From: an uncultured Chthonomonadaceae bacterium
Lineage (GTDB): Bacteria > Armatimonadota > Chthonomonadetes > Chthonomonadales > Chthonomonadaceae
Assembly: GCA_963835065.1 (NCBI GenBank)
Contig: CAWIEK010000007.1
Location: 1 to 62,132, forward strand
Reading direction: 5' to 3'
Length of the DNA: 62,132 nt
Shown here: one piece after another, positions 1-62,132 of the stretch
Layout: every line of letters begins with the position of its first letter
Position numbering within the stretch: the first letter of the stretch is position 1
Position numbers and translations under genes: made by a program
The notes under the pieces: generated by a model
Seen by the model: the letters and a program-made list of their open reading frames with translations, nothing else
The model's database searches: none
Told to the model about the DNA's origin: nothing

Positions 1-79
1 TCCCCATCAGGCAGGGCACGAGGATGGTAACGAAAATACAAACGATGCGATTGCGCAGCCTGGGCAGAAATGTAGGCAT
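1..79 (-). CDS. 5' end of a probable membrane/secreted protein running off the window edge
   Basis: ATG at 79 opens MPTFLPRLRNRIVCIFVTILVPCLMG, a basic then hydrophobic N-terminus, open to base 1. Confidence 0.4.
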   Translation of the reverse strand, partial: MPTFLPRLRNRIVCIFVTILVPCLMG

Positions 80-314
80 AATGTTGCTCATAAGCGCCAA
101 TGGTAAAACCTCTGCATTGAGGCCATGAAAGACATGGTTTCCCTGACAACGGCGGATTGTTGCCTGCGGCGTACCGTTTCAACAGCGGCTTTGCGCCTGC
201 AGTCTTCCGCAAGCGTCATTTTTCACCGACTGGCGTATTTATCGGCAGATACCGACACCCGTTCCCTCCCGAAAAGTACGGGTGTGGTTGAAATCCTTTG
301 AAGGAAAAAGCAGA

Positions 315-428
315 AGACGGTAGACGGTAGACGGTAGACGGTAGGAGTACCTACCTGCATAAAGCTGTGCAGCACAGCTATAGTTTAAAAGAACGGGCTT
401 TTCTACCGTCTACCGTCTACCGTCTACC
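315..428. repeat. Inverted pair of heptamer tandem arrays (AGACGGT)n / (CTACCGT)n
   Basis: About 4 units at 315-344 and the reverse-complement array at 403-428, just upstream of the pyrD ATG. Confidence 0.9.
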
Positions 429-438
429 CGGAGCCAAA

Positions 439-1529
439 ATGATTTACCGTCGAATCGCGCGCCCGCTGCTGTTTGCGCAGGATGCGGAAAGCGCGCATGA
501 GCATACGCTGGAAATGCTGTCCGGCATCAGCCATCTGGCCCTGCCGCCGGGCAAGGGCGTGTTTACGCATACCCGATTGCAGACGGAGGTGGCCGGGCTG
601 GCGTTTCCCAACCCGGTCGGGCTGGCGGCGGGGTGTGACAAGAACGCGCGGGCGGTTCCCGTGTGGCCCCGTTTCGGGTTCGGGTTTGTGGAAGTGGGCA
701 CGGTGACGGCGCAGCCGCAGGGGGGCAATCCGAAGCCCCGCGTGTTCCGCGTGGCCGCGCACGAGGCGTTGGTCAATCGTTTGGGCTTCAACAGCGAAGG
801 CTCGGAAGCGGTGGCGCGGCGGCTTGCCTTACTGCGGCGGCGGGAGCGGAAGCTGCTCGTTCCTCTCGGCGTCAACATCGGCAAAACCAAGCTCGTTACG
901 GGAGATGAGGCCATTCTGGAGGATTACTGCACCGGTTTCCGCCGCCTGTCGCGCCATGCCGATTTCGTTGTAGTCAATGTATCCTCACCCAACACGCCGG
1001 GTTTAAGACAGTGGCAGGAAAAGGACAAATTGGGCGCGCTGCTCGGAGTCTTGATGAACGAGTCGGAGTCACTGGCGCAAAAGCGGAATACAGCGCCGCT
1101 GCCCGTTTTCGTGAAAATTTCGCCGGATATGGCGGAGGGAGATATGGCGGATGTGGTCGAAGTGGTGTTGGACAAGCGGCTTGCGGGCATCATCGCCACC
1201 AATACCACGCTTGCACGCGAAGGTACGCTGGCGGGCGTGGAAAGCAATGGCGGACTGAGCGGCAAGCCCCTGCGCGCCCGCGCCACGGAAGTGATTCGCT
1301 TTCTCTATCGCTGCACTGAGGGCAAGCTGCCGCTTATCGGCGTGGGCGGGATTTTTTCGGCGGAAGACGCTTATGAGCGCCTGCGGGCGGGCGCCTCCTT
1401 AGTTCAGATTTACACGGGTTTGGTCTATGAGGTCCGTACCTGCCCAAACGCATCAATCAAGGCTTGCTCAAACTCATGGAGCGCGACGGCGTAAAGCGCG
1501 TTTCCGAACTCGTCGGCACAGGCGTGTAA
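439..1529 (+). CDS. pyrD: Dihydroorotate dehydrogenase (quinone), class 2; apparent 1-nt frameshift near 1431
   Basis: NPVGLAAG.DKN, GN.KPR.FR, NVSSPNTPGLR and GGLSG.PL motifs; restoring one G at TATGAG(G)TCCG gives the usual YEGP...LLKLMERDG C-terminus ending TAA at 1529. Confidence 0.93.
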
Positions 1530-1834
1530 TCGCCGGTACGTTTCAAGTGACAACTCCCCATGTTCCGTTAGTTTTTTCAGCGCCAAAATTGCGCAGATTA
1601 CACGAAATGCAGGATTTTGCAGTGGCATGTCGAATGGTAGGAGGCGAAACCAGCGTTATCAAGGAGAACATTTGAAATGAGCCATCCCGCGCCTGCCTGC
1701 CCCCGGTGCAATCAGCCCATGCAAGAGGGTTTTATGAACAAACATCACACCGTAGCAGGCTTGCGCAAGTTACTGAGGTTGAATACGCGACTATGTTATT
1801 CTTTAAGGGCAAATAGGCCATAGGAGAGACAAAC

Positions 1835-1987
1835 GTGACGGTAATTGCGGCGCTAGTCGCCTTGTTGTGTGTCGTCGGCATAATCGGAGCCGTTGTCAAA
1901 CGGCTGTTCCGTGTGGCCGTGATGTTCGCGGTCTTCGCTCTGCTCATCGTGGGCGCGGCTGTTTACGTAATCGCTACGATGCATTGA
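1835..1987 (+). CDS. Small 50-aa two-helix membrane protein (not in the ORF track)
   Basis: AGGAG RBS, GTG start, MTVIAALVALLCVVGIIGAVVKRLFRVAVMFAVFALLIVGAAVYVIATMH*. Confidence 0.6.
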   Translation: MTVIAALVALLCVVGIIGAVVKRLFRVAVMFAVFALLIVGAAVYVIATMH

Positions 1988-2111
1988 CCTGCGCGCTGAA
2001 GTGAGACATTTACGTCAAGAAAGCGGAAAAGCCCCTCTCCCGGCGAGGAACGAGCGGCCAGGAGAGGGGCATGTCCATAAGTGGGCGCCTGGTGAGGCAC
2101 GTCGGCAAACG

Positions 2112-3452
2112 CTATTTGTGCAGCAGTCCCATGATGTCGTTGTACATGACCAGCACGAAGAGGACGCCGATGATGGAAACGCCGACTAATTGCGCGGCGT
2201 ACACTTCGCGCCCGGTCAGCTTGCGCCGGCGGATGCCTTCGATACTGAGCAGCAGCAGATGCCCGCCATCTAAGACAGGTATGGGCAGCAGGTTCATAAT
2301 CCCCAGGCTGATACTGAGCAGGGCGGCGGTAAAGACCACGCGCCAGGGGCCTTCCTTGCTGTCTTGATGGATTTGCCCGGCGATTCGCAGGACGCCGCCT
2401 ACATTGCCCGCCGCCAGTTTCGGGTGCGTCAGCACAATCAGCGTACTGCGGACGTAATTGACAATCAGCGTGGTTCCCGTTTTCACCGCGCCCACCACGC
2501 CGTAACGCTCCCACACGATATGCGGATGCGGCACAAATCCCAACTGTCCCTGTTTCGACGCGGGCTTGCCGCTGCCACTGTCTTCACTCACGTCTACCGA
2601 ATCCGGAGTGGCGGTCAGAGTCAGCAGCGGGGATTTCTCGCGCTCCACCACGAGGCGCAGGGGAACCCCCGGATTGTTGTGGATAATCCCAACCATCTGC
2701 TCGCCATTGGTGACTTTGGTGTCGTTGATCTGTACAATCCGGTCGCCCGGTTTCAAGCCGACTTTATCGGCAGGCTTCCCCCGGACAACCGACTCAATGA
2801 CGTTTTCCGTGTAATCCGGATAGGGTAGGCCCGCCGTCATACCCATCGCGCAAAACAGAAAATAGCCCAGGAACAGGCTCATCACCGGCCCGGCGAAAAT
2901 CACGGCTGCGCGCTGCCAGAGCGGTTTCTGGTTGTACAGGGCCGGGTCGGGCACATAATTCTTGGTGGCAAGCGCGAGTTCGATGTAACGTTGCTCCTGC
3001 GCCGTGATTGTGGCGCCGTTCGCAAGCGCGAACAACTCGGCCTCGCCCTCCGTTGTCAGTTTCCCGTCCTCAACAGCGTCCTCGACAGCGTGTTCGACGC
3101 GCTCGGAAATCTGCTCCGGGTCAATTTGCTCCAGCGCCTCGTAATCCAGCCCCTGCAAAATCTTCGCGAAGCGCCGCTCTTTCGGGTCCCGGCGCAGCAG
3201 GGGCGCCCCATTGGAAACATCCTCCGGCTCCATGCCCGCGATTTTGACGAAGCCGCCCAGAGGAACGCTGCGAATGTTGTATTCCGTGCCGTTACGCTCA
3301 CCCAATCTGATGAGACGTTTGCCGAAAAACAGCGAAAAATCGTCCACGCGCATGCCGCACAGTTTCGCCACAATGAAGTGACCCCACTCATGCGCCAGCA
3401 CCAGCACGCTCAACACGGCCAGAAAGTAACACGCCGAGATTATTTTATCCAT
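2112..3452 (-). CDS. rseP: RIP metalloprotease RseP (M50, PDZ)
   Basis: HEWGH zinc motif, PLGGFVK, FAGP, PDZ (PADKVGLKPGDRI), NLLPIPVLDGG; downstream of dxr. Confidence 0.93.
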   Translation of the reverse strand: MDKIISACYFLAVLSVLVLAHEWGHFIVAKLCGMRVDDFSLFFGKRLIRLGERNGTEYNIRSVPLGGFVKIAGMEPEDVSNGAPLLRRDPKERRFAKILQGLDYEALEQIDPEQISERVEHAVEDAVEDGKLTTEGEAELFALANGATITAQEQRYIELALATKNYVPDPALYNQKPLWQRAAVIFAGPVMSLFLGYFLFCAMGMTAGLPYPDYTENVIESVVRGKPADKVGLKPGDRIVQINDTKVTNGEQMVGIIHNNPGVPLRLVVEREKSPLLTLTATPDSVDVSEDSGSGKPASKQGQLGFVPHPHIVWERYGVVGAVKTGTTLIVNYVRSTLIVLTHPKLAAGNVGGVLRIAGQIHQDSKEGPWRVVFTAALLSISLGIMNLLPIPVLDGGHLLLLSIEGIRRRKLTGREVYAAQLVGVSIIGVLFVLVMYNDIMGLLHK

Positions 3453-3470
3453 ACAGGCAAGCTCCAGAGG

Positions 3471-3590
3471 TAGGCATTAGGCATTAGGCATCAGGCATTA
3501 GGATCAAACGTCAAAGTGTTTTGCTGCTCTGGCAAAACTATGGTATAGCAGCGTCTTTCCTAATGCCTGATGCCTAATGCCTAATGCCTG
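3471..3590. repeat. Inverted pair of heptamer arrays (GGCATTA)n / (TAATGCC)n
   Basis: Arrays at 3471-3502 and 3559-3590; the second overlaps the dxr stop codon. Confidence 0.9.
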
Positions 3591-4728
3591 TATTTACGAT
3601 TTGCCGCGCCCAACGGTCGGCTTCCAGCACGTTGGCATACGTGGGCGGCAGGAGGTCGTGCTGATCCATCGCGCGCTCTACGGCGCGGGTCAGCTCCAAA
3701 AACGGGATTTGATTGTTCAAAAACAAGTCTACCGCCGCTTCGTTGGCAGCGTTCATTACTGCAGGCATCGTGCCGCCCTGCTGAACGGCTCGCCGCGCAA
3801 GCTGCAAAGCCGGGAATTTGGTTTCATCCGGCGCTTCAAAGGTTAAGTTGGCGTAATCTTTCAGTTCCATGCGCGGCAACTGCGTGTCCAGGCGTTCCGG
3901 GTAGACCAGCGCGTATTGGATGGGCAGGCGCATGTCGGGCAGTCCCAATTGCGCCAGGGTAGACCCGTCGTTGAAGCGCACCATCGAATGAATGATGGAC
4001 TGCGGATGCACGACAACTTCAACGTTTTCTACCGGCACATCGAACAGCCACCGCGCTTCGATGATTTCCAGCGCCTTGTTCATCAGAGTCGCGGAATTGA
4101 TCGTAACCAGCCCGCCCATCGTCCACGTCGGATGCTTCAGCGCCTGCGCGGGCGTCACTTTTGCCAGTTCTTCGATAGGCGTTTTGCGGAACGGCCCGCC
4201 CGACGCGGTCAGCAGAATCCGCTCGATGCTTTTGCCCGACGCGCCCTGCAGGCATTGAAAAATGGCGGAGTGTTCGCTGTCAATGGGCAGAATGGCCGCG
4301 TTTTTGGCCCGCGCCAATGCCATCGTGGTTTCGCCAGCCGCAACCAGAACTTCCTTGCTGGCAAGCGCGATGTCCTTGCCCGCGTTTAAGGCGGCATGCG
4401 TGGGCGCAATCCCAATCGCGCCCGCAACCGCAACCACCACCAAATCCACGTCGGACAATGTGGCGGCTTCGCACATCCCTTCGACGCCGCCGACAACCCG
4501 CAGGTTTCGGTTTGCGCCCCCAAGCTGCGCTTTCAACTCGCCCACGCGCTCGGCGTTACCAATGGATACGCAGGAAACCCCGAAAGCATTTGCCTGTTGC
4601 GCCAATAGTTCCACATTATTGTTGGCGGCCAGCGCGACAATCTGGAACCGCTCCGGCAATCGCCGCGCAATATCCAGCACCTGCGTCCCGATAGACCCCG
4701 TTGACCCCAATATCGCCAATCGTTTCAT
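3574..4728 (-). CDS. dxr: 1-deoxy-D-xylulose 5-phosphate reductoisomerase
   Basis: LGSTGSIG, LPIDSEH, LTASGGPF, HPTW.MG, DMRLPI, NAANE motifs. Confidence 0.97.
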   Translation of the reverse strand: MKRLAILGSTGSIGTQVLDIARRLPERFQIVALAANNNVELLAQQANAFGVSCVSIGNAERVGELKAQLGGANRNLRVVGGVEGMCEAATLSDVDLVVVAVAGAIGIAPTHAALNAGKDIALASKEVLVAAGETTMALARAKNAAILPIDSEHSAIFQCLQGASGKSIERILLTASGGPFRKTPIEELAKVTPAQALKHPTWTMGGLVTINSATLMNKALEIIEARWLFDVPVENVEVVVHPQSIIHSMVRFNDGSTLAQLGLPDMRLPIQYALVYPERLDTQLPRMELKDYANLTFEAPDETKFPALQLARRAVQQGGTMPAVMNAANEAAVDLFLNNQIPFLELTRAVERAMDQHDLLPPTYANVLEADRWARQIVNTGIRH

Positions 4729-4832
4729 CCGTCTTTACCTCCTTCAAAGTGTAGCACACAATTTAATGATTGCCTCCTGTTTCTGGATGCCTTTGCTCAC
4801 AGCGGCAAAGAAGAGAAAACGGTAGGAAACTA

Positions 4833-4895
4833 AAGGATTTCATAGTCACGGCCGGGAAGTGGGGATTTGTTGGGCGCGAGGGTGCGCCAATCACT
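4833..4895 (+). repeat. 63-bp dispersed repeat, copy 1 (REP-like hairpin)
   Basis: Near-identical to 11530-11592; contains a TTGGGCGC...GCGCCAA imperfect hairpin. Confidence 0.85.
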
Positions 4896-4927
4896 TCTTC
4901 CCCTCTCCTCCCCGTGTTCCCCGTGGT

Positions 4928-5410
4928 TTAATGACTCTCCGATTCGAGGATACGCTTGGCCGCCGTTTGCAGATGCACAAGCAGTTCCCAAATCACGCGC
5001 CGCAGCCAGAACCGTTCCACCGGCAGGCCGAGCGGCCAGAACGGAGCCGAAAACTGCATCCGATCCGTCAGGCGTGTTCGGTTGCCGGGCAGGACTTGCA
5101 TCCAGTGGTCATGCTTCCACACGCCGAACGGCCCGCGTACCTGCTCGTCGCAAAAGTAAGCCCGGTCAGGATGCGGCTGTCCGGGCGCTTCAAAGACGGT
5201 GATACGCGACGCCAGCGGCCAATGGATGCCGCCGTACCTGCCGCGTAGCCGAACCGTCGTGCCAAGTTTGAGCGGAATATCGCCCGCATCTACAAGTTCT
5301 TCCTGCGAGTGCGGCGGCGACAAACGCGCATGATTACGAATGTCGGTTAAAAACGCGAACACCGTTGCCAGCGGCGCGTCAATCTCTACCGAGCGTTCAA
5401 GAATTTGCAT
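4928..5410 (-). CDS. SRPBCC family protein
   Basis: IDAPLATVFAF, DEQVRGPFGVWKHDH, TRLTD motifs. Confidence 0.85.
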   Translation of the reverse strand: MQILERSVEIDAPLATVFAFLTDIRNHARLSPPHSQEELVDAGDIPLKLGTTVRLRGRYGGIHWPLASRITVFEAPGQPHPDRAYFCDEQVRGPFGVWKHDHWMQVLPGNRTRLTDRMQFSAPFWPLGLPVERFWLRRVIWELLVHLQTAAKRILESESH

Positions 5411-5563
5411 AGTGCCTCTCGTTCTTTTTGCATTGCAGGGTAGATTTATGTTACAATCGTGTTAAGCCCAACGTATGGGACATCATTATGTGGGCTGCAA
5501 TGTGGATACAGCCAGTTTAATCAATGCACAAGGCCGCGACTATGGGATACGCTTAAACCATGA

Positions 5564-5953
5564 ATGAATACTACGCAAGAACAATCTAAATCCGTGTCAG
5601 AGTTGGTGGAGGAAAGCGATAAACTCCATGACGTATTCGGCGTGTCAGTCAACCCTCTACAGAGTATGCCAGCCGATGTTAGACCGTCTTCGGACAATAA
5701 CAACAATTCTAATGGGCAGGGTACGCCGGTTGTGGACGAAAAAACCTGGGAGCGCATTAACGTTCGCAGGTGTGACCTCATCCGCCGAAAGTATACTGAA
5801 GAACTTACAAGCGCAGAACAAGCAGAACTTGAATCTCTTGAGGAAGCAGCGACCAAATACCTTGATACTATAGCGCCTTTGCCCAACTATCCGTTGGATG
5901 CGCTACAGGCGCAAGTAGCCAGGATAAAGACCAAGCAGAAGAATGGCTCCTGA
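5564..5953 (+). CDS. Hypothetical helical protein coupled to the HNH gene
   Basis: 129-aa ORF with RRCDLIRRKY..ELTSAEQAELESL; overlaps the HNH gene start. Confidence 0.7.
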   Translation: MNTTQEQSKSVSELVEESDKLHDVFGVSVNPLQSMPADVRPSSDNNNNSNGQGTPVVDEKTWERINVRRCDLIRRKYTEELTSAEQAELESLEEAATKYLDTIAPLPNYPLDALQAQVARIKTKQKNGS

Positions 5954-6254
5954 CATCATCCGCAAGGCATTCGCTTTTCCTGACGTGAAAATAGTTCGTC
6001 GTCATGGCCCGGCGGGGTATACGGATTACAGCAGCTACAAACCCTGGCTGCGTGACGAGTTCTCATTTCGCTGCGTTTATTGCTTGGAGCGCGAACGATG
6101 GAACCCCGATCCCGAAGGCAGTACCGGCGCAGACCATTTTCGTCCTCAGTCTATTTATCCTATTCCTGACCAACGATTACAACAACCTCTTGTATTCCTG
6201 CCTGCGCTGCAACCGAGCCAAACTCGCCAATTCAGGGGTGTTAAATCCATGTGA

Positions 6255-6525
6255 GGGTTCTTTGCCCATAGAACCGGCAAGGTATAGTTCGCGTAAATCT
6301 GCACATAGGCGGGTCATGAATAACCTCTCCCTGAAGTGTTCTCGTGGCAATTCAGTCGTTGAGGATTCCGTGAATAGTTTCCATGATGATTTTGCCTATC
6401 AAACCCACAGAAAATGCAGGATCATTCGCAGTGATTTCCTTTCTGCCGGAAAACACTTGTTTTCCGGCAGGAAGGAGCAGGACACGCCCAACTATACCTT
6501 TCCGATGCTATGGGCAAAAACCCCC
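6255..6525 (+). mobile_element. MITE, left copy
   Basis: Own ~36-bp imperfect TIRs (GGGTTCTTTGCCCATAG... and ...CTATGGGCAAAAACCCCC); internal palindrome CTGCCGGAAAACACTTGTTTTCCGGCAG. Confidence 0.85.
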
Positions 6526-6751
6526 GACTCCCAAGAGTATTGCCGACTGGCACCGTGCCAGGATGCGGGAACTGGGGGAGGAATGCAAGCGCAGATTCAG
6601 CGAGAAGGACGTAAGGTCCCACGTCTATGCCGACACGTCGCCTGAGGATGCCTATTGGATAGGGAGAAGCAAGGAGGCAGAATTTGCCCAGGCGATCATA
6701 GACGCGGCCGTGGCCCGAGCCGTCGGGGAGGATGGGGATGCCCAGGACTGA
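6526..6751 (+). pseudogene. 3' fragment of a captured gene truncated by the left MITE
   Basis: Open frame with the AGG/GAG-rich codon style of the cargo; its 5' extension lies inside MITE sequence. Confidence 0.5.
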
Positions 6752-6959
6752 CGCCGAGGACAACGCGAACCTGTACCGCATCCTGATACCGCAGCTCATG
6801 GAGCAGGCATTGGGCAAGGATCCGGGAGTGTGCGAGCTGTGCGGGGCCATAGGCAGGAACACGGTGCACCATCCGGTCTACGAGGGCGCGACCATCTACG
6901 ACCTGATGTTCGTGTGCTACCGCTGCAATCTCAAGTCAGAGAACAGGAATTTAATCTAA
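6732..6959 (+). CDS. Small zinc-binding HNH-like protein
   Basis: CELC...HH..Y...VCYRCN pattern in 75 aa; GGAGG upstream. Confidence 0.65.
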   Translation: MGMPRTDAEDNANLYRILIPQLMEQALGKDPGVCELCGAIGRNTVHHPVYEGATIYDLMFVCYRCNLKSENRNLI

Positions 6960-7035
6960 GCCATATAAATGGCAAAATATTCAAATATATTGCTATATTA
7001 AAACGTCAACGAGCGCGGGGAAAAAGAGATGGGCG

Positions 7036-7371
7036 ATGGGCTTTGCAGACAGGTTGCGGCAGGACGCACAGAAGGAGAAGCAGCGCCAGCAGGCGGAGGG
7101 CGATGCCGAGTGGGTACGCGAGAGGACGGCGGAGGCTGAGAAGTACCGGCAGAAGGCTAGGACCATACTCGCCAGCCTGGAGAACAACCTCCGGCGTGCC
7201 GTGGCGCAGGGGAACGACAGGATGTTCCTGTACGACTACTACGAACCCAAGCCCAAGGCTTTCGATGAGGTGGATAGGAAGGTCAATTCCCTAGGACTGG
7301 AAATCAGGGAGGAGCTGGAAGGGCATTACACGGAGCCTCCCCAGAGGCACAACGTGTACGCCGTGTGGTAG
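7036..7371 (+). CDS. Hypothetical protein (cargo)
   Basis: 111-aa ORF with GC3-rich codons and a helical N-terminus. Confidence 0.65.
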   Translation: MGFADRLRQDAQKEKQRQQAEGDAEWVRERTAEAEKYRQKARTILASLENNLRRAVAQGNDRMFLYDYYEPKPKAFDEVDRKVNSLGLEIREELEGHYTEPPQRHNVYAVW

Positions 7372-7527
7372 GGGAGGCAAGGCGTGCGCCGTTGGGGAGA
7401 AGGGGAATGAATTAGCCTTCTCCCGCTTCTGATCGTCTTACTAACTAAGTAAACCGAAGGCCAAACTTCGTATAAGTTCAATCTCGAAAACCTACGAACT
7501 TACACCAACGGGCTACTTATGGACAAA

Positions 7528-7818
7528 TCAGGTAAACATTGAACAATGACGAGAGGAAATTCTGCCGCCCAATGTCCAACTTCTATTGATTTGTCCATTA
7601 GATGGCGATTTCTTCGGTGTCTTATTGATAAAATCACGGAGCTGCTCAACCAGCGGGTCTATCTGCTTTCTCACCTCGTCCAGCTCCGTCGCCGCCTTGT
7701 CCCACGCGGCGTTCTCGTCATCGCTCGTGACGGGCTTGCTGAGGACTTCAAGCAGCCTGTGCTGCTCAAGTCCCAGAGGATTGAGTTTATCTAGAATCTC
7801 TTCCTTTTGCGGACGCAA
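7528..7818 (-). CDS. Hypothetical protein (cargo), start uncertain
   Basis: Amphipathic helical ORF; AGGAG RBS near 7836 suggests the true start is slightly upstream. Confidence 0.4.
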   Translation of the reverse strand: MRPQKEEILDKLNPLGLEQHRLLEVLSKPVTSDDENAAWDKAATELDEVRKQIDPLVEQLRDFINKTPKKSPSNGQINRSWTLGGRISSRHCSMFT

Positions 7819-7885
7819 AGGATCTATGTGTGATACTCCTTCTGATTGAAAATAGGGGACCCGGACGATTCCAAGCCCCCGGTGA

Positions 7886-8155
7886 CTACATGCGCTCCAG
7901 CTTCCTGTACACCTCGTCGTCGTTGCGCTTGCCGATGAGCGTCAGGTACACCGTGTCGGCGTCGAAGCGGTAGACTAGGCGGAACTCGCCGAAGTCTACC
8001 CTCCAGTATCCGTCGTGCCCCTTCACCGGCCCGCAGTCGGCGGGCTGGGGGTCCGTGAGCAGCGCGAACATCTTGTTGCCGATCTGGCGGTACTGCTTCG
8101 CCGCGAGCTCCTGGATGAACTTCAGGGCGTCGCGGGAGATATCGAGTTTCCTCAT
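7886..8155 (-). CDS. RelE/ParE family toxin
   Basis: A.KFIQEL, YWRVDFGEFRLVYRF, IGKRNDDEVY motifs; follows the antitoxin. Confidence 0.9.
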   Translation of the reverse strand: MRKLDISRDALKFIQELAAKQYRQIGNKMFALLTDPQPADCGPVKGHDGYWRVDFGEFRLVYRFDADTVYLTLIGKRNDDEVYRKLERM

Positions 8156-8180
8156 AGCGTTCTCCTGGCTTCGGCGATCG

Positions 8181-8423
8181 CTATTTCATCATGTCCTCGA
8201 GGATCCGCATGGACTCCTCCGTGCCGACGTAGCCGGACTTCTCCGCCTCCCTGGCACGGGCTCCCCAGTACGCGTCCTCAAGGGCCACCAGGCGCTGGTA
8301 CTCGTCGTAGCCGATCAGGACCGCGTAGCTGCGGCCGGTCTTCTCGACGGTGACGGGCTCCTTCTGCGCCTTGTCCATGAACTCCCCGAAGCGGGTCTTT
8401 ACCTCCGTTGCATTTGCTATCAT
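8181..8423 (-). CDS. Phd/YefM family antitoxin
   Basis: ATEVKTRFGEFMD..QKEPVTVEKTGR..AVLI; AAGGAG RBS. Confidence 0.92.
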   Translation of the reverse strand: MIANATEVKTRFGEFMDKAQKEPVTVEKTGRSYAVLIGYDEYQRLVALEDAYWGARAREAEKSGYVGTEESMRILEDMMK

Positions 8424-8501
8424 TAGTTCCGTCTCCTTACGTGCCTTCCAGGGTGTCTGACGCGCCCCTATGTTCGTTTTCCTACGTTCATTATGCCCTA
8501 T

Positions 8502-8942
8502 TTAATCATAATAATCAAGTCTGGGAGCCAAAAATTCTGAGGCACCCGCGACGGATGGGCTGAGATGCCTCTGGGATGACCTCTTCGCCGCCTGGGGCGG
8601 CACGGGTATCGCGGTCTGGACCGGAGTGCCGTTCCTTGCCGCCGGATCCGGGGCCTTCGCGGGCGGGGGAGCGTCCGGCCTGGCTACCGGGCAGGCCACC
8701 ACGGCGCTGCCGTCCGCCAGCACCCTCAGCTCGACGGGCATATTCGCCTTCTTGAACGCGTTGGATATGCGCCACCTGAGCGCCGAGGCGCTGCCGCCCT
8801 TCTCCACTTCGACGCGCACCGTGTCGCCTTTCTCCACAACCCCGATGATGCCGCCGTACGCGGACACCGGGGCGCGCTTCCCCTTGAACCTGAGTTCCTT
8901 CTCCTCCTCGGGTTCCACCTTGGGGGTTTTTGCCCATAGCAT
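8502..8942 (-). CDS. Captured hypothetical gene fused in frame to an ATG in the right MITE inner end
   Basis: MLWAKTP is MITE-encoded and continues into KVEPEEEKELRFKGKR... with cargo codon style. Confidence 0.5.
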   Translation of the reverse strand: MLWAKTPKVEPEEEKELRFKGKRAPVSAYGGIIGVVEKGDTVRVEVEKGGSASALRWRISNAFKKANMPVELRVLADGSAVVACPVARPDAPPPAKAPDPAARNGTPVQTAIPVPPQAAKRSSQRHLSPSVAGASEFLAPRLDYYD

Positions 8943-9194
8943 CGGAAAGGTATAGTTGAGCGTGTCCTGCTCCTTCCTGCCGGAAAACACTTGTTTTCCG
9001 GCAGAAAGGAAATCACTGCGAATGATCCTGTGTTCTCTGTACTTTTGACAGGCGAAATCGTCACGGAAACTACTTACGGAATCTATTGACAGAGACATTG
9101 TCACGAGAATACTTCCAGAAGAGGTTATTCATGACCCGCCTATGTGCAGATTTACGCGAACTATACCTTGCCGGTTCTATGGGCAAAGAACCCC
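8922..9194 (-). mobile_element. MITE, right copy (inverted)
   Basis: Reverse complement of 6255-6525; near-identical ends and a diverged middle. Confidence 0.85.
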
Positions 9195-9426
9195 ATGTGA
9201 TACGATCTATAGTGAGCATCTACAAATAGAACGCTCCCGAATTGTAACCAGACTGACGCCGGAAGGTAACATTCATATTGGAATTCTGCGACTGAACGAA
9301 CCTGACAGGGTGAAACGCAGAAATGTGTTTATGGAGCAACTGGATTTCTTGTGGAAGCATGGAGATACGCAAGCACAACAGTTGATCGAGTACCTCATGG
9401 GCTATCCTGATAATTTGCCCGATTTA

Positions 9427-10359
9427 GAGCCTATCCCAATAGGTAAAATTTGTGGTATACTTCAGCATCTTAGTTGCTGAAGTATACACATGTCAGACAC
9501 ATCTCTTGATGCCACGCCCGAAGCCGGTGTGCCAGAGTTTGCCTGGGGTTGGCGCATTCCCGATGCCCTGTGGGAGCATATCGCGCCCCTTCTTCCTGCG
9601 CCGACGAAAGTGCATCCTTTAGGTTGCCACCGCAAGCGGGTGGACAATCGGGCTGCGATGGACGCTATTTTCTTTGTTCTACGCACCGGCTGCCAGTGGA
9701 ACGCCCTCAATGCCACCGGTATCTGCTCCTCCTCCTCCGCACACCGCCGCTTCTTGGAGTGGGTAGAGGCCGGCGTGTTTGCGCAGTTATGGCTCCAAGG
9801 GCTGCTCGCCTACGATGAACTCAAAGGCATCAACTGGTCTTGGCTTTCGATGGACGCCGCGATGACCAAAGCGCCGCTTGGGGGGAAAAGCACGGGCAAG
9901 AACCCACCGACCGGGGCAAACGCGGCGCCAAGCGCAGCCTGCTCGGTGAAGGCGGGGGCATTCCCATCGGCATTGTGGCCGCCGGAGCCAACCGAAACGA
10001 CTTCAAGTTGCTGCGCGAAACGATTGAAAGCGTCCCGATTGCCCGTGCGCAGCCCACGCCTGAGAAGCCGCAGGGCATGTGCCTGGACAAGGGCTACGAC
10101 TATGACGAAGTGCGCGCCATCCTTGCTGAGTTCGGCTTTACGGCGCACATTCGCGCGCGTGGCGAAGAAGCCAAGGCCCTCAAGGAGGAAGTGGGCTACA
10201 AAGCGCGTCGTTGGGTTGTCGAGCGAACGCACAGTTGGATGAACCGTTTTCGGCGTATTCTCATCCGTTGGGAGAAGAAGCCAGCGGCTTATCTTGCCAT
10301 GTTGCATTTTGCCTGTGCGCTTATCACCTACAAACAATCTGGCCTATTGGGATAGGCTC
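9427..10359 (+). mobile_element. IS5 family insertion sequence (TWA target, IS1031-like)
   Basis: 16-bp perfect TIR GAGCCTATCCCAATAG / CTATTGGGATAGGCTC; TTA duplicated at 9424-9426 and 10360-10362. Confidence 0.93.
9490..10355 (+). CDS. IS5 family transposase, split in two frames near 9880-9905
   Basis: IFFVLRTGCQW, SMD, LDKGYD and RWVVERTHSW.NRFRR.LIRWEK motifs. Confidence 0.9.
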
Positions 10360-10469
10360 TTAGGCACACTGCGCCCTCCCTCCGACGGCATCGAAAAGTG
10401 CGCTTACAATTTACGCAAAGCAGGCGAATTAGAAAACATCTACTGACGAGTCAGAAGTATTATTTCGGG

Positions 10470-10605
10470 TCAGGCAACAGCGAAATCGGTATAAGGCCGC
10501 CTGTCAGGAGAATGGAACGCCAGAACGATGTCCTCTTTTGGCACGCCTGCCCGCAGCAAGTCATCCGTGATCCCGTCTTCCGTCCAATCTTCTTCCATCC
10601 AAATT
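10470..10605 (-). pseudogene. XisI-like C-terminal remnant
   Basis: Translates [43 protein letters not shown]; no N-terminal half. Confidence 0.7.
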
Positions 10606-10632
10606 TGTCGTTCCCAACCATAAGCGTGATAC

Positions 10633-10899
10633 TCAGGCCGCCAATTCCTGTTTCGGTTCGGCGGGAATCAAGAACACCTTCAGATGGGCTTCTGATACCA
10701 GCCTGTTTTCCACATCGGTCAGCGCTTCGTAGTATTCAAAAAGTTTTGGCGGCTCGACATTCGGCTGCACCGGCACATGCCAGGCAAACTCTTCCTGCCG
10801 AATTCCTGTTTCTACGACCTCCAGCGTGGTTCCGCCCGGATGCGTGTTTTGCAGATACTGCCGCACAACGTTTGCCACGTCTTGTCTGGTTTGTTCCAT
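10633..10899 (-). CDS. Hypothetical protein
   Basis: 88-aa ORF with AGAGGAAG RBS. Confidence 0.7.
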
Positions 10900-11074
10900 C
10901 TTCCTCTATCTCCCGCGTGTTCAAAACTCGGCTTGCATGGCTGCCACAGTATAGCATGTTTTTCCAACGCGCTTACCTACAGATTGCTATCAGCAGAGCT
11001 AATGCATCTTAAATCTTAAACAGCCGACATTCCACAAAAAGAAACAGAAAAAGATCAAAATAACGCGAAAGCAG

Positions 11075-11103
11075 TGAACCCCTTGCCCCTCACAGCCGTC
11101 TAA
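11075..11103 (+). promoter_or_regulatory. Putative ECF-sigma promoter TGAACC-N16-CGTCTAA
   Basis: Fits the AAC/CGT ECF pattern; counterpart at 33297-33325 precedes the homologous locus. Confidence 0.55.
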
Positions 11104-11193
11104 ATAGTAGAATACTGTATACTACACAGAGATGAAGGCTGAAAGTTCGAGTTCCTCTCAACCTAAAACCCTAAAACCCTAAAACCTAACTCA

Positions 11194-11340
11194 GAAGGGA
11201 GGTGCAATGCCCATGTTTCACCCCTCCCGCGCGCCCTGACGCTTGCGAGGCCATGACGCCTCTCTTCTACAATTTGACACAACGAGACATCGGGCTGGAA
11301 GCGCTGTATTGCCAAGATTTCGACGCTGCCTCTACATACT
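11194..11340 (+). ncRNA. Putative small RNA / micropeptide locus, copy 1
   Basis: Homologous to 33367-33512: GAAGGGAGGTG, mini-ORF MPMFHPSRAP* (11207-11239) and a 52-nt identical core (11274-11325). Confidence 0.5.
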
Positions 11341-11529
11341 CTTTTTCACTCCCGCTTGCCGCTATTGCGCTCACCTGAGCGCCTCTCCCGATAAACGTAG
11401 CATCCGCGTCCGCAGGACGCTTGTACTTTCCTGCCGGATCAGGCAGTACCCGGCCTGACACGCCCCTGCCCTGCACAGCATGTTTTCAAACGCTGGAAAA
11501 GATTTAGCAAAGATACAGGGAATTGTGAG

Positions 11530-11592
11530 AAGGATTTCATAGTCACGACGCGGAAGTGGGGATTTGTTGGGCGCGAGGGTGCGCCAATCACT
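11530..11592 (+). repeat. 63-bp dispersed repeat, copy 2
   Basis: Near-identical to 4833-4895. Confidence 0.85.
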
Positions 11593-11612
11593 AAATTCAC
11601 GCCGAGGACGCT

Positions 11613-12809
11613 ATGACCGCACCGTTTCTGTTTTCCACAGGCATCGAAAACAGCTACCCGACCATTGCCGACGGGAAGCGCATTGACGAGATGGAGAAAT
11701 GCGGGCACTATGACCGCTTTCAGGAAGATTTTGCCCTGACCCGCGAGATGGGCATCCGCTACTTGCGCTGGGGGCCGCCCCTCCACAAAGTCTGGCTTGG
11801 TCCGGGACAGTACGACTGGGCGTGGACGGACGCGGCAATGGCCGAAATGCAGAAGCTGCAAATCGAACCCATTCTCGATCTGTGTCACTTCGGCGTTCCC
11901 GACTGGCTGGGCAATTTTCAGAACCCCGACCTGCCCCGCTATTTTGTGGAGTACGCCGAAGCCTGCGCCAAACGCTACCCCTGGGTGCGCTATTGGACGC
12001 CCGTAAATGAGATTTTTGTCGCGTCCCTGTTCAGCGGCTGGCTCGGCATGTGGAACGAGCGCGAGCGCGGCCACCGCCCGTTTCTGAACGCCATGCGCAA
12101 TATGTGCCTGATGAACGTGCTGGCAATGGACACCATCTGCCAACACATCCCCGACCCTATTTTTATCCAGAGCGAAAGCAGCGAATACTGGCATCCCGCC
12201 CACCCCGAAATGATCGAAGCCGCCCGCTTCTGGAACCGCATCCGCTTTCTGCCCCTCGATTTCACCTACGGCCACGATGCCCGCGTTTCCATTTACGAAC
12301 ACCTGCTGGCAAACGGCTTTCCCAAACAGGATTACGAACTGTTTATGAACCGCAAGCAGCCCCGTAATTGCGTGATGGGCAACGATTATTACCAGTGGAA
12401 CGAGCATCTCATGGTGCGCGAGGACGAGTGGGTTCCGTCCGGCGAGATTTTGGGCTACTACGTCATTACCAAGCAGTATTATGACCGCTACCGCCTGCCC
12501 GTCATGCACACGGAAACCAACGCCGTCACCGATCAGGCCGTAACCTGGCTGTGGAAAGAATGGTCGAGCATGATCCGGCTGCGCGACGACCGCATCCCCA
12601 TTGTCGGCTTCACCTGGTACAGCCTGACCGACCAGATAGATTGGGATACCGGCCTGACCGAAGAAAACAACCGGGTGTACAAAGTGGGCCTGTACGATTT
12701 AGACCGCAAACTGCGCCCTGTTGGCCGCGCCTACCAGCGTCTCATCGAAGCGTGGACAAACGTGATCGATCAGGGCGGCGAACCTTTGGAAAAGCAGCAC
12801 CATGAGTGA
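11613..12809 (+). CDS. Glycoside hydrolase family 1-like protein
   Basis: HYDRFQEDF, DLCHFG.P, TPVNE (acid/base), MHTET (nucleophile), FTWYSLTDQ.DW. Confidence 0.85.
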   Translation: MTAPFLFSTGIENSYPTIADGKRIDEMEKCGHYDRFQEDFALTREMGIRYLRWGPPLHKVWLGPGQYDWAWTDAAMAEMQKLQIEPILDLCHFGVPDWLGNFQNPDLPRYFVEYAEACAKRYPWVRYWTPVNEIFVASLFSGWLGMWNERERGHRPFLNAMRNMCLMNVLAMDTICQHIPDPIFIQSESSEYWHPAHPEMIEAARFWNRIRFLPLDFTYGHDARVSIYEHLLANGFPKQDYELFMNRKQPRNCVMGNDYYQWNEHLMVREDEWVPSGEILGYYVITKQYYDRYRLPVMHTETNAVTDQAVTWLWKEWSSMIRLRDDRIPIVGFTWYSLTDQIDWDTGLTEENNRVYKVGLYDLDRKLRPVGRAYQRLIEAWTNVIDQGGEPLEKQHHE

Positions 12810-12813
12810 GAAG

Positions 12814-12901
12814 GGCATTAGGCATTAGGCATTAGGAAGAAGACAGGAGACAGGAGCCTAATCTTTAATCTCCAATGCCTAATGCCTAATGCCTGATGCC
12901 T
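12814..12901. repeat. Inverted pair of (GGCATTA)n heptamer arrays
   Basis: Seen directly in the intergenic sequence. Confidence 0.88.
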
Positions 12902-12915
12902 GACGGAGAAGAACA

Positions 12916-13722
12916 ATGCGTAACATAAACAATGGGGAGGACGCGACGGAGGCGAGCGCGTCGAATATCTCGGAAGTGGAATGGCATGCGGGGGAAGCGG
13001 ACGCGCTGTTGAGTCAGATACCCCTGTTTGCCGCGTTTTCGCCCCAACTGGCGGCGAAACTGGCGGCAAGCATGACGGAACGCAGCCTGCCGGCGGGCGC
13101 GACGATTTTCCGGCAGGGTGAAATGGGGCAGGAACTGCTGATTGTGCGCTGCGGCAGCGTACAAATTTTCCTGCCCGACGCCGACAACCCGGAAGAAGCC
13201 GTGCTTGCCATTTTGAACGACGGCGAGTTCTTCGGCGAACTGTCCCTGCTGGATGGGCAGCCGCGCAGCGCATCGGCAGTGACACTGCGCGAAACAACCC
13301 TGCTGTCGCTGCAGCGCGAGACGTTTTATCGAGCTTTGCAAACCGATCACAGCGCGGTGGCGCACATCATTTCCGTGCTGTGCCAGCGCCTGCGCGCCAC
13401 GGACACGCGCCTGGCCGAAGCCGCTTTCCGGGACGCGCGGGAACGCCTGGCAAAGTATCTGTGGCATCTGGCGGAACATGAGGCGGAGTCTACCCCCAAC
13501 GGCCTGCGCCTGAAAACGCCTGTTTCCGAGGCGGAAATGGCGCGCAGCGTGGGAGCCACAACCGACCGAATACGGGCGGAACTGCGCCACCTGCACCAAG
13601 ACCTGGTTATCTCCTGGCAAAATGGGGAACTAACCATCTTGAAGCCGCACGATCTGCGCGACATGGCGCATGGCAGCAGCGCCAGCGCTGCGATTACCGT
13701 TCCCGATTGGCTGCTTGGCTGA
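12916..13722 (+). CDS. Crp/Fnr family transcriptional regulator
   Basis: FFGELSLLDGQPRSASA cNMP pocket and C-terminal HTH. Confidence 0.9.
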   Translation: MRNINNGEDATEASASNISEVEWHAGEADALLSQIPLFAAFSPQLAAKLAASMTERSLPAGATIFRQGEMGQELLIVRCGSVQIFLPDADNPEEAVLAILNDGEFFGELSLLDGQPRSASAVTLRETTLLSLQRETFYRALQTDHSAVAHIISVLCQRLRATDTRLAEAAFRDARERLAKYLWHLAEHEAESTPNGLRLKTPVSEAEMARSVGATTDRIRAELRHLHQDLVISWQNGELTILKPHDLRDMAHGSSASAAITVPDWLLG

Positions 13723-13783
13723 ACGTGGCAGATTTCCACATCAGAAACATTTACGGAGACTTCAAGAACACAAAGGACAAAGC

Positions 13784-16021
13784 ATGAGTCTATTTCATGG
13801 TTTACTAAGCGCGGCCAGGAACAAAAAAAGGCGCGCGCATCTGGCATTGCGTACCGGCGTTGGCGCGCTTGCTTTGCTTGGTTTTGCCGCTACAGGACCG
13901 CAGGAAGCGATTGCGCAGAAGCGCAACACGCCCAAATCGCCTTCGGAAGAACGTTCTGATTTTCGCCCGCCCTCCGTGCCTCTTGTCACGCACAGCCCCT
14001 ATTTCAGCGTATGGTCGAACGCCAACAGCCTGACCGATGACTGGCCGCGCCATTGGACGGGAGCGGTGCAGGCGCTGGCAGGCTTAATCCGCATTGACGA
14101 CAAGCCGTATCGCTGGGCGGGGCCGGAGCCGAAAGCCGTGCCTGCCCTGGCCTTTACCGGCCTGGAAATCTATCCGACGCGCAGCATTTACCACATGGAA
14201 GGCGGCGGGATTCGGCTCAATGTCACGTTTCTGTCGCCGCTCGTGCCTTCCAATCTGGAAGTGATGTCGCGCCCGGTGACGTATGTTACGTGGAGCGCCG
14301 AGGCCATTGACGGCAAAAACCATCCCGTCTCGCTGTACTTCGACTGCACGGGCGAATGGGCGGTCAACACGCCGGAACAAGCCGTCAACGAAACGACAAG
14401 TACGCGCAACGGCCTGCTTATCGGCAAAATCGGCGCGGACGCGCAGAAAGTCCTGACCAAAGCGGGCGACAACCTGCGCATTGATTACGGCTATTTCTAT
14501 GTGGCCGTGCCGCAGAACCCCGGCAATGCCAAACAGGGTATTATGCCCGCCGATGCCAGCCGTATCATAGAGGCCGGATTGGGCAAAGTGGATTTCGACA
14601 AATTGACGTTTCCGCGCCCTGCCCGCGACGGATGGCCCGCCGTCACCAATTATATTTCGTTCGGCACAGTCGGTAAAAATCCCACGTCGCGCCACATTCT
14701 GCTCGCTTATGATGAGTTGTACGAGGTGCAGTTGTTGGGCAAAAACCTGCTCCCCTATTGGAAGCGCAACGGCATGACGGCGGAACAACTGCTCACGACC
14801 GCCGAGCAACAATACAAAACTGTGGACGCGCTTGCGCATAAATTCGACAGCGAACTCATGGCGGATCTGGCGAAGCAGGGCGGTGAGCGCTATCAGCGAC
14901 TGGTAGCGCTGGCGTACCGGGAGTGTTGGGCCGCGCACGGACTGGCGGCGGACGAAAAGGGCAACCCGCTCCTGTTCCCAAAAGAAAATTTCAGCAACGG
15001 GTGTATTTCGACGGTGGATGTGCTGTACCCGTCCTCGCCGTTCTTCCTGCTGTTCAACACCAACTTACTGCGGGCGCAATTGACGCCTGTACTGGATTAC
15101 GCGCAATCGAGCCGGTGGACGTTCCCCTTTGCCCCGCACGATTTGGGCACGTACCCCCTGGCGAACGGGCAGGTTTACGGCGGCGGGGAACGGAACGAGC
15201 GCGACCAGATGCCTGTCGAAGAATCCGGCAACATGATCCTGATGCTGGCCGCGATGGCAAAAGCGGACGGCAACGCCGATTACGCCAACAAATACTGGCC
15301 CGTGCTGACCCGATGGGCCGCGTATCTGCGCGACAAGGGGCTGGACCCGGAAAACCAGCTTTGCACGGACGACTTTGCCGGGCATCTCGCGCACAACACC
15401 AACCTGTCGCTGAAAGCCATTGAAGCCTTGGGCGCGTATGCCATGCTGTGCGATATGACCGGGCACAAGGACGAGGGCGACGCGTACCGCAAAACCGCGC
15501 GGGAGTTCGCCGCGCGCTGGCAGGACATGGCAAAAGCCGCCGACCATTACAAATTAACGTTCGACGGCTCGCCCGAAACCTGGAGCCAGAAGTACAATCT
15601 GGTGTGGGATCGCATCCTGGGCATCAATCTGTTCCCCACCAACGTTGCCGATACGGAAGTGGCGTTCTACAAAACCAGGCAGAACAAGTACGGCCTGCCG
15701 CTTGACAATCGCAAGGCGTACACCAAACTGGATTGGACGGTCTGGACCGCCACGCTCGCCACCACGCCCGAAGATTTCCACGCCCTTGTGACGCCACTTT
15801 ACGATTTCGTCAACGCCACAAGCAAGCGCGTCCCCCTGACAGATTGGTTTAACACACCCGATGCTAATTTTGTCGGCTTTCAGGCGCGTTCCGTCGTCGG
15901 CGGTTTGGCAATCAAGATGCTCGCCGACCCGATTATGTGGCACAAATGGAGTGACCGGGCGCGCGCTCCCGCCACGCCCGGACGCGCGGAAACGCGCAAG
16001 GTTGCGAACGCCGCGCCGTAA
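13784..16021 (+). CDS. Secreted GtaA-type glutaminase-like (DUF5127/DUF4965) protein, probable glycosidase fold
   Basis: RPPSVPLVT.SPYFSVWS, KENFSNG, APHDLGTYP, MPVEESGNM, NQLCTDDFAG motifs; signal-like N-terminus. Confidence 0.8.
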   Translation: MSLFHGLLSAARNKKRRAHLALRTGVGALALLGFAATGPQEAIAQKRNTPKSPSEERSDFRPPSVPLVTHSPYFSVWSNANSLTDDWPRHWTGAVQALAGLIRIDDKPYRWAGPEPKAVPALAFTGLEIYPTRSIYHMEGGGIRLNVTFLSPLVPSNLEVMSRPVTYVTWSAEAIDGKNHPVSLYFDCTGEWAVNTPEQAVNETTSTRNGLLIGKIGADAQKVLTKAGDNLRIDYGYFYVAVPQNPGNAKQGIMPADASRIIEAGLGKVDFDKLTFPRPARDGWPAVTNYISFGTVGKNPTSRHILLAYDELYEVQLLGKNLLPYWKRNGMTAEQLLTTAEQQYKTVDALAHKFDSELMADLAKQGGERYQRLVALAYRECWAAHGLAADEKGNPLLFPKENFSNGCISTVDVLYPSSPFFLLFNTNLLRAQLTPVLDYAQSSRWTFPFAPHDLGTYPLANGQVYGGGERNERDQMPVEESGNMILMLAAMAKADGNADYANKYWPVLTRWAAYLRDKGLDPENQLCTDDFAGHLAHNTNLSLKAIEALGAYAMLCDMTGHKDEGDAYRKTAREFAARWQDMAKAADHYKLTFDGSPETWSQKYNLVWDRILGINLFPTNVADTEVAFYKTRQNKYGLPLDNRKAYTKLDWTVWTATLATTPEDFHALVTPLYDFVNATSKRVPLTDWFNTPDANFVGFQARSVVGGLAIKMLADPIMWHKWSDRARAPATPGRAETRKVANAAP

Positions 16022-16061
16022 CTCCGCGTATGATTTTCAACTTGTAAGGGCAAAGCAACGA

Positions 16062-16085
16062 GGGCGCACCTGGATAGGTGCGCCC
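16062..16085. terminator. GC-rich hairpin between convergent genes
   Basis: GGGCGCACC-N6-GGTGCGCCC. Confidence 0.6.
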
Positions 16086-16144
16086 CCATTATTGTAATCC
16101 GAAGTGAAAGCGTAAAATCAATCAGGCAAACATTGCGCGGGATG

Positions 16145-16354
16145 TCAGCGCAGTTCGCGGCCTTCCGCCTGGCGCTTGGCCTTGGCGATTTTGCGCAGGC
16201 GCGCAGCCGCTTCGCGGCGTCGCTTGTCGCTGGGCTTCTCGTAATGCTCGTGCGCGCGGGCTTCTTTTAAGATGCCACTTTCCATTGTCTGCTTCTTGAA
16301 GCGTCGCAGGGCGGCTTCGATGCCTTCGCCGGGCTTGACAGATACTTGTGCCAA
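16145..16354 (-). CDS. rpsU: 30S ribosomal protein S21
   Basis: IEAALRRFKK, HYEKPS. Confidence 0.96.
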   Translation of the reverse strand: MAQVSVKPGEGIEAALRRFKKQTMESGILKEARAHEHYEKPSDKRRREAAARLRKIAKAKRQAEGRELR

Positions 16355-16592
16355 ATGTGCCTACTTCCTTTCGGTATCCGGGATACGGATGTGGGTTGTC
16401 GTTCCAGTCGTGTCGGCTATAAGCCGGAGGAATAAAGTGCATGGCAGCGCGATAACGCTCAAACGCGGCCATTTCAGCACCTACATTATACCGCATTTTC
16501 CGCATCCATGTGCCCGCGCAACAAAATCACTCCGAATCTTTCCAGCCCGAACACCCAAATAACCGAACACCGAATACCGAACACCCAACGCC

Positions 16593-17741
16593 CTATCCAA
16601 TGTTGGCATAACGCGCATCCACCAAGGGCGGCACATAGTCGGCGCTTTTCATTTGCAGCAGTTCCGGCAGCGTGGCAGCGGAGCGCAGGATACCCCGACT
16701 GCGCTCCGCCGTCAAATCTACCACGAGCGGCTGTTTCAGAGCAACGCGGCGGCGATCCAGATGTATCAGCACAACCGGGCGATGGGGCTGATCGGGCAAT
16801 AGTCCCGCCACAAGGCCGTACTCTCCTGTCGTCAGTTGTACCGCTGTCCCTACGGGGTACAGCGCCACGCGCCTGCATAAAGCCACCGCCGCCTGCCGCG
16901 CAAAAAGGGTATCCGCGTTGCCGATGATATAGGAAATCGCCGCATCCGGCAGCACGGAAGGGATTCCGAAGCGCGAACCGGTCAGCGAATCATACGTTTC
17001 CGCAACGGCCAGAATACAGGCCAGCAGGCTTAGTTTTTCGCCGCGCAAATGGTGCGGGTAGCCGCTGCCGTCCAGGCGCTCATGGTGGCGCAAAATCAGG
17101 CCGCATGCCGTCGGGCTGATAGCCTGCGAATGAACCAGATGCTCAAATCCCAACTGCGCATGCGTTTCAATTTCGGCGCATTGCTCCGGCGTGGGCGGCG
17201 TTTCGCAATACAGAAGCGAATCGGGCAGAAAGATCATGCCCGTGTCGTGAAACAGCAGGGCGGCAGCCAACTCGTGCAGCAGGTCGCGCGGCGCGCGCAT
17301 GTCTAATGCCAGCACCAGTCCCAGCACGGCCACATTCACGGAGTGTTGGAGCAGCCGGTCGGAACTGGCTCCCACATTGCACAGCGTTACGAGCGGCTTA
17401 TTGGTACGCGACAGGGCTTGCAGCAGATTGTCCGTCGCCGCTTTGATGGACGCGGCATCCAAAACCACTTTTTTGTTCGCAAACTCCTGTTTCAATTTGC
17501 CGCACGATTCGCCAAGCACCTGCCGGCACTGGTCGCGCAAATCCGAGCGCGTCGGCTTGACAACGCTTTCCCCGTTCGCCGGGTCAATGAAAATGGAGCG
17601 TATGCGAAACTTGCGCATACGAATGATATGGTGCATTCCCAACCGCTGCCCGCGCGCAATCAGGACGCGCCCCTGCGGATCGCATATATCTTCCGCAACG
17701 CACATCCCCTCCCGCGCATCCTTCGACGCTACAAACTGCAT
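16593..17741 (-). CDS. HD-GYP domain protein
   Basis: HSVNVA, FHDTG, HHERLDGSGYP, LYPVGT.V.L.TGE. Confidence 0.88.
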   Translation of the reverse strand: MQFVASKDAREGMCVAEDICDPQGRVLIARGQRLGMHHIIRMRKFRIRSIFIDPANGESVVKPTRSDLRDQCRQVLGESCGKLKQEFANKKVVLDAASIKAATDNLLQALSRTNKPLVTLCNVGASSDRLLQHSVNVAVLGLVLALDMRAPRDLLHELAAALLFHDTGMIFLPDSLLYCETPPTPEQCAEIETHAQLGFEHLVHSQAISPTACGLILRHHERLDGSGYPHHLRGEKLSLLACILAVAETYDSLTGSRFGIPSVLPDAAISYIIGNADTLFARQAAVALCRRVALYPVGTAVQLTTGEYGLVAGLLPDQPHRPVVLIHLDRRRVALKQPLVVDLTAERSRGILRSAATLPELLQMKSADYVPPLVDARYANIG

Positions 17742-17939
17742 GTCCTTGCTCCGTCTAGGCATTAGGCATTAGATATTAGATATTAAATATTAGTTATTAG
17801 GCAGAAGTCTAATACCTCAATACCGAACACCTGAACATCTGAGTACCTGAACACCCTAAAACCTTAACACCTTACAAACCCTGAAACCCTACTCTCTGGC
17901 AAGGATTATGGGCAGGTTGTCACACGAGTTCAGAGAAGA

Positions 17940-18260
17940 TCAGGATTTTATGGTATGTTTGGCGGGGTTCAGACTGAAAATGCCACAGGAAAGTAGGGAA
18001 CGGGCGAAGAACAAAGCAATTTCCTGCCCCTCAACATCCTCGGGCGCGTACAAACTGGAATCAAAGCCGCAAAACTGAAAGCCGGAATGTCGGTAAAACA
18101 GGATGGCCGGATGATTGACGCTCTGTGTTTCCAGCCACAAACCGCGCGCCTGTACGGAACGCGAAGGCGTTCAGAGCGTCCAGCAGCAATGACCCTCCGC
18201 TCCGGCGGTGAAAGGAAGGGGCAACGCAAAGATGCCGGATAAATGTCGAAAAGGTTCTCA
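17940..18260 (-). pseudogene. GNAT acetyltransferase remnant
   Basis: HRRSGGSLLL and WLETQSVNHPAILFYRHSGFQFCGFDSSLY lie in different frames; no N-terminus found. Confidence 0.65.
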
Positions 18261-18484
18261 CAACCCTGAACAGTTACAAATGGACACACTAGCGCGTATT
18301 TAGAGGTAACATACAACTACAAAATTTCGGAAGCAGGGCAGGAGCGGGATGCCTAAGATTTATGACGATTGATGAGAAGTGAGTGGATATGAACGGTATA
18401 ACAAAATAGTATTTGTCGGCGCTCTGAGATAGTGTATCATTCAGCAAGAGTGGCAACGGCAGGATAATTCAAAGGTGACTAAGA

Positions 18485-19039
18485 GTGGCAAAATCAGAGA
18501 CAAGGCCGAAAATACGGTCTACAACGATTGTGGCGGTGAAGCGGGAAGATCAGGTGGCGCTTGCGGGGGATGGGCAGGTCACGCTGGAAAATACCGTGAT
18601 GAAGCACAACGCGCGCAAAGTGCGGCGCTTGTACCAGAACCGGGTGATTGCCGGGTTCGCGGGCAGCGTGGCGGACGCGCAATCTTTAGCAGACAAGTTC
18701 GAGAGCAAATTGGAATCGTCGAGCGGCAACCTGACGCGGGCAGCTATTGAATTTGCCAAAGAATGGCGCACGGACCGTATTTTGCGCAAGCTGGAAGCCA
18801 TGATGATCGTCACGGACGGGGAGCGCATCTACATTCTGTCGGGCGACGGTAACGTGGTGGAACCGGATGACGGCGTGGCGGCCATCGGGTCGGGGGGCAT
18901 GTTCGCTGCATCGGCGGCCAAAGCATTGGTCAAGAACACAAACATGACCGCGCATGACATCGCTTTGGAAGCCATGCGGATCGCAGCGGAAGTGTGCATC
19001 TACACCAACGACAAGGTGACGGTGGATGTGCTGCCTTGA
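18485..19039 (+). CDS. hslV: ATP-dependent protease subunit HslV
   Basis: TTIVAV, AGDGQVT, AGFAGS.ADA, AIGSGG. Confidence 0.96.
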   Translation: MAKSETRPKIRSTTIVAVKREDQVALAGDGQVTLENTVMKHNARKVRRLYQNRVIAGFAGSVADAQSLADKFESKLESSSGNLTRAAIEFAKEWRTDRILRKLEAMMIVTDGERIYILSGDGNVVEPDDGVAAIGSGGMFAASAAKALVKNTNMTAHDIALEAMRIAAEVCIYTNDKVTVDVLP

Positions 19040-19041
19040 AG

Positions 19042-19152
19042 GGGTTGAGGGATAAGCAAATGATGAATAATGAGCGCTGAGTGATGAATAGAATTTAGTA
19101 TTTCATTCATCATTCATCATTCAGCACTCATCACTGGCTTATCCCTCAACCC
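19042..19152. repeat. Long inverted repeat with internal (TGATGAA)-type units; likely bidirectional terminator
   Basis: GGGTTGAGGGATAAGC ... GCTTATCCCTCAACCC between convergent genes. Confidence 0.8.
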
Positions 19153-19158
19153 TGTAAG

Positions 19159-19914
19159 CTAACGTCGTTCCGCTTCCATCCTGGCGAGTTCAGCCTGTTG
19201 CCGCGCCACTCCCTCTTGTACCTGAGCGCGGGCGGCTTCCTGCTCGGCCTGCAAACGCGCCTGCTGCGCGGCGAGTTCCGCCTGGGCGCGCGCGAGTTCG
19301 GCTCTGGCCTGCGCTTGTTGCGCGTAGATGAACTGCGCGTTGCCGTTGTAGGACAAATCGCTGTTCTGCAGTGTGATGGTCACAGCGCCGTCTTGCTGCG
19401 TGATCGTCTGCCCGCTGTACAGGTCCACCGTGCCATGATAGCTGTGGACGTAGCGCCCGCCCGACAAATCTTCGTCCTGAACAGGAACGTAGGGGTCAAA
19501 GGCGTCGCGGTTCTGCGTATGCCCAACGCCGTTTGCGTCGAAGGTGACAAAGGTGGGCCGCATGTCGTTGAGCGTGAAGCCGACAACGGACTTGATTTTG
19601 CCGTCGCCGCCATACAATCGCAGGCTGGGCACGTCATCTTTGTTCAGGCGCAGTTGGGCGCGCTGCGCGCCGGCAGCGTCGAAAAGCTGAACGCAGGGCG
19701 CGTTGGTTTTGTCGCTCATGCCGATACGGGCGCGGGTCGTGCCGCTGTCGTCCACAAGCGTAAACTCTTTGGTAATGACCCGTTCGCTGATGGACGTGCC
19801 ACTGCCGCCCTGATGCTGATTGCGCAGGGAAATGTCATGCCACACCAACGCGGACAGCGAAACCCACATCACGGCGAAGACCGCCGAATTGCTTAGGTGA
19901 AAACGTTCCCTCAT
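19159..19914 (-). CDS. Hypothetical membrane-anchored protein with beta-rich domain and coiled-coil tail
   Basis: AAGGAGG RBS; N-terminal TM helix; repeated L.D..G..R units; Q/A-rich C-terminus. Confidence 0.75.
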   Translation of the reverse strand: MRERFHLSNSAVFAVMWVSLSALVWHDISLRNQHQGGSGTSISERVITKEFTLVDDSGTTRARIGMSDKTNAPCVQLFDAAGAQRAQLRLNKDDVPSLRLYGGDGKIKSVVGFTLNDMRPTFVTFDANGVGHTQNRDAFDPYVPVQDEDLSGGRYVHSYHGTVDLYSGQTITQQDGAVTITLQNSDLSYNGNAQFIYAQQAQARAELARAQAELAAQQARLQAEQEAARAQVQEGVARQQAELARMEAERR

Positions 19915-20397
19915 CCTGTCAACCTCCTTGCATGTTGAGCAAACCTTTGAGGAAGGCATTAGGCATTAGATATTAGATATTAGATATTAGGCAGAAGACA
20001 GAAGCCCAATACCTGACACCTAACACCTAACACCATAGAACCCTAAAACCTTAAAAACCTAAAACCCTACCTACATAGACGCGGTTGATGCGCGTCGGTA
20101 ACGTATCATTCACAACGAACGCAGAACGACTTTCGTTGGCAGGCGAACAAATTGGTTTTTAGCGGCTGCAAACGCTGGCGCGTCTCTGCCGTAAATTCTT
20201 TTGTCGTCATTACTGCGCCGGTTGTAAGAAAAACATCACCTTATCATTCGCGCTGCCGTTACAAGATTCCTGCCCATAAAAATTATATTGTACAATTTTT
20301 TTGATTCAGGCGCAATTTGCCGGACGCGCCTTGGCTTTAATGAAAACCAACGGCTTATTCGCGTTCATTCGCGGCTGCTTTATCAATAAAAATCCGC

Positions 20398-20426
20398 TTG
20401 ACAAATTTTCACAAAAACGCTAGGAT
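20398..20426 (+). promoter_or_regulatory. Sigma70-type promoter
   Basis: TTGACA-N17-TAGGAT upstream of the esterase cluster. Confidence 0.65.
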
Positions 20427-20432
20427 GTGCGA

Positions 20433-20538
20433 AAGGCATTAGGCATTAGGCAACAGGCATCAGAGTCGTAGTTACTGCTCTGCCAATGGATTATCTCCTG
20501 AATGACCTCTTCTCCTGATGCCTAATGCCTAATGCCTG
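20433..20538. repeat. Inverted pair of (GGCATTA)-type heptamer arrays in a 5' leader
   Basis: Seen directly; ends just before the GGAGGT RBS. Confidence 0.85.
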
Positions 20539-20549
20539 GAGGTATTGCC

Positions 20550-21509
20550 ATGCCACAGATTGACATGCCATTGGAACGGCTGCGGGAGTACGAAGGCCGT
20601 AACCCGCGTCCGCAGGATATGGAAGCGTATTGGGATCGCGCGCTGGAAGAGATGCGCCGTGTGGAGGCGCGCGTGGAACTCGTTCCGCACAAACTGAACG
20701 CGCCTCATGCGGAATGTTTCGATCTGTATTTTACGGGCGTGGGCGGTTCCCGCGTCCATGCCAAGTATTTGCGTCCGAAAAACGCGCCCGGCAAAAGCCC
20801 CGCAGTGCTGATGTTTCACGGCTATTCAGGCAACAGCGGGGATTGGGCGGACAAATTAAATTATGTCGGGCAGGGCTTTTGCGTAGCCGCGCTGGACTGC
20901 CGGGGTCAGGGCGGATTGTCGGAAAACATCGAAGGCGTTCGGGGCAATACCCTGCGCGGCCATATCATTCGCGGGCTGGACGACGCGCCGGAAAAACTGT
21001 ACTTCCGCCAGGTGTATCTGGATACGGCGCAGCTTGCCGGCATCGTGATGAACCTGTCGGAAGTAGACGCTGACCGCGTAGGCGCAACGGGCGGCTCGCA
21101 GGGCGGAGCCTTGACGCTTGCCTGCGCCGCATTGGAACCGCGCATCAAACGCGCCGCCCCGGTCTATCCGTTCCTGTGCGATTATCAGCGCGTGTGGGAA
21201 ATGGATTTAGCGGTGGGCGCGTATGAGGAATTGCGCACATACCTGCGCCAGTTCGACCCGCTGCACGAGCGCGAGGCCGAGATTTTTACCCGCCTGGGAT
21301 ACATTGACAATCAGCATCTCGCGCATCGGATACGCGCCCGCGTCCTGATGGCCGTCGGCCTGATGGACACCATTTGCCCGCCGTCCACGCAGTTTGCGGC
21401 GTACAACAAGATCACCGCGCCCAAAGACCTGCTTGTTTATCCCGATTACGGCCACGAAGGACTGCCCGGCTGCAATGACCGCATTTTCGACTTTATGGCG
21501 GAATTGTGA
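20550..21509 (+). CDS. Acetylxylan esterase / cephalosporin-C deacetylase (CE7)
   Basis: RGQ, GGSQGG, D.ICPPSTQFAAYN, GHE motifs. Confidence 0.93.
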   Translation: MPQIDMPLERLREYEGRNPRPQDMEAYWDRALEEMRRVEARVELVPHKLNAPHAECFDLYFTGVGGSRVHAKYLRPKNAPGKSPAVLMFHGYSGNSGDWADKLNYVGQGFCVAALDCRGQGGLSENIEGVRGNTLRGHIIRGLDDAPEKLYFRQVYLDTAQLAGIVMNLSEVDADRVGATGGSQGGALTLACAALEPRIKRAAPVYPFLCDYQRVWEMDLAVGAYEELRTYLRQFDPLHEREAEIFTRLGYIDNQHLAHRIRARVLMAVGLMDTICPPSTQFAAYNKITAPKDLLVYPDYGHEGLPGCNDRIFDFMAEL

Positions 21510-21609
21510 GGGAAGATATTAGGCATTAGGCATTAGGCATCAGGAAAGAAGACAGAAGACAGAAGACAGAAGGCAACGCAAAAAAGTGGATTGTGAGTAA
21601 AGAAACATT

Positions 21610-22539
21610 ATGGAAACGAGACCATTGGGACAAACGGGGCTGGAGCTTTCGGTGTTGGGGCTGGGAGCCGCGCCGCTGGGGGGCGTGTTCGGCGAACTGG
21701 ATGAAGCGGACGGCATTGCCACCGTTCATGCCGCTTTTGACGCCGGAATTAACTATGTGGACGTGTCGCCGTACTATGGCGTCCTGAAAGCCGAAACCGT
21801 TTTGGGCAAGGCGCTGAAAACCGTGTCCCGCGAACGCTTTATTCTTTCCACCAAAGTCGGGCGCTACAACGACAACGAGTTTGATTTTTCCGCCGAGCGC
21901 GTCACGCGCAGCGTGGACGAGAGCCTGCAGCGCCTGAACGTGGACTACATTGACCTGATTTTATGTCATGACATCGAGTTTGTGGACATCAATCAGGTGG
22001 TGGAGGAAGCGATACCGGCTTTGCTGAAAGTACGGGACGGGGGCAAAGTACGATTCGTCGGTTTCAGCGGCCTGCCGCTCGCCATTTACCCAAAAGTGCT
22101 TGACCGCATCAATGTTGACGCGATTATCACGTATTGCCATTATGCGCTGAACGACCAATCGCTGTCTGATATGCTTCCCTACTTGCAGGCCAAACACATA
22201 GGCATTATCAATGCGTCGCCGCTTGGCATGGGACTGCTTACCAATCGTCCGCCGCCCGCCTGGCATCCCGCCAACGCGGAAATAAAGGCCGCCTGCGCCG
22301 CCGCCGCCGCCCTGTGCCGGGAACGAGGTACGGACATAGCCGCGCTCGGCCTTCAATTCGCTCTAAGCAACAACGCTTTCGCGTCCACCCTGAGCGGCAT
22401 CGCCAACCGCCAACAGCTCGCTCAAAATCTCGCCTGCGTCGGCGTCCAACCCGACCCGGATTTACTGCGCGACGTACTCGCCCTATTAGAACCCATCCAC
22501 AACCAAACCTGGTCCAACGGCAGGCCGGAAAACAATTAA
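21610..22539 (+). CDS. Aldo/keto reductase, L-galactose dehydrogenase-like
   Basis: GINYVDVSPYYG, STKVGRY, CHDIEF, NASPL.MGLL. Confidence 0.85.
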   Translation: METRPLGQTGLELSVLGLGAAPLGGVFGELDEADGIATVHAAFDAGINYVDVSPYYGVLKAETVLGKALKTVSRERFILSTKVGRYNDNEFDFSAERVTRSVDESLQRLNVDYIDLILCHDIEFVDINQVVEEAIPALLKVRDGGKVRFVGFSGLPLAIYPKVLDRINVDAIITYCHYALNDQSLSDMLPYLQAKHIGIINASPLGMGLLTNRPPPAWHPANAEIKAACAAAAALCRERGTDIAALGLQFALSNNAFASTLSGIANRQQLAQNLACVGVQPDPDLLRDVLALLEPIHNQTWSNGRPENN

Positions 22540-22542
22540 GTC

Positions 22543-22667
22543 GGTGTTCAGGTGTTCGGGAAATGCAAGAGTACAGAAGTTTACTCTCACGTGGCAAAAG
22601 TATCAGCCCACTACCGGAACACCCGAACACCCGAATACCTGAACACCTGAACACCTGAACACCGAAC
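22543..22667. repeat. Inverted octamer/heptamer arrays (GGTGTTCA / CACCTGAA)
   Basis: Seen directly; similar units at 16546-16590 and 17822-17855. Confidence 0.8.
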
Positions 22668-22670
22668 AAC

Positions 22671-23687
22671 ATGAAAACCATCACCCTACACGAACCCGGA
22701 CAACTGGCGCACAGCGAGACGGAGCCGCCAACCCTTTCTTCGGAACACAATACGCTCGTCCGCGTTCGGCGCGTGGGCATTTGCGGCACGGACATTCACG
22801 CCTTTGCGGGGCGGCAGCCGTTTTTCAGTTATCCGCGCATTTTGGGGCATGAATTGGGCGTGGAAGTGGTGGAAGTCGGGACGGCGGTCACAGACATTGC
22901 GCCGGGCGATGTATGCGCGGTAGAGCCTTATCTCAACTGCGGGCACTGCATTGCATGTCGGCGGGGCAAAACCAATTGCTGCACGTCGCTTCAAGTGTTG
23001 GGCGTTCATGCGGACGGCGGAATGCGCGAAATCATCGAAGTTCCCGCCCGAAAGCTGCACAAATCCGACAAATTGACGCTCGATCAACTTGCATTGGTGG
23101 AAACACTAGGCATCGGCGCTCATGCCACGCAGCGCGCGGATGTGCAAGCCGAGGACACGGTACTGGTCATTGGAACCGGGCCGATTGGCCTGTCCGTGAT
23201 TCAGTTTGCGCAGGCGCGGCAAGCGCGCGTGATTGCGATGGATACCAACACGGGGCGGCTCGAATTTTGTCGGCAGCAGTTGGGCGTTGGGGAAGTGGTT
23301 GTCGCCAATGACGGCGCGTTTGAGGACGTGAAGGAGCGTACGCAGGGCGACATGGCGACGGTTGTTTTTGACGCGACGGGCAATGCCGCGTCTATGCACA
23401 GCGCGTTTCAGTACATCGCGGCGGGCGGCAAATTGGTGTTTGTCGGGCTGTTTTTGGGCGATGTAACGTTCCACGACCCCGACTTTCACCGCCGCGAACT
23501 GACCCTGCTGGCAACCCGCAATTCCACGGGCGATGACTTTCGGCGTATTATCGCGCTGATGGAAGCGGGGCAGATAGATACCGCGCCCTGGATCACGCAC
23601 CGCGCCGACTGTGCCGACATGATCGCGCATTTTCCCGATTGGATCAAGCCCGAAACAGGCGTCATCAAGGCAATGGTCGAATTTTAG
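22671..23687 (+). CDS. Zinc-dependent dehydrogenase, L-galactonate dehydrogenase-like
   Basis: GICGTD.H, GHE, C..C..C....C, G.GPIG. Confidence 0.88.
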   Translation: MKTITLHEPGQLAHSETEPPTLSSEHNTLVRVRRVGICGTDIHAFAGRQPFFSYPRILGHELGVEVVEVGTAVTDIAPGDVCAVEPYLNCGHCIACRRGKTNCCTSLQVLGVHADGGMREIIEVPARKLHKSDKLTLDQLALVETLGIGAHATQRADVQAEDTVLVIGTGPIGLSVIQFAQARQARVIAMDTNTGRLEFCRQQLGVGEVVVANDGAFEDVKERTQGDMATVVFDATGNAASMHSAFQYIAAGGKLVFVGLFLGDVTFHDPDFHRRELTLLATRNSTGDDFRRIIALMEAGQIDTAPWITHRADCADMIAHFPDWIKPETGVIKAMVEF

Positions 23688-23741
23688 TCAATCCTCATCA
23701 TTTCAGGCAGCCGCTCTGCTTTCGCGCAAAAGGATACCCAC

Positions 23742-24932
23742 GTGACGACTACGACCCGGCGCAACACCCGACGTAAACAGGAAACGGATCAAAAAGAGCA
23801 GGATACCGCCCCGGAAGCGCAGGAACCGGGTGCAGTCAGTGAGGGAGCCGGAGCCTTTGCGGCCATGCTGGCCGCGCACGGAATTGGAACTGCGCCTGTG
23901 CCCCTAAACCTGCCGGACGCGCCGCCCTCCATATCCCTCAACACTCCCCCGGAACTTAACAATGCCGAAGCCGATAATACGGAACTCAGCAGCGCCGAAC
24001 CTAATCACTCCGAACTCGATAGCGCCAACCACAACAACGCGCCGCAAAACCACGCGAAACAGCGCAGCCCGCGCCAAAGCCGTTCAAAAGCGAACAAAGC
24101 CGAACAGGACAGCACAGACGCGGCGGCAGGCGGGGCAAACGGCGGCGAACTGCAGGTCGAAACAAGCGCCGAAAAGAATGAAGCGCAGAGCGACGACACG
24201 AATGGCGAGAAGAGTGCAGAGAAGACGCGGGAACGAACATCCGTCGAGCGCTATAATGTGACCATTCACGAACTGCCGTCCAACGAACGCCCCCGTGAGC
24301 GGCTTACCCACTTTGGCGCGTCCGCGCTGTCCACAACCGAACTGCTCGCCATTCAACTGCGCATCGGAACGCGCGAACGCTCCGCCGTCGGGTTGGCGGA
24401 ACTGCTGTTGAGCGAATTCGGCGGCTTGCGCGGGGTGGCGAACGCCAGCGTGGAGCAGTTGAAGAAAGTGAAGGGAATTGGCGAAGTCAAAGCGGTGGAA
24501 ATCGCGGCGGCGGTAGAGTTGGGCAAGCGCCTGTCCGCGTTGAGCAACGAGGAACGCCCGTGCATCCGCAGCCCACAGGACGTGGCGAACCTGCTGATGC
24601 CCGAAATGCGCGACTTGAAGAAGGAACACCTCAAAAGCCTGCTGCTCGACTCCAAAAACCGCGTGATGAAAACAATCACGGTTTCCATCGGTATTCTCGA
24701 CAGCAGTCTCGTGCATCCCCGCGAAGTGTTCAAGGACGCGATCTTAGCCTCCTCCGCGTCCCTCATCATCGCGCACAACCATCCGAGCGGCGACCCCACG
24801 CCCAGTCCGGAAGACAAGCGTATCACGCAGCGCCTGTACGAAGCGGGCCAGCTCATCGGCATTGACCTGCTCGATCATATTGTTATCGGCGACAACCGCT
24901 GGATCAGCCTCAAAGAGCGCGGCGTCATCTAA
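23742..24932 (+). CDS. radC: RadC/JAB domain protein with long disordered N-terminus
   Basis: ERPRERL, GIGEVKA, VHPREVF, HNHPSGD.TPS.ED, LLDHIVIG. Confidence 0.92.
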   Translation: MTTTTRRNTRRKQETDQKEQDTAPEAQEPGAVSEGAGAFAAMLAAHGIGTAPVPLNLPDAPPSISLNTPPELNNAEADNTELSSAEPNHSELDSANHNNAPQNHAKQRSPRQSRSKANKAEQDSTDAAAGGANGGELQVETSAEKNEAQSDDTNGEKSAEKTRERTSVERYNVTIHELPSNERPRERLTHFGASALSTTELLAIQLRIGTRERSAVGLAELLLSEFGGLRGVANASVEQLKKVKGIGEVKAVEIAAAVELGKRLSALSNEERPCIRSPQDVANLLMPEMRDLKKEHLKSLLLDSKNRVMKTITVSIGILDSSLVHPREVFKDAILASSASLIIAHNHPSGDPTPSPEDKRITQRLYEAGQLIGIDLLDHIVIGDNRWISLKERGVI

Positions 24933-25022
24933 ACGGAGGCTGAAACCATACGTTGGACATAATTTAACGAAAACGGCACAAAAGCGCAGGGGAACTATAC
25001 GCGGGAGCGAGGCGACAATCCA

Positions 25023-25631
25023 TCAAGGCAGGTTACGCCGCAGCATTGACAGCAGAATACCAACAATCTTTTCAACATTCGAGAGGTAGTAGAGGTCCGT
25101 GTCTATCGTGGCGACGGTTTCCTGAAGACTCAAGAACTGCCAGTCGGTCCCGGTTGTCACGACGCCATACAGCGTTTCCATCGGATGTTCCTGAGCCGCA
25201 TTGAAAATCTGCGCGGCGATAAGTTCGGCAAGGCATTGGGGAATACCGGCCAGTATGTTCTCCTTTTTCGCTTCCACTACGGAAACGACCGGGGCCGAGA
25301 GAACCAGGGCATCCGGTGTCAGGCTAAACAGAAAATCGCAGTAACCCGACAGGCCGCGTTGGGCATCCACATCGAATTCGATACCGGAAAACAGACTGGC
25401 TTGTTCGCGTTTCTGCTGGCAGACTTCGGCAAGGATCGGCGCGATAAGATATTCGGAACGCGCTTTTTCCGAGCCGCTCGGCAGGGCAAAACGGGAATTT
25501 TGTGCCAGCGTCAGGCGCAGCAGATCCGAAATAGGCGCGGGTGGGGAAACGCTGAACAAGCCCGTCTGCCTGTGAATACGAAGCCCAAAGTCGCGCTCCA
25601 ATTGTGGAATAGTGAACTGATTATAAGCCAT
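25023..25631 (-). CDS. Hypothetical protein with restriction-endonuclease-like motif
   Basis: SEKARSE, G.CDF, VVEAKKE, YGVVTTGTDWQF. Confidence 0.75.
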   Translation of the reverse strand: MAYNQFTIPQLERDFGLRIHRQTGLFSVSPPAPISDLLRLTLAQNSRFALPSGSEKARSEYLIAPILAEVCQQKREQASLFSGIEFDVDAQRGLSGYCDFLFSLTPDALVLSAPVVSVVEAKKENILAGIPQCLAELIAAQIFNAAQEHPMETLYGVVTTGTDWQFLSLQETVATIDTDLYYLSNVEKIVGILLSMLRRNLP

Positions 25632-25723
25632 GAATCGGGTTCCTTCCTGCCAAAAGCAAGTTTGTAACAGTATACCCGTCAATCTGCTGCCGGCTCCTTT
25701 GCCTGAGTACCATTGCCTGAGTA

Positions 25724-25757
25724 CAAGCCCGACAGGAATCACTTCCTGTCGGGCTTG
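25724..25757 (-). terminator. Hairpin directly after the rtcB stop
   Basis: CAAGCCCGACAGGAA-TCAC-TTCCTGTCGGGCTTG. Confidence 0.7.
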
Positions 25758-25766
25758 CCGTTGACG

Positions 25767-26549
25767 CTAATCCACTCCTTTAAGGGAGGCAATCGGCGTA
25801 AGAGTGTAGGCGACGCGCGCCAGTCCCGCTTTGACCACCGCGCCGATCACGTCTTCCGCCGCTTTGTAGCAGTCGGGCAACTCGTCAATGGGCACGTTGC
25901 CGCCCGCGTTGACCATGACATTCAGCCGCTTCATCTGCTCGTTCACCTGCTTTTGCGTGAACTGCTTCTTGGCCGCGCTGCGCGACAGACGCCGCCCGCA
26001 GCCGTGATTGACGGAGTACAGGCTTTTGGCCGCGCCCGGTTCGGCGTACAAAATGAAGCTTTTGTCGCCCATGCTGCCCGGAATCAGGATCGGGTGTCCG
26101 GTTGTTTCCCACTTCGTGCCTGCCAGCATCGGATGCCCTGCCGGGAACGCCCGCGTCGCGCCCTTGCGGTGAACCCAGGCTTTGTGGCCGAGCGAGGGAA
26201 CCTCTTCCTCCTGCGCCAGGTTGTGGCTGATCTCATAAACCAGTTCCGGTTCCTGCCCGAACACTTTCTCGAACGCGCGGCCTACCGCTTCCCAGATCAG
26301 CAGGCGGTTGGCGATGGCAAAGTTCGCGCCCGCCGCCACCGCGTTCTTGTAGCCTTCATACAGCGGCGCGTCCGGCTCGAAGTACACGGCTTCCGCCCCG
26401 CCGCGCACGTCCACGCCCTGCTTTTTCAGATACTCCTTCCCCTCATGGATGTAGTACGTCGCCAACCCATGCCCGAACCCGCGCGACCCGGTATGCACCA
26501 TCACCCACAAATGGTCTTCCTGATCGTACTGAAGTTCGCAAAAATGATT
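25767..26549 (-). CDS. rtcB: RNA ligase RtcB, exon 2
   Basis: Begins NHFCEL; VHTGSRG, SHN, HRKGAT, PGSMG, NHGCGR, DE.P..YK. Confidence 0.93.
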   Translation of the reverse strand, partial: NHFCELQYDQEDHLWVMVHTGSRGFGHGLATYYIHEGKEYLKKQGVDVRGGAEAVYFEPDAPLYEGYKNAVAAGANFAIANRLLIWEAVGRAFEKVFGQEPELVYEISHNLAQEEEVPSLGHKAWVHRKGATRAFPAGHPMLAGTKWETTGHPILIPGSMGDKSFILYAEPGAAKSLYSVNHGCGRRLSRSAAKKQFTQKQVNEQMKRLNVMVNAGGNVPIDELPDCYKAAEDVIGAVVKAGLARVAYTLTPIASLKGVD

Positions 26550-27346
26550 CAGTCTGTTACCTCTTTGCTTTTTAATCGCCACAATCGCATTTTGATGCTT
26601 TGTTCGGTTCGTCCCAGATGAAGCGCCGCTTCACCGATAGGATGGCTGAGGATAAAGTGGTCTTGCGCCTCACACCATTCCTGATGAAACATTATCTTCA
26701 TTCCAGCCGGACGCTGCCAACCTAGAATTGCAGGAACTTTGGCCTGTTTGCGTGGAAGCGCGAGGCAGTTCTCATAATACAGCATTGCTGCAAGTGCCTG
26801 CGCGTCCTCTTTGTAAACAGTTATGTTGAAAACGTTGTCCCTGTTGTTCCGTTGTATCTTCTTGCGGCAACCTAACTGCTCACGCAGAAATTCGTTGTAG
26901 CCAACTGCCAGACTGGTACTGGCCGTAATGATAGACACGAACGGAAACCCCATTCCAGTTATTCCAAGCGAACCATCTGCATCTATAATCCCTCGAAAGT
27001 AATCGCGCTGCGAATACTCACCGGAAGGAACGGCGATTATGTCGGACTTCTTTCCTGCCGGGATGCCACGCAAAATAAGCGCGTCCCGAAAAGAACGATT
27101 ATGAACAGCCCAAACTACGCTGCTATGATCTTCTTGAAAGTTTGTGGTTCTCGTGCGCTGTTTGATAGAAGAGTAAAATGGCACGAGACGAGCAAACTGT
27201 TCCATGATCCAGCGGTCTTGACTATTCAGTTCCAATGTCAACTTTCCACGATTACGTGAGTTTGCGTAAAGGTGTCCATCAGCTTGTAAAAAGCCGAACA
27301 TATACGCCACTGCGGGTTCATTCAAGTTGAGTTGGTAGTCGGACAT
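26549..27346 (-). CDS. Intron-encoded double-motif LAGLIDADG homing endonuclease
   Basis: YMFGFLQADG and YFRGIIDADG motifs; lower GC than the exons; C-terminal HTH-like tail. Confidence 0.9.
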   Translation of the reverse strand: MSDYQLNLNEPAVAYMFGFLQADGHLYANSRNRGKLTLELNSQDRWIMEQFARLVPFYSSIKQRTRTTNFQEDHSSVVWAVHNRSFRDALILRGIPAGKKSDIIAVPSGEYSQRDYFRGIIDADGSLGITGMGFPFVSIITASTSLAVGYNEFLREQLGCRKKIQRNNRDNVFNITVYKEDAQALAAMLYYENCLALPRKQAKVPAILGWQRPAGMKIMFHQEWCEAQDHFILSHPIGEAALHLGRTEQSIKMRLWRLKSKEVTD

Positions 27347-27585
27347 AGCGATTTTAATTCAAAGCGGCCAGGTCGTTTCTGCCTGACTCTGCACCTTCCT
27401 ATTAAGTGCAGTTCGGAGCACTCCTTCAACCTGAAGTTTCGTTCAGGTTGCCCAAGTCCCTCTGCTCTCTACGGGGTGTTAGCCTTGCGGCCAGCGCACT
27501 TCCCACGGAGTTGCCATCTCAGGTTTTCTCCGTATTGGACGAGTTTTTTGCAGGTAACTTACGCTACCAGGGAGGCAGTCATTTT
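26550..27585 (-). ncRNA. Group I intron (1036 nt) in rtcB
   Basis: Exon ends in U and intron ends in G; P1 GGAGGU/GCCUCC with U-G; P10 AAAAUGA/UCAUUUU; P4 UACGGAG/CUCCGUG; P7 GAGCA/UGCUC; removal restores QLGSLGGG-NHF in frame. Confidence 0.9.
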
Positions 27586-28155
27586 ACCTCCGCCGAGACT
27601 TCCCAACTGGCTGATGCCCCGTTTCAGGGGCGTAGCGGGAATGTCCCACTTGTCGCTGACCGGGATGAAGTCGCGTTCCGAGTTTTCGCGGTGAAATCCC
27701 AACGCGCTCGCGCCCTGCCGGACGATCTCGTTGAACTTACGCTCATTGAAGATATGGCCGCTCCCCTTGCCGGCTCCCATCCCAACCGTATCCATGACCT
27801 GCTCGGAAAACTTCTTGCGCAGTTTTTCATCCATGCCCTTGCTTTTGCTCACAGTAGATTTAAAAGCAAGCATGCCACAACCAATATCAAAACCGACAGG
27901 AGCCTGACATAAAGTGCCAGTTGTTGCCATGACGCAGCCGACCGGCACGACGTAACCCGTATGCACGTCCGGCGTGATAATCACTTCTTCGACGCCGGGG
28001 AACTCCGTCGCGTTGACGATCTGCCGGTAAATCTCTTCCTCGCTTTCCTCAAACAGCTTGGGGGAAAGAAACAGGCGCACCGGCACTTTCACCCCCTTGT
28101 TCAACTCGTAATAGTGGCCTTCTTCATTCCACTCGCATTGCCATTTCAAGCTCAT
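27586..28155 (-). CDS. rtcB: RNA ligase RtcB, exon 1
   Basis: PDVHTGY..PVG, VGFDIGCG, QLGSLGGG; exactly 190 codons to the splice site. Confidence 0.93.
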
Positions 28156-28498
28156 ACTCTTGCTCCTCTGGTTTTGTTCTCCTCACAGCGTTATGCTGTT
28201 GGCTGACTGCGCTCCTGCCCTGCCGGGTTCCACTTTCGACGCGGATGTTGCTGTGTAAGAGGTGTGCCGCTTCTATTCACGTTACTTTCTTGTTTCGTTG
28301 CAAGGCGGTTGCTTGCTAATACGCAGGCGTTCCAAAATGTGCTGACAAATGGCGCATCGGTAAAGTTGCGGCAGTAAAATCACGCGCCGCCACAATGATT
28401 TGCGGCGGCGCATTATTGGAATCGGAACGCTGTTAGCGCAGGAAGGCTGTTGGCAGGGAAGGCTGTTGAAAGGGAAGATTTGGCAGCCTGATAATCGT

Positions 28499-31400
28499 TC
28501 AGCGCGGCGGCACGGCCCAAAACTTCAAGGTGTTGTCGCCGTAGGTCGTGACGATGGTTGCGCCGTCCGAAGCCCAGGCCATGCGCTCGATAGGCTTGCC
28601 GTGATCTACGGCTACTGCGCCCACCTGCCGCCATGTTTGGGTATCCCACAGCAGCACGGCGGAATTATGCCCTTGTCCTTCCGCCCCTTTGTCGCTATCC
28701 ACAACGGCCAGCGTTTTGCCATCGGGTGAAAACGCCAGCGCGAGAACCGGGCCGGTTGTGCCCCAGAGCGTTTGAACTTTCTGACAGGTCTGCATATCCC
28801 ATATTTGGACGCTCGTGGCCGTATCGGGCTGTAATGGCTGCGCGTTGCTGCGGAAGCCGACAGCGCGTTGGCTCATGCGGGTATCCCCTATCGCCAGCAT
28901 CCGACTGTCGGGTGAAAAGGCCAGCGCGATGCCACTTGCGCTGCCATTCACGGCAAAGTCTGTCGGAACCAGAATCGCCTGCCGCTTCCAGGTGGCCGTG
29001 TCCCACAGGCCAATGTCATCGGACGAGCGGACAGCCAGAATTTTACCGTCCGGCGAAAACACGATTTGCTCGTTCCCGGCGGTTTCCAGTTTCGTCAGCA
29101 GTTTGCCCGTTGCCACATTCCAGATGGCGACGTCATTGGTTCGTCCCGGATGCCGTGTATGGGTTGCCAGCAGGCTGCCGTCCGGCGACAGCGCCAGGCT
29201 GCCTTCGCCCCGCCATTCGGCTCCTTCCGGCGATACCTCCCTGCCCGAAAACGTGTCCCACACATGAAGGATTTCATTGTTAGACCCGGATGCCAGCCGC
29301 TTGCCGTCCTGGGAAAAAGCCAATGCCTGCGTCCAACCTGCCGGAACCGTCAGGCGGCGCAGAGGCGCGGCGGTGTTCGCATCCCAGATTGTCACCATCC
29401 CGAAATTGTCCGCCGTTGCCAGCAGGGGCGTAGCAGGAGATACAGCGAAGGCGATAAGGGCGTGATTCGCTTCCTCCGAAGCGTTCACAGTATGGCGGGG
29501 GAGCGAGGACAGGGCGCGAAACGGACTGTTGTTCGGTTCCCGCAGGGTAAACGCCGCGTCCATCACCAACAGATTGGGATCAAGCGTTTTGCCGTCCGGC
29601 GCGAACAACTGAAATTCTCCCACCATGCGCCGGACTTGCCCGTTCGCATCCACATAAGAGCGCAGCCGAACGCGCGGCAAATGGGGAACGCCATGCCCGA
29701 ACACGAGTTCCTCCGGCGCATCCGGGTTCAGCGCTTCGACAATCCGATATGTTATTCCCTCAATATTTTCGGATGGCAAGGTTTGCGGTTCTCGCTTTAC
29801 ATCCGGTTTTACATTCTGTTTCAAACCCGGCGCGTTTGCCTTCGCGTTTGCCTTGAAACCTTGATTGAAACCCTGTTTAGTCACATCTTGCGCGGGTTTG
29901 CTTTTCGGTACGGGGGCGGCGAAGGGATTGAAGTACGAGCGCAAGTCCGCGCAAAGGCCGCTTGGAAACCGATAATCCAGAGCGTTCGTGGAACCTGCCT
30001 GAAACGTCATGGTAAAGGGACCGGCGTTATCAAGCGCATTTTCACGCCGAATGATCGTGCCGCGCAGTTTGTACGCGCTTCCCTTGTATTTGCAGGTAAT
30101 GTCCACGTCGGCAATGTTCGCGTGTTGGGCGCTTGTGGGAGTTGTCGCTGTCGGCATGCGCGGCGGCAGATTTTGGGGCGGCGCGTTCCACACCCGTATG
30201 CCCCTGCTAAAATCACAATATGCGAACGAGCGGCCATCCGGGGCAATGCGCAGGGAACTGATGCCGTCCAGGAATGTGGCTTCCGGCAAGCGCCCGGAGT
30301 ACATTACTTGCCATGTGCCCGTGTCCCAGGCCGTCATTCCCGGCTGCCCAATATAATCGTCACCTCCCCAGCCTGTATTGCAGGCAATCAGAGTTTTGCC
30401 ATACTTGGCAAACTGAACGGTATAGATATCACCCTGAAATTCGGGCAGGTCGCGCAGTTTTGCCCCGGTTTGGGCATCGAACAGGCCCAATGCTCCATTT
30501 TCCCTGCTCAGAACCAGCCATTTGCCATCCGGCGACATGGCCTGCGCCCACTGCCAGCCGCCGCGAAATTCCTGATGCGCCACCACTCTTGCATCGGCAA
30601 CATTCCATTCGGTCAGCGCCACGCTTTTAGTCTTGGGAGTTTCGTTTCGCGCTGCCGTAAACAGGCGCGCGCCATCCGGGGCAAAACCCGCCCAGTGAAC
30701 TCCTTCCTGTTCGATAACGGACAAGCGCTTCCCGCTCACGACATCCCAAACCGTTACTTTGTGTTCGTAATCTACGCCCGCCAATCGGCTGCCGTCCGGT
30801 GAAAAGACGGCATGTACCCGGTCTCCATTGCCCGCAAGTTCAAGCGTTTTGCGCCCTGTCGCGGCATCGTACAGCACAAGGGTTCCATTAGACGCGACAA
30901 CCGCCACGCGCTTGCCGTCCGGCGCAAAGGCAACCGATTGTGGCGGAAACCATTCCTTCAAGCGTGACCAATACCTGTCCCTGCCTGCCATCCACGATTT
31001 GCGCTGAATTATCCATAAACACGACCAGCAGGCGCGACCCGTCGGGCGAAGGCGCAAAGTGGAAGGGAAAACGTTTGTTGCTGCGGTCAGGGTTGAGAAA
31101 CTTGAACCGATAATCGGGCGGCGGCAGGGGCAATCGGGGCGCGAACGCGCGTGGCTTACGGTAACTCGTGACAACGATTTCTATCTTGTCTGCGTCGCGT
31201 GGCTGGCTGAAAGCGCGGTGTATCAGGCCGTCGCTGCCGATCAGCAGGCGAAACGCAAAGCGCGGCTGACGCAGTTCCACGACTTCGTAGGTTTCGCCCG
31301 CAACAGTTTGCCGGCCCAGATAGCGCGTGGTGGCCGGAACCTGCGTAATGGGATCGAACAAATCAAACGCTTCCGGCGGCAAGCGCCCGTTGCCGCCCTT

Positions 31401-31628
31401 GCCATTGCCGCCGAACCCGATAGATTGCTGATACTTCCCGGTTTCGCTGCTCGCCTTCGAGCGGAAAGTCACATCGTACTCGCCAATCAGCGGCTCCAGC
31501 GCCTGAACCGTCGCCTTCACCTGCCGCAGCAGTTCGTCGCCCTTTTCATCGGCGCAGGCTGGCATACTGCCAACTCCCATCTTAACAGCAGTCAGAGCAA
31601 CAAGAGCCAGTCCAGATAAGCGGCGCAT
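28499..31628 (-). CDS. Large secreted WD40-repeat protein; frameshift near 30950
   Basis: Signal peptide; many FSPDG..LA/WD repeats in two blocks; ORFs 30888-31646 and 28499-31174 join across one shift. Confidence 0.8.
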
Positions 31629-31705
31629 ATTTGCTTTTCCTTCCATCGGTTTTGCAGTTCAGGATGATGAGGCAAGTAAAGCTTCCGCTTCTCTGCGTAT
31701 CTGCT

Positions 31706-33036
31706 GTGACAATTCCCCATGCGTAAACGCCGGGGCTTCTAGCCGGGTATACCCGACATGGTATGTTGTCCCATACCAATTTTAAGAATGTTTAGGGCGG
31801 CATTGGTGTCCCGGTCAAGCCTCAACCCACAAGTAGGGCAGAAGTGAACACGTTCTTTGAGTGTTTTCTTCACTCTCTGCCCACACCCGCAACAGTCTTG
31901 TGAAGTATAAGCCGGGTTGACTTCCACAAACTTACGTCCGGCACTTTCAGCCTTGTACATAAGCGCGTTGCGGAACAGGGACCATGCCGCGTCAGCAATG
32001 CTTTTGTTCAGTCCTGCTTTCTGACTTGCGCCGTTAGGCAGGAACTCTTGTGTCTGTTCGTCCTGTTTGGGCTTAGGACGCTTACTCATGTTGGCTACTT
32101 GCAGTTTTTCAACGACAATGAAGCCACAGCGATTAACGATCTTGCGGCTCTCTTGATGAATGAAGTTATGGCGGCGGTTGCGTATGCGTTCGTGGAGACG
32201 CCGTACAACTTTTCTTGCCTTACGTTGTTCAGGAGAACCCTTCTTATGCTTCTCTATTTTGCGTTGGGCTTTCGCCAGAGCCTTTTCTTCCGTTCGGTAG
32301 AAACGCGGGTTTGCTAGGAACTCGCCCGTGGATAGCGCGGCAAACGCATTGAGACCAACATCTATACCGATGTTCTCAGAGGAAGCAGGCAAAGGGTCGT
32401 CTTCACATTCAACGGAAAAACACACGTACCACTTGTCATTCTGCCGCCGAACCGTACAGGTTTTCACCTTGCCTATAACCCGACGATGCACGATAGCCTT
32501 CACGGTCCCGATTTTGGAAAGATAGACAGAGTGTTCCTGTACCTTAAAGCCTGCTTGTGGATAGGTGAAACTATCGTAACCTTCTCCCTTATAGCGCGGG
32601 AAGCCGGGAGTGTCTCCCTTTTTAACGCGGGAGAAAAAAGCATCAAAGGCTAATTCGACACGAACCGCAACATTCTGCAAGACCTGACTGAACACGCCCC
32701 CAACTTCCGGGAACTGTTTGCTCCATGCCGGAAAATGCTTTTGTTGCGTAATGCGGGAAGGGGACTTGCCATAGACTTCATAATCATGCTTACGCTCGTT
32801 GAGCAAACTGTTGTAAAGTTGACGGCACGTATCCAGAGTACGCCCTAGAAGCGTCTCCTGCGCAGGTGTAGGCAGTATTCGGTATTTTAGTGTTTTCCTG
32901 CTCACGTATACTTTACACCCTGTTTTACCCAATTCCGTAACATGGGAACCTGCTTCGCAAGATGGTAACCTGCGAAGCAGGTTTGGATTTTGTATCCCCT
33001 ATAGATAAATCTAGGGGCATTAAAATCAATTACTTG
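31706..33036 (-). mobile_element. IS200/IS605 family tnpB-only element (IS1341-type)
   Basis: TTAC|CAAG left end with AATG-CCCCTAG...ATAGGGG hairpin; right end GAAG-CCCC..GGGG..TCAC; no target duplication; no tnpA. Confidence 0.88.
31739..32905 (-). CDS. tnpB: RNA-guided endonuclease TnpB
   Basis: KYRI.P, GIDVG, VVEKL, C..C/C..C zinc finger, DRDTNAA; RuvC D-E-D intact; GTG start inferred. Confidence 0.93.
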   Translation of the reverse strand: MSRKTLKYRILPTPAQETLLGRTLDTCRQLYNSLLNERKHDYEVYGKSPSRITQQKHFPAWSKQFPEVGGVFSQVLQNVAVRVELAFDAFFSRVKKGDTPGFPRYKGEGYDSFTYPQAGFKVQEHSVYLSKIGTVKAIVHRRVIGKVKTCTVRRQNDKWYVCFSVECEDDPLPASSENIGIDVGLNAFAALSTGEFLANPRFYRTEEKALAKAQRKIEKHKKGSPEQRKARKVVRRLHERIRNRRHNFIHQESRKIVNRCGFIVVEKLQVANMSKRPKPKQDEQTQEFLPNGASQKAGLNKSIADAAWSLFRNALMYKAESAGRKFVEVNPAYTSQDCCGCGQRVKKTLKERVHFCPTCGLRLDRDTNAALNILKIGMGQHTMSGIPG

Positions 33037-33296
33037 GTAACTCCGTCGCCAATTCGTTATATTTTTCCTGCCACGCTTGCGCAGAGGGATCAGCCCTATC
33101 TATTTCCGCAATGGTGTTCCTCACCACTTGCAGACGCGCTTGTTCTTCTGCCGACAACGGCTTCAGCCGCTTCCTGCGCGTCAAGAAGCGGTACTCGGTA
33201 AGTAAAGGTTCAGGTATTTTGCCGCTACTGACTGGAACCATACAGCAACCATCCATAAATAAACACAGGAAAAAAGCAATATACCGCAAAAAGAAC

Positions 33297-33325
33297 GAAA
33301 CCTTTGCTCAACTCAGCCTGTCTAA
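33297..33325 (+). promoter_or_regulatory. Putative ECF-sigma promoter GAAACC-N16-TGTCTAA
   Basis: Counterpart of 11075-11103. Confidence 0.5.
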
Positions 33326-33366
33326 ATATGTACAAACGTCTACTATACAAATGTCATAACCTACAG

Positions 33367-33512
33367 GAAGGGAGGTGCCAGTCCTATGTTTCACCCCTCC
33401 CGTTCGCCCTGACGCTGCTGAGGCCACGACGCCTCACTCCTACAACTTGACACAACGAGACATCGGGCTGGAAGCGCTGTATTGCCAAGATTTCGACGAT
33501 GACTCTACATAT
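33367..33512 (+). ncRNA. Putative small RNA / micropeptide locus, copy 2
   Basis: GAAGGGAGGTG, mini-ORF MFHPSRSP* (33386-33412) and a 52-nt core (33447-33498) identical to copy 1. Confidence 0.5.
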
Positions 33513-33607
33513 CCCTTTTTTGCCTGCCCGTTTCCCAACGCCTCTACCACTCCCGTTGGCACAAGGCGGGCTTCCCACTGGTTCGGGAAGGGTTAGATTT
33601 ACGGATA

Positions 33608-34645
33608 CTAAAGGTGCATGGCTTTGCGGACGAGGGACATGGTTTCCGCTGCGGCTTGGCGGGCGCGGTTGGCTCCGTCTTCTAAAATGCGGTCGAGTTC
33701 GGCGGGGTCGGAAAGCAGTTCCGTTCGGCGCAGGCGCATGGGTTCGAGCGCGGCGTTGAGGATTTCGGTCAGTTCCTTTTTGTTCTGCATGCAGCCCCGC
33801 GTTCCGGCCCGGTCTTCTTCCCACGAAGGCGAGTAGTTTTCCGGATCATAAATGCGGCGCAGTTGGCAGACAACGCAGTTTTCGGGAACGCCGGGGTCGG
33901 ATTTGCGGATTTTGGTGGGCGTGGTGAAGCAGTTCTTGATTTTGTCGGCAACCACGTCGGGCGAATCGGCGATGTAAATGGCGTTGCCGTAGGATTTGCT
34001 CATTTTGCGCCCGTCCATGCCGGGAACCACGCCCGTCGTCTCGTTAATCAACGATTGCGGTTCCGGGAAAACCGGCGCGTACAGGTGGTTGAAGCGGCGT
34101 CCGATTTCGCGGCTGATTTCCAGATGCGCGGCCTGATCCTTGCCGACGGGAACCGCATGGGCGCGATACACCAGAATATCCGCCGCCTGCAAACACGGGT
34201 AGCCGAGCAGCCCATAAGAAATGCTTTCGTCGCCCCCTCCACCCGTGCGCTCCATCATCAGGTCGCGCTTTTCCTTGAAGGTCGGGACGCGCTCAAGCCA
34301 GCCGAGCGGCGTAATCATGGAAAGCAGCAGGTGCAGTTCCGCATGTTCCTTGACATGACTCTGGAGGAAAATGGCGCATTTCTGCGGATCCAGCCCCGCC
34401 GCGATATAATCCGCCGCCACTTCCCGGCAGGCCGGGCCGATCAGTTCGGTTTTGTCGTACAGCGTCGTCAGCGCGTGCCAGTCCACGATGCAGCAAAACA
34501 TTTCGTACTCGTCCTGCAGGCGCACCCAGGCGCGTAACGCGCCTTCCAAATTGCCCAGGTGCAGCGCGCCGCTTCCCGTCGGCTGCATCCCGCTCAACAG
34601 GCGTTTCCGCGTACCGCTTATAGCCGCGTCGGTTGTGCTGTTCAT
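33608..34645 (-). CDS. trpS: Tryptophan--tRNA ligase
   Basis: SGMQPTG, HLGN, YP.LQAADIL, VPVGKDQ, KMSKS. Confidence 0.96.
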   Translation of the reverse strand: MNSTTDAAISGTRKRLLSGMQPTGSGALHLGNLEGALRAWVRLQDEYEMFCCIVDWHALTTLYDKTELIGPACREVAADYIAAGLDPQKCAIFLQSHVKEHAELHLLLSMITPLGWLERVPTFKEKRDLMMERTGGGGDESISYGLLGYPCLQAADILVYRAHAVPVGKDQAAHLEISREIGRRFNHLYAPVFPEPQSLINETTGVVPGMDGRKMSKSYGNAIYIADSPDVVADKIKNCFTTPTKIRKSDPGVPENCVVCQLRRIYDPENYSPSWEEDRAGTRGCMQNKKELTEILNAALEPMRLRRTELLSDPAELDRILEDGANRARQAAAETMSLVRKAMHL

Positions 34646-34819
34646 CGTTGGCGAAGCAATCATCACGTCAAAATCCTTATCGTAATCTTGGGTTGAACTG
34701 TTGGCGGAGGCGCAAAGCCCCAAAACGCATAGTAAATCCAAGACAGCAACGCGCTGCAAGTAGTTGCGCTGCCATGCGCGTTTATTCGCGTTCATTCGCG
34801 GCTGTTCTTAAACGCCTTC

Positions 34820-35554
34820 CTACATCAATGGCTGGCCGAGCAGCAGGGTGCAGGCCGCATTGATAACCGGATTCAGAATTTTCCAGAGCGCCTGCGGGAA
34901 CATTACCGCCAGCGCGAACAGCAGCATCGGCCCGTATTGCCCCACAAAGCGGTCATACGCAATCGCCGCATCCAGCGGCAGCAGGCTGCTGGTAATCTTC
35001 GATCCATCCAGGGGATGCAGGGGCAGCAGGTTGAAAAACATCAGCATCAGGTTCAGGTACAGGCACTGCCACAGGAACAAGCCGACTGTCGTTAAATGGT
35101 TGTAATAGGCCGCTGCGGTCAGGCCGTACATCAGGGACGTGTAATCGGAAAGGTAGCTGCGATCCGTAATCAGCCAGTCCAGGTTGTGCGTGGTCAGGGC
35201 GATGCGCCAGATGATCGCGGCAACCAGGGCGAGCAACAGGTTCATCAGCGGCCCGAACGCGGCCACAATGAACAATCCCCGGCGCGGATGCTTTAAGCCG
35301 AACGGGTTGAACTCCACCGCCCGCCCCCACCCGATGCCGCGCCCCACAATCGAAGTCAATATAATCATCACGGAGCCGAGCGGGTCCAGATGCTTGTCAG
35401 GCCACAGCGTCAGGCGTCCCTGTCGGCGCGGCGTGTCGTCGCCCTGCCAGTCGGCGGCAAAGGCATGCCCGAACTCATGCAACGTGATGCTCCCAAAGAT
35501 GATGAGCAACTGCATAATAACAAACCGGGGATTGGTAAAAATTTCCAGGTTCAT
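34820..35554 (-). CDS. Site-2 protease (M50)
   Basis: HEFGH, GDDTP...GRLTL, FNLLPLHPLDG. Confidence 0.92.
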   Translation of the reverse strand: MNLEIFTNPRFVIMQLLIIFGSITLHEFGHAFAADWQGDDTPRRQGRLTLWPDKHLDPLGSVMIILTSIVGRGIGWGRAVEFNPFGLKHPRRGLFIVAAFGPLMNLLLALVAAIIWRIALTTHNLDWLITDRSYLSDYTSLMYGLTAAAYYNHLTTVGLFLWQCLYLNLMLMFFNLLPLHPLDGSKITSSLLPLDAAIAYDRFVGQYGPMLLFALAVMFPQALWKILNPVINAACTLLLGQPLM

Positions 35555-35625
35555 AGTAGCGCTTTTCGGAAAGGATTTTAGAGATTATTTGCGTTCATTC
35601 GCGTTTATTTGCGGCTAAGTTTTCC

Positions 35626-36963
35626 TTATGACGCTTGCGGCTGGCACAGGCGGTCGGGGATGCGCTCACCGCGTATCAGGTCTTCCAGGCTTTGCCGTTC
35701 CACGATGATGTCGGCCTGCCCATCGGCCACAAGCACGACAGCCGGACGCCGGAAGCGGTTGTAATTGCTTGCCATGACGAAGTTGTACGCGCCCGTTGTC
35801 TGCACGGCCAATAAATCTCCGGGCGTAGGCGCGGCGATGTTGGTGTTCCAGATCATAATGTCGGTTTCGCAGTGCTTGCCCGCAATCGTGACAACGCTAT
35901 CGGCAGATTGATCGGCTTTGTTGGCAAGCATGCACTCGTAAACCGCCTCGTACAACTGCGGGCGCGGATTGTCCGACAGCCCGCCGTCAATGCTGACGTA
36001 TTTGCGGGTTCCCGGCGCTTCCACAATAGGAACGGTTTTAATAGCCCCGATGGTGTACAGCGTGGTTCCCGCTTCGCCGACAAGCGCGCGCCCCGGTTCC
36101 TGCAGCAATTTCGGATAGGGCAAACCGTGCGCGTCTAATGCAGCCTTCAGTGGCGCAACAATCTTGTCGGCAAATTCCTCATAGGAGGGGGGCGCGTGGT
36201 GCGACAGATACCGGACGCCAAGCCCGCCGCCGATGTTGAGTTCTTCCACCGTCGCGCCCGTTTCGCGCACAACGGCTTCCATAAGGCGCACCATGATCTC
36301 GGCGGCTTCAGCATGGGTTCCCGCGTCCAGCAATTGCGACCCGATGTGGCAATGGATGCCCTTGAAACGCAAACCCGGCGTGGCAAGAACCTGTTTCACG
36401 GCCTGCAATGCGCGTCCGTCCGTGATGTTGAAGCCGAATTTGGTGTCCGCCTGCCCCGTGCGTATCAGGCGGTGCGTGTGCGGGTCCACACCGGGCGCGG
36501 CGCGAACCAAAACACTGATTTCCGCCCGCATCTCTTTGACGATTTCGCCAAGCAGTTCGATTTCCTGAAAATTATCCACAATCACATGCCCGATGCCATG
36601 CTCAACGGCCAGTTCCAGTTCCTCGCGGGACTTGTTGTTGCCGTGCAGCGACAGGCGATTGGGCGGAAAGCCCGCCTGCAAAGCCGTGTACAGTTCGCCA
36701 AGCGAAGCCACGTCCATGCTCAAGCCTTCCTGCGCAATCAACCGCGCCATTGCCATTGACAAAAAGGCTTTGCTGGCGTAGCAGATTTCATTGGAAGGAT
36801 AACGCGCGGCAAACGCGGCTTTATAATTGCGGCAATTGGCGCGAATAGCCGCCTCGTCCATCACATACAGCGGCGTTCCAAACCGCGCCGCCAATTCGGT
36901 TGTATCACAGCCGCCGATTTCCAGATGGCCGTATCGGTTGATTTGTTGGGTTCCTAGAAGCAT
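35626..36963 (-). CDS. lysA: Diaminopimelate decarboxylase
   Basis: GTPLYV.DE, YASKA, HCHIGSQ, EPGR, HCETD, GAY...MASNYN. Confidence 0.96.
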   Translation of the reverse strand: MLLGTQQINRYGHLEIGGCDTTELAARFGTPLYVMDEAAIRANCRNYKAAFAARYPSNEICYASKAFLSMAMARLIAQEGLSMDVASLGELYTALQAGFPPNRLSLHGNNKSREELELAVEHGIGHVIVDNFQEIELLGEIVKEMRAEISVLVRAAPGVDPHTHRLIRTGQADTKFGFNITDGRALQAVKQVLATPGLRFKGIHCHIGSQLLDAGTHAEAAEIMVRLMEAVVRETGATVEELNIGGGLGVRYLSHHAPPSYEEFADKIVAPLKAALDAHGLPYPKLLQEPGRALVGEAGTTLYTIGAIKTVPIVEAPGTRKYVSIDGGLSDNPRPQLYEAVYECMLANKADQSADSVVTIAGKHCETDIMIWNTNIAAPTPGDLLAVQTTGAYNFVMASNYNRFRRPAVVLVADGQADIIVERQSLEDLIRGERIPDRLCQPQAS

Positions 36964-36977
36964 GAAAGACTCCAGAG

Positions 36978-37097
36978 GTAGTCAGAAGTGAGTAGTCAGT
37001 AGTCAGTAGAACTCACTCTTATAAGTTGGTTCTATTGCACAAAGATTCGAGTAGAGAGGCATTTCTACTGACTACTGACTACTCACTTCTGACTACT
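36978..37097. repeat. Inverted pair of (AGTAGTC)n / (GACTACT)n heptamer arrays
   Basis: Seen directly; overlaps the HAD gene stop codon. Confidence 0.85.
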
Positions 37098-37970
37098 TCC
37101 TAAAACTATCTGTTCAATCGCATACGCAACGCCGTCTTCGGCCTGCGAAGAAGTAATCCAGTCGGCGACGGCTTTTACTTCGGGCAAGGCGTTTTGCATG
37201 GCGACACCGACGCCTGCCCATTGAATCATTTCGATGTCGTTGATATGGTCGCCGATTGCCATTGTTTCTTCGCGAGATACGTTCAGATGCGCGGCTAAGG
37301 CTTCCAGACCGCGCTGCTTGCTGACGCCGCCCACGAAAATCTCAATGCCCCAGTGCGTGGCCGAGCCGGATTGAATCACGGCCAAACCTTCGGGCAGTTG
37401 ATGCAGCAGTTTGTCCACAAGCGGGCGCATTTTGGACGGCGAGCCGAACGCGCCGATGGAAACGGGTTCAAACGGCAATGTGTTGGTTATGTCAGCAAAG
37501 GGACGATAGCGGGCGGCAACGGCAAACGCGCTCACAGGCAGGTCGGGATGGTAAAAGACGCGCGCCCCGTCCATATCCCCACTGGTCGCGTCTTCATACA
37601 CATACGGTTCCGAACCAACGGCAATGATGGCGCGAATGATTTGCAGCGCAACCGGAATCGGCAGCAGATGCCGATGCAGCACTTCGTTGCGGCCCAGGTG
37701 CATGGCAACGCCCCCATTGGACGTGACGACATACCCTAACGGCGGGCCAAGCTGTTCGGCAACGGGTTGCGCGGTATGCCGCGTCCGCCCGGTGCATAAT
37801 ACCACTTCCACGCCCTTTGCCCGCGCTTTGTCAATGGCGGCGCGGTTGCCGGGCGAAACCGTGTCGTTCGCGCCGACAAGCGTACCGTCAATGTCAATAA
37901 ACAGCGCGCGTATCGGCCTGTGCGCGAGAACCGGCGGCGGGGTCGGAGTCGTCTTAGAAAATGTCGTCAT
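37083..37970 (-). CDS. Cof-type HAD-IIB hydrolase
   Basis: DIDGTL, CTGR, SK, GDHINDIEM. Confidence 0.92.
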   Translation of the reverse strand: MTTFSKTTPTPPPVLAHRPIRALFIDIDGTLVGANDTVSPGNRAAIDKARAKGVEVVLCTGRTRHTAQPVAEQLGPPLGYVVTSNGGVAMHLGRNEVLHRHLLPIPVALQIIRAIIAVGSEPYVYEDATSGDMDGARVFYHPDLPVSAFAVAARYRPFADITNTLPFEPVSIGAFGSPSKMRPLVDKLLHQLPEGLAVIQSGSATHWGIEIFVGGVSKQRGLEALAAHLNVSREETMAIGDHINDIEMIQWAGVGVAMQNALPEVKAVADWITSSQAEDGVAYAIEQIVLGSSQK

Positions 37971-38099
37971 GGTAGTCTTAGTATACCTGACGAGTCCGCT
38001 TTGGCGTCAAATGTTGCGGAACTCCCCGCCTGCTGTGAGTGGTTTGCATACAGAAACAACAAAGCCAAGTATAAATTAGGTATCCGAGGGCGCAAGGAA

Positions 38100-38128
38100 T
38101 TGACACTGCCGCCGCGCCGTGTTACAAT
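38100..38128 (+). promoter_or_regulatory. Sigma70-type promoter
   Basis: TTGACA-N17-TACAAT. Confidence 0.7.
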
Positions 38129-38196
38129 GCGTCATCTTACTATTTCAATCAAAGCTTGAGAAAATTAAATCCGGCGCATTGGAGAAGATTTGTGGC

Positions 38197-39490
38197 ATGA
38201 ATCTCCGAACATTGCTTTTACATCGGCGGCAGTTGGCGCGGCTTGTCGGGGCAGGGCTGCTCCTGCTGTTGTCGGTCAGCGTGGCAAGGGCGCAAACCTA
38301 TGGCACGGATACGACCATCTGGCCGAACGCGCAAAGCAAGGCCAATTCGGACGACTGGATACGCCTGCACCATCAACAGATCAAGCAGATGCAGCCGCGC
38401 TTGCTGGTCCTGAACTTTGTGAACGGGTTGCGCATGGAAGCGGCGACGCGGACGGCGCAGGATTTAATGGCTGCCCTGCGCGAATCGTCGCGTTATCATG
38501 GCTATGCCAAACCCAACGCCCCCGCGTTTCTGGATTACAAACTGTTCAAAACCATTGACCTGACGGATGCGCAGCCTTTGCCGGAAACGGAGCAGTTGGA
38601 CGGCAACAGCAGCCGCTATCCCCGAACGCCCAATTGGAAGGATGGCGACATCAACTTCCAGTACGGGCAGTTGTTCGGGGATACGTTCGCGCGCTATTAC
38701 GGCGTTCCCGATCCCGCTACGCCCGGACGGTTTCTCACCCTCTCGGAACTGGTGAACCGGGGACTGGTGCATGAAGTCTGGTTTCTGGCGAAGCAGGGCA
38801 AGTATGGCGCACCCTTTGAAAGCGTAGAAGTGAAGCAGGCGTATGACGAGAACCTGCGCAAAGCGCCGGGCAAATCGCGTGCAGGCCGGCAACGGCGGCA
38901 GCGATCAGCAGCCCTTTATCGGGCGCAGCCTGCGTATTCTGTTCATCAACGCGGATCGGGGCATCGGCTGCGCGATGGAGTCGCTCGGACACTCGCTTGA
39001 AGGCACATCCAATTCCGGCGTTATTCCCTATTTCACGCGCTATTTTGCGGAGTATGCGGATTTCAACCTGAAGAAGCGCTATGGCCTGCCGTTCGATACG
39101 CTGTACGCCCGCAACGGCGCGGAACTCGGCTACCCGGATGTGGGCACAATGACGGTCACGCAGAATGGCCGGACGCGAACCGTGCGGCCTTATATCGTGA
39201 CGGGCGGCAGCGTCCATTTCATGCCCACCGCGCGCCACGATTACGATCTGGACAACACCGAAACCGCGCTTTCCACGATTGAACACTACCGTTTGTTCGA
39301 TGGGACGGACGGCAAGGACCGGGCAACGGCATGGACAAACGAGCGTTTCGCGCGCTACCGCGCGCTGGCTCCCGACTGTCAGGGTCCCTGGCTGGTGTAT
39401 TGGCGTCAGAACATGCCCGGCCTGGACAATCCCTGCAAGGACGATACAGGCCGTCCGATGCTCAACTGGTGGCCGTTTCTGTTCTATTAG
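38197..39490 (+). CDS. Secreted protein of unknown function, paralog 1; frameshift near 38877
   Basis: Signal peptide; aligns end to end with 39668-40939 once one base is removed. Confidence 0.82.
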
Positions 39491-39584
39491 TGAGAGTGGT
39501 CAGTGGTCAGTGGAGAGAAAGAGCGCATTTACTCTCACTTGCATCGTCTACTCTTATACTAACGGCGTGTGAAAATTTCGTGAT

Positions 39585-39608
39585 GTAGGGGCTTGATTCA
39601 TCAAGCCC
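39585..39608 (+). repeat. GTAG-type REP-like hairpin
   Basis: GTAG followed by GGGCTTGAT-TC-ATCAAGCCC. Confidence 0.55.
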
Positions 39609-39667
39609 GCTTCTGGCGCATGTTGGGTTTTTGACTCTGTTGGTGTGACTACAGAAAGATAATCGCT

Positions 39668-40939
39668 ATGAAAATACAGTACCGTTTGCTTACAAGCCTG
39701 ATGGTGGTTCTGACGGCCTGCGCTTCCGTGTCCGTTCGGGCGCAGACTGCCGAGGGGGATTTGACGGTTTGGCCGAACGCGCAAAGCAAAGCCAATTCGG
39801 ATGATTGGATACGGCTGCACCATCAGCAGATCAAGCAGATGCAGCCGCGCTTGTTGGTGCTGAACTTTGTGAACGGCCTGAGTACGGCGGAAGCGACCAA
39901 AAAAGTGGAGGCGATTACCGCCGCCCTGCGCGAGTCGTCGCGCTATCATGGCTATGCGCGTACAAGCGCGACCCCGTTTCTGGATTACAAAATCGTCAAA
40001 GTGGCCGACCTGACTGATGCTGCTCCCCTGCCGCCGGATCAGCAACTGGATGGCAACAGCACCCATTACCCGCGTACGCCGGACTGGAAGCAGGGCATGG
40101 TGAATTTTCAGTACGGCCAATTGTTCAATGACAAGTTTGCCGATCTTATCAACATACCCGACCCTGACGACGCGACGCGCATGTTGGGACTGTCGCAGTT
40201 GGTGAGTCGCGGAATGGTGAATGAGGTCTGGTTTGTGGCGAATCAGCGCAATTTTGGCGGGCCGCTGGAGTGCGTGGAGGTGAAGCAGGCGTATGACGAA
40301 AACCTGCGCAAACTGGCGGGAAGGGCAGTGCAGGCGGGGCCGCAGGCAAGCGATCAGCAAACGTTCATCGGGCGCAGCCTGCGCATTGTGCATGTCAACC
40401 CGGAGCGGGGGCCGGGCGCGACCATGACGGCTCTGAGCCACGCGCTGGAAAGCACGGCGGCGTCCGGCGCGATCCCCTATTTTTCCCGCTATTTTGCCGA
40501 ATTCGCCGGTTACGATTTGAAAAAGCGGTATCGGATGCCCTTCGACAGCTTTTATCAGCGCGGCGGAACCGAATTCGAGTATCCCGACGAAAACACGCTG
40601 GTGTACTACTGGAAAAGCGAGAAGCGGGTCGTTCATCCGTATGTAGCCGTTGGCGGCAACGTCAACTTTGTGCCTAATGCGCGGCGCGACGGCGACACTG
40701 CCAACGAAACCGCCGTGCTGTCCACCATTGAACACTACCGCCTGCTCGATGGGCCGGACGGCAAGGATCGGGCGGTTCCCTGGCTGCCCACGCGGTTCGC
40801 GCGTTATCAGGGCGTCGCCCCAGATGCGTCCGGCCCCTGGACGGTCTACTGGCGTCAGAACATGCCCGGCCTGGACAATCCCTGCAAGGACGATACAGGC
40901 AAGCCGATGCTCAACTGGTGGCCGTTTCTGTTTTACTGA
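39668..40939 (+). CDS. Secreted protein of unknown function, paralog 2
   Basis: 423-aa ORF with signal peptide, ending NWWPFLFY like paralog 1. Confidence 0.88.
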   Translation: MKIQYRLLTSLMVVLTACASVSVRAQTAEGDLTVWPNAQSKANSDDWIRLHHQQIKQMQPRLLVLNFVNGLSTAEATKKVEAITAALRESSRYHGYARTSATPFLDYKIVKVADLTDAAPLPPDQQLDGNSTHYPRTPDWKQGMVNFQYGQLFNDKFADLINIPDPDDATRMLGLSQLVSRGMVNEVWFVANQRNFGGPLECVEVKQAYDENLRKLAGRAVQAGPQASDQQTFIGRSLRIVHVNPERGPGATMTALSHALESTAASGAIPYFSRYFAEFAGYDLKKRYRMPFDSFYQRGGTEFEYPDENTLVYYWKSEKRVVHPYVAVGGNVNFVPNARRDGDTANETAVLSTIEHYRLLDGPDGKDRAVPWLPTRFARYQGVAPDASGPWTVYWRQNMPGLDNPCKDDTGKPMLNWWPFLFY

Positions 40940-41047
40940 GGAAGAGGAAGGGGGCAGGTTTCAGAGGTTGGGACGCATGAACAACGCAGCAAGCGGGCAG
41001 AATACAAGAATGTTTCGACTTCTCAACCCCAGCCTTGTTCTCCTCCC

Positions 41048-41545
41048 TTATTGTGCAAGACATTCTTCCACGCTCAGTATTCGGGCGGCTCCAGTGTCAA
41101 GCAGGTCTATGATGTCTTGGGTACGGTTTTCAAATGTTGCGTCTTTGTTTGGATTCTCTTGAATTTCAAGATGCCCTGCATTGTAGCCTGTCGTCTCGGG
41201 ATCAGTAAGCGTAAAGCCCATTTGCTTCAAATCATCAATAGGTAACCGGATGATTCGATAACCCTTCTGCAACAAGGTTTCAACATTCGAGTTCTTTTCC
41301 AGCCATCTCGCCAAGAAAGCAATTTCATCCTCGTTCTTCGCTAAAGCTAATTTCTCTTTTGCGCTTTCTATTCTGGCCTGCAAGACATTATAAGGAGTAG
41401 CAATGTCTGCGCGAAAAACGGATAATCCTGCTTCGCCCGGATCTAATGTAAAAGCAGCAGGGTTGACATTGCCCTTCCTGTCAATTTGGTTGGCAAGCCT
41501 GCGATAGACGTAGGCGTACAATGGTTCGTCAGATGTAGGTGGCAC
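41048..41545 (-). CDS. Hypothetical protein, possible ART/RES-like toxin fold
   Basis: VYRR...AF...GLSVF...GH pattern; function is inference. Confidence 0.7.
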   Translation of the reverse strand: MPPTSDEPLYAYVYRRLANQIDRKGNVNPAAFTLDPGEAGLSVFRADIATPYNVLQARIESAKEKLALAKNEDEIAFLARWLEKNSNVETLLQKGYRIIRLPIDDLKQMGFTLTDPETTGYNAGHLEIQENPNKDATFENRTQDIIDLLDTGAARILSVEECLAQ

Positions 41546-41569
41546 TGTGGCATCTGCGCTTCTGGGCAG

Positions 41570-42070
41570 TTACTCCTTGCGCATTGCCCGTATCGCATAA
41601 GAAAGAGCATCATCAACAGATACTTCCTGACGCGAAGAGAGTTCACCTGGCTGTTTAAGACCTACTTCGACTATTTGTGTGTTAGGTCGGAAGATCAACA
41701 ATGTTTGTCGCCGGTCAATTTTCCAGAACAGTTGAACGCCCCCATCTCTGGCAGCAAACACAGACGGCAGGTACAGAGGCTCACCTTGTGAGAGGATTGA
41801 TTGATACATCCGCTCCACAAAGTTCAGACCGCGCTCAATGCTTTCAGGGCTTGCGGGAGGTATCGCTTCTTCATCGTCTGCATCTTCGGGAATTGCCAAG
41901 TGTTCGATTTCTCTCCGCAGTTGAGCCAGTTCCTGTAAGTGCCGTGTTCCCGACCAGTTTATTACAAGTCCTATCTTGAAAGATGGTACCATATATTTTT
42001 TGTAGTCAATTGAGGTAGGCGTATAGCCAAGCAAAGATTGGTTTGTATGTTGAGTTGAAATAGTATTCAT
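41570..42070 (-). CDS. Hypothetical protein
   Basis: ATGA overlap with the upstream gene; P.VFAARDGGVQLFW motif. Confidence 0.75.
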   Translation of the reverse strand: MNTISTQHTNQSLLGYTPTSIDYKKYMVPSFKIGLVINWSGTRHLQELAQLRREIEHLAIPEDADDEEAIPPASPESIERGLNFVERMYQSILSQGEPLYLPSVFAARDGGVQLFWKIDRRQTLLIFRPNTQIVEVGLKQPGELSSRQEVSVDDALSYAIRAMRKE

Positions 42071-42822
42071 CGTATCAACTCCTGCATTGCGGGCGTGATG
42101 CTGGCATTGAAAACTTCATTCTTACGGATGCGAAGCTGTTCCAGCAAGGCCCATACGCTTCCATCATCGGCAGCCCAGGGCTGTTCAGGCCGCTCACAAA
42201 ACAAGTCTATGTCCAGCATGACGGGTATGGTATCCGGTACAACGGGTGGCACTAATGCCTCGTTGAGGATAAGCATACAATCCGGCGCAATGTCCATCTG
42301 TGGCACTTGCAGCTGCATGAAGTAGCCACTTAATCCCTGTTGTGGGAGGTCGTCTGAAACCTCCGGTACAATCCGCAGGTACTCTTTGAAGTCATGAAGT
42401 GTTGCTGGCAAATCCAATCGGTTAATGTAGCGCAAAGCGACACGCGCGACGTTGAGAGGTCGGCAAATGCGGCAATACAGGTTCCATAACTCCTGCGCCT
42501 CGGCTTGAAATGCCTCCCAACGATCATAAGGAGGCAATGTTTTGAACGTGAAGCCATCAGGACTGAGTTGCAGCACGGTTTGCTTGTCTTCACGGACAAA
42601 GGCGAACCCATGCGCTTGTATGGAAGCGTTTATGTTTGGTTCCTGCCCTCCCTGAAATGAATACTGCTCTCTCACAAAATTATGGCGCTCAGGAAAACGG
42701 CTGGCGATAGCATCCCCAACCTCACTCAACTGTGCCAGCGTGACTTCAGGCGGCAATATTATGCGCAGGTCAATAATGGCTTCGATTATAGGGGCTTTGG
42801 AGTAGTGTTCTTGCTCCATCAC
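42067..42822 (-). CDS. TIGR04255-family protein
   Basis: Y.KAPIIEAIIDLR, PY.RWE.F, RVALRYINR, LDID, LR..KN.VF..SIT. Confidence 0.8.
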   Translation of the reverse strand: MMEQEHYSKAPIIEAIIDLRIILPPEVTLAQLSEVGDAIASRFPERHNFVREQYSFQGGQEPNINASIQAHGFAFVREDKQTVLQLSPDGFTFKTLPPYDRWEAFQAEAQELWNLYCRICRPLNVARVALRYINRLDLPATLHDFKEYLRIVPEVSDDLPQQGLSGYFMQLQVPQMDIAPDCMLILNEALVPPVVPDTIPVMLDIDLFCERPEQPWAADDGSVWALLEQLRIRKNEVFNASITPAMQELIR

Positions 42823-43213
42823 GGCTCACTCTGTCGTTTCTGAACATTCATCATTCTAAGTTGTTGGCGGTTTGCTGTCCATCCTGCAAAAATCATGCCG
42901 GTATGAACATTCACCTGTACGTAATCATTACGCAAACGATTTCCAATTCAAAAGAATACCCTGCCCTCGCCGGTCAAGAATAGCGCGCGTCATTCTACCA
43001 TGTCTGTCAAGCCACATTCCCCGTACACCCGAAAAAGGAAGTTTCAACGCCAAGCAGTAAAGCAAAGCAAAGAAAAACCGGCGAAGCGTTTACCGCTTTC
43101 CGGTTCCTGTGTGTAGCGCCAAATTGAAGGTAGGTAAAAAGTTGAGTAAGTATGCTGCTACTCAGGCCAGCAACGTAAAGTACGTGACTCAAGACTAGGG
43201 AACATCTGTAAAA

Positions 43214-43286
43214 TACGCCTGGTTGGATTCGAACCAACGGCCTCTTGCTCCGGAGGCAAGCACTCTATCCACTGAGCTACAGGCGC
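43214..43286 (-). tRNA. tRNA-Arg (anticodon CCG); CCA not encoded
   Basis: GCGCCTG-TA-GCTCAGTGGATAGAGT-G-CTTGC CTCCGGA GCAAG...GTTCGAATC cloverleaf. Confidence 0.95.
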
Positions 43287-43297
43287 GTAACAGGCAT

Positions 43298-43326
43298 ACT
43301 ATACCGCAGGTTAAGGAATAAGTCAA
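43298..43326 (-). promoter_or_regulatory. Sigma70-type promoter of the tRNA
   Basis: TTGACT-N17-TATAGT on the minus strand. Confidence 0.7.
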
Positions 43327-43435
43327 GGGGTCAGGATTTCAGGGGTCAGGAAATTGCCTTGTTAAAAACAACATCCCCGCGAGTGAACAAGCAGGAATTC
43401 CCTGAACCCTGACCCCTGAATCCTGACCCCTTGAC
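43321..43435. repeat. Inverted repeat with (GGGTCAG)-type units
   Basis: AGTCAAGGGGTCAGGATT..CAGGGGTCAGG / CCTGACCCCTGAATCCTGACCCCTTGAC. Confidence 0.8.
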
Positions 43436-44515
43436 TTATCTATCCCGCTGCACCACATAACTCGTCAGGGCGGCGAAGCAATCGCGGGCAATGGAGGGCG
43501 GCAGGAGCGTCAGGGCGTCGTCGCTTTGCTCCACGAATTCGCGGGCCACTTCCCGCGTCTGCTCGAAGGCATCGTAGCGCGCCAGCACGTCGCAAATTTC
43601 AAGGACTTCCTCATCGCGCAATCCGGCGCAGCCGAATGCCGCCAGCAGCCGGGCGCGTTCGGCGGAAGTGGCGGCTTTCAAGGCCAGCAGGAACGGAAGG
43701 GTGGCGCGTCCGTCCTTCAGGTCGCTGCCCCGCGGCTTGCCCGTAATCAGCGGGTCGCCGGTATAGTCCAGCAGGTCGTCCGCAATCTGAAAGGCCATGC
43801 CGAGCCGATAGCCGTAATCGGCCAGCGCGGTTTCAATCGGCGCTTCCGCGTTTGCCAGCATCGCCCCGCACCGGCAGCAGCCCTCCACAAAACTCGCGGT
43901 CTTCTTGCGCAGAATTTCGTAGTAGTCGGGCAGGGGAAGATCGGCGTTGCCCGTCGCCGCAATCTCCATCACTTCGCCTTCGCTCATTTCAATGGTGATT
44001 TCCGAAACCGCGCGAATGATGCGCAGGTCGCCGTCTATCGCCAGCAGGCGCATGGAGCGGGCCAGAATGTAATCGCCGCTCAAGACAGCCACGCCGTTGC
44101 CGAACACGGCGTTGGCGGTCGGCTTGCCCCGGCGCGTAGCCGTGTTGTCCACCACATCGTCATGCACCAGCGTCGCCATGTGAACGAATTCCACTGCCGC
44201 GCCCACCGTTGCCAGCCGTTCGGCGTCCACGTCGTTGTTCACCGCTCGCGCCGACAGCGCCACCATTGCGGGACGCAGGCGCTTGCCGCCCGCATTCAGG
44301 ATATGGTGCGTCAGGGCAAAAACGGTGCGCGCGTCCGAACCCAAATCGGCGTTCATCCGCGCTTCCACCGCGCATAAATCGGGCTGCACGTAATCAAGGA
44401 AAGCCGCCTGTCCGCAACCCGTTCCCCCACTGCCTGACACCTGTTCCCTGTTTCCTGTTCCCTGTTCCCTGGCTTGTTCCCTCGCTGGTGTGACGATGTA
44501 CGTTGTGGCGCTCAT
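43436..44515 (-). CDS. Polyprenyl (hepta/octaprenyl-type) diphosphate synthase
   Basis: GGKRLRP, HDDVVD....RRG, KT, FQIADDLLD; follows menG. Confidence 0.93.
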   Translation of the reverse strand: MSATTYIVTPAREQAREQGTGNREQVSGSGGTGCGQAAFLDYVQPDLCAVEARMNADLGSDARTVFALTHHILNAGGKRLRPAMVALSARAVNNDVDAERLATVGAAVEFVHMATLVHDDVVDNTATRRGKPTANAVFGNGVAVLSGDYILARSMRLLAIDGDLRIIRAVSEITIEMSEGEVMEIAATGNADLPLPDYYEILRKKTASFVEGCCRCGAMLANAEAPIETALADYGYRLGMAFQIADDLLDYTGDPLITGKPRGSDLKDGRATLPFLLALKAATSAERARLLAAFGCAGLRDEEVLEICDVLARYDAFEQTREVAREFVEQSDDALTLLPPSIARDCFAALTSYVVQRDR

Positions 44516-44541
44516 GGGATGCCTTCTTTCAATAGAGAGGA

Positions 44542-44645
44542 AGTTGATAGTTGATAGTTGATAGGCTTCTTACGCAAAACTTTTGTTCGTCTCTAAAGAG
44601 TATGCGGGCAGATGTCTATCAACTATCAACTATCAACTATCAACT
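44542..44645. repeat. Inverted pair of (GTTGATA)n / (TATCAAC)n heptamer arrays
   Basis: Seen directly; overlaps the menG stop codon. Confidence 0.88.
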
Positions 44646-45395
44646 CTTCACTCCCAGATGTATGCAGACCGTGCCAAAGTTGAGGTCACGCACCTGCACG
44701 TCGCGCAGGCCCGCCCGCTCCATCACGGCGACAAGCTCCTCGCGCGATACGAACTGCTTCATGGATTCGGGAAGATAGGTGTACGCTTCCCGGCGACTTA
44801 AATGCCCGCCAATCCAGGGCAGAATGTGAAACAAATAGAAATCTACGAACGGCTTGTACCAGCCGGGACGCGGACGGTTGAACTCCAGAATCGCCACGCG
44901 CCCGCCAGTCTTGACAACCCGCGCCATTTCACGGACAGCGCGATCCAAATGCGCCACATTACGCACACCGAAGCCCACCGTGACGACATCAAACTGCGCA
45001 TCGCCGTAGGGCAGGGATTCGGCGTTAGCGACCATCATGGTAATCGGGCCGCAATTCGCGCCCGCGCTCGTCCGCGCCGTTTTGTCCAGCCCGTTGCGGA
45101 TCATCGGCTCACAAAAATCCGCGCCAATCACATTGCCGTTCGGCCCCACTGCGCGGGAAAGATCAATGGCAAAGTCCCCCGTGCCCGTACACACGTCCAA
45201 ACAATGGTCGCCCGGTTTCACGCCCGCCAGCCGCACCGTTAAGCGCCGCCATGCCTTGTGCTGATTGAAACTTAAAATTGTATTAAGCCGGTCATACTGC
45301 GGCGCAATGGCGGCGAACATATCGCGCACATAAGGCTCTTTGTCGCCCGTAAACAGCGGCTTTTTCTCCGCCGCGCTTGTGTTTTCGCCAGCCAT
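44640..45395 (-). CDS. menG: Demethylmenaquinone methyltransferase (UbiE/MenG)
   Basis: MF..IAPQYDRLN, LDVCTGTGD, FGVRNV, YTYLPES. Confidence 0.92.
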   Translation of the reverse strand: MAGENTSAAEKKPLFTGDKEPYVRDMFAAIAPQYDRLNTILSFNQHKAWRRLTVRLAGVKPGDHCLDVCTGTGDFAIDLSRAVGPNGNVIGADFCEPMIRNGLDKTARTSAGANCGPITMMVANAESLPYGDAQFDVVTVGFGVRNVAHLDRAVREMARVVKTGGRVAILEFNRPRPGWYKPFVDFYLFHILPWIGGHLSRREAYTYLPESMKQFVSREELVAVMERAGLRDVQVRDLNFGTVCIHLGVKS

Positions 45396-45498
45396 ATTCG
45401 CGTTCCAGGTGCTTTCTTTATCGCCCTCAACCGTGTCCTGCTAATCCTGCTTACGAACGGGTACAGACTTCGTTGCTTTTTTCACAAACTTTTGTGGC

Positions 45499-45527
45499 AT
45501 TATACCTCCTGCTCTGTAATGTGTCAA
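45499..45527 (-). promoter_or_regulatory. Consensus sigma70 promoter for menG
   Basis: TTGACA-N17-TATAAT on the minus strand. Confidence 0.78.
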
Positions 45528-45690
45528 TGCAAACGCGAACGCGAACGTGAACAGGGCAGACGCATCTAAATTGGAGGGTTACAAACCAAGCAAGGGGCTA
45601 ATTTTGTAGTATAAACTATAAAATGACCCAAATTAACGTTTATAAGGTATAATGCGCGTATCGTTCGTAGAGCCATTGCGAGGATTGAAC

Positions 45691-46164
45691 ATGACAGTTA
45701 TAGAGTTACAGACGCCGGAAGTGGAATTATTTCGTGGCGAGGAAATATTCTCTACAGGAGAATTGGCCGGTTTGCTCGGTGTATCACCGAACGACGTAGA
45801 TTCTTGGGTGAAATCAAAGCTCCTAACGCCCAATGTTAAAAAGGCAGCGGGGCAGGGCAGCCGCCGTCTCTACAACCGCAGTGATTTGCGGCAGGCGTTT
45901 GTGGTGCAGAAACTTCGCAGCGCCGGGTGGAAACCAAGTCAGATTATCAGAGCATTGGCGGCGATTGCCGCCGTACTGAAAAACCCTGCTTTGCTTCATA
46001 CCCCGCTTTTGGTACATGAAGACAATGCGCTGTTGATTGTCTGTCGTGAGAAGGGCAAGGAATTAACCTTGTTGGATGCCGCTAATCCAGGCCAGTACGT
46101 GATGGTGATTGCGCTTGAAACGCTGGAAGAACAGACCCGGCAAAAATTGGCACGGAGTAAATAA
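45691..46164 (+). CDS. MerR-type HTH regulator
   Basis: FSTGELAGLLGVS....SW, G.GSRRLY; TAATG coupling to the methylase. Confidence 0.8.
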   Translation: MTVIELQTPEVELFRGEEIFSTGELAGLLGVSPNDVDSWVKSKLLTPNVKKAAGQGSRRLYNRSDLRQAFVVQKLRSAGWKPSQIIRALAAIAAVLKNPALLHTPLLVHEDNALLIVCREKGKELTLLDAANPGQYVMVIALETLEEQTRQKLARSK

Positions 46165-49100
46165 TGGATGTGAACGCACTGCTGCAAGCCCTGGGTTATT
46201 TGAACTCCACGCGGCGATGGGTCACGCTGGAGAACGCTGATCCACGTTTGTCACACTATTATCGCCTCGCGCAACGCGCAGGCGGGAAGGTGAAGGATGG
46301 AGCTGCCGTTGTTGGAAGCTATGTGTACACAACGAGCCTGGAAGATCAGGTAACGCCTCCGCGTCCTGCTGTCTTCGTTTCTTATGCGTCTAACGAGCAA
46401 CAGGCGCGCGACATTCACCGGCACTTCTGGAACATGGGTGACTGTCCATTTGTCATTGTCGTTTTGGAGGGTTCAATCCGCGTTTATACAGGCTTTGACT
46501 ATGCCTACAACAACCCTGAGCGCGGCCTGATTATCGAACATCCCGTTTCCCTGCTTGATGAGGAACTGCCGGAGAGTCTCAAATCTTTTCATGCCGAAGC
46601 CATAGATAGCGGGCGTATTTGGACGCAGCAAGCGAAACGTTTAACGTCGGATACGCGCGTTGATTATCGCCTGCTTAACAACCTTAAAGAACTGAGCCAT
46701 CAACTTCAGAAGAAGCACGGCTTGGAGCGGCCTGTTGCCCATGCCCTGATTGGTAAATACATCTACTTCCGTTATCTGCGTGACCGCGACATTCTGGACG
46801 ACGATTGGCTTGCGATGAAGAACATTCGCCCGGAAGAGGTGTTTGGGCGAAACGCGACAGCAGAGGGATTTGAAACGTTGGCGACGGCGCTGCAAACTCA
46901 ATTCAACGGCGCGATTTTCCCCCTGCCGCCCGATGATAAAGGAATTTGGCGTACGAACGGAGCCATTCGTTTTCTGGCGGGAACCTTTCATGGCGATACT
47001 TTCGACGGGCAATTGGTTCTTGACTTTGGCGCTTACGATTTCTCCTATATTCCTGTGGAACTGCTATCGTCCGTGTACGAGCAATTTCTGAAAGCGGAGG
47101 GCAAAGGAGAAGGAGACGGTGTTGTTTATACGTCCGAAGCCCTGGCAGACTACGTGTTGGCCGAAATGGAAGCCGTCAATCCGCTGGAGCAAACCCATAA
47201 GGTACTGGACCCCTGTTGCGGTTCGGGCGTGTTTCTGGTACTGGCATATCGCCGCCTGATCGAAAAGTTGTGGCGGGAAAAGGGCGAACGTCCTTCGGCG
47301 GAAACGCTGAAGCGACTGCTGCAAACCAACATCTTCGGCATAGAAAAAGACCCTGAAGCCTGTGATATTGCTGTGTTCAGCCTGATTCTGACGTTGCTCA
47401 GTCACCTGGAACCGCCGGAACTACGCGCGAATGTGAATTTTCACTTTCCCACGCTGATTGGCGAAAACATCTACCATGCCGATTTTTTCGATTCCAACAA
47501 TTCCGTATTTCAGGAAAACATGCGCTTTGATTGGATTACCGGTAATCCACCTTGGACATCGGCGGATGAGCGCAACCCGAAACACGAGATTGCGCTTGCG
47601 TGGATGCGAGAAGCAACATTGCAAAAGCGTGTTGTTGGCGAACGTCGTTTAGATGAAGCCTTTACATGGCGCACAGCAGATTTGTTAAAGGATAGAGGAT
47701 GCGTCGGCCTACTGGTAAAAGCGACAACACTTGTAAATTCCTCGTCCTCAGCCTATCGTAAGGCGTTCTTCAAGCAACAGACTGTGCGCCGCGTATCCAA
47801 CCTATCTAATCTCAGGCGTATTCTGTTTATGGGGCCTGAAGGCAAACGCGCGGAAGCCCCCTGCGCCTGCCTAGTCTACGAAAAAACCGCACCGGGTACG
47901 GACAAGCCTTCCATTCTACACTTCGGCCCGTTTGTTGCAGATCAACTCCCCTTGCGAACAAGGGGAGGACAAAGGCGCGTCTGGACAATCGCTCTTTATG
48001 AAAGCGACATTCAGCAAATTGATTACAATGATGCTGTCGAAGATGTGCCTTATCTCTGGAAGACGGCTCTTTGGGGCAGTTTTCAAGACCGCCGCGCATT
48101 ACGAAGACTAAAAAAGGTTTTGCCTCGAACCCTTGGTGAAATCATCGCTGAAAGTAAATGGGTATTCGGCACTGGCCCCCATGTGAAAGCGGAAAATAGC
48201 AAGTCAAAAGGAACGTTTGTTTCAGTCGAAGCACTTGCAGGCAAAAGCATTCTAGATACTTCCCACCTAGACACACTCTTCTTTGTGCCTGATAAATTAC
48301 TGACGCTACTGCCACCAGAACGTCAATTCATAAGGCAAAGAGGTGGTAAGTCAACGCTTGATCTTATGTTTGCGCCCCATATTGTCATCAGCGCAACTCG
48401 CGCTGTTTACAGTGACAGGGATTTTGTTATTCCAGCACCCAAAGTTGGAATTGCTGCAACTGGCAAGGATGCTGACTATTTAAAAGCCATTGCTTTGTAC
48501 ATCAATTCAAGCGTAGCTCGCTATGCACATTTTTTCAGTAGTGCGCTTTGGGGCATTTATATTGGCACTATAAATCCTGAAAACGTGGGAGCAATTCCGT
48601 TTACAGACTTGTCGCCGCAGCAAGTAGAAATACTCTCAGCCGCCTACGATGAGTTTATGGAGCAGGAACGCGCGTACATTGCTGAACACGCTGATCAGAG
48701 AGGTTTATCGCTTGATTTACAAAGCGAAGTAGATGTGGTAGTTGAGGACACATTACGGATACCGAAAGATGTGAGTGCGATTGCACATGACTTTATGCGA
48801 GTGCGCTATCAGCTTCTGGAAGGAAAACCGGGGGATACTGCCAGCAAACCGCCTTCTTCCGCAGATATGCAACTTTACGCAGAAGAGCTTCGGGATATAG
48901 TAGATGGCTTTGCCCGCCGTCATCACTGCGTTTCAATTCTGGCAGGAGCAGAAGCCATTGTGGCTACTATCGAGGTAACAAATGCCTCGGAGCCACTTCC
49001 CGTCGAAATTTCGCAACGATGGAATACAACGGCCCGCCACATTCTAAATGCGGCTAATGAACAGCACAGCCAATGGGCTTACATACAGCGCAGTGTCCGC

Positions 49101-49244
49101 ATTTTTGACGGGCCGCGCGCGCATATTGTTAAAGCCGCTCGTTTACTGGATTGGACGCGGGCACAGGCGGTTCAGGATGCTGCCGACCTTGTTGCCGAAG
49201 TGTTGGATAAGACTACGCCTCATTATGAACAAGCCACTGCCTGA
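46164..49244 (+). CDS. N-6 adenine DNA methylase with C-terminal specificity region (Type IIG/Eco57I-like)
   Basis: YDFSYIPVELLSSVYE, GVVYT, LDPCCGSGVFL (motif I), GNPPW (motif IV). Confidence 0.9.
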   Translation: MDVNALLQALGYLNSTRRWVTLENADPRLSHYYRLAQRAGGKVKDGAAVVGSYVYTTSLEDQVTPPRPAVFVSYASNEQQARDIHRHFWNMGDCPFVIVVLEGSIRVYTGFDYAYNNPERGLIIEHPVSLLDEELPESLKSFHAEAIDSGRIWTQQAKRLTSDTRVDYRLLNNLKELSHQLQKKHGLERPVAHALIGKYIYFRYLRDRDILDDDWLAMKNIRPEEVFGRNATAEGFETLATALQTQFNGAIFPLPPDDKGIWRTNGAIRFLAGTFHGDTFDGQLVLDFGAYDFSYIPVELLSSVYEQFLKAEGKGEGDGVVYTSEALADYVLAEMEAVNPLEQTHKVLDPCCGSGVFLVLAYRRLIEKLWREKGERPSAETLKRLLQTNIFGIEKDPEACDIAVFSLILTLLSHLEPPELRANVNFHFPTLIGENIYHADFFDSNNSVFQENMRFDWITGNPPWTSADERNPKHEIALAWMREATLQKRVVGERRLDEAFTWRTADLLKDRGCVGLLVKATTLVNSSSSAYRKAFFKQQTVRRVSNLSNLRRILFMGPEGKRAEAPCACLVYEKTAPGTDKPSILHFGPFVADQLPLRTRGGQRRVWTIALYESDIQQIDYNDAVEDVPYLWKTALWGSFQDRRALRRLKKVLPRTLGEIIAESKWVFGTGPHVKAENSKSKGTFVSVEALAGKSILDTSHLDTLFFVPDKLLTLLPPERQFIRQRGGKSTLDLMFAPHIVISATRAVYSDRDFVIPAPKVGIAATGKDADYLKAIALYINSSVARYAHFFSSALWGIYIGTINPENVGAIPFTDLSPQQVEILSAAYDEFMEQERAYIAEHADQRGLSLDLQSEVDVVVEDTLRIPKDVSAIAHDFMRVRYQLLEGKPGDTASKPPSSADMQLYAEELRDIVDGFARRHHCVSILAGAEAIVATIEVTNASEPLPVEISQRWNTTARHILNAANEQHSQWAYIQRSVRIFDGPRAHIVKAARLLDWTRAQAVQDAADLVAEVLDKTTPHYEQATA

Positions 49245-49882
49245 TATACTTTCTGCGGATTGGTCATGGCCTAACTTTCGTCAGGATGCTCTGCAACTGC
49301 TCGTATGGGGTTATCAGCGAGTAGAAGTTGATGTACGCCGACGCAATTTGGAGGAGGATATTACTGGTCTGATTAGCACAGGCATTAACGCTGAATTCGA
49401 CGACATGGACGCGGCTGTTTACAGGTATTTCAAAATTTATTCTGTGAAGAATGAAGACCCTGTAAACGACACCGGGAAGTTCGGGAAGCAACGTCCCAAA
49501 GTAGACATCCTCATTGAGTGTAGCAGCACACAACCCCGTGTACGTTACCATTTTGAGGCAAAACGGTGCGCAAGAAAGCGTTTCAAAAGCAGGTACAAAA
49601 TTGACTGGTATGTACAAGGCATTGCGGCCTTTGTAGCAGGACAATATGCAAAAGAAGCGCCGGAAGCGGGAATGTTGGGTTTAATACAAAGCGACACCGC
49701 GCTATATTGGAAGGCAGAATTGTCAGCCAAATTGAGCGCAGGACTCCAGTCTAGCCTGCCGGAACACACTGACAGACTCAGCTATACCCATTCTGCCCGA
49801 TCTTGCAGTATCACAGCACCGACGAAATGACGGCACTTTTATTGATCTGTACCACGTTTTTCTGGACTGCACTCCTCCCTGA
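49225..49882 (+). CDS. Putative PD-(D/E)xK nuclease; frameshift near 49770-49800
   Basis: EEDIT, KVDILI, FEAKR; alternate frame supplies SQHRR...IDLYHVFLDC*. Confidence 0.7.
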
Positions 49883-50053
49883 TAGTCTGTTCAATTACCT
49901 TCCCTAAGCGCAGCAGAGTACCACCCAAAGCGCATAAACCCCGTGTGACAAAACAGCCTGTTTCTTCCGTACTGAATCATAGAAGGTGTTGGATATTGAG
50001 GCTGCTGTCCTATATTCCCCGTTTTCCATCCGCTGTACCTGGAAAACGCCGGT

Positions 50054-50082
50054 TTGACAGGATAGAGTTGAGACGGTATAAT
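50054..50082 (+). promoter_or_regulatory. Consensus sigma70 promoter for the ABC operon
   Basis: TTGACA-N17-TATAAT. Confidence 0.78.
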
Positions 50083-50366
50083 ACGCCGATACCGCTTTTG
50101 CGGCATTGTCTGCGTTTTGTACTTTGTTTGCTTCTCTGCATTGTTTTTGCTTTGTTTACCCCGTCGCCAAGAGGCGGCGCGCTTTGGGAACGCTGTTTGG
50201 CTTTCGCTTCCGCCCGCGCGACGGGCCTCTTCCGCCCTTTTTCTTTATTCTTAATCCGAAGCCGTTTCTTTTTTAGAAGCCGTTGGGAAGATTGTTTGGA
50301 AGAAGCGAAGTTTGCAGCATTTTCCTGCGCGCCGGTTTTGCGCGATGGACGGAGGAAACTGCTTTT

Positions 50367-51305
50367 ATGGCTGCTGCTATATCCATCCAGGGACTGACCA
50401 AAAAGTACCTGGGCGTGGGCACCGGCGAGGTTACGGCTGTCAATAACCTCAATCTGGAAGTCGAAGAAGGCGAAATTTTCGGCTTTCTGGGACGCAACGG
50501 AGCCGGCAAAACCACGACCATCAAAATGCTGCTCGGACTGATCTTCCCAACTGCCGGCGATGCCAACATCCTGGGCAAGCCGATGGGCGACAACAACATC
50601 AAGAACCAACTCAGCTACCTGCCGGAAGAAACCTACTTCTACGACGGCATGACCGGCTGGGACCTGCTCGACTTCTATGGCCGCCTGTTCAAAATTCCCG
50701 AACCGGAGCGCAGCCGCCGCGTAAAACTGTCGCTGGAAAAAGTCCGGCTGCAGCCCGACGCCTGGAAGCGCAACATTCGCGGCTACTCCAAAGGGATGCG
50801 GCAGCGCACCGGTATCGCGCAGGCGCTTATCAACGATCCCAAACTGCTGTTTCTGGATGAGCCGACGTCCGGCCTCGATCCTATCGCCCATGCGGAACTG
50901 CGCGACATCGTTGGCAGTCTCAAAGATGAGGGCAAAACCGTTTTCCTCTCCTCCCACCAACTCGCCGATGTGGAACTGATCTGTTCCCGCGTTGCCATCA
51001 TTCACCGGGGCAAGCTGCTCAAATCCGGCACGATCCGCGAACTGGTATCCGGCGAACGGACGGAAATCGTGGCGCAGGGCGGCAATCTAGTCAACGGCAC
51101 GTTCGAGAAATTGCGCGCGCTGGCTCCCGACGCGGTGCAGGATGGCGCGAACGGCGTCCGATTGTCGAGCGATGACCGGGAAAAGGTGGCGGCGATTATT
51201 GATCTGGTGCGCGGCGCGCAGGGCGAACTGATCGCCGTCGTGCCGCACAAGCGTACGCTGGAAGAAGTGTTCGTGGAAACGGTTCGCAAGGAGGATGAAG
51301 TCTAA
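50367..51305 (+). CDS. ABC transporter ATP-binding protein (PilH-like)
   Basis: GRNGAGKTT, YSKGMRQR, FLDEPTSGLDP, SSH. Confidence 0.93.
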   Translation: MAAAISIQGLTKKYLGVGTGEVTAVNNLNLEVEEGEIFGFLGRNGAGKTTTIKMLLGLIFPTAGDANILGKPMGDNNIKNQLSYLPEETYFYDGMTGWDLLDFYGRLFKIPEPERSRRVKLSLEKVRLQPDAWKRNIRGYSKGMRQRTGIAQALINDPKLLFLDEPTSGLDPIAHAELRDIVGSLKDEGKTVFLSSHQLADVELICSRVAIIHRGKLLKSGTIRELVSGERTEIVAQGGNLVNGTFEKLRALAPDAVQDGANGVRLSSDDREKVAAIIDLVRGAQGELIAVVPHKRTLEEVFVETVRKEDEV

Positions 51306-52075
51306 TGATGGTTACCTGGGCAATTGCGCGCCAAACGGTGCGCGAAGCGCTGCGACGGCGCGTTATGTGGGTGTTCCTGATTTCCGGTATTTTTCTGATC
51401 GCGCTCGGCCCCGTCTTCAACTTCCTCGGCCCCCGCGACAGCCAAACCATTCTGAAAAGCCTGGGACTGGCCGCCATTCTGCTGGCCGGTTTGTTCATTA
51501 CGATTGTCACCTGTATCTATCTGATTCCGGTTGAAATCGAGCGGCGCACTATTTATACCGTCCTTTCCAAGCCGGTGCAGCGCTATGAGTTCGTGCTTGG
51601 CAAGTTTTTGGGCGGCTTTTTCACCGTCTTTATCAACATTGCGGCAATGGGCATTGTGTTCCTGATCATGCTGAAGTTCCAGCTGAAAACCGTGCCGCCC
51701 GAAATGATCAAGGGCGTCGTGATGACGTTCTTCCAGATGCTTCTCCTGGCGGCGCTGACGATCTTCTTTTCCACGTTTGCCACGCCCGTTGTCAACTTCT
51801 TCCTGTCGTTCGGTATCTTCCTCGTGGGCAACCTGTCGAGCGTGACCGAATCGCTGATGACCAACAAGAACGCGGGCGCGAAGTACGTGGGCACAATCGT
51901 TCACTACATTCTGCCCAACTTCGGCAACTTCAACATTCAAAACGCGCTGATTCACCCCACACAGGAAATCGCCAACGAGCGCGCGTTCTACACCAACAAC
52001 ATCATCTACGCCATCATCTATTCTGCCGTGCTGCTGACGCTGGCGATTCTCATCTTTGACCGCAGAGAAGTTTAG
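51305..52075 (+). CDS. ABC-2 type permease (PilI-like)
   Basis: About 6 TM helices; EIERRTIYTVLSKPVQR..FVLGKFLG; ends F.RREV. Confidence 0.9.
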   Translation: MMVTWAIARQTVREALRRRVMWVFLISGIFLIALGPVFNFLGPRDSQTILKSLGLAAILLAGLFITIVTCIYLIPVEIERRTIYTVLSKPVQRYEFVLGKFLGGFFTVFINIAAMGIVFLIMLKFQLKTVPPEMIKGVVMTFFQMLLLAALTIFFSTFATPVVNFFLSFGIFLVGNLSSVTESLMTNKNAGAKYVGTIVHYILPNFGNFNIQNALIHPTQEIANERAFYTNNIIYAIIYSAVLLTLAILIFDRREV

Positions 52076-52076
52076 G

Positions 52077-52155
52077 ATTTTCGATTTTCGATTTTCGATT
52101 GCCGATTGGGAATAGCCTGATTATCCATCGAAAATCGTCAATCGTCAATCGTCAA
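52077..52155. repeat. Heptamer arrays (TTTCGAT)n and (AATCGTC)n in inverted arrangement
   Basis: Seen directly. Confidence 0.8.
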
Positions 52156-52166
52156 TGGATACACAC

Positions 52167-53684
52167 ATGGCAAACCAAGACATATCTACCCTGTCCCATG
52201 CCCACAAGCGCATGTCGCGCGAAACACAGAAGCGGCGGCAGGCGCTCATTCCCGTTGCCGCTGTCCTGCTGGCCGGGGCGATGCTGTTTCAGCATCGGCT
52301 GGACCCACAAATCAGAGAATTGCATATACACGAAGTCAGCGTCGGGCAAAGCGCGTCGGGGCTGAACAACGAGTTTATGCTGCTGCCCCTGCTCGGCTTC
52401 CGCGAAGCGGCTGCCGGCCTGCTGTGGGTGCGCTGCGACGAGTTCTTCCATTCGGGCGACTACGACGCGATTCTGCCGCTTGTCCGCATGATTACCTGGC
52501 TCGATCCTCACGCCGATAACGTGTACGTGACCGGCGCGTGGCACTTGTCCTACAACTTCACCGACAGTTCCGAGCGTTCCGACTGGCGCTACATCGCCCC
52601 CTCGCAGGCGCTGCTGGATGAAGGCATCATCAACAACCCGAACATTTCCGACATCAAGTTTGAAAAGGGATGGCAGAACTACGACAAGATCAAGGACTAT
52701 CCTGCCGCCGCCAGAGCCTTCGAGTCGGCGATTGCCGGGCCGTATGGCAACGAGTCGGGCGTAAAGGGTACGGACGATTATCCCTATGCCACTCCCCTGA
52801 AGACCCTGCATATCCTGGCGCACACTTACGAGCGCATGGGACGCATCCCCGAAGCGCTGGCCGTCTGGCAGAAGGCCCGCGCCCGCACGGAAAAGGAGAT
52901 GGCGAACGCCAAAAACCCCGGCATGGAGATAGATTATGCGCTGAAGCAGATGCATGCGTCCGAAATGCACAACTACGCGGAAACCAAGCAGCGCTACTTT
53001 GATCGCTATACGACAACCCATCACGACCCGACGATCAACCCGACCAAATTCCCGTATGTGCTTGCGCCGCCGCCCAACAGCCCCAATCAAACGCCGCGCC
53101 CCTGGGATGTCGCGCTGAAAACGCAGATTGACGTCACGCGCCCGCACGTCCTGAAAATCTCCGGCACGTTCAACACGGCCAATGGCTCACGTATTAACGT
53201 GTGGATCGCCGACTGGGATTACAAGCCCAAAGGCCTGGGGCAGACGCTCACTTCTTTTGATGTGGAGCAGGATACGACGATTCTGCACGATTCCATCAGC
53301 GTGCGCGAGTTCAAGTATTCGCGCGAAATGGACATGAGCAAAGACCCGAAGATGTACAGCTTCGTGTCCGATACGTACCGCATCGTGCTGGATTACAACA
53401 TCCGCCAGTCGTCGCCGTTTTTGCAGGATCGGTTCGGCTGGAGCGGCGAAGGGCTGACCGACAGCAACCCGGCGCATGTTGTCCTGGATCGCAGTCCCGG
53501 CGTGATGGCGACCAAGATGATCGAAGGGCAGGACGGCGAAGGCCCGGTCTGGAACGGCGAAACCGTTCCCTGGGGCCAGTTCGGGCAGCCTCTGCGCGTC
53601 ACCCGCGTCACCTACAAAGTAAGCCGCGAACAGATGGAAGGCAAAAAGCCCATTACCGACAAGGACATCGTTCCCAACGGCTAG
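52167..53684 (+). CDS. Membrane-anchored TPR-like protein (PilG-like N-terminal region)
   Basis: N-terminal TM; LLW.R.D..FH.G.Y...IT.LDP....Y...AW.L.YN; TPR-like helices. Confidence 0.78.
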   Translation: MANQDISTLSHAHKRMSRETQKRRQALIPVAAVLLAGAMLFQHRLDPQIRELHIHEVSVGQSASGLNNEFMLLPLLGFREAAAGLLWVRCDEFFHSGDYDAILPLVRMITWLDPHADNVYVTGAWHLSYNFTDSSERSDWRYIAPSQALLDEGIINNPNISDIKFEKGWQNYDKIKDYPAAARAFESAIAGPYGNESGVKGTDDYPYATPLKTLHILAHTYERMGRIPEALAVWQKARARTEKEMANAKNPGMEIDYALKQMHASEMHNYAETKQRYFDRYTTTHHDPTINPTKFPYVLAPPPNSPNQTPRPWDVALKTQIDVTRPHVLKISGTFNTANGSRINVWIADWDYKPKGLGQTLTSFDVEQDTTILHDSISVREFKYSREMDMSKDPKMYSFVSDTYRIVLDYNIRQSSPFLQDRFGWSGEGLTDSNPAHVVLDRSPGVMATKMIEGQDGEGPVWNGETVPWGQFGQPLRVTRVTYKVSREQMEGKKPITDKDIVPNG

Positions 53685-53828
53685 TCCTGATGCGCGCGTA
53701 CTCTCCCGACAATGCAGACAAAGCCGGGAGAGTTTTTCTATGCTTGTTTTGCGTGTCGAACTGAAAATACTGTTCGTTCCAAAGGAAATCCGCTTGCTGC
53801 GCCCCTGCAAATTTTGTTTGCTGCTGCG

Positions 53829-54578
53829 TCAGTTCTTCATTTCCTCAATTATGCGCTGCCAGTGCGGGGATTGGCTGTCCAGCGGACGCGCGATCAAGAC
53901 CGTGACGCCTTCCTCATCGGCTTCGGGTGAGGGAGTTCCCCAGGGCGTGGCGGTTCCGCTTTCCAGTTCCTGAATCTGTTCGCGCAGCAGGCGTATCTCC
54001 TCGCGCAAGCGCGTCCGCGAATTGGTCATTTCCAGTAATTCCTGCTTGACCGGCGGCGGCAGCATGGCGACGGAAGCCACACAGAAGGCAAGGGTTTGCG
54101 GGTCGTCGGGCAGGTCTACGTCGGGCATCGGCAGGCTGGCGTGGGCGGCGAGCAGGGCCAGATAGCGGGTAAACAGGTCGGACAGGTCGGCAGTCAATTC
54201 GCTCAGGTCTTCGACTTCCGTTTCCACATCCTGCCACTCTTCCACGCGCCCGATAAGGTACGGCAGATCGGCTTCCATCGTGTCTAAAATCCGAAAACGC
54301 TCCTCGCAAACCGCCAGCAGATTCATGCGCCCGTCGCGCAATCTCTCCACTTCAAGGATACGCGCCACGCAGCCCACCTTGTGCGGCACGGCAGGAGCGC
54401 CCACTTCACTGCCCTCCTGAATCAAGGCCACGCCGAACGGCGCGTTGCTGTCAATACAGGCGTTTATCATGGCCTTGTACCGCTCTTCAAAAATGTGCAG
54501 TTGCAGCGGAAACTGCGGAAACTGGACGCTATGCAACGGGAACAAAGGCAGGGTGTAAATACGGGGCAAATGGGACAT
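53829..54578 (-). CDS. LON peptidase substrate-binding (N-terminal) domain protein
   Basis: LPLFPL..V.FP...L.LHIFE.RY, PFGVALI, DGRMN; no AAA or protease domain. Confidence 0.9.
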   Translation of the reverse strand: MSHLPRIYTLPLFPLHSVQFPQFPLQLHIFEERYKAMINACIDSNAPFGVALIQEGSEVGAPAVPHKVGCVARILEVERLRDGRMNLLAVCEERFRILDTMEADLPYLIGRVEEWQDVETEVEDLSELTADLSDLFTRYLALLAAHASLPMPDVDLPDDPQTLAFCVASVAMLPPPVKQELLEMTNSRTRLREEIRLLREQIQELESGTATPWGTPSPEADEEGVTVLIARPLDSQSPHWQRIIEEMKN

Positions 54579-55384
54579 TATTTCTCCAGGCGGCGCTGCA
54601 AATCCGTTCGAGCATAAACGCACAGGGCGAGATTTTCCTGCTGGTCCTGCATGAGCGCTTCATGGGCGGTATACAGGGCAATCGCGGCATCGTAGTGCGC
54701 GAGCGCCTGCATGGTGTTGTTCGGCTCATCTATGAGTACATTCGCCAGTAAGTTGCCCAGACGGTGGTGACACTCCGCCTGAGACATCTGGACGGTTTCG
54801 CTTTGCTCGGCCAATTGGTACAGGCGCAGGGCGTCTTCATAGCGCGCGTAGGCTTCCTGTGGGCGGTCACGGCGGAGAAAAATCTGCGCGATATGCAGGC
54901 AGCAATTTGCTTGCTGCGCCCAGGTGTCGGGCTGCAGGGCAAGCTGCTGCTGTTGGCGGGCGTAGCGGGCGGTCAGCAGGTACAGGCGGTTGTGCGGGTC
55001 GGCGCGCAGGGCGGCAATGTCGGCAAGCGCTTTACGGGCGCACTCGCGGGCATGTTCCCGGTCGGCAGGAGTGGACAGCAGGCCATACAGGTCGGCGGCT
55101 TCCTGAAAGACGTTCGCCGCTTCGGGGTGTTGTTCCTGCCGCGCAAGCGCGTCGCCATAATAACGGCAGGCATGGGCGCGGGCGCGCGTCAGCGCGGCGG
55201 GAACCGTGCCGAATTCTTCAGCGAGGCGCCACGCTTCGGCGTAATACAGCATGGCCTGTCGCCACTCCGTCAGCGCGTCCGCCACCGCGCCCGACTGGTC
55301 CAACTTCGCCGCCCACTCGGCGTATTGCGCGGCGCTTTCGGCACACTGCGCGGCGCGTTCCTGTTGCAGAATTTCAGCGTTCAT
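54578..55384 (-). CDS. TPR-like helical repeat protein
   Basis: Ala/Tyr-rich helical repeats; TAATG coupling with the LON-domain gene. Confidence 0.75.
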   Translation of the reverse strand: MNAEILQQERAAQCAESAAQYAEWAAKLDQSGAVADALTEWRQAMLYYAEAWRLAEEFGTVPAALTRARAHACRYYGDALARQEQHPEAANVFQEAADLYGLLSTPADREHARECARKALADIAALRADPHNRLYLLTARYARQQQQLALQPDTWAQQANCCLHIAQIFLRRDRPQEAYARYEDALRLYQLAEQSETVQMSQAECHHRLGNLLANVLIDEPNNTMQALAHYDAAIALYTAHEALMQDQQENLALCVYARTDLQRRLEK

Positions 55385-55590
55385 CTAAAATCAAATCAGG
55401 AAACCCCTGCGTTCATGCGCGGGGAGGAATGATGATACTTGTACTACGGCTAATTCAACATTCGTGTTGGCATAGCAGGCGAAAATTGCGGCAGGAAACG
55501 TCAAGGATACTTCGGCAAAAATCTAAATCACGAACATTGCGCCGCTGCCATGCAAAAGAACACGGCAGCGGCGCAAAAGAAGAGGAGCAA

Positions 55591-55734
55591 CTATTCACCA
55601 CCAAGATGCCAAGAACACCAAGAAGAACGAGAAGAAGGACGTTGTAAAATTCCAGCAGATATAAAAATTACGCGTTCTGAGCCGTTCGTCTTGCCTACTT
55701 TACTTGGTGTTCTTGGCGTCTTGGTGGTGAATAG
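55591..55734. repeat. 32-bp inverted repeat built of 9-mer units (CACCAAGAA-type)
   Basis: 55591-55622 and 55703-55734, one mismatch; immediately after the STAND gene stop. Confidence 0.85.
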
Positions 55735-57907
55735 TCACTGCAAATGCTGCTCCATGTAGGTGGCGTACAACTGGCAGCGGAAATGGGCGTCTTTGACCGA
55801 GTTGCCCGCAATCAGGCCGGCGGTGCGCAGGCGATAAAAATCGTCCGACGAGGTAAGGGAACTGCCCTGCAGCAACGCCTTAACGGACTGGGTCAGAGCC
55901 TGGTCGCGCAATAGAGAAGCCAAAAGCCGCCGCAGATGGTCGCCGAATAAGCCGTCATTGCGGCTGGCCTGGTCTTCCAATTCGGGCAGGCTGATGTTAT
56001 GGGTGATCATGTCGTCCATGCCCCGCCGTATCAGGAAGGGCTGGCCGCCAAGCAATTGATGGAAGCGCGCGAGTTCGTCCTTGCTTTTCAAGGGACGGCC
56101 ATACCGCTCGTTCAGGTCGCCAATCTGATCAAGGCTGAAATCGTCCAATGCCAGGCGCGTTCCCACATTGAAGGGGGATTGGTTCATGTCCGTGATAAAC
56201 AGATGGGCTTCCGTCGCATAAGCAATCGCCATAGACAGGCGTGCCCACGGGCCGGTGGGTTCCAGCGAGCGGCGATTGTGCCAGGAGCGGAACAGGCCGA
56301 AAACCTCGCTGCCGAAGCTGCACGTAAACAAGCGGTCTACTTCATCCAGCCCCCACATTAAAGGCTCGGTCATCTGCATCAGCACTTTGCGCCGCAGAAA
56401 GTATTCCAGGTTCATGTTGGGTCCCAGATCCGCGTCCCAGGTTTTTCGGGGATTGATGTCCAGATCGAGCTGATCGGCGATGGTGGTTGCCAGCGCGAGG
56501 AACAGGGCGTCCAGCGAGGCCATGTGCGACTCGTTGAACGTTTGAAAATCCGTCTGAATCACCTTGACGCCGGCCTCGCGCGCCTGCTGCATGCCCCGCG
56601 CCAGCAGGCTGGTTTTGCCCATCTGCCGCCCGCCTTTGATGAGAATGATGCTGTCGCGGCGCTTGATGGCCGTTTCAAACTCCAGATCGGCCTTGCGCTC
56701 GATGTAAAACTTAGAGTCGAGCGGAACCGCGCCGCCGATGGCTTCCAGCGTCGGAACCTGCGGGATTTGCGGCGCGGGCGGGTTCTTCAGGGATTTGAGA
56801 AGCGCCTGCGCCAATGGCGCGTCGTCTGCTTCGGCTTCCCAGGCCGCATACTGGTAAGGATTAAGGATGGTTGCCAGCATGCCTGTCAGCGGCTCGTGGT
56901 AGCCAAGCCGGACGGGCAGCAGCAGGGGCTTGCCGTGCTGCCTTTGCGCCGCGTGATGAGCCGTTTCCAGTTCCATTTCCATCATGTCGCTGGAAACGGA
57001 GGCGGCGGACAGCAAAGGGAATGATGGCATCCGCCGTGTTGATCTGACGGTCAATCTCGCGCACCCAATCCACGCCGATAGGCATGTGCAGGTCAATGAA
57101 AACCTCGTACCCGGCTTCCGTCAGTTGTTTTTCCAGCAGATTGCGAACATACTCGTCGTTGGGCGAATGGCGCTTGTAAAGAATGGCGACTTTTTTCGGC
57201 CCGGCTTCGGTCGTGTTTCCCTGCGCGCCTGGCTGCGTCACCCCCGCTCCCCCTGTCGGCGACAGAACGGTTCCACCGGCAGGCGGCGCAACAATCCCAC
57301 CCCCGGACTTAGGCGGCGTGACGGCGGGCTTATCCGACTCCAACATCTTAGAAGGCACGGCTTTGTTGCCTGCCGTGCCGGTATACAGGTTATAAACGTG
57401 AACGGAAAGGTCATGCTTGACGCAGCATTCGCCCAAATCAAAGAGTTTGGACTTCCACTGCTCATAACTGATGAGGTCTTCGGCATCGCGGGCGGAAATC
57501 AGAATATGGCCGGCGTCGCCGCAGTTCATAATGCGCTGCGCCATGTTGATGGCGGTTCCCCGGATATTGACCTGTCCATTGATGTCGCGGATGCGCGCCA
57601 CATGCCCGCTGTTGATACCGATACGCATCGGCAGGGTCGCGCCCACCGCCTGCGCCACTTCGATAGCGCAGATCACCGGCGCAACCGGGTCGCGCGCAAA
57701 AATCAGGATCAGGCCGTCGCCCGTATCCAGGCAGACCAGTTCGTTTCGTTCCGTCGCCCGCTTGTATTCCGACGTAGCGCTGACCGCTTCCATCAGCTGC
57801 TGGGAAACGGCGTTTTGTTTTTCCATAGGCAACAGTGAATAGCTGACCACATCCATAAACAGAATGTGGGCCGTTTCACTTTCTAAGCGCGGTGTTTCCT
57901 CTGCCAT
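55735..57907 (-). CDS. Class III nucleotide cyclase - TIR - STAND (AAA_35-like) fusion; frameshift near 57017
   Basis: ILFMDVVSYS, DTGDG, RIGINSG, AINMAQR; TIR-like VFID...G.DW..EI...S.....EL; GGRQMGKTSL, LDEVD, SPFNVG. Confidence 0.85.
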
Positions 57908-57963
57908 CAGGTGTTCCTTCCCCATCTGCGAAACGCCTCCTGAAAGCGCTTTCAGGAGTGTTC

Positions 57964-60900
57964 CTACTCGCCGGTTAGATGCCGCTGCTCCTCGTTGGGA
58001 TCAGCGCTGCTTGTCCCTCGTCCTCCATCCCATATTTTGACGGTGCGATCTGCGCTGCCGGTGGCGATGTGATTGCCGTCAGGAGAAAACGCCACGCACA
58101 GCACCGATTCTTCGTGCGCGTTGAGCATCAGCGCTTCCTGTCCGCGCCGCGTATCCCACAGCTTGGCATGTCCATCACTATCGCCTGTCAGCAGCCGTTC
58201 CCCCTTGGGGCAAAAAGCTACGCCTTCCACAACCATTCCGTTTTGCAGCGTATGCAGGTTCGCGAAGGTAGCGGCATCCCATACCACAGCGGTTTTGTCG
58301 TCGCTGCCGGTCGCCATGAGCTTGCCATCGGGGGAAAACGCAACGCTGGAAACATGGCCGCTATGCTTCAGGACCGCAAGCGCATTGCCGCTTGCTACAT
58401 CGTAAAGGGTTGCAATGTTATTCTGGTTGCCGCACAGCAGACGCCGACTGTCGGGTGAAAAAGCAAGGCTGCTGGGATAATCCGTTGTTTTGCCCAGCAG
58501 CCGCAGGAACGTTCCATCGCGCGGTTCCCACAATCGCAGGCAGCCATTCTGCCCTGCGGTTGCCAGGTACTTGCCATCAGGAGAGTACGCAACCGCAAAC
58601 AGAGAGCCATCGTCGGGCTGCAGGGTAAACAGCAGTTTGCCGCTGTCCGCATCCCACACCCGCGCGGTTGCGTCGTCGCTGCCGGTTGCAATGCGCTTGC
58701 CATCGGGAGAAAAGGCTACTTTCTCGATAGGTTTCTGATGCCCCTGTAGAATGATCGCGCCCGTGCTTGTCTTCACGTTCCACACGCGCGCCATGGTTGT
58801 CATCGCTGCCTGTCACCAGCCGGTTGCCGTCGGGGGAAAAGGCCAGAGAGCGTACGCTCCCCTTATGTCCGCTCAGGGTGTGTACATGCCGATCTTGTGT
58901 GGCGTCCCAAACCTTCACCTGCCCGTCGTAGCCGCTGCTGGAGTACAGGCGCATGCCATCGGGGGAAAATGCCACACTCGTAACACGGTAGGCATGGCCC
59001 GGAAACTGCCGCAGTTGTTGATGGCTCACCACATCCCAGATACGCACTGATCCCCTTGTTGCTGCCGGTGGCGAGCAATTTGCTGTCGTGTGAAAACGTC
59101 ATGCATATCACGGCAGAGCGGTGCTTCATTTGCACGAACGCAGATGAGGTTCTGCGCCCGTTTTCGCGTCAAAGATATGCGCGGTTTTGTCCCGGCAGCC
59201 GACAGCGACCCATTTGCCGTCCGGGGAGGCGACCATACAATTGACCGCGTCAATGCCCCCGTTTCCGCTTCGCAGCGCCACCGTTTTGCGTTCCGAGGCC
59301 AACTCCCATATCTGCGCAGCGCCTTCGCTCGTGCCAATCAGCAGGCGCTTATCATCCGGCAGGAACGCCAGGCTCGTCACGCCGGCCAGGTTCGTCTGCA
59401 GCGTATGCCGCAAATCGCCCGTGTCGGCGTCCAAGATTTGCACAACGCCCTCCGCGTCACTGACGGCAAACCACCGGCTATCGGGCGAGTAGGCCACGCT
59501 TGTCGCTTCTACCATCGGTTCCGCCAGCAGGCGCGGCGTTTGCTCCTCCACGTTCCACAGCGCCGTGATGCCTTCTTTGTCTTCGGTTGCCAGGCGCGCG
59601 CCTGCCGGGGTCAGAGCGACAGCGGAAACGCTCTGAGAGGTGTTGAACGTTTGTTTGAGTTGAAGGCTCAGGGCATCCCACATTTTGGCGGAGTGGTCCT
59701 TGCTGCCCGTCAACAGCCACTTTCCGTCCTGAGACAGCGCCATCCCGGAAAGATAAGCATTGTGCGCCTGAAGGTTGCCTAAAGACAAATCACACTGCTG
59801 CTGCAAATACCCCAACTCGAACCCGGCTTCTGGATTGTCCTTCTCCTTGTCGAGTATCTCGCGCACATGATCTATATTCAGGTCTTCGTATTCACGCTGC
59901 GCCAGATTTATGTTCGTGTAGTACAGTAAAGCTTCGGTTTTTCGCTTTTCGCTTTCCGCAGCCTGCTGTGCATTTACGGCTAGCTGTTTCTCATGTTCCG
60001 CGAATTTCCGCGCAGTTTGTGTTGTTAGCACAACTGCTCCCACCCCTATTAGTGCCACGATCAAAAGCCATAGAGTACAATAGCCCGCCATACTCCTTTG
60101 CCATAGGCTTCTGCTTGACGTCGCAGTTCCGGGTCGGAGGTATGGTCTTCCACCCACTTCTTGTCGAATACTTGGGCATAGATGCGGTTGCGAACCCGCA
60201 ACAAGCCGTTTTCCACTCGCGCCACGCCCGACAGTTTCAGTACCCCGCATATCGGGTTCGTGTCATCGTCCACAACTGGCTTGCCGTCGCGCACTTGCCC
60301 GTACACATCCAGTACGGCGGCTAATTCCTCGCCGCTTTTGAGCAGGCGGTCGCGTACGAATGTCAGGTTGTTGTCGTTTTCCTTCGCCATGTGCGTCAGA
60401 AACAGGTCGGCGCACAATTTATCTAAGGAGGGTATCGGGTGTCGGGTGTCGGGTGTCGCGGGTTGCGCTTCGACGATGGCGCTGCACAGGCGTTGGGTGA
60501 GGTAAGGGTGTCCGTTCGTCCAGTACAGCACTCTTTGAAGCAGTTTTGCCCCGTGTTCTCCGTGTTCCCCGTGGTTCAATCCTTTTGCCAACGGCGCGGC
60601 TTCGGTTGGGGTGAAGTCGGTCACTTCCACGCGCCTGCCGATGTTGAAGGGGCTGATGCGCGTATCTTCAATGAGGTCGGAGGGCGCGGCGGTTCCGAGC
60701 AGGCAGAAGGAAAGCTGTTTTAGCGCGGGATTGGTGGCGCGTTCCACATACAATTGCCGGATGGCGATAAAGAACTCATCGGCGCTGAACGGCAGGCTGC
60801 GCGTGGCGTCAATCTCGTCTACGAACACGACAATTGGCGACTCGGAAGCAGACAAGGCGACTTCTTCCAGTGCGCCGAACAAACGCGGCAGCGGCCCCAC

Positions 60901-61266
60901 GCCCTGCGCGGCCTGCGCTTTCCAGTAGGCGAGAAACTCACCACGCAGTCCCAACTCGCGCCCCATTACGGACAACATTCCCGCGTACCATTGTTCCGCA
61001 GTCAGGTTACTGCCGAGTTTCGTCAGGTCTACAAAGACGGTGCGGACGCCCGCCTGCTGCAATCGGCCCCTTGTGCGAACGCACAGGCTGGACTTGCCCA
61101 TCTGCCGACTGTTGAGGACGTAGCAGTATTCGCCCGCCAGCAGACTGTTGTACAGGTCAGTGTCCGCCTGACGTTCCACATACGAAGCGGCATCCGCAGG
61201 CAGCGTGCCGCCCGTGATGTAAAAGGCGGCAGGCAACGGTGAAGGTGACAGGTCAACAGTAGTCAT
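57964..61266 (-). CDS. STAND (AAA_35-like) NTPase - hydrophobic helix - WD40 repeat protein; shifts near 60075, 59135, 59045 and 58800
   Basis: [39 protein letters not shown]; then many WD40 repeats across consecutive ORFs. Confidence 0.85.
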
Positions 61267-61673
61267 GGCGTTTCTCAGCCTTCCGGGAAACCGAACAAAA
61301 TTCCAGTGGGGGACGACATACCATGCAGGAGGGAGCCAAAGAAGCGGCTGGAATTCGGAAGAAGAAACGCCAACCGCCGCCACAGAACACCACCTACATC
61401 GGACAATCCAACTGCAACACTACAGATGACTTTTCTATTCGCCGGGCAAACGGTATTATCCTTGTGGCAACATCAGCGAAATGTGTGAACTTTTTAACAG
61501 GAGTGGTGTCGACTTTGGCATTGTGCCGTCAGGATCGGGTGTACGGCATTAGCGGCAAACGCATTAGGCTGTTTTTGCCTAACACATTATGTTGAAATCC
61601 TAATTCTAACCGAAAAGTGGTAGCATATAGTAGTTGTTTTCATTGAAATGTATTTTCTTTCAAGGAGAACCCG

Positions 61674-61916
61674 ATGGAAAGTCAAACCTATAGTACATTT
61701 TCTGTCCGGTTGCCGTCAGAACTGCATGTGCGCTCCACAGCAACGGCGCAGCGGCGCGGCGACAGCCTGAACGCTCTGATACAGGAAGCGCTTACGCGTC
61801 TTGTTGCCGAAGAGGAAGCGCGTCAACTCTATGAAGGCTTCACGCAGTTGGGCGAGGATGCCGAAATGAGTGACGTTGCTTATATGTTCCCGGCAGCGGC
61901 GGAGGTCATGTTTTAG
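61674..61916 (+). CDS. Ribbon-helix-helix (HicB/CopG-like) putative antitoxin
   Basis: FSVRLPSELH...A...GDSLNALI; AAGGAG RBS. Confidence 0.75.
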   Translation: MESQTYSTFSVRLPSELHVRSTATAQRRGDSLNALIQEALTRLVAEEEARQLYEGFTQLGEDAEMSDVAYMFPAAAEVMF

Positions 61917-61955
61917 TTGGTCGTACCAAGTCTACTAGAATTGGAGTGAAATGCT

Positions 61956-62132
61956 ATGCCTGTGCAAACATTTGAAGCCATAACAGACGCCAACGGCAAC
62001 GTTCGGTTTGCCGACACGGTGCGCCTCCCCGCGCATACAAAAGTGTATGTTCTCGTCCCGGAGCAAACGACGCCCTACGCCGAGATTGTGCTGGCAACCG
62101 ACGAATTGCCCGCATCTTCCCTGCGCTTTCCG
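61956..62132 (+). CDS. Small antitoxin-like hypothetical protein, truncated by the window end
   Basis: GGAG RBS; MPVQTFEAITDANGNVRFADTVRLPAHTKVYVLVP... Confidence 0.6.
   Translation, partial: MPVQTFEAITDANGNVRFADTVRLPAHTKVYVLVPEQTTPYAEIVLATDELPASSLRFP

Follow-up and report, generated by a model that had tools for sequence, protein, structure and literature searches.

Introduction

The closest described counterparts of the structure reported here are composites in which two Tn3-derived mini-elements (TIMEs) enclose unrelated DNA. According to the accessible part of Szuplewska et al. (2014, PMC4133298), TIME-COMP1 of Pseudomonas measures 2,469 bp, has its two TIMEs in inverted orientation and is flanked by 5-bp repeats. 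For TIME244, which contains a putative res, the available text of Gomi and Yano (2026, PMC13367494) reports inverted copies in 135 of 142 replicons. The same text puts plasmids at 97% of TIME-carrying replicons, gives resistance genes as the cargo in Enterobacteriaceae, and describes the presence of a working res in TIME interiors as unclear in most cases.

Here we analyse a composite in a 62,132-nt stretch of DNA (hereafter the window) from an uncultured Chthonomonadaceae bacterium of the phylum Armatimonadota (assembly GCA_963835065.1, contig CAWIEK010000007.1). It is a TIME-COMP, a kind of element already described, here in a little-studied phylum. We consider it very likely that two inverted, transposase-less Tn3-family derivatives, enclosing 2.4 kb of likely foreign DNA, moved as one unit by means of a Tn3 transposase supplied in trans.

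Results

Two elements of 272 bp (6254-6525, minus strand) and 273 bp (8922-9194, plus strand) lie in inverted orientation on either side of a 2,396-bp cargo (6526-8921), and the whole insertion measures 2,941 bp. The inverted arms align over 6255-6351/9097-9193 (95% identity) and 6364-6525/8922-9083 (91%), and imperfect terminal inverted repeats (IRs) are present separately on each copy, in agreement with a preliminary description that had reported two elements of about 270 bp, each with its own terminal repeats, around 2.4 kb. Both copies are built alike, with an IRL-type end inside, a putative res region and an IRR-type end outside; the outer tip is an intact GGGG on the right copy, while on the left copy it begins with A instead of G. 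Each falls within the definition of a TIME (50-500 bp, non-coding, with terminal IRs), and profile searches found no transposase or other transposition gene in either element or in the cargo, so that the structure as a whole corresponds to a TIME-COMP, namely two TIMEs around unrelated DNA devoid of transposition genes. The copies differ in 29 of 275 columns of a global alignment (89.4% identity over 274 by blastn), with a 95-column patch of difference that is not accounted for by a single duplication event. Nor is this patchiness attributed to functional constraint, since the level of divergence among relatives is much the same in each of the three segments.

The relatives of these elements include L038, a complete 3,924-bp Tn3-family transposon with near-identical IRs, which encodes a resolvase of 211 aa (PF00239) and a transposase of 1,013 aa (PF01526; NF033527 at 727 bits against a cut-off of 500). 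Of the 38 terminal bases of its left end, 36 are shared with the inner IR of the window, and the alignment extends to the start of tnpR. In each mini-element, a left end and a right end enclose the sequence found upstream of tnpR in the full transposon (likely the res region). No transposase other than a Tn3-family one was found between such IRs. The mini-element family is Tn3-derived; among named genomes it was found only in Armatimonadota. The preliminary suggestion of a different or atypical transposase family does not hold, given an ordinary Tn3-family partner and a target duplication for which the canonical length of 5 bp is the best reading.

The partner is known only from another genome. 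In the host assembly (92% complete), where a search for solo copies and an autonomous partner had been proposed, blastn and an 8-mismatch scan returned only the four ends of the window, besides two poor matches that lack G-run ends. Neither a PF01526 match nor a tblastn match to the TnpA or TnpR of L038 was found in the host; two PF00239 matches were rejected as small resolvases, as they lie in frames of 556 and 602 aa. PLSDB plasmids gave no match for the whole block and no real match for the element, only hits to its palindrome at E 0.2-0.8 (one of these was inspected and was uninformative). Viral contigs contained no IR match and no relative of the Phd antitoxin described below, and Rfam gave no match. 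None of the papers searched combined Tn3 terms with a 10-nt stretch from the core of the IR, although the family may already be catalogued in ISfinder, TnCentral, subscription papers or supplements. Armatimonadota were mentioned in none of the matches listed for searches on armatimonads, Tn3, transposons and MITEs.

The interior of the elements aligns with the interval between IRL and tnpR of L038 and has conserved repeats, and we propose the res assignment from this position and from symmetry. A palindrome with 19-bp arms at 6437-6476 and its counterpart at 8971-9010 are putative res sites I, while putative accessory subsites (9060-9135, plus strand) align to the DNA just upstream of the tnpR of L038. 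An outward-facing promoter match lies at 9086-9113, inside these subsites. In element orientation the putative crossover centre is AG in the left copy and CT in the right one, hence flipped between them, and among 13 distinct sites the central dinucleotide is GG in four, CT in three, CC in three, and AG, TC and GT in one each. By the mismatch rule for central dinucleotides at crossover sites, the AG and CT centres imply that inversion of the cargo would be blocked; such mismatches were reportedly treated by Stark et al. in 1991. A more speculative extension, to which we give rather little credence, is that the res site I dinucleotide of this clade might serve as an asymmetric, variable matching code: with opposite AG and CT centres, cointegrates would be resolvable between like copies and the cargo could not be inverted, which would make the block an orientation-locked, transposase-free addiction cassette. 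This extension also supposes that inverted composites with their right ends outward may be formed repeatedly by this family in Armatimonadota; pairs of right ends with 5-bp repeats also occur in genomes G061 and G032.

Codon usage sets the cargo apart from the host, as had been proposed. AGG makes up 23 of 52 arginine codons in six cargo ORFs (a seventh, short one adjoining the nested repeats was left out) against 1,539 of 37,631 (4.1%) in 678 host ORFs of at least 600 aa (p ~1e-18), which suggests that the cargo is likely foreign DNA. Its GC content without the nested elements is 0.60. No donor was found in phylum genomes or in protein and plasmid searches; no contig of the host assembly is AGG-rich (highest 9.5%), and across 301 phylum genomes matches to the cargo were confined to the toxin-antitoxin genes and the nested MITEs, except for two that were short and weak. 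The ORFs at both edges, 6527-6751 (plus strand, open into the element, no family match) and 8502-8921 (minus strand, 139 aa within the cargo), are probably 5'-truncated, since both frames run into the elements. For the right-edge ORF only the protein itself was retrieved among proteins of 76-244 aa, with only sub-0.9 matches in the ESM Atlas, and the 111-aa orphan ORF at 7036-7371 (plus strand) likewise retrieved only itself among proteins of 61-195 aa. The ORF of 75 aa at 6732-6959 (plus strand), previously called a mini-HNH, does match PF01844, but weakly and below the cut-off (E 0.016). A 96-aa ORF (7528-7818, minus strand) has its 3' end within the second of two small host MITEs. The first of these (MITE A, ~76 bp, 7445-7601) is full-length or nearly so on seven other host contigs, one copy being 100% identical over 76 bp. 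Close to its right end it is split by MITE B (78 bp, 7520-7597), which has TTA on both sides and two other host copies. These nested host elements imply that the block has resided in its present host.

The cargo also contains the Phd-RelE pair noted previously, with both genes intact: a RelE/ParE-family toxin of 89 aa (7886-8155, minus strand; PF05016 at E 2.5e-6, above the cut-off; phrog_1213) and a Phd/YefM antitoxin of 80 aa (8181-8423, minus strand; PF02604 at E 1.7e-10; TIGR01552), the latter with homologues of up to 85% identity. A terminator-like hairpin lies 3' of the toxin gene (7855-7880, minus strand) and a candidate sigma70-like promoter, a sequence match at 9 of 12 consensus positions, upstream of phd (8490-8518, minus strand). 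The complete operon with its promoter and terminator matches, between edge genes that look cut, might indicate that selection maintains the block as an addiction cassette, in which the pair is no passenger but retains the block in the chromosome; Tn3-family transposons with toxin-antitoxin pairs, ParE-Phd included, are described in the accessible text of PMC7157771. We regard this as possible but doubtful. The pair sits about 500 bp and one ORF remnant away from the element, whereas in those transposons it abuts res, and there is no tnpR or tnpA beside it. No spread is seen, as the cargo without the pair and the MITEs has no real match in the 301 phylum genomes, and a paralogous host pair (C36; 60% identity for the toxin, 56% for the antitoxin) could cross-neutralise. 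The operon probably came along as a passenger when the segment was captured, and might act against loss of the block.

The block interrupts a host gene, the 5' part of which lies at 5943-6253 and the 3' part at 9195-9480 (both plus strand). The preliminary description called this target an HNH gene; CxxC, H and N motifs are indeed present, but Pfam, NCBIfam and PHROG gave no match, and the gene is HNH-like by motif only. An empty allele, which had been suggested as a check, was found as one 1,753-bp contig of run X2 (~95% identical). It joins 6246 directly to 9193, making the frame of the two gene parts continuous, and is shorter by 2,946 bp, the length of the element plus one repeat; it also has one base fewer at 6163, near which an extra base shifts the frame of the filled allele. 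The absence of the whole block from this allele bears out the earlier view of a transposase-free composite of two inverted elements inserted as a unit.

The outer flanks share a perfect direct repeat of 8 nt, CCATGTGA (6247-6254 and 9193-9200). Because this repeat enters the terminal C-run of the right IR, it can be read as a duplication of 5, 6 or 7 bp, all of which yield an identical empty site. The longer readings, CATGTGA and ATGTGA, had been proposed before and are both present in the sequence; the 5-bp reading, ATGTG (6249-6253 and 9195-9199, plus strand), had been missed and is the one favoured by homologues. In 59 homologous ends, distinct yet partly non-independent, the terminus lies one base beyond the GGG used previously, with G at position 1 in 50. 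The flanks have A at position -5 in 37 of the 59 and T at -1 in 31, symmetric around a 5-bp target. With the end placed correctly, one base outward, the odd duplication length vanishes; 5 bp is the usual target duplication of the Tn3 family. In this register three of the four window ends start with G, and the left outer tip is A.

Duplication lengths elsewhere point the same way. Four junction pairs in the clade have repeats of exactly 5 bp: two in G013, one in G061 and one in G032. In G013 both copies of a 3,994-bp Tn3 transposon of the same IR type (TnpA 45% identical to that of L038) are flanked by 5-bp repeats (AAAGT and AATGT), not 6-8 bp. The same-genome end pairs with a closer IR type (G061:C745 and G032:C415/C17), joined across assembly gaps, match at 5 bp and not at 6. 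Flank matches of 5 bp also arise by chance, with 10 among all pairs of the 59 ends, and none of 6-9 bp occurs. Against this reading, no flanking repeat of 3-8 bp is present in any of eight further family members that have both ends on a single contig, L038 among them.

The most likely reading of these ends is a duplication of ATGTG together with one substitution, of A for G at the left tip, that happens to coincide with the next target base. By count, a 6-bp duplication (ATGTGA) made by the same Tn3-type composite with its left end one G short fits as well, also with a single tip anomaly, and the available texts of PMC4133298 and PMC13367494 describe TIMEs that sometimes give 6-bp repeats. We nevertheless find it unlikely, as a short end and a longer stagger would both be needed in a single event, all four measured clade pairs are 5 bp, and an A at position 1 is known from five of the 59 other ends.

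Separate arrival of the two mini-elements, or the copying of one nearby with inversion of resident DNA, so that the block never moved as a unit, could account for copies that are merely 89% identical. This is very improbable: the whole block is missing from the empty allele, the codon use of the cargo differs from that of the host, and the sole flank match is outer to outer, the inner ends matching neither one another nor the outer ends over 2 nt or more, as noted earlier. Still less credible is the view that some other or atypical family of transposases, recognising GGG ends and duplicating 7 bp (CATGTGA), moved the block. It would make the repeat perfect with no mutation required, but it is largely refuted by the fourth base, which is G in 50 of the 59 homologous ends and so part of the element, by the four pairs at 5 bp and the lack of 6-9-bp flank matches, and by the Tn3-family transposase as the only one found between such IRs. 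Finally, the preliminary description named as signs of an assembly artefact that no other copies or partner exist and that reads do not support both junctions. This applies in part: the host assembly yielded no solo copy or partner, runs X1, X3 and X4 give pieces only, and no read or contig bridges either junction of the filled allele. No RNA run is among those listed as containing the sequence. A chimeric contig is nonetheless highly unlikely, because the empty allele is precise, each outer end carries the target repeat and one of the host MITEs nested in the cargo has a 100% identical copy elsewhere. In addition, run X1, which may be the source sample, has cargo pieces at 99% together with host pieces.

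Discussion

How could such a block have formed? A segment of another replicon would first have ended up between two TIME copies placed head to head, with the genes at its edges cut. A helper TnpA of the L038 type, acting on the two outer right ends, could then have copied the block into the host gene and duplicated ATGTG, and the cointegrate might have been resolved at res or through homologous recombination. With both res regions in inverted orientation, the cargo would be safe from deletion by resolvase. Later events would be a G-to-A substitution at the left tip, the entry of two host MITEs into the cargo and the loss of the helper. The block is probably stranded in its present host, as no helper transposase was found in the assembly and two host mini-elements lie inside the cargo.

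The locus reveals no new transposition chemistry. It extends TIME-COMPs, described in the studies considered here from Pseudomonas and Enterobacteriaceae and mostly on plasmids, to what is likely an Armatimonadota chromosome. The case is well anchored by its empty site, by the related mini-elements that form a family with it and by the partner transposon, which has been identified and opens the system to direct tests, among them whether the interiors of TIMEs work as res.

Among autonomous elements, Tn3 transposons on Bacillus and Cytobacillus plasmids (e.g. NZ_CP022984.1) share the tnpR-tnpA order of L038 and have a TnpA 56% identical to its own. The core of their right IR is also the same, but they come from another phylum than the present block. 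The toxin-antitoxin transposons of the Tn3 family, as presented in the accessible text of Lima-Mendez et al. (2020, PMC7157771), likewise place a ParE-Phd pair in a Tn3-family mobile unit; they are autonomous and their pair abuts res beside tnpR, whereas the present block has neither tnpA nor tnpR and its pair stands apart from res, which places it outside that class.

The likeness to TIME-COMP and IMU elements proposed in the preliminary description is borne out by the two-TIME structure, the outer repeat of 5 (or 6) bp and the Tn3-family partner. TIME-COMP1, in the available account (PMC4133298), shares two inverted Tn3-derived mini-elements of ~260-270 bp around ~2 kb of unrelated genes, the lack of a transposase, a 5-bp duplication and a location within a gene. 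Its copies differ by 1 nt, compared with 29 columns here, and it resides on a plasmid with transposition demonstrated, whereas the present block lies among housekeeping genes in an assembly in which no helper was found. The TIME-COMPs of Enterobacteriaceae bounded by TIME244, IS101, MITESen1 or IMU, as far as the accessible text describes them (PMC13367494), also keep a putative res, are predominantly inverted and have 5-bp (sometimes 6-bp) repeats. TIME244 composites occur with both cargo orientations (52 versus 62), while the putative crossover dinucleotides of the present copies mismatch. Finally, the Enterobacteriaceae composites are mostly plasmid-borne and carry resistance genes, whereas the cargo described here contains a toxin-antitoxin pair.

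Insertion and target locus

The composite is an insertion in an HNH-like host gene, because a 1,753-bp contig from sequencing run X2 that shares about 95% identity with the flanks connects them without it: position 6246 is followed by 9193 with zero letters between, skipping 2,946 bp. The empty-site allele proposed for searching in the preliminary description thus exists. The same contig lacks the extra base at 6163 that frameshifts the target gene in the window, as well as an IS5-family element (9424-10362; DUF4096 and DDE in two frames) located 230 bp downstream of the composite, where it has 30 other letters. This element is a second insertion within the same small region, and its left part contains, just ahead of the first ORF, a near-perfect palindrome with 16-bp arms (9455-9487). 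Cargo pieces were found at 99% in run X1, which may be the source sample; none of the sequencing runs searched bridges the junctions of the filled allele. The target locus (5564-6253) is a small two-gene island with a GC content of about 0.48-0.50, comprising a 129-aa ORF of no known family and the HNH-like gene; numerous distant relatives of the latter occur in the family of the host (16 of 61 genomes).

Origin of the two elements

The elements at 6254-6525 and 8922-9194 are related (89.4% identity, blastn) and lie in opposite orientation around 2,396 bp of cargo. Both carry imperfect terminal inverted repeats of their own, and both right ends point outward. The inner ends have no flank repeat in common. 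Both align with locus L038 of genome G061 from the left inverted repeat (IR) through the tnpR start codon, and then terminate in a right IR; seven shorter two-ended relatives (203-337 bp) share a similar plan, from left IR to tnpR-upstream DNA and then right IR. Each element is therefore a Tn3 deletion derivative retaining a likely res region. Family variants include one whose left part contains a tandem duplication of roughly 60 bp (L023, 3097-3411) and a 203-bp form without the putative site I (L041, 9832-10034). In the right element only, a sigma70 promoter match (10/12; 9086-9113, + strand), probably the former tnpR promoter, is oriented outward to the remaining 3' part of the target gene.

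Differences between the two copies are concentrated in a single 95-column window (25 of 29; 0 of 2,000 permutations), unlike the divergence of relatives, which is roughly even across segments, and recombination with another family member probably gave rise to one of the copies. A palindrome occupies the position expected for res site I, and its two central bases differ between the copies (AG in one, CT in the other) while the surrounding sequence is the same. Among 13 distinct sites in the family, this centre varies and is never palindromic. Mismatched crossover centres block recombination by serine recombinases. If the centre is the crossover, such a mismatch would therefore keep the cargo from inverting. 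Alternatively, the flip may be a mere template-switching accident, since most relatives have shorter palindrome arms.

Element ends and duplication length

At 8 nt, the perfect junction repeat extends into the right C-run. The ends therefore cannot be fixed from the window alone, with which 5-, 6- and 7-bp duplications are all compatible. The 7- or 6-bp duplication initially described fits the window, but homologous ends favor 5 bp. Among 59 distinct homologous ends, 50 have G just outside the proposed GGG terminus, which speaks against that terminus; 37 of the 59 flanks carry A at -5 and 31 carry T at -1, a pattern centred symmetrically on five bases. Tabulating duplication lengths, as had been suggested, points the same way. 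Genome G013 contains a 3,994-bp Tn3-family transposon with the same IR core in two copies of 99.95% identity (L140, 5139-9132; L141, 5505-9498), each flanked by duplications of exactly 5 bp; their IRs start GGCT, not GGGG, in the same register. For the closer IR type, two pairs of ends, each from a single genome, also match at 5 bp and not 6, although both pairs span assembly gaps and 5-bp matches are not uncommon by chance. The preferred reading is an ATGTG duplication combined with a left tip altered from G to A, the alternative being a 6-bp duplication event. The family mostly marks rearranged junctions: none of eight other two-ended elements has a flanking repeat, and in G061 no left-type end (n=5) pairs with any right-type end (n=5).

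Relatives and the partner transposon

Blastn and a mismatch-tolerant scan of the host assembly (G000) recovered no further copies, so the proposed search of the genome turned up no solo MITE, and the partner transposon, at L038, comes from another genome (G061). It is complete: within its 3,924 bp, some 215 bp separate the left IR from the start of tnpR, whose product is a serine resolvase of 211 aa, and a gene for a 1,013-aa Tn3 transposase and the right IR follow. Its TnpA shares 56% identity with Tn3 transposases on Bacillus-group plasmids, the same IR core being present in one of these. Element matches occur in 12 of 61 genomes searched, including G000 itself and two weak ones (E ~0.005-0.008). 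An exact-pattern scan of a species-level genome collection gave 18 distinct loci, every one titled Armatimonadota, which makes the host a likely member of that phylum; a metagenome scan gave 26 additional loci. Besides L038, G061 contains an 18.6-kb contig (L124, G061:C745:1-18630) running into right-type ends at both termini, with flanks matching at 5 bp, possibly a small circular replicon with another inverted composite. In genome G032, right-type ends on separate contigs (L024, C415; L032, C17) share a 5-bp flank; they enclose a TetR-like ORF (labelled by eye) with the 3' remnant of a tnpA, and a TIME beside a distant Tn3 transposase fragment. They are possibly parts of one large mosaic composite.

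Cargo

The paired inverted elements, unmatched inner ends, cargo content and AGG bias of the preliminary description were all borne out. Among the cargo genes, those for a Phd antitoxin and a RelE/ParE-family toxin score above Pfam cut-offs, accompanied by a weak mini-HNH match and ORFs without family; of 52 Arg codons in six cargo ORFs, 23 are AGG, versus 4.1% in long host ORFs. Two small host MITEs are nested at 7445-7601, one of about 76 bp (on seven other host contigs, with a 79% match also in G001) and, inside it, one of 78 bp with a TTA repeat (two other copies); one has a 100% identical copy on host contig C16. Enough time has therefore passed since the cargo's arrival in this host for these insertions to occur, a further argument against a chimera. 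The toxin-antitoxin operon has promoter and terminator matches. A host paralogue of the pair (G000:C36, 12183-12727; 60% toxin, 56% antitoxin) shows host-like codon use. The operon is more likely a passenger than the purpose of the composite, any addiction role being putative.

Mobilization and comparison with known systems

An altered transposon tip would impair transposition. Given the altered left tip, and since profile and tblastn searches of the 92%-complete G000 assembly found neither TnpA nor a cognate small resolvase, the block is probably stranded. It likely moved by means of a Tn3 transposase supplied in trans, which would have acted on both outer ends and copied the block via cointegrate formation and then resolution, the route deduced for inverted TIME-COMPs (PMC13367494). 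Because Tn3 resolvase strongly prefers direct repeats (PMC9943657), the cargo would escape deletion with the two res regions inverted.

No published description of this element family was found in the open-access article texts searched. New are the family, its likely phylum (Armatimonadota), the chromosomal setting, the toxin-antitoxin cargo and the mismatched centres. The composite works like a TIME-COMP and shows its testable membership features (PMC4133298, PMC13367494). In TIME244 composites both cargo orientations occur, whereas here the mismatched centres would block inversion, if the crossover lies there. Finally, in toxin-antitoxin-bearing Tn3 elements the pair abuts res (PMC7157771), whereas in our composite it does not adjoin res.
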